19,293 bases of DNA from Trichoplax adhaerens (lineage: Eukaryota > Animalia > Placozoa), in the NCBI RefSeq assembly GCF_000150275.1, contig NW_002060993.1, positions 29,342 through 48,634 on the forward strand, read 5' to 3'. Under the pieces are notes generated by a model. It had not been told where the DNA came from, did not search any database, and worked only from the letters and a program-made list of their open reading frames with translations. The position numbers and the translations under genes were made by a program. Shown piece by piece: positions 1 through 19,293 of the stretch (the stretch's first letter is position 1; every line of letters starts with the position of its first letter).

Positions 1-665
1 TTTGAAAACTTCAAAATACTTGCAATAGAAGGCGTAAGTAACTAGGATATCTACATATCATATCATTCATGCATGAATCACTACCTTTAACAATCTAAGC
101 AATAAAATGGACGATGGAATCATTGGTTATTTACTGTTGCTATTCAAAATCCAACCTTATTTCTTTCCTTTAGATAGTCGATGTAGCCTATAATATACAG
201 TATATATTTCGCTCAAACAAAATATAAGAAATTTATATATAAGTATAAATATAAGAATCTTATATTTGTTTAATAAGTGTAAGAAGCAAATCTGTTAAAG
301 ACTGGATGATTTACGAGGAAAAAAAAACTTCTAGGTAGCATTGTTGCTCATAATTAAGTAAACACAAGCGGTATATCATAGAAATATTGAACACTTACAA
401 GGCGAATACAGTATAGTTACAGTTACTTCATCACATCATATATTTCGCAATAATTTATCCACTGTCATTTTTGCCAATAGCTTCCTTTCACAGATATTGA
501 ATCAATTTTAATTACCTGTAGAAAACATAGTTTTATAGAGAAACTAGTCGTACTTTTTACTGTTGCACCTGCCTAGAAGCATAATAGATAAATTGTTGTT
601 TAAACCAGGTACCTTTCTAATTTTAATACATTTTATATGTATGCTAAAATCGGCTTATGAAGCAG

Positions 666-767
666 ATCAACAATCAGAAGGCTCATCACAAACTATGCCC
701 GAGAAACACAAAAACATTTCAACAGATCAACAGCAAGAAAAAGAGCAAAGGGTAGTACCGGAAGCTG
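666..767 (+). CDS. Internal phase-1/phase-1 exon encoding a Q/E/S-rich low-complexity linker (DQQSEGSSQTMPEKHKNISTDQQQEKEQRVVPEA); probably part of the upstream death-domain gene whose 5' part lies outside the window
   Basis: CAG acceptor ending at 665, G|gtacgc donor after 767, 102 nt (multiple of 3), open frame within ORF 563..820; composition resembles the linker exons of the downstream TPR gene. Confidence 0.5.
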
Positions 768-1305
768 GTACGCATAGAGTGATTGGTTTGATCTCGTTTA
801 TAGTTCATTTGCAGCAGTAATTTATCAAAATTTAGGTTATGCTTTTATGGTAGCATTTCATAAGTTATAAATTCGATCTTAAGTTATAATAACTAAATAG
901 CATTTCTACTATACTCCGTATGAAATCAATCCGTGTATTACTTAACGTAAAAATTGATGTAGTTATCTTACAGTATTGCATTAAGTTTAGTTTTAGTACG
1001 ATAAAGTTTCAACAAGTATCAATTACTGATAGCTTACTAAGCTTACTACAAATGCTAAGAGTCTTCATAATTATGTAATGCAAAAACAGATTAACACCAA
1101 ATACTTTTTAAGCTTGTTTATCTATAAGGATTATATCATTAATATACTGATGTGATACTATACAAGCATCTAACAAGTTAAGACGTGTCATAGCGAAGAC
1201 CGAATGTTCTGCACAGTTTATTGGATGCTATTTGTAATGCAAAATGTCGCTATAGTTATATCGATCATTTTTATAATAACTATGCTATTACTGTTCATTG
1301 GATAG

Positions 1306-1350
1306 AGAAACAAGTCGAGCAGACATCATCTACTGCAACTAGCGATGAAG
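1306..1350 (+). pseudogene. 45-nt linker exon (EKQVEQTSSTATSDE) with an apparently mutated donor site
   Basis: gatag acceptor ending at 1305, open phase-1 frame, ends GAA G|ttaaga where the phase-1 donor gtaaga is expected (the 4450-4512 linker exon uses G|gtaaga). Confidence 0.4.
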
Positions 1351-1697
1351 TTAAGACTGGATAGCATTGATTATACTTAACTTTTGCAGCTTGCTCTTAA
1401 CTATCTTACTAATGCAAATTGTTAGAAGAGTGCATAATCATCAGCTGCTGCTAATAAATTAAATACGCACGCAGTTACCAGTAGAGTTATGAGCGGTTAC
1501 TTTTAAGACATATATCGTCGATTTTTTAATATTGATGATTTAAATATTACGCAAAACAGATAAAAAATTTATCCATAGCATGAAAATAAGTACTAATATC
1601 ACCTCGTATAGCAGCTCCTTGTATCCGTTTTATATAGTTAATTTTCCCTTAATTCTATAGTTTAAACAGCTCTCCTTTCACTTTCTGCACTATACAG

Positions 1698-1944
1698 TAG
1701 ATACATCAACTTTTATAAAAAAAATTTATCGAAGTATTAGTGCAGACTGGAAAAATTGGCAATTGAATTAGATATTGACCGAAACGAAATAAAGAATATT
1801 TCACAAGAATATTCTAGTATGGATATGCGATGTTATGAAATGCTTTATCGTTGCCGCCTGAAATATAGCTGTAAATTTGGATTAAAACTAATCGTTGCGT
1901 TATACGAGATCGATTTGGGCGAAATTGCGGCGAAGATTGCCTGA
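1698..1944 (+). pseudogene. Terminal death-domain exon with a 1-nt frameshift
   Basis: After the tatacag acceptor the frame reads VDTSTFIKKIYRSISADWK; a shift in the A5 run at 1751-1755 continues as LAIELDIDRNEIKNISQEYSSMDMRCYEMLYRCRLKY...ALYEIDLGEIAAKIA*. This matches the death-domain pattern (DWxxLAxxLx..EIxxI......xYxMLxxW...LxxAL); the second conserved Trp is Cys here. Confidence 0.75.
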
Positions 1945-2917
1945 AACTATACCAGTTGACGAAAGAATTTGAGTCTTTGATTTTTAAGTTCTGTTGCCAT
2001 ATATATGATAGGATTAACATTTAATTTTGAAGCTTGTGCTATAAACAGTTCTTATGGAAGTGTACTTAGCCGATTAAAACTATACACGTGAAAGAAATGT
2101 ATATATCTTAGATAGCGTTAATATTTTTTGAAGACTGCGCTAAAAATTGTTCTTATCAAAGTCATTAACTGTTCAAAACTGTACATATGAAAAGTAAAAT
2201 GTATTAGAACCAGCTCATGTGTTCGATAGAAAAAAGAACATAGCAGCTTTAATATACTATACAATAGAGTATGCTGCTACATTTAGTGATTTCAGTTCAG
2301 AATAACAATTTCTATCATCATTTCCACTGAAGGAATCCTCTCTTGCCTAATATTTTTATGGGCAGCATAAGCATACTCGTAACTGTGAATTTAAGCTATA
2401 ATTAAGTTAATAAGATACCGGATTTACAGCTTTGTAAAGTATAGGAATTAGCCGAATCAACAGGTCCATTTCAGGTACAAAATCATTTGATTAATCCAGG
2501 CATTATCTGGATTCTATGAGCTGAAGTCATAATATGGTAATTGTATGCTAATTTTAGTTATTTTATGTACTCTAAGCACAATGCAATCGATCCATTGTAT
2601 TAGATTAGGCAAGGGTTAGAGGAACAACATGTAAAAGATCTCTTGTAATATAGGGGCAATAATAGTTTATATGGAAAGTTTATAGAATAAAGAGGCAGGA
2701 TTGAAACAGTACAACACACCGTGCCTGGAGACCTACCATGAATGTTAGCGAAATTAGAGTTGGCTATAGGTACTAAAAGAGGCTAATTATACTGAAACTA
2801 TTTGGAATATCGTCGATAAAACTAACTTTACTGATAGTACTACTGCAAAGAGATTAATTTATATTGAATATTGTCTGCTTTCAATCAATTATTATACTGT
2901 ATGTCAAGATTGAGATT

Positions 2918-4355
2918 ATGGAGGATGAACCCGCCGTGTCCAAATTCAATCAAGAAATCCATTTCTTCTATTTACAAGGTCAAAAATGTAATAAAGCTAA
3001 CGATTACCAAAAGGCACAAGATTATTTTGTACAAGCCCTGGATAAAATTAATTCACTGTCTAGTGTTACCAATGAAATGGATCTACTAAAATGTGAAATT
3101 TTGAATCAAATCGCTGAAATAAATGTAATACAAAAAGAGTGGGTAAAAGCCAATGAATTCGCTCAAAGGGCTTGTAATGCAGCTGAGAAATTGTCACAAC
3201 CAGCCATAATTGCCAAGTGTTTGGATATGCGAGGCGGTGTTAAATTGCTACTTGGCGATGCAAATAGTGCTCTCGATGACTTTAAGAAGGTACTCGGTAT
3301 TAAATTAAGGTTTTCTGGAGATACTACAGAAACTGCCAAATTATACGAAAGCATTGGAAATATCCTTCGTGATCAAGCTAAATTTAAGGAAGCTCTTTCC
3401 ATGCTGAAAATGAAACTTCAAGTTCAACAGCGAATCCTTGAAGAAAATGATCCTGCTATTGCTGAAACATATAGGAGCATTGGATTCATCTATAAAAGGC
3501 AACGCAAGTATGATGATGCTCTATTGATGTATACAAAGTCGCTCAAAATCAATATTCAGAGAATTGGAGAAGAACATCTCGATGTTGCTGACACCCATTA
3601 CGATATGGGAGAAGTATACAAGAAGCAGAACAAGCTAAGCGAAGCTCTTTCTTCGTATCGTAAAGCTCTTACAATTTATTTAACTTTATTAGATGATAAG
3701 CATCCTAAAGTTGGAATATCGTACAGGAACGTTGCCTGTGTTCTTGATGATCAGTGCAAAATTGATGAGGCTCTTTCTATGTACGAAAAATCGCTTGCAA
3801 TTCAATTGACGTCGGTTGGTGAAGATCATTTAGATACCGCATTACTATATACTAATATTGGACGGATCTACGGTCTTCAAACCAAGTTTGATCAGGCAAT
3901 TTCCTCACATCAGAAATCGCTTAGTATTAAGTTAAAAATACTTGGTGACAGTCATTTAGATATTGTTGATTCTTATAAAGGCATGCGACGTCTATATATC
4001 AATAAGCGCAATTTCATGCAGGTTTTATCCTTATGTAAAAAGTCTCGTACAATTCTAATAAAAGCATATGGAGAATATCATAACAGTGTAGCGGACTGCT
4101 ATGTCGACACAGCAGTAGCGTATCATGGGTTGGGTCAGTATGATAGTGCAATTTCAATGTACGAAAAGGCCAACAGAATTTTTACTCATATTCACGGAGA
4201 AAATCATCCTTACCTTGCCAGTACTTATACAATGATGGCAATTTCATATGAAAACCAACATCGATACAATGATGCTGCTTCTATGCAACAAAAAGCTACC
4301 AGTATTCGTCAAACACTACAAGATGGTAATGCCAATCAATTATTCGCAAATCAAG
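2918..4355 (+). CDS. First coding exon of a TPR-repeat protein (kinesin-light-chain/nephrocystin-3-like 42-aa TPRs, about 11 repeats)
   Basis: Long ORF with ATG at 2918 (MEDEPAVSK); eight 42-aa repeats of the type A.xY.xxG.xY..Q.K...AL..Y.K.L.I....G..H plus about 3 N-terminal TPRs; donor CAAG|gtaatt after 4355. Confidence 0.92.
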
Positions 4356-4449
4356 GTAATTTCTGTTTATTTAAACATAATTTTCAATCATTACATTGAT
4401 AACATTTTCCCTTTATGACACACGATATCTATTTGCACTTTACTAATAG

Positions 4450-4512
4450 GAGAAAAAGTTCAAAAAACAAATCAAGTACAGAACCAGGAGATTCCTAACC
4501 AAGATTTATCCG
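4450..4512 (+). CDS. TPR gene coding exon 2, Q-rich linker (GEKVQKTNQVQNQEIPNQDLS)
   Basis: ctaatag acceptor, G|gtaaga donor, 63 nt, phase 1/1, in frame with exon 1. Confidence 0.75.
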
Positions 4513-4767
4513 GTAAGATCAGAAATTGATAGGCTATTAAAATAATAATTGAAAAAATTTTATATAAAATGTTTGTGCTCCAACAGTTTTCAACTTTTAA
4601 TTTTGCGAGTATGATGCTATTTTATGATAGATTGCTCAAAAATTCAAGAAAGTGCATCTACATATGAATCGTCTTGAGAGATTTCTGTATATTTCAATGT
4701 TATATAACTATTGATCGCCTATAAAATTGGATTATTTCACACATTTGATTCTTATGAATTCATCAAG

Positions 4768-4844
4768 ACCAAGTACTACAACCTGAGAAAGGTCCAAGTT
4801 CTAGTGATAATGATCGTGATGTAAACGAAGAAGAGGTGACAACG
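4768..4844 (+). CDS. TPR gene coding exon 3, acidic linker (DQVLQPEKGPSSSDNDRDVNEEEVTT)
   Basis: catcaag acceptor (AAG, weaker), ACG|gtaaat donor, open phase-1 entry; ends in phase 0, so splicing to 4972 gives CTA TGA (stop 4975-4977). Confidence 0.6.
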
Positions 4845-4971
4845 GTAAATATTGATACGGTATCTAATGGATTAATCGCTATCCATAAAATACACTAATG
4901 TTACGATTTGAATACCTGCAAGTAATCCGCTTTGATTTCATGGATAGATAATATAATTTACTATTTTATAG

Positions 4972-5660
4972 CTATGAGAAAAAGAGCAGTATTTGACACA
5001 TACATGAAAGCATTAGAACAAAGAAGTTGCCGAAATAACCTAATACGTGCTATGTATGCCGGTCCTTGCTACGTCGGTAAATCATCCATTATGAAGTTAT
5101 TTACTCAACAAGACCTTGTAAACCATCAATCTTCAACGCAAACTGTTGATGAGTCTGATATAATGGTCGATCTTGAAGTTTATGGCATTTATGATCGCAG
5201 ATTATATGATCTTAGTCACATTTTGGATGCTAATATTAAGGCGATTATTGCATCGTTAGTTAACACTCAAGAGACAATTCAACACCATCGGTTACAACCT
5301 CAGCAGATTCTCAATCAAAGGCAGGATATCCGTCAGTAAATATTGATAGTTCATGTCTAGCTGATATGAAGCTAGATACTGCCAGTACCTCAGCGTTTGA
5401 ATCATCGGATACTTCTACAACATCTCCTCACAGTTTGTTAGACTTGCAATAACGCCAAGATGTCTTTCTGCATTATTTTTCGTCTGTCCTAAATAAAAAT
5501 GAAGATATTATAGGCAATAGTCAATATGCTAAAATATGGGATTTCGGTAACCATTCTATATATTACGCTACTCAGTACCCGTTTCTATCGGGGAATGGTA
5601 TCTATATTCTAGTATTTAATATTACTCAAAATATTAACGATAAAGTCAAGACAAGAGATA
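4972..5660 (+). pseudogene. Decayed Roc (Ras-of-complex, ROCO family) GTPase exon
   Basis: ttttatag acceptor; Y..AL....R.M.AGPCYVGKSS P-loop (5061-5084) and SST switch I; after a frameshift near 5270-5340 and a TAA at 5450-5452 the frame reads AKIWDFGNHSIYYATQYPFLSGNGIYILVFNIT, the Roc WDFxGQ..YY.TH..FL....IY.LVF motif. No COR domain is visible downstream. Confidence 0.85.
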
Positions 5661-5760
5661 ATGATATATCATTAATCAACGTTGAAAGTACTACTACAAT
5701 TCTGTTAATAAGAAGTTCAGATCTACGCGGAAGCAGACGAACGATTAGATGGTCCTCCTG

Positions 5761-5999
5761 CATCTTCTCGCAGTATTCTAGATTTACAGCAATGTCAAGA
5801 TGTCTTCCAACATTAATTTTCATCTATAGATAATGAAAATAAAGACAGTCAAGGCAATAGCCAATTTGCTAAAATACGGGATTTCGGCTGTCATTCTATC
5901 TATCATGATACTCATCATCCGTTGTTATCGGGAAATAGTATCTATATTCTCGTATTTAATATTACTCAAAATATTAACGATAAGGTCAAGATCACATAA
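5761..5999 (+). pseudogene. Second degenerate copy of the Roc G3/switch-II segment (direct repeat of ~5421-5651, 340-bp offset)
   Basis: Reads DLQQCQDVFQH*FSS...FAKIRDFGCHSIYHDTHHPLLSGNSIYILVFNITQNINDKVKIT*; shares gtatttaatattactcaaaatattaacgataa with copy 1 (5612 vs 5952). Confidence 0.85.
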
Positions 6000-7189
6000 T
6001 ATAGTAAAATCGGGATGTTATTTCATGCACAATATTTTTGTTTTTTTATTTTATCTACAGTGCATTACTGTGCACTCTCAGAGTGCACGGCAAATTTTTG
6101 TATTTTGTTTGTACTGTGCAAGCAAATGTATGAAATTTTTTCGTTTCGGCAATAAATTTCATACCCAACGAAAGAGAATAAGTTGATTTACAAGAATCCG
6201 TGTATTATTTTTCTACAGACTGTATATACCCGTTTCTTCATAGACGGAAGATTTTGATTTAAAATCGATTTTAAATTCGATTAATTGCATATACTATGCT
6301 GGTATGTACGTTTTCATGCGTCTGTATTCATTTATTGTCAAGAAAAAATACTGGAATTAAACTAAATATCGCAACAGGTCTTAAAAATAATCAGTCATTT
6401 TTACATAATTACTATATGCAATATGGACTCAGGCTAGCTTATTCATTACCATAAATAGAAAACTTCTGACTAGCTATTAGCTCAGTAAGATACACAGAAA
6501 TCCGGCATTAATTTTTTACACCGACCATTCTAATTAAGGCAAACAAACATGTTTATGTGGGATATTTTTAGCATCATAATTGTTTCTAAGATATTATCTG
6601 TAGTTGAAAAAAAAGAAAGATTAATCGACATTGCAATAACTTATAACTTTCCATTATTGGTTATAACGTCTTCATGTCAGTTTTAGTGAACTTTGATTGA
6701 TCTTCAGGAATCACATGTGATGTCTCAAATTATTGAATACACTAAAAGAGTTATGTTACCCTACAGTAGTGGTACAAATAACCGAATAAAGCAATACGAT
6801 ATTAAATTTCAACACTGATGAATTGGTTATGTCGTATAAAAATTGCTGTTGATAGTCTTTATTAAGGTTGAATGCTGGAATATCTTAATGATATAAGATA
6901 ACGATGCCATTTATTTATTATCACCTGTCAGACTAGCATAAGATTACAGTTGAAATTATCTTTAATGATTTTACCATACAAATATTAGCGAAATCATTTA
7001 ATACAGCAATCGCAATAGGATTGTTGACATGACAATCAAATACTACTAACTTAGTAACAAATTAGATAAGGTAGTTGGCTAGTGATCATGACTGAAATAA
7101 GCTAAGTGATATTCTACGAACAGATTCTTAACGAAGGTCTATTTAAAATTATGACTAGTTTCTTGCATAACATCAGCCTGGTTAATGCA

Positions 7190-7631
7190 TTAATTGGATT
7201 TTTTTTTCCCAAGAAAGCGAACATTTGTGTCAGTAGTACTGCGACGACGACGACGACGACGGCGACGTCGGCCCCACCACTAAAATAGAAATCATAAAAA
7301 TCTACTTTAGTACATTTCCATTAAGCTTATCTTAAATAGTTTATAGCCGACTATTTGAGTTATTACTATATCATGGACGATTTATCATTATCATTATGCG
7401 TAAACTAACTGCTTTCTTAAGATGTTGCAAATCTTCTTTCAACTCTTCAATCTCTTGGTCTCTTTCATTAAATCGCACTACGTCTCCATCATCTTCTTCC
7501 ATACGGCTAGTAATAGCAAAGTCGTACTGTTCCTTATCATCGTCAGTATTTTGCTTTGCTTGGTCTTCTTTAGCGCTGCAGACTACAACTATTAATAATA
7601 ATGAAGCTAGTACAACTAATTTGGAGTTCAT
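7190..7631 (-). CDS. Secreted prepropeptide, 103 aa; coding exons 7631-7410 and 7279-7190; signal peptide + acidic propiece + KK + AWWG(R)10STTDTNVRFL-GKKKSN; candidate cationic antimicrobial (arminin-like architecture) or neuropeptide-like precursor
   Basis: Signal peptide MNSKLVVLASLLLIVVVCSA; phase-0 intron 7409-7280 with GCA|gttagt donor and ttctattttag acceptor; spliced frame is open to TAA at 7192-7190; AATAAA signals on the - strand near 6910-6919. Confidence 0.85.
7241..7270 (-). repeat. (CGT)n trinucleotide tract encoding ten consecutive Arg
   Basis: - strand CGA CGT CGC (CGT)6 CGC; synonymous CGA/CGC interruptions fit coding poly-Arg; CpG-rich island in AT-rich DNA. Confidence 0.9.
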
Positions 7632-7866
7632 TTTCTCTTTGGTGAATATTATCTAGAAGCGATAGATATAAATGACATTAACGCTTAATGTGAAATTTAT
7701 GCCATTTAAGATCAATTCGCTGAAGCAAACTATTCTAATTTTGAAATTAATCGCTGCTATACATCTTAATTCATTAATTACTGTACTGTAGCTAATTAAT
7801 GATCAAATTCGATTATAATCCAAAAATTTTTCTAAAAAATTACTATCTTATCTTTATAATTCTAAC

Positions 7867-7901
7867 CTTCCTTGCACTTGGTTGCAAAATCGAATCGTGA
7901 A
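7867..7901 (-). other. Predicted non-coding first exon (5' UTR) of the prepropeptide gene; intron 7866-7653
   Basis: GAAG|gttaga donor at 7866, ttctag acceptor ending at 7653 just before the ATG exon, Inr-like TTATTC about 30 nt downstream of the TATA box. Confidence 0.55.
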
Positions 7902-7926
7902 TAACGTAGTGTTGATAGTGGACTAG

Positions 7927-7936
7927 CTTATATAAG
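7927..7936 (-). promoter_or_regulatory. TATA box of the prepropeptide gene
   Basis: CTTATATAAG (palindromic) about 30 nt upstream of the predicted first exon. Confidence 0.6.
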
Positions 7937-8140
7937 AATCGAGGAGGTTTGCAAGACACTATCAATCGGCAATCGTAATTGTATAGCTATTCGTATTTTG
8001 TACGCTTTCTATCAATCGCTGAATTCATTAGCTACTCATTAAACAGATCCATGCAATCATTGATCTTATTGTTAGGCATCTATTTTTGTTGAGAGTATAA
8101 TGTTTGTGTCGATGTTGCGAATAAACACTATTATAATTAT

Positions 8141-8148
8141 TGACGTCA
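8141..8148. promoter_or_regulatory. Perfect palindromic CRE (CREB/ATF site)
   Basis: TGACGTCA about 210 bp upstream of the TATA box. Confidence 0.5.
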
Positions 8149-8530
8149 GCTCAATAGCCTGCGGTGGTTGCATCCTCTTTCTACAGAGCTTATTTCGACA
8201 TTTTCAAGAAATAAATTATTATCAAGAATTTTGAGATGAAAATTCTTAATAACAGAAATAATCGAACCAATTTGGAATACCTTAACAACAGAAACGTAAC
8301 TTCATTATGTATAATATAAATAATATAAGAGAAATTCGAGTTCATCAGGTCTTCTTATCAAGTTTCCTATGGCGCTATTCTGCTGGAAAATATCTTGCTT
8401 TACTATAGTCTGTTTTGTAATTCAATGTATGGTATAATTATAACATGAGTTACTTTTGATCTAAAGTCCGTATTACCTTTGAAATATTTGGAGTAAATTT
8501 TAGTATTTATCAAATCAGGATTTTTTCTTA

Positions 8531-8747
8531 TTATTTAGTTCGCATGTATGCACGTTCTTTTAAGCGATACGAGTTCTAGTAAACATTTGATTATCTTAAC
8601 TACGAAGATCAAGAAATTTAGCAAAGCCCTCATTGTAGTTATTTAGTTCGTATATTTCCACGTTCTTTTAAGTGATACGAGTTTCTAGTAAACATTGGAT
8701 TATCTTAACTACGAAGATCCAAAAATTTAGCAAAGCCCTTATTGTAG
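8531..8747. repeat. Two-copy tandem duplication, 108/109-bp unit (8531-8638, 8639-8747)
   Basis: Both copies run ttatttagttcg...cacgttcttttaag.gatacgag..ctagtaaacatt.gattatcttaactacgaagatc.a.aaatttagcaaagccct.attgtag with scattered substitutions. Confidence 0.95.
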
Positions 8748-11700
8748 CCTCTCATAATACATTTTTTATCCATCATGCCAATAATAGATTGTAAAAACTT
8801 AAGCGGTATTCTAGATGAAATCATATCTATCCCAAGGGATAGATTGCTTGAGGTCAAGTAATTTAAATCATAAATAGGATTCGAGGTGAATACCTGTAAG
8901 TTATTAAAACGTATATTCTGAGTTGTTGTTATCTTGAGAACATTTGCCTACTACAGATGAAACTGTTCCCTTCAGTCCCGTAACTACTTGAAAGAAAGTA
9001 GAATAGTTGACCTTTCTTCTAGCCGATTAATCAATCAATGTGTTGCAATATATACGGAGGAAAATAAACTTCTATACTATTATTTAGCTAGAATTTTATA
9101 CGAAGATATCGATTATGACTGCTATTGTCAATATAAAAGCCGCCTTTCTGTATAGATTTACTAGCTTACCAGTAGCAAACAATATGCACAAATGTCCATT
9201 ATGCTATCACTTATTAATGTCTATAAATAATTCCTTCCTGCAGTGCTTCTTACATCATAAGAGCTACCTTGGAACTAGAAACCTTCTATTTCATTAAGAC
9301 TAATCTTGGGATACCTTATGAATGTCTATTCAAGGATCATAATAAAGATCCATTTCGATCTCGTAATAACTTCTAACTCTTTAATCCGGTATAATTCGCT
9401 AGTTTGATAATGCCTACGATGAACTATTGTTGATCAAGAAGCGAAGCTGCAGATTAATATACGTATTCTTGTCATCAATCTAGAATAGAATATTGTAGAG
9501 TAATTTGCATGGATTTTATCGTAATCTATTGAATTGATGCAACTGATTATTGCAGTATTTATAAATAGCTATTGCTTAGAAAAGCCCATGCAGTAAAAAA
9601 AAGTTAGATTTGTAATCTCTTACATTGTTTATGTAATATCTTGCTTCGTTGCAGACTGTACAATCATTTATGGGATTGATAAGAGTCAATAGTAAGTTTT
9701 GAGTTATTAGCACGAATGGCTATGATTATATTTTACGTACTCTTTGCATATTATATGTATTTCATATTGTACGCCTTCGATCGACGACAATCTATTCAAT
9801 TTTATATAATAGCATGCAATTCTTTTACGTCATTTGCATGCCTGTGGCGTTGTTAATAATTCTGCATTTGTAAATTGTAATTAAATGCAAGAATAAAATG
9901 GTATCATTGATGTAAGTGGTTAATCAGAAATAAAATTCTACACATAATCTATATTTAGTCTAGAATCAGGTAAAGATGAAGCAGAATGAATGGTATGCAT
10001 TAATGATTCAAAGAAATGAGACAAAAAATAATCTAGTATATTTGTAAATAGAGTTATTTGCTAGAATAAGAAAGCTATTAAACTACGCTAATGGAAGCAA
10101 AAAGCAACCAGGAATCTGTTCGATTTTTGTACAGTTTACCAGATTGATACAGAATCCGTTACTGAGCTGATAGAACTCGTAATAAAGTTATCTTGTGCCA
10201 AAAAGTTGGAGCGAAAACGTTTATCCAAGAATAGCTTTAAACCACAATAGTGCAAGCCTAAAGAAATCGGCACATAAATTGAATGATTGACTTGATGAAT
10301 AAGACAGCTTTACTGCGTAAAGATTCCGTGATTATTGTCTAACTAATAGGCTAATTGTGGATACAAATTTAATTCCTAAAAACTGGCCGATCATAAGAAA
10401 TCGATGTTATACCCCCTGTTAAGGATTAGTTAATTAAGAAGAAAGTAAATTCAATAAGTAATCTATTTATATCTCAAGTTCAAATTACATCTGAAGAGGT
10501 CGAATAACGTTAATTGAAATCGTGAAATTGATGATTCAGGAGTAACGTCATATCGATTTCCCGACATTATTCTTTAGTAAGCGTTTCTGCAAATTTTAAT
10601 TTCTAGAAACAGATTAGTTGTATGAGGAGATGATTTTATTATTCAAAATATTCCTCGAAATTGACTATTTAACTTGTAAGAGATGAATCTAGCCACTTAT
10701 GGTATTCTACTGTGTTTCTTAATGCTACTATGACGCTGATTTGTAATCATGAATCGTTGGACTATTCCGCTACCTATAACATTGTTACCTACTCTGCGAA
10801 TATTACAGACTATATTCCAAATACAAAATATTCAACAGTTTTTATTAGTCTAGAAATAATCTAATCTTCACCGTGCAATTTCAGTTTTGCTACCTTAATA
10901 CAGTAATCAAAACGAAAATTACCTAGACACAAATTAGCACTTATCACAAAGGATAATATCGTATAGCAGTCAAAGCGATTGGCAGTATTAAGTTATTAAT
11001 TTAAACATCTGAATGTGGAAAAATATCATCAACTTGCTACAAAAGGCTTTCCTGTAAGGATAGGCTTTTGCTGCAATCAAAAACAAATTTGAACCTATCA
11101 AATCTACCAAACACTATTTGAAGTGCCCAACATTAGATTGCTAACTTATGCTTATTCGAACGAAATCTTAGAATAATAAAAGTATTATGTAACGCCAACT
11201 ACGTCTCTAAAAGTTAGCCAAGTTATCTTTTAGAAATTGCTTTAGCAAAACCAAATTTCCTTCCATATTACATTTACAATGTGAAATATACCAATCAACA
11301 CTATCAAATGCGAATGCATGAATACACCTTGTTTTCATGGAAAAAAGAAATTAACTATCCTACGGATTTAACCATTCGGCTCCTTACTTTCATAATAATT
11401 ATAGAATGGTTCTTAAATTAAGAATATGCAATAATTATAAATTTACGTAAATGATGCTAATTGTGAACATTTGTTACTGTATAAGTGTATATGACTATCC
11501 GATGCCGTAACTTACTGTAAGCAACATGTGGTTCCATGTCAATTAAAGTAAAAAAATGATACTGCTTATTTTACCAAGGCCATGTGTATTTAATAAACCA
11601 ATCATCATAGTTGAAGTTGTTAATTTCTATCTTCTTTCTAACATTGCAATAAAACACGTTCAATATGACTGTCATTATTTAAAGCAGATCATGACGAAAC

Positions 11701-13225
11701 CATAGAGAATAATTACAATGAACTGCCAGTAACTTATTATTTTCAATTTCTTTCTATTATTTTCTTTTTACTTTGATCTTAGCTTATTAGCAGGTTCATT
11801 TATTCCATACAAACCCTTAATACGAAAACGGATATGTCACAAACTAGATTTGAATGTAATAAGAGATCTTGCTCTAGAACACCAGTGACGATAAAGGCTA
11901 GTCTAACAAATGACTAATTACCGTAATTTAACCCTGATGACAACCTGAGTAGCGCACCTTAGCTAGCTTAAGTTATAATAATTAAAGTTTAGTTTATTAT
12001 TACCATACGAATCTTGACAACCAAGTTTATATAGACTCCAGTCAACACACACTAAAGTATGAGATATAGCATAAACAACATTAATGAATCTTAAATCAAT
12101 TATGGATCAATGAAAGACCAATTAATATACGACGCTTAGTACGATACTATTTCGCAACATGGAGCGTCGATAGTATTCTCCATTTTGGAAATTGATAATA
12201 GTGGTAATAAAATATCGTTGTTCCTAATTAACCATCAATTACTACGGACATAAATTATCACAGCTATAAATAACAGTTAAGAGTTGTTTAGTAATATAAG
12301 ACTAATTAATAACTCACAATTTCGTACAATTTTCATCCATAAAGGAGTGAAGATTTACGGAGCCATACATGTACCGTAACAGGATATTTCAATAATCTGA
12401 AATTTTTAGTTTTCTGACCAAGAGATTATGGATACCTCAACTATCAATTTGAATATTAATATAGTCTAAATATTAACATCATCGCAGTGGATTTTTCTAG
12501 TCAGATATTCGATACACTCTTAACAGAGATTCGATTTACGAATTAAACTGTATAACGTTTTCCTTTATCTTCCATATCCAGCACATATGGTAACTTATGG
12601 TTTTATATTACTTTCTTATTCAATTTTTCAACCGGATAATAATTTATGGTATTCATACGTCAACGAGTGATAATAGAAAGCAATTGCTAATTTTTTTAAT
12701 TGTCAAGCTTTGACCATCTGAGCAATAGCCAAAGTACCTTTATCCAAAACACAGTGGTTCATTTCTGCAATCTTAATATCGCAACCAGAAATGAAAATTG
12801 CGACACAAAAATTCGAACCTGTTGCAAACGATAGCTTTATATCACGGCCTAAATGATTAGTAAAATCAAGTTTTCGATGAAATATTTGAATATAGAAGGC
12901 ACAATATATGATCAACTCGCTATGAAACGCTACAACCACAAACAAATTTGATCTTATAGAGCTATCAATCGTTCGTTGTTTAAGTATCAGAGAACAGACA
13001 GTTGGCAATTGATCCTTACTCTAATAAACTTTTAATACTAAAACATTTTATAACAACAACTGCACCTCTAATCATAGACAAAATTGATCTTTTACAAAAC
13101 TAAGTAAGCAAAAAACTGATTTTCTTGCAGTGTAAAATATGGCACAGCAATCAATATTATGCAATGGAAATCCATGAACACATTTCAGTTTTCTTGTATA
13201 AAATAAAATTACTGCACGTATTTAG

Positions 13226-13466
13226 CCATTCGGCTCATTTGTTAATTAAAAGTCATGATATCTCGTCAAATTTGTATAAGCAGTTAATCCTATATGAAAA
13301 TCAATCTAGTTTGAATATTTATAACCCCCAAACACTACAGCTACAAATCACTCTACCATTCCCTCACTTCCAGATAGGGGACATGCAATGGAATCTTCAA
13401 CACTCTCAACTCATCATCAGGAGTGATCAGGATTACTGCTTAGCAAATCCAATGAAAAAGGAATAA
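13226..13466 (+). other. Possible orphan terminal exon with a beta-propeller/WD40-blade-like sequence
   Basis: tatttag acceptor ending at 13225; LNIYNPQTLQLQITLP...IGDMQWN...SQLII resembles a propeller blade; no partner exons identified. Confidence 0.25.
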
Positions 13467-13529
13467 TATTTGCGTGAAATGTAAAGTTAATCTTGTATCT
13501 TGTACCCAGTGCAATTTAACGAGAGTGTC

Positions 13530-14680
13530 AATAAACTAAGTTAATATTGCTTCCATAATCAATGAAGATGATTGATGTGTATGCTGTACAAATGGATAAA
13601 GTATACCCCTAATGTCAGTAAAACCAATACCCAAAAATAAATAAAGCAAAACATGATTAAAAGCAGTGTAGTCTATGTCTAGTCTATGGTCAATGCTATT
13701 GCTGAGTTAGTTTAATGTCTATTACAAATCGTAGTCAAAGAGCGACTTGAAAGAGAAAAGGAAAAACATCTGTACAAAACATTGGTAAAATAGGAGAACA
13801 TAAAGATCAACATTGGGATGGAGAAAATGGATTGCAAAATTGCAGCCTATCTATCATTAAGCATCCCATCTAGTCTAAAGTAGATATTGACGACAGTCTT
13901 GTAATACTGTAGATGGCGATCTCTTCAGCTATTAATAAACTAAATTAACATTACTTCTATCAATCAAGATGCTAGATGTGTATACTGTACTGATGGATAA
14001 AGTATACCCCTAATGTCAGTAAAACCAATACCCAAAAATAAATAAAGCGAGACACCATTGCAATTTAGCAATTATAAAGTATACCCCTAATAATAAATGG
14101 ATAAAGTATACCCCTAATGTCAGTAAAACCAATACCCAAAAATAAATAAAGCGAGACACCATTGCATTCGCCCCATGGACGAATGCAATGGTTGAGTTGG
14201 TTCAATTCCAATTATAAATGGTAGTGAAAGAGAGATTTGAAGAGAAAACGAAAACATTTGTAAAAAGATTCAGGATTAAGATGAAAGTAAAATAGGATGA
14301 GAAAATAAAAACAGGGATAAAGAAAATGATTTGCGAAATTGCGGTGTACCATGGACTATCTCGCCGATCATAAAGCAAACCCCCAAAAGTCAGTTTAACC
14401 AATACCCAAAAATAAATCAAAACAAAATTAATAGTATTGCAATCAATGCAATTGTGCAGCTAGTTCAATGTTTATTGCAAATTGCAGTAAAAGACGGACT
14501 TGAAAGAGAAACGATCTCAGCAAGTTCTTGGTCAAAATAACATGAGAAGATAAAGTAGTCTGCTAGCAAAGGCGATCATGACTGGAAGGGATATTGCAAA
14601 CAGAAAATCGTCTTACCTTGTTGTCCATGTTGTCTTCCACTTTTTCCCGACCCCAAAGGTGAGATTGAGATTTCAATTAG
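13530..14680. repeat. Complex degenerate repeat array with three identical 56-bp cores (13592-13647, 13993-14048, 14097-14152), a partial copy (14074-14091), diverged copies (~14368-14423, ~14650-14675) and three diverged copies of a longer flanking segment
   Basis: Core ATGGATAAAGTATACCCCTAATGTCAGTAAAACCAATACCCAAAAATAAATAAAGC is identical three times; segments near 13690-13845, 14180-14345 and 14445-14555 align (aatgc..t.g.g.agtt.gtt.aa...aaaga...a.ttgaa). Confidence 0.9.
14158..14192. repeat. Perfect 13-bp inverted repeat (hairpin) at a repeat junction
   Basis: ACCATTGCATTCG-ccccatgga-CGAATGCAATGGT. Confidence 0.9.
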
Positions 14681-14991
14681 AGCCAAGAAAAGTTGATGGC
14701 GAGCATGCAGTAAGCAGCGTGGCTGTGCGATACTTTCTCAGTCCAAGTGAGGTTACTCGGTTGATATCTTGCTTATAATATTGTCCGCTGTAGAGTCAAT
14801 TCCTACTCCTATAGGGCGACAAGCTATTTTGCACAGTAACTTGCAGCGCCGACTCTCTACTTAGTCTTCCTCTTCTTCTACTGCCTTCTACACGTGAAAT
14901 GGCAGTCAACCATCAAACGTCTTTTTTTCTCACATTCTTTTTCCATACTACAGATTTCTCTCTCATACTTATTAATCTGTGCTTTTGACAG

Positions 14992-15029
14992 ATATTGTTG
15001 GGTGTTAGCATTCTCATCTTGCTTAGCAG
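14992..15029 (+). other. Orphan 38-nt exon-like segment encoding a hydrophobic stretch (ILLGVSILILLS); acceptor and exon start duplicated at ~15162-15213
   Basis: ttttgacag acceptor, CAG|gtaagt consensus donor; near-copy atttctc..atactt.ttaatctgtg...agatatt..tgggtgtta downstream. Confidence 0.4.
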
Positions 15030-15551
15030 GTAAGTCTTTCAACCAGTTAAAGCAATCTTAATCGATGTCATTTTAAACGCAAACCCTAACATTATTGCCA
15101 TAATATAATCGTCTCTTTATCGCCATTAGACCTATAGTTGACATTTTGGGTTGTGAACTGAATTTCTCTTATACTTGTTAATCTGTGTGTTTTATAGATA
15201 TTACTGGGTGTTATCCCTGGACAATATCCTGGATTATCCCTGCACGGTCATCATTTCTGGTGTTTACTAGCACTAGTGAATCGTTTCACACTTTGTACCA
15301 TGTTGACTTTCATGCTAAAAATTAGTGATGAGTTAATGACTGGTTTGAAAATGGAATTGCTCAAGTACGGCCAAGTTTTGGTTAAAATCATTACGTAATT
15401 TCATTATGTAGTCGCTTCAATTAACGTTACTCAAGATCTTTACTAAATCAATTGCTGTCACTTATACAGTCCGTTTTCCTTATTAGCTATCATTCCAAAT
15501 TTCGCCAACTTGCTAAAGTTCATAATCAATGTAAAGATAAACACGAGTACC

Positions 15552-15601
15552 NNNNNNNNNNNNNNNNNNNNNNNNNNNNNNNNNNNNNNNNNNNNNNNNN
15601 N
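15552..15601. other. Assembly gap (50 N)
   Basis: Run of n. Confidence 1.
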
Positions 15602-18600
15602 TCCATGCCATTGCTATTCACTTTCATTACTCTAGTGCAAGGATTACTTAAATATAGTATAATCAAAGCCGTCTGTATTCTTGAATCAACTATTGATCAA
15701 CTAACATTTTCCTGTTGTCTGATCGTGTGACAAGTACGCGTACTTGTGATGATAGGTGATTAAATTGAATCTTATACTAGAGTCTATCGATGGGGCAGAA
15801 ATAGGACAATCATCCATGATTCCTGTTAGGAATTAATAGCTGCTTGAAGATTATTGGGATAAACATTTTCTATTACAATATCATGGACAAGGTAAGTAAG
15901 TTATGACAGTACTAATATAATTGGAATGGAAGATGAACCGTAGACATTACCACAACCTGTTTTGAGTATTGCTATAACTAAAAGAAGTAAGGCTGCAATA
16001 TTGATTGGCAATTTATCCACACTACATCAATTGAAGATGCAGAATGAACTAATCATCCCCAAAATATCGCTAAGCACTGTTAACTACACGTCGATTGGCT
16101 TACACTAATAGCATCCCAGTGATTGCTCTGTTGATGCAGAATGTAGACGATATAGATCGATATAGATCAAGTGCAGGTGTTGATATCACTACTCTGCGCA
16201 ATTTGATTTCATTCTCTCATTAGTGGCACTTAATTCTTTCAATTTCTTATATTGAGAAAATATAGGATTATGGAAAAGAGGCATTGACAACGACTTCACT
16301 CTATCGTGTGTAATTATCCTCGATGTTTCTTGCATCGTAACTTGCAATCAGCCATCGCTGTCGGTACGGAAGATGAAGAGGCCAACCAGCATCATTATGA
16401 CAGAGGTAAACAGACAGGTAATATAATTTACTAGATGTAATCTACATTGCAGAAATAGGATTATCATCACCATTATCGATCAAGGTGCGTCCTGTATAAT
16501 ATTTTGGATGGCTTTACCCTTAATTACAATGACTTTGATAGATACTATTCAAGGTATTAAAGTAGAATTGATAATGTCAATTTTAACTAAGTACAGATGG
16601 TTAACTTTCCAAGAAGACGGTGAAAAACACAAGGAATTACTAAACTATAACTGACTAAAACAATATACGGGTCGCTAGTTTGTAAGTAGACAAGGTACAG
16701 GAGTAAGAGTGAGAAATTTAATTTGATAACAGCCTTGGATACTCTAAGTGCCTTGCTGACAAAGATTGGTCTATAAGAATATACTCTGTGACTGGAATAA
16801 CAAGTTGTTAAACAAGCTGAATTGCAATCAAACGATTAATTACGAGTCGTATAATTAATGATGATGACCTACTATATATACTGTTCCTGTATTGAAAGCC
16901 TTGAACTGATNCAGATACTTTGTAAACCATATACCATCACTTGTTTTACTTTAGCAGTACCAATAAATGTTATTAAAACTTTGATATGCTCTANCTATTA
17001 AGCTCTAAACTATTGTCAATCTACCCTTCCTGAATTCTAATTTTATTTGCGTGATAATAGCTCAAATTCAACAACCAATTGAAAATAATTGATTGTTATT
17101 TCTTTCTTTGCAAACGGTGCTGTTGCATTATTCATTAATGAACTCAAAGTCAATAATGTGATCGCATGACAGTCGAATAAATTTTCTTTCTACTTTTCTT
17201 CCCTATCTCACTCTTGGCGCTTTTTTGACGGACAAATTCGCTAATTACTTTTTCTTCATCAGCTCCATTAATAAACCGTTAGCTTGAGCATCAAGATTCA
17301 AGAACTGTGAAATACTCATTAAAACGTTGTACCTGGTCTATCCTAATAGATCAAGCAGGAGTGAACTGGTATGGATAGATATTATCATTCAAAATTAACT
17401 TATAAAGTGTTCATCCCAAATTCTCTCTATTTCCTTCCGTGTATTTTATTTTTTATATGCTATGTGTTTGTCACAAGTTTGACGCCTTTAATTCCATTCT
17501 TAACTTAATATTACTCGATAATCCCTGTTCCAGTTTTTAATCTTCGCTTGTGATTTATTTTATGTTAACTTTTTATAAGCCATCAACTGTAGTAAGGTAA
17601 CTAACTTACAGTACTACTATTATTATTTATGTATCGGTTAGTGAAACAAATTATATACTTAAATACATGAAGAATCCGCTAACTTAAATCGATAGTAAGT
17701 ATATGCTTTCTCAAGCCGAAACACTAGTCATGGGCGACTTTTCAGGCCAAATAATCTTACATAAATAAGAGCGATTTGCGAGCCATTTAAAATCCGCAAT
17801 CACTATATTTGTTTCATGCCTAACCCACAATACTAAAAACTAAATGGAGTATGATAGTTTGGTTTTGAGATAGACATTGCAAGAGCATACCGTACAAAAC
17901 TTTATTACAGTAGTAAATTATACTAAAATATGTACTTAGAACTAAAAATGATCGCAGCCACTCTCAATTTCAACCGTTTTCTCCTAGAAGTAACTCTCGT
18001 AATAGACGATAAACTGTCAGCGATTTGAGAAAAAAGTGCTATACGAAGATCTACAGCATAGTCTTGCTGACTATATAACCAAATTTTTTATCATAGTGAT
18101 ATCATAATGATATATTTCTTGTAAATAGTACTAGATACCATCTTATTGCCTCATACGAACTTAGAAAAACGGATACTAAATTAATGCAACCCTTTCAGCA
18201 ATTCAGTAATGAAATCGACGCCTACTGCGGGTATCATTAGCCGGTTGAAGACTAGTCTCTAGTCTCTACAGCATTGCAGTGTGTTTAACCTAGATTTCTG
18301 GGTTTAGTTCAGTGGCTTCTGTTATAAGTCTTTTGTAACAATGATACTCGATAGAGCCTGAGATAGCTGCTGCATCCTATGTTGTATTAGAGTGCCTGCT
18401 TAGCTTATTATGTCATAATTAGGGAAAGATCCTTCAGGCTATTTATAGCTGAAATAGATCATGCAGATGCATATTGCAATAAGGCAATGTGAGCAAACTT
18501 AAATGCGGTAAAGGGCGAAGAAATTATAAAGATTCGTAATAATAAATATACAAAACCTAAGCCATCGAGGTTGATGTTCTTGTTTTAAAGTAACGACGGT

Positions 18601-19293
18601 AGAAAACTGAAAGTAATTATCCTTGATGTGTGAAACTTGACTAGATAATTTTTGGATCATATTAATTGGGAGATACACAAGTCAGTTTTAATGAACTGGC
18701 ATGAATAATAATCGGCTTAGATAACGGATAACGGAAACAGGCGATTAAGCAGTTTGCTGTTTTGATTATAATTATACTATGCATCGATAAAGTTAATTTT
18801 AAATGATTATCACCATAACGATACATTGAAGATCGTCGATTTTTTTCTGGCTAAAATGTAGGTATAATAGTTAATACAGTCTATTACTTATTTATGCTCA
18901 TGCAATATCATAAATTAGTGAAGTGATACAAGAAATAATTTATCTTAACGTGAAAATCAGACAATAAAATTATCTACTACGCTTGCAATTTATAGTTCTG
19001 TAGATTGACTAGTCAAAAATAAAAAGGAACAACTGGTAAGATCGGCGAATTTATAATTATACATAATGAAGATAATCAAGAATGGCTGCTGCCATTAAAA
19101 TTGGCGGGCGTTGTAACATATATATAACACGTGATTGTAGATGCTTTAGCCAATCGCATTAGCGTACATGAGTCTTTAGTTTGTATCGTATTGCGTAGAT
19201 ATAAAAGCTGTTAACTATCCTAAGGCCGCTTGAGGTAGAATAAATTAACTCTTAAAAATATCTAGCTAACGGAGCTACATCACTATTATCCTA

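What the first reader, a model, noticed from the sequence alone, without database searches (positions are those of the whole stretch)
7190..7631. Hidden spliced precursor of a Trp-Trp-Gly-(Arg)10 cationic peptide with an acidic propiece and an amidation signal
Seen in sequence: removing a canonical phase-0 intron (7409-7280) turns the 86-aa ORF into MNSKLVVLASLLLIVVVCSA|KEDQAKQNTDDDKEQYDFAITSRMEEDDGDVVRFNERDQEIEELKEDLQHLKK|AWWGRRRRRRRRRRSTTDTNVRFL-GKKK-SN*. The propiece has 19 D/E against 7 K/R (about -12), while AWWG...RFL has 11 R and 1 D (about +10), so the two nearly cancel. Established: signal + anionic propiece + cationic C-terminal peptide with a Gly-basic amidation site is the layout of many antimicrobial peptide precursors (e.g. 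Hydra arminins), and Trp+Arg-rich and oligo-Arg peptides are membrane-active or cell-penetrating. Inference: this is a natural W2R10 antimicrobial, lytic or cell-penetrating effector. From memory, arminin-like prepropeptides have been reported in placozoans, so novelty must be checked.
Basis: partly seen in the sequence, partly recalled or inferred. Interest (0 to 1): 0.85.

Follow-up and report, generated by a model that had tools for sequence, protein, structure and literature searches.

The report
Trichoplax arginine-rich secreted peptide gene
This is a real two-exon gene of the placozoan Trichoplax adhaerens for a secreted peptide with two tryptophans and ten arginines, but it is already an annotated protein and belongs to a published family of putative antimicrobial peptides, so it is a new member of a known kind.

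Summary
On the minus strand, exon 1 (7631-7410), a 130-nt GT..AG phase-0 intron (7409-7280) and exon 2 (7279-7190) give a 103-aa prepropeptide: signal peptide, acidic propiece, KK, then A-WWG-R10, a neutral 10-residue tail, and Gly-KKK.

It is not hidden. The database holds exactly this protein (XP_002118415.1, "expressed protein", T. adhaerens). An identical model exists in Trichoplax sp. H2.

The genome has five more Trp-Trp-polyArg genes with the same layout, inside a superfamily of about 36 exon-1-like loci. Two paralogs are published:
- the trichoplaxin-2 precursor, which has an EST; synthetic tail peptides had MICs of 0.25-2 uM;
- "AMP3" (TRIADDRAFT_60631), an arminin-like gene highly expressed in peripheral ventral epithelial cells.

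Codon comparison of paralogs shows that the Arg frame is the selected one.

For this gene, three things remain untested: the mature peptide form, the amidation and any activity. Its tail is neutral, unlike trichoplaxin-2. A rival reading is that the poly-Arg run is a convertase site that releases short amidated peptides.

This scan had already found the family on other DNA of this genome (s1-767924, s1-772808).

The parts
7572..7631 (-). Start codon and signal peptide (aa 1-20, MNSKL + hydrophobic core, ending C-S-A)
   Evidence: The MNxKL-hydrophobic N-terminus aligns in all five paralogs. The signal peptide of the paralogous trichoplaxin-2 precursor is reported as 'strongly predicted' (PMC7436000). 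No signal-peptide predictor was available here.
7410..7571 (-). Acidic propiece (aa 21-74; 19 D/E), ending L-K-K-A. The KK at 7413-7418 is the likely convertase site.
   Evidence: The end of the propiece (EEL.EDLQ.LKK[A/S]) is conserved in P0008 and P0010, which come from other unnamed assemblies.
7280..7409 (-). Phase-0 intron, 130 nt, GTTAGT...TTTTAG
   Evidence: The same intron position and phase occur in all paralogs and in the wider superfamily. The homologous junction in the C1378 paralog is confirmed by a published EST-derived precursor.
7271..7279 (-). Trp-Trp-Gly at the start of exon 2
   Evidence: WW is invariant in the five aligned paralogs. The Gly is unique to this gene and its near-identical copies.
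7241..7270 (-). Ten Arg codons (CGA CGT CGC, then CGT x6, then CGC)
   Evidence: The paralogs carry runs of R8 to R13 with mixed AGA/CGA/CGC/CGT codons.
7211..7240 (-). Neutral polar tail STTDTNVRFL
   Evidence: net charge 0. The C1331 copy has N instead of the first S.
7190..7210 (-). Gly (amidation donor), Lys-Lys-Lys, Ser-Asn, and the TAA stop (7190-7192)
   Evidence: A Gly followed by K or R closes the peptide in all five aligned WW-polyArg paralogs; in four of them the stop codon follows directly.
6910..6919 (-). Candidate polyadenylation signal (overlapping AATAAA motifs), about 270 nt after the stop
   Evidence: Read directly. This is inference only; no transcript data.

Best explanation
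The locus is an intact two-exon gene of Trichoplax adhaerens, already annotated as XP_002118415.1 / B3SDU6, 'expressed protein'. It encodes a 103-aa secreted prepropeptide of the placozoan-specific arginine-rich peptide family. That family also contains the trichoplaxin-2 precursor and the 'arminin-like' AMP3 (TRIADDRAFT_60631). Likely mechanism: the signal peptide takes the precursor into the secretory pathway. The acidic propiece (net about -10) offsets the +10 C-terminal part during storage in granules. A convertase cuts at KK just before Ala74. The C-terminal KKK-SN is trimmed and the exposed Gly is converted to a C-terminal amide. The released Trp-Trp-oligoArg peptide then acts outside the cell on anionic microbial or prey membranes, with the Arg guanidinium groups binding and the Trp residues anchoring at the interface. 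Shown here: the gene structure, the selected reading frame, family membership, and the absence of any relative outside placozoan-like sequences. Taken from the literature, for paralogs only: a cDNA, expression in epithelial cells, and antibacterial activity of a synthetic tail peptide. Inferred: every processing step and the activity of this particular peptide.
For: The sequence and splice sites are as described. The exact spliced protein is in the database for T. adhaerens and, identically, for Trichoplax sp. H2, with a 104-aa second H2 copy. Five further WW-polyArg genes share the MNxKL signal, the acidic propiece, the phase-0 intron and an exon 2 starting WW (FWW in the sixth, L034) plus R7-13; the five aligned ones also have the Gly-basic end. 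BLASTP of P0001 against AMP3 (P0006) gives E 2e-8, and the alignment runs across the junction into AWW(G)RRR. Frame test: between the tandem C1399 genes, exon 2 shows 11 synonymous against 4 non-synonymous codon differences in the Arg frame, and 0 against 14 in each other frame. Arg is also kept with mixed codon families. PMC7436000 derives trichoplaxin-2 from EST GR418172.1; its residues 71-86 are A+WW+R13, followed by HH. That is exactly my C1378 model, so the homologous junction and frame are confirmed by cDNA. The same paper reports MICs of 0.25-2 uM for the synthetic peptides T2 and T2R1. [quoted passage not shown]
Against: Only the database label 'expressed protein' hints at EST support. 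No paper held in the library names this gene. Its tail after the Arg run is neutral and weakly amphipathic, so the activity measured for the trichoplaxin-2 tail cannot be transferred to it. A run of ten Arg is itself a stack of potential convertase sites, so the intact W2R10 peptide may not survive processing. Two near-identical partial copies in the assembly lack exon 2 (C1276) or exon 1 (C1331), so the locus is structurally unstable. The charge balance between propiece and peptide is only approximate across the paralogs: -10/+18, -17/+12, -20/+12.
Confidence: 0.62

Rival explanations
1. The precursor yields short amidated regulatory peptides, and the Arg run is a giant convertase and carboxypeptidase substrate, not the effector. 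Cutting at KK and within or after R10, followed by trimming and amidation, would give AWW-amide (Gly-Arg follows WW only in this gene) and STTDTNVRFL-amide. The paralogs would similarly release 8-13-residue C-terminal amides after an internal RR/RRR site (for example SWWNQRVPV-amide and STVHCRCY-amide).
For: Basic residues followed by a peptide, then Gly and more basic residues, is the canonical neuropeptide precursor grammar. In all five aligned paralogs the peptide ends at a Gly followed by K or R, and three of them have a second RR/RRR site inside the tail. The WWG-R arrangement of this gene fits an amidation site. This gene's tail is neutral, which is odd for an antimicrobial peptide.
Against: The invariant WW plus 8-13 Arg, kept by purifying selection with mixed codons, is far more than a cleavage site needs. 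Superfamily members have the entire exon 2 built from RRR-aromatic repeats with a single terminal Gly, which does not look like a multi-copy neuropeptide precursor. AMP3 is among the most abundant transcripts of ordinary ventral epithelial cells, not of peptidergic gland cells (PMC12013895). From memory, unchecked: oligo-arginines inhibit furin-type convertases rather than being good substrates.
Confidence: 0.2
2. It is a feeding effector rather than an immune one. The cationic Trp/Arg peptide is secreted onto algae and biofilm under the animal to permeabilise prey cells for external digestion.
For: The paralogs AMP1-3 are expressed in the ventral (feeding) epithelium (PMC12013895). Trp/Arg-rich peptides are generally membrane-active (established knowledge).
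Against: The same paper places the AMP-expressing cells at the periphery, with little overlap with digestive-enzyme cells. Prey lysis in Trichoplax is attributed to lipophil cells. The expression site of this particular gene is unknown.
Confidence: 0.1
3. It is a recent, functionally drifting or decaying duplicate. The gene is transcribed, but its product has lost the active amphipathic tail and has little function.
For: The tail is neutral. Partial copies lack one exon each. The (CGT)n run is a slippage-prone microsatellite. The C1276 exon-1 copy carries 3 non-synonymous changes against 1 synonymous, two of them E-to-K.
Against: Both exons are intact, with canonical splice sites and an intact Gly-basic end. 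The protein is identical in Trichoplax sp. H2, and a second H2 copy is also intact. The exon-1 end is conserved in more distant unnamed assemblies (33% identity overall).
Confidence: 0.06
4. The splice is an annotation artefact, and the real product is the 86-aa read-through ORF or a model in another frame.
For: Two automatic models of paralogs read exon 2 in another frame (P0007, P0004), and P0002 reads through the intron.
Against: Frame-specific synonymous substitution, the conserved intron position across more than 12 loci, and the published EST of the C1378 paralog.
Confidence: 0.02

Closest known systems
Trichoplaxin-2 precursor (T. adhaerens EST GR418172.1; Juretic et al. 2020, Molecules 25:3526, PMC7436000)
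   Same: It is a paralog in the same genome (C1378). It shares the MNxKL signal, the acidic propiece ending KKA, the phase-0 intron, an exon 2 starting WW plus poly-Arg, and the Gly-Lys end.
   Different: It has R13 instead of G+R10. Its tail is a +5 amphipathic 18-20-mer that was synthesised and shown to be antibacterial, whereas the window gene's tail is a neutral polar decapeptide. Exon 1 is only about 25-30% identical.
Trichoplax 'arminin-like' AMP3 = Ta 60631 / TRIADDRAFT_60631 (Mayorova et al. 2025, PLoS One, PMC12013895)
   Same: It is a paralog (BLASTP E 2e-8 across the junction) of the same length (103 aa) and the same architecture...AVKAA | WW-R9-tail-G-R.
   Different: The tail differs (IFLT-RR-SWWNQRVPGYY). 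The propiece is more acidic (-17). Its expression is published (peripheral ventral epithelial cells), while the window gene's expression site is unknown.
Hydra arminins (Augustin et al. 2009, as cited in PMC12013895)
   Same: The design is the same: signal peptide, anionic propiece, cationic C-terminal peptide with a C-terminal Gly for amidation, a taxon-restricted multigene family, and epithelial expression.
   Different: There is no detectable sequence homology. A profile search of 1.84 billion representative proteins found only Trichoplax or unnamed placozoan-like sequences. Arminins have no Trp-Trp-oligoArg block. The resemblance is in layout, not in shared ancestry.
Synthetic Trp/Arg-rich antimicrobial peptides and oligo-arginine cell-penetrating peptides (R8-R12)
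   Same: The composition is similar: two Trp followed by ten consecutive Arg is close to designed CPP/AMP sequences (established knowledge; the carrier idea for the Trichoplax poly-Arg segment is raised in PMC7436000).
   Different: Those peptides are designed, whereas this one is gene-encoded with a propiece. Neither uptake nor killing has been tested for this sequence.

Membership tests
Placozoan WW-polyArg secreted peptide family (trichoplaxin-2 precursor / AMP3) | N-terminal signal peptide of the MNxKL + hydrophobic type | tested here: met
   In the alignment of five paralogs, M1, N2, K4, L5, A9, L11 and L12 are invariant. The call is by composition and homology only; no SignalP was run.
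Placozoan WW-polyArg secreted peptide family (trichoplaxin-2 precursor / AMP3) | Strongly acidic propiece filling the rest of exon 1 | tested here: met
   19 D/E in 54 residues, net -10. The paralogs range from -10 to -20.
Placozoan WW-polyArg secreted peptide family (trichoplaxin-2 precursor / AMP3) | A single phase-0 intron immediately before the Trp that opens exon 2 | tested here: met
   GCA|GTTAGT ... TTTTAG|TGGTGG. The position and phase are the same in the paralogs and the superfamily.
Placozoan WW-polyArg secreted peptide family (trichoplaxin-2 precursor / AMP3) | Exon 2 begins WW followed by 8 or more Arg, read in the Arg frame | tested here: met
   WWG+R10. The frame is supported by 11 synonymous against 4 non-synonymous differences in the paralog pair, with 0 against 14 in the other frames.
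Placozoan WW-polyArg secreted peptide family (trichoplaxin-2 precursor / AMP3) | C-terminal Gly followed by basic residue(s) | tested here: met
   ...RFL-G-KKK-SN-stop. All five aligned paralogs have this end.
Placozoan WW-polyArg secreted peptide family (trichoplaxin-2 precursor / AMP3) | Significant sequence similarity to a published member | tested here: met
   P0001 against TRIADDRAFT_60631: E 2e-8. The exon-1 profile retrieves all members at E 1e-21 to 1e-30.
Placozoan WW-polyArg secreted peptide family (trichoplaxin-2 precursor / AMP3) | Transcribed and spliced as modelled | not testable with these tools
There is only the database name 'expressed protein' and the EST of a paralog.
Antimicrobial peptide (functional class) | The mature peptide kills or inhibits microbes | not tested
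   Only the tail of the C1378 paralog has been assayed (PMC7436000). The window gene's tail is different and neutral.
Hydra arminin family | Sequence homology to arminin precursors | tested here: not met
   An HMMER profile of exon 1 against 1.84 billion representatives gave 9 hits, all Trichoplax or unnamed ENA/Logan contigs. Pfam gave nothing above cut-off. Only the exon-1 profile was tested; no arminin sequence was available for a direct comparison.
Hydra arminin family | Signal / anionic propiece / cationic C-terminal peptide / C-terminal Gly layout | tested here: met
   The layout is as described for arminins in PMC12013895.
Amidated regulatory (neuro)peptide precursors | Peptide flanked by basic cleavage sites with a C-terminal Gly | tested here: met
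   KK...R10-decapeptide-G-KKK. This is formal grammar only.
Amidated regulatory (neuro)peptide precursors | Expression in peptidergic secretory cells together with PAM and convertases | not testable with these tools
   No expression data for this gene. The paralog AMP3 is expressed in ordinary ventral epithelial cells.

The most novel reading that the evidence does not exclude
The conserved Trp-Trp-oligoArg block is not simply an antimicrobial warhead. It may be a natural, gene-encoded cell-penetrating or granule-packaging module. In this member it would be coupled to release of two small amidated peptides, AWW-amide and a neutral ...VRFL-amide decapeptide, that act as signals. One placozoan gene family would then bridge host-defence peptides and regulatory-peptide precursors.
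Probability: 0.15. Interest if true: 0.6.

Novelty: new member of a known kind. Interest (0 to 1): 0.3.

Why it matters
Placozoans have no organs or nervous system, and they defend and feed with secreted products of a few epithelial cell types. A large, lineage-specific family of extreme Arg/Trp peptides with acidic propieces is part of that toolkit, and it is a source of natural oligo-arginine sequences. This gene adds one uncharacterised, structurally divergent member: WW-Gly, R10 and a neutral tail. The work here also shows that several public gene models of the family are mis-framed or truncated (TRIADDRAFT_64292, TRIADDRAFT_63910, TRIADDRAFT_62579, TrispH2_012006). That matters for anyone counting or mining these peptides. 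It does not open a new kind of biology, because the family, its layout and the AMP hypothesis are already published.

Tried and rejected
I could not fetch the ENA/Logan contigs behind P0008-P0011, so I could not see their exon 2 or their source organism.
The joined protein was used only as the database entry P0001.
- Pfam: nothing above any curated cut-off.
- ESM Atlas: holds the sequence, but gives no usable neighbour.
- Paper searches for the accession numbers of this gene and for TRIADDRAFT ids found nothing beyond PMC12013895. The supplement of that paper held as text has no sequences.
- Whether the window gene is the published AMP4 (Ta 64402, XM_002118041.1): probably not, because the accession numbers are about 370 apart, but this is unresolved. 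AMP1 and AMP2 (Ta 55945, Ta 56030) were not recovered by my length-limited searches, so I did not show their membership of the superfamily.
- The C1411:8142759 WW-polyArg site first looked like a chance hit, with no AG directly before TGGTGG. I revised this to a sixth, divergent member once an exon-1-like ORF was found about 170 nt upstream and an AG|TTC TGG TGG acceptor was seen.
- I rejected the idea that C1276 is an independent intact paralog. It is collinear with the window but lacks 6499-7375.
- I did not run structure or complex prediction. A short, mostly disordered propeptide would not give a decisive result.

Full report
**What is in the sequence**

On the minus strand an ATG at 7631 opens an 86-aa ORF (7371-7631). 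It starts with MNSKL and a hydrophobic core ending C-S-A. A 54-residue stretch with 19 Asp/Glu follows, ending L-K-K-A. Directly after the Ala codon (7412-7410) comes GTTAGT. Then, 130 nt further on, TTTCTATTTTAG ends at 7280. The next 30 codons (7279-7190) read WWG, ten Arg, STTDTNVRFL, Gly, KKK, SN, stop.

The only difference is bookkeeping: the propiece is -10 if the KK site is counted and -12 if it is not.

**Where it comes from, and whether it is hidden**

The window is contig C1364 (48.6 kb) of a 105.6-Mb, 1414-contig genome. I searched exon 1 by reference and got back a 103-aa database protein, P0001. It is letter for letter exon 1 plus exon 2. Its accessions are XP_002118415.1 / EDV19102.1 / UniProt B3SDU6, "expressed protein [Trichoplax adhaerens]".

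The identical sequence is RDD35943.1 (TrispH2_011753) of Trichoplax sp. H2. A 104-aa near-identical second H2 copy is TrispH2_011751. So the gene model is public and was reached twice by independent annotations. It is not hidden.

I never joined the exons myself. All searches used single exons by reference or database ids.

**A family, not a singleton**

The DNA pattern TGGTGG plus at least 7 Arg codons gives 10 matches in the genome (several overlap at one locus; 7 places), against 0 and 1 for the reversed control on the two strands. Besides the window and a near-identical copy of its exon 2, the sites are C1378, two tandem sites on C1399, C1410:626513 and C1411:8142759.

Each has, 130-260 nt upstream on the same strand, an ORF that begins MNxKL plus a hydrophobic core and continues with a very acidic stretch. 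Each has a GT donor in phase 0, and an AG directly before the Trp.

The five aligned exon-2 peptides share an invariant WW and R8-R13. In all five a Gly followed by K or R closes the peptide, and in four of them the stop codon follows directly. The sixth member (L034, FWW-R7...) has no such Gly end.

A profile of the five exon-1 peptides finds 36 exon-1-like places in the genome. Those I opened are again two-exon genes. Their exon 2 starts W-S/R-RRRR, consists of RRR-aromatic repeats, and usually ends G-K-K. They include a tandem array at C1411:6.59-6.63 Mb and an (RRRLYY)n gene at C1411:4745066.

**Is the Arg frame the real one?**

Two automatic models (TRIADDRAFT_64292 = P0007 and TrispH2_012006 = P0004) read exon 2 of the paralogs in another frame (GGEDAVVD...), and TRIADDRAFT_63910 (P0013) does the same in the superfamily.

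The DNA decides the question:
- In the Arg frame the paralogs keep Arg while mixing AGA, CGA, CGC and CGT codons. The +1 frame gives Val runs in some genes and E/D/A/V mixtures in others.
- Between the two tandem C1399 genes, exon 2 has 11 synonymous and 4 non-synonymous codon differences in the Arg frame. It has 0 synonymous and 14 non-synonymous differences in each of the other frames.

**Independent cDNA evidence for a paralog**

Juretic et al. 2020 (PMC7436000) took "trichoplaxin-2" from the precursor encoded by T. adhaerens EST GR418172.1. [quoted passage not shown]

My C1378 model has a 71-aa exon 1 ending KKA, then WW, R13, then HH. Residues 71-86 are therefore A+WW+R13, and the published 20-residue T2 peptide (HHW...VIGK) is the end of its exon 2. 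That confirms the homologous junction, phase and frame at the cDNA level.

**What is published about the family**

- The same paper reports MICs of 0.25-2 uM for synthetic T2 and T2R1. It also suggests that the natural poly-Arg segment could serve as a peptide carrier.
- Mayorova et al. 2025 (PMC12013895) describe "arminin-like" putative AMPs of Trichoplax. Their AMP3 is Ta 60631, and P0006 = TRIADDRAFT_60631 is the second C1399 gene (103 aa...AVKAA|WW-R9-...GYYGR).
[quoted passage not shown] By FISH for AMP1 and AMP2, these metacells map to peripheral ventral epithelial cells.
- They also report that Hoilungia H13 and Cladtertia H23 have a gene more than 55% identical to AMP3.
- BLASTP of the window protein against AMP3 gives E 2e-8, with the alignment running through the junction into AWW(G)RRR.

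No paper held in the library names the window gene itself.

**Relatives elsewhere**

I ran HMMER with the exon-1 profile over 1.84 billion representative proteins. It found nine proteins. Five are the Trichoplax models. The other four (P0008-P0011) are unnamed read-through ORFs from ENA and Logan contigs.

P0008 is 33% identical to the window protein (E 1e-14). It keeps the end of the propiece (EELEEDLQQLKKS) followed by a Val codon, that is, a GT at the same place.

No cnidarian protein was hit, and Pfam has no family for it. The likeness to Hydra arminins is therefore one of design, not demonstrable homology.

**How this member differs**

- It is the only member with Gly after WW.
- Its post-Arg tail is neutral (one Asp, one Arg), polar and weakly amphipathic. 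The trichoplaxin-2 tail is +5 with a high helical hydrophobic moment.
- All of its cationic character therefore lies in R10.

**Mechanism**

The best-supported reading is a secreted host-defence-type prepropeptide. It enters the ER, is stored with the acidic propiece offsetting the Arg block, and is cleaved at KK. The C-terminal KKK-SN is trimmed, the Gly is amidated, and the Trp/Arg peptide acts extracellularly on anionic membranes. Only the gene structure and family membership are shown here. Expression and activity are known for paralogs only. All processing steps are inference.

The main rival is that R10 is itself cut and trimmed, releasing AWW-amide and a ...VRFL-amide decapeptide as small signalling peptides. 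The formal grammar fits this rival. However, the strictly conserved WW plus 8-13 Arg, the all-Arg-repeat exon 2 of superfamily members, and the epithelial expression of AMP3 all argue against a mere cleavage site.

**Structural instability of the locus**

- Contig C1276 (11 kb) is collinear with the window at 97.5-99.4% identity but lacks window 6499-7375, which is exon 2 and most of the intron. Its model TRIADDRAFT_62579 (P0002) therefore reads into the intron.
- Contig C1331 matches window 481-7354 at 96-99% identity, which covers exon 2 (with Ser to Asn after R10). It continues upstream into unrelated sequence, and no exon 1 is found on it.
- Three copies of window 4056-6498 exceed two haplotypes. 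There is therefore a real duplication (H2 also has two genes) or an assembly artefact.

**Verdict**

The gene is real, but it is an annotated, uncharacterised member of a published placozoan Arg-rich peptide family. This scan had already met the family on other DNA of the same genome (notes s1-767924 and s1-772808). The first of those notes gave me the trichoplaxin-2 lead, which I checked against the paper and the genome myself. Novelty: new member of a known kind. Interest is modest.

Noticed in passing
G000:C1276:1-10000 (L023) against window 4056-15129: An 11-kb contig is collinear with the window (97.5-99.4% identity) but has an 877-bp deletion of window 6499-7375. The deletion removes exon 2 and most of the intron. 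The annotated TRIADDRAFT_62579 (P0002) is the resulting read-through of exon 1. Its exon 1 has 3 non-synonymous changes (two of them E-to-K) against 1 synonymous.
   Followed up: partly
G000:C1331:25268-36000 (L008, L024, L025) against window 481-7354: A third copy of the region carries exon 2 (Ser to Asn after R10) but breaks in the intron at about window 7354. Upstream it continues into unrelated DNA with no exon 1. Three copies of window 4056-6498 imply a duplication or a mis-assembly.
   Followed up: partly
L018:2559-3067 (G000:C1399:1380558-1381066): The public model TRIADDRAFT_64292 (P0007) uses a different intron and reads exon 2 out of frame (GGEDAVVDAVD...). The conserved reading is WW-R13-IFLTRRSWWNQRVPV-GK, a tandem twin of AMP3. 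TrispH2_012006 (P0004) and TRIADDRAFT_63910 (P0013) are mis-framed in the same way.
   Followed up: yes
G000:C1411:6594373-6628970 (L035, L037, L038, L040, L041, L043): A tandem array of at least seven two-exon genes. Each has an MKFTLVLLASLLFLAVAVRA-type signal, an acidic exon 1 and an exon 2 of RRR-aromatic repeats ending G-K-K. One of them (L041) has an in-frame TAG.
   Followed up: partly
G000:C1411:4745066-4745281 (L039, minus strand): A family member whose exon 2 is about eight tandem copies of RRRLYY, followed by RRRYI/RRRRYYY variants, and ends RRRRF-GKK.
   Followed up: no
G000:C1399:1383392-1383514 and G000:C1378:46344-46421: Exon-1-like fragments with an in-frame stop (TGA and TAG) lie next to intact family genes. 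They are probably pseudogene copies. An earlier scan note calls the C1378 one a stop-carrying copy of AMP4.
   Followed up: no
window 2864-4399 (+): A 511-aa open frame of tetratricopeptide-like repeats lies upstream of the peptide gene. I did not examine it.
   Followed up: no
window 15552-15601: A run of 50 N (assembly gap), plus single N at 16911 and 16994.
   Followed up: no
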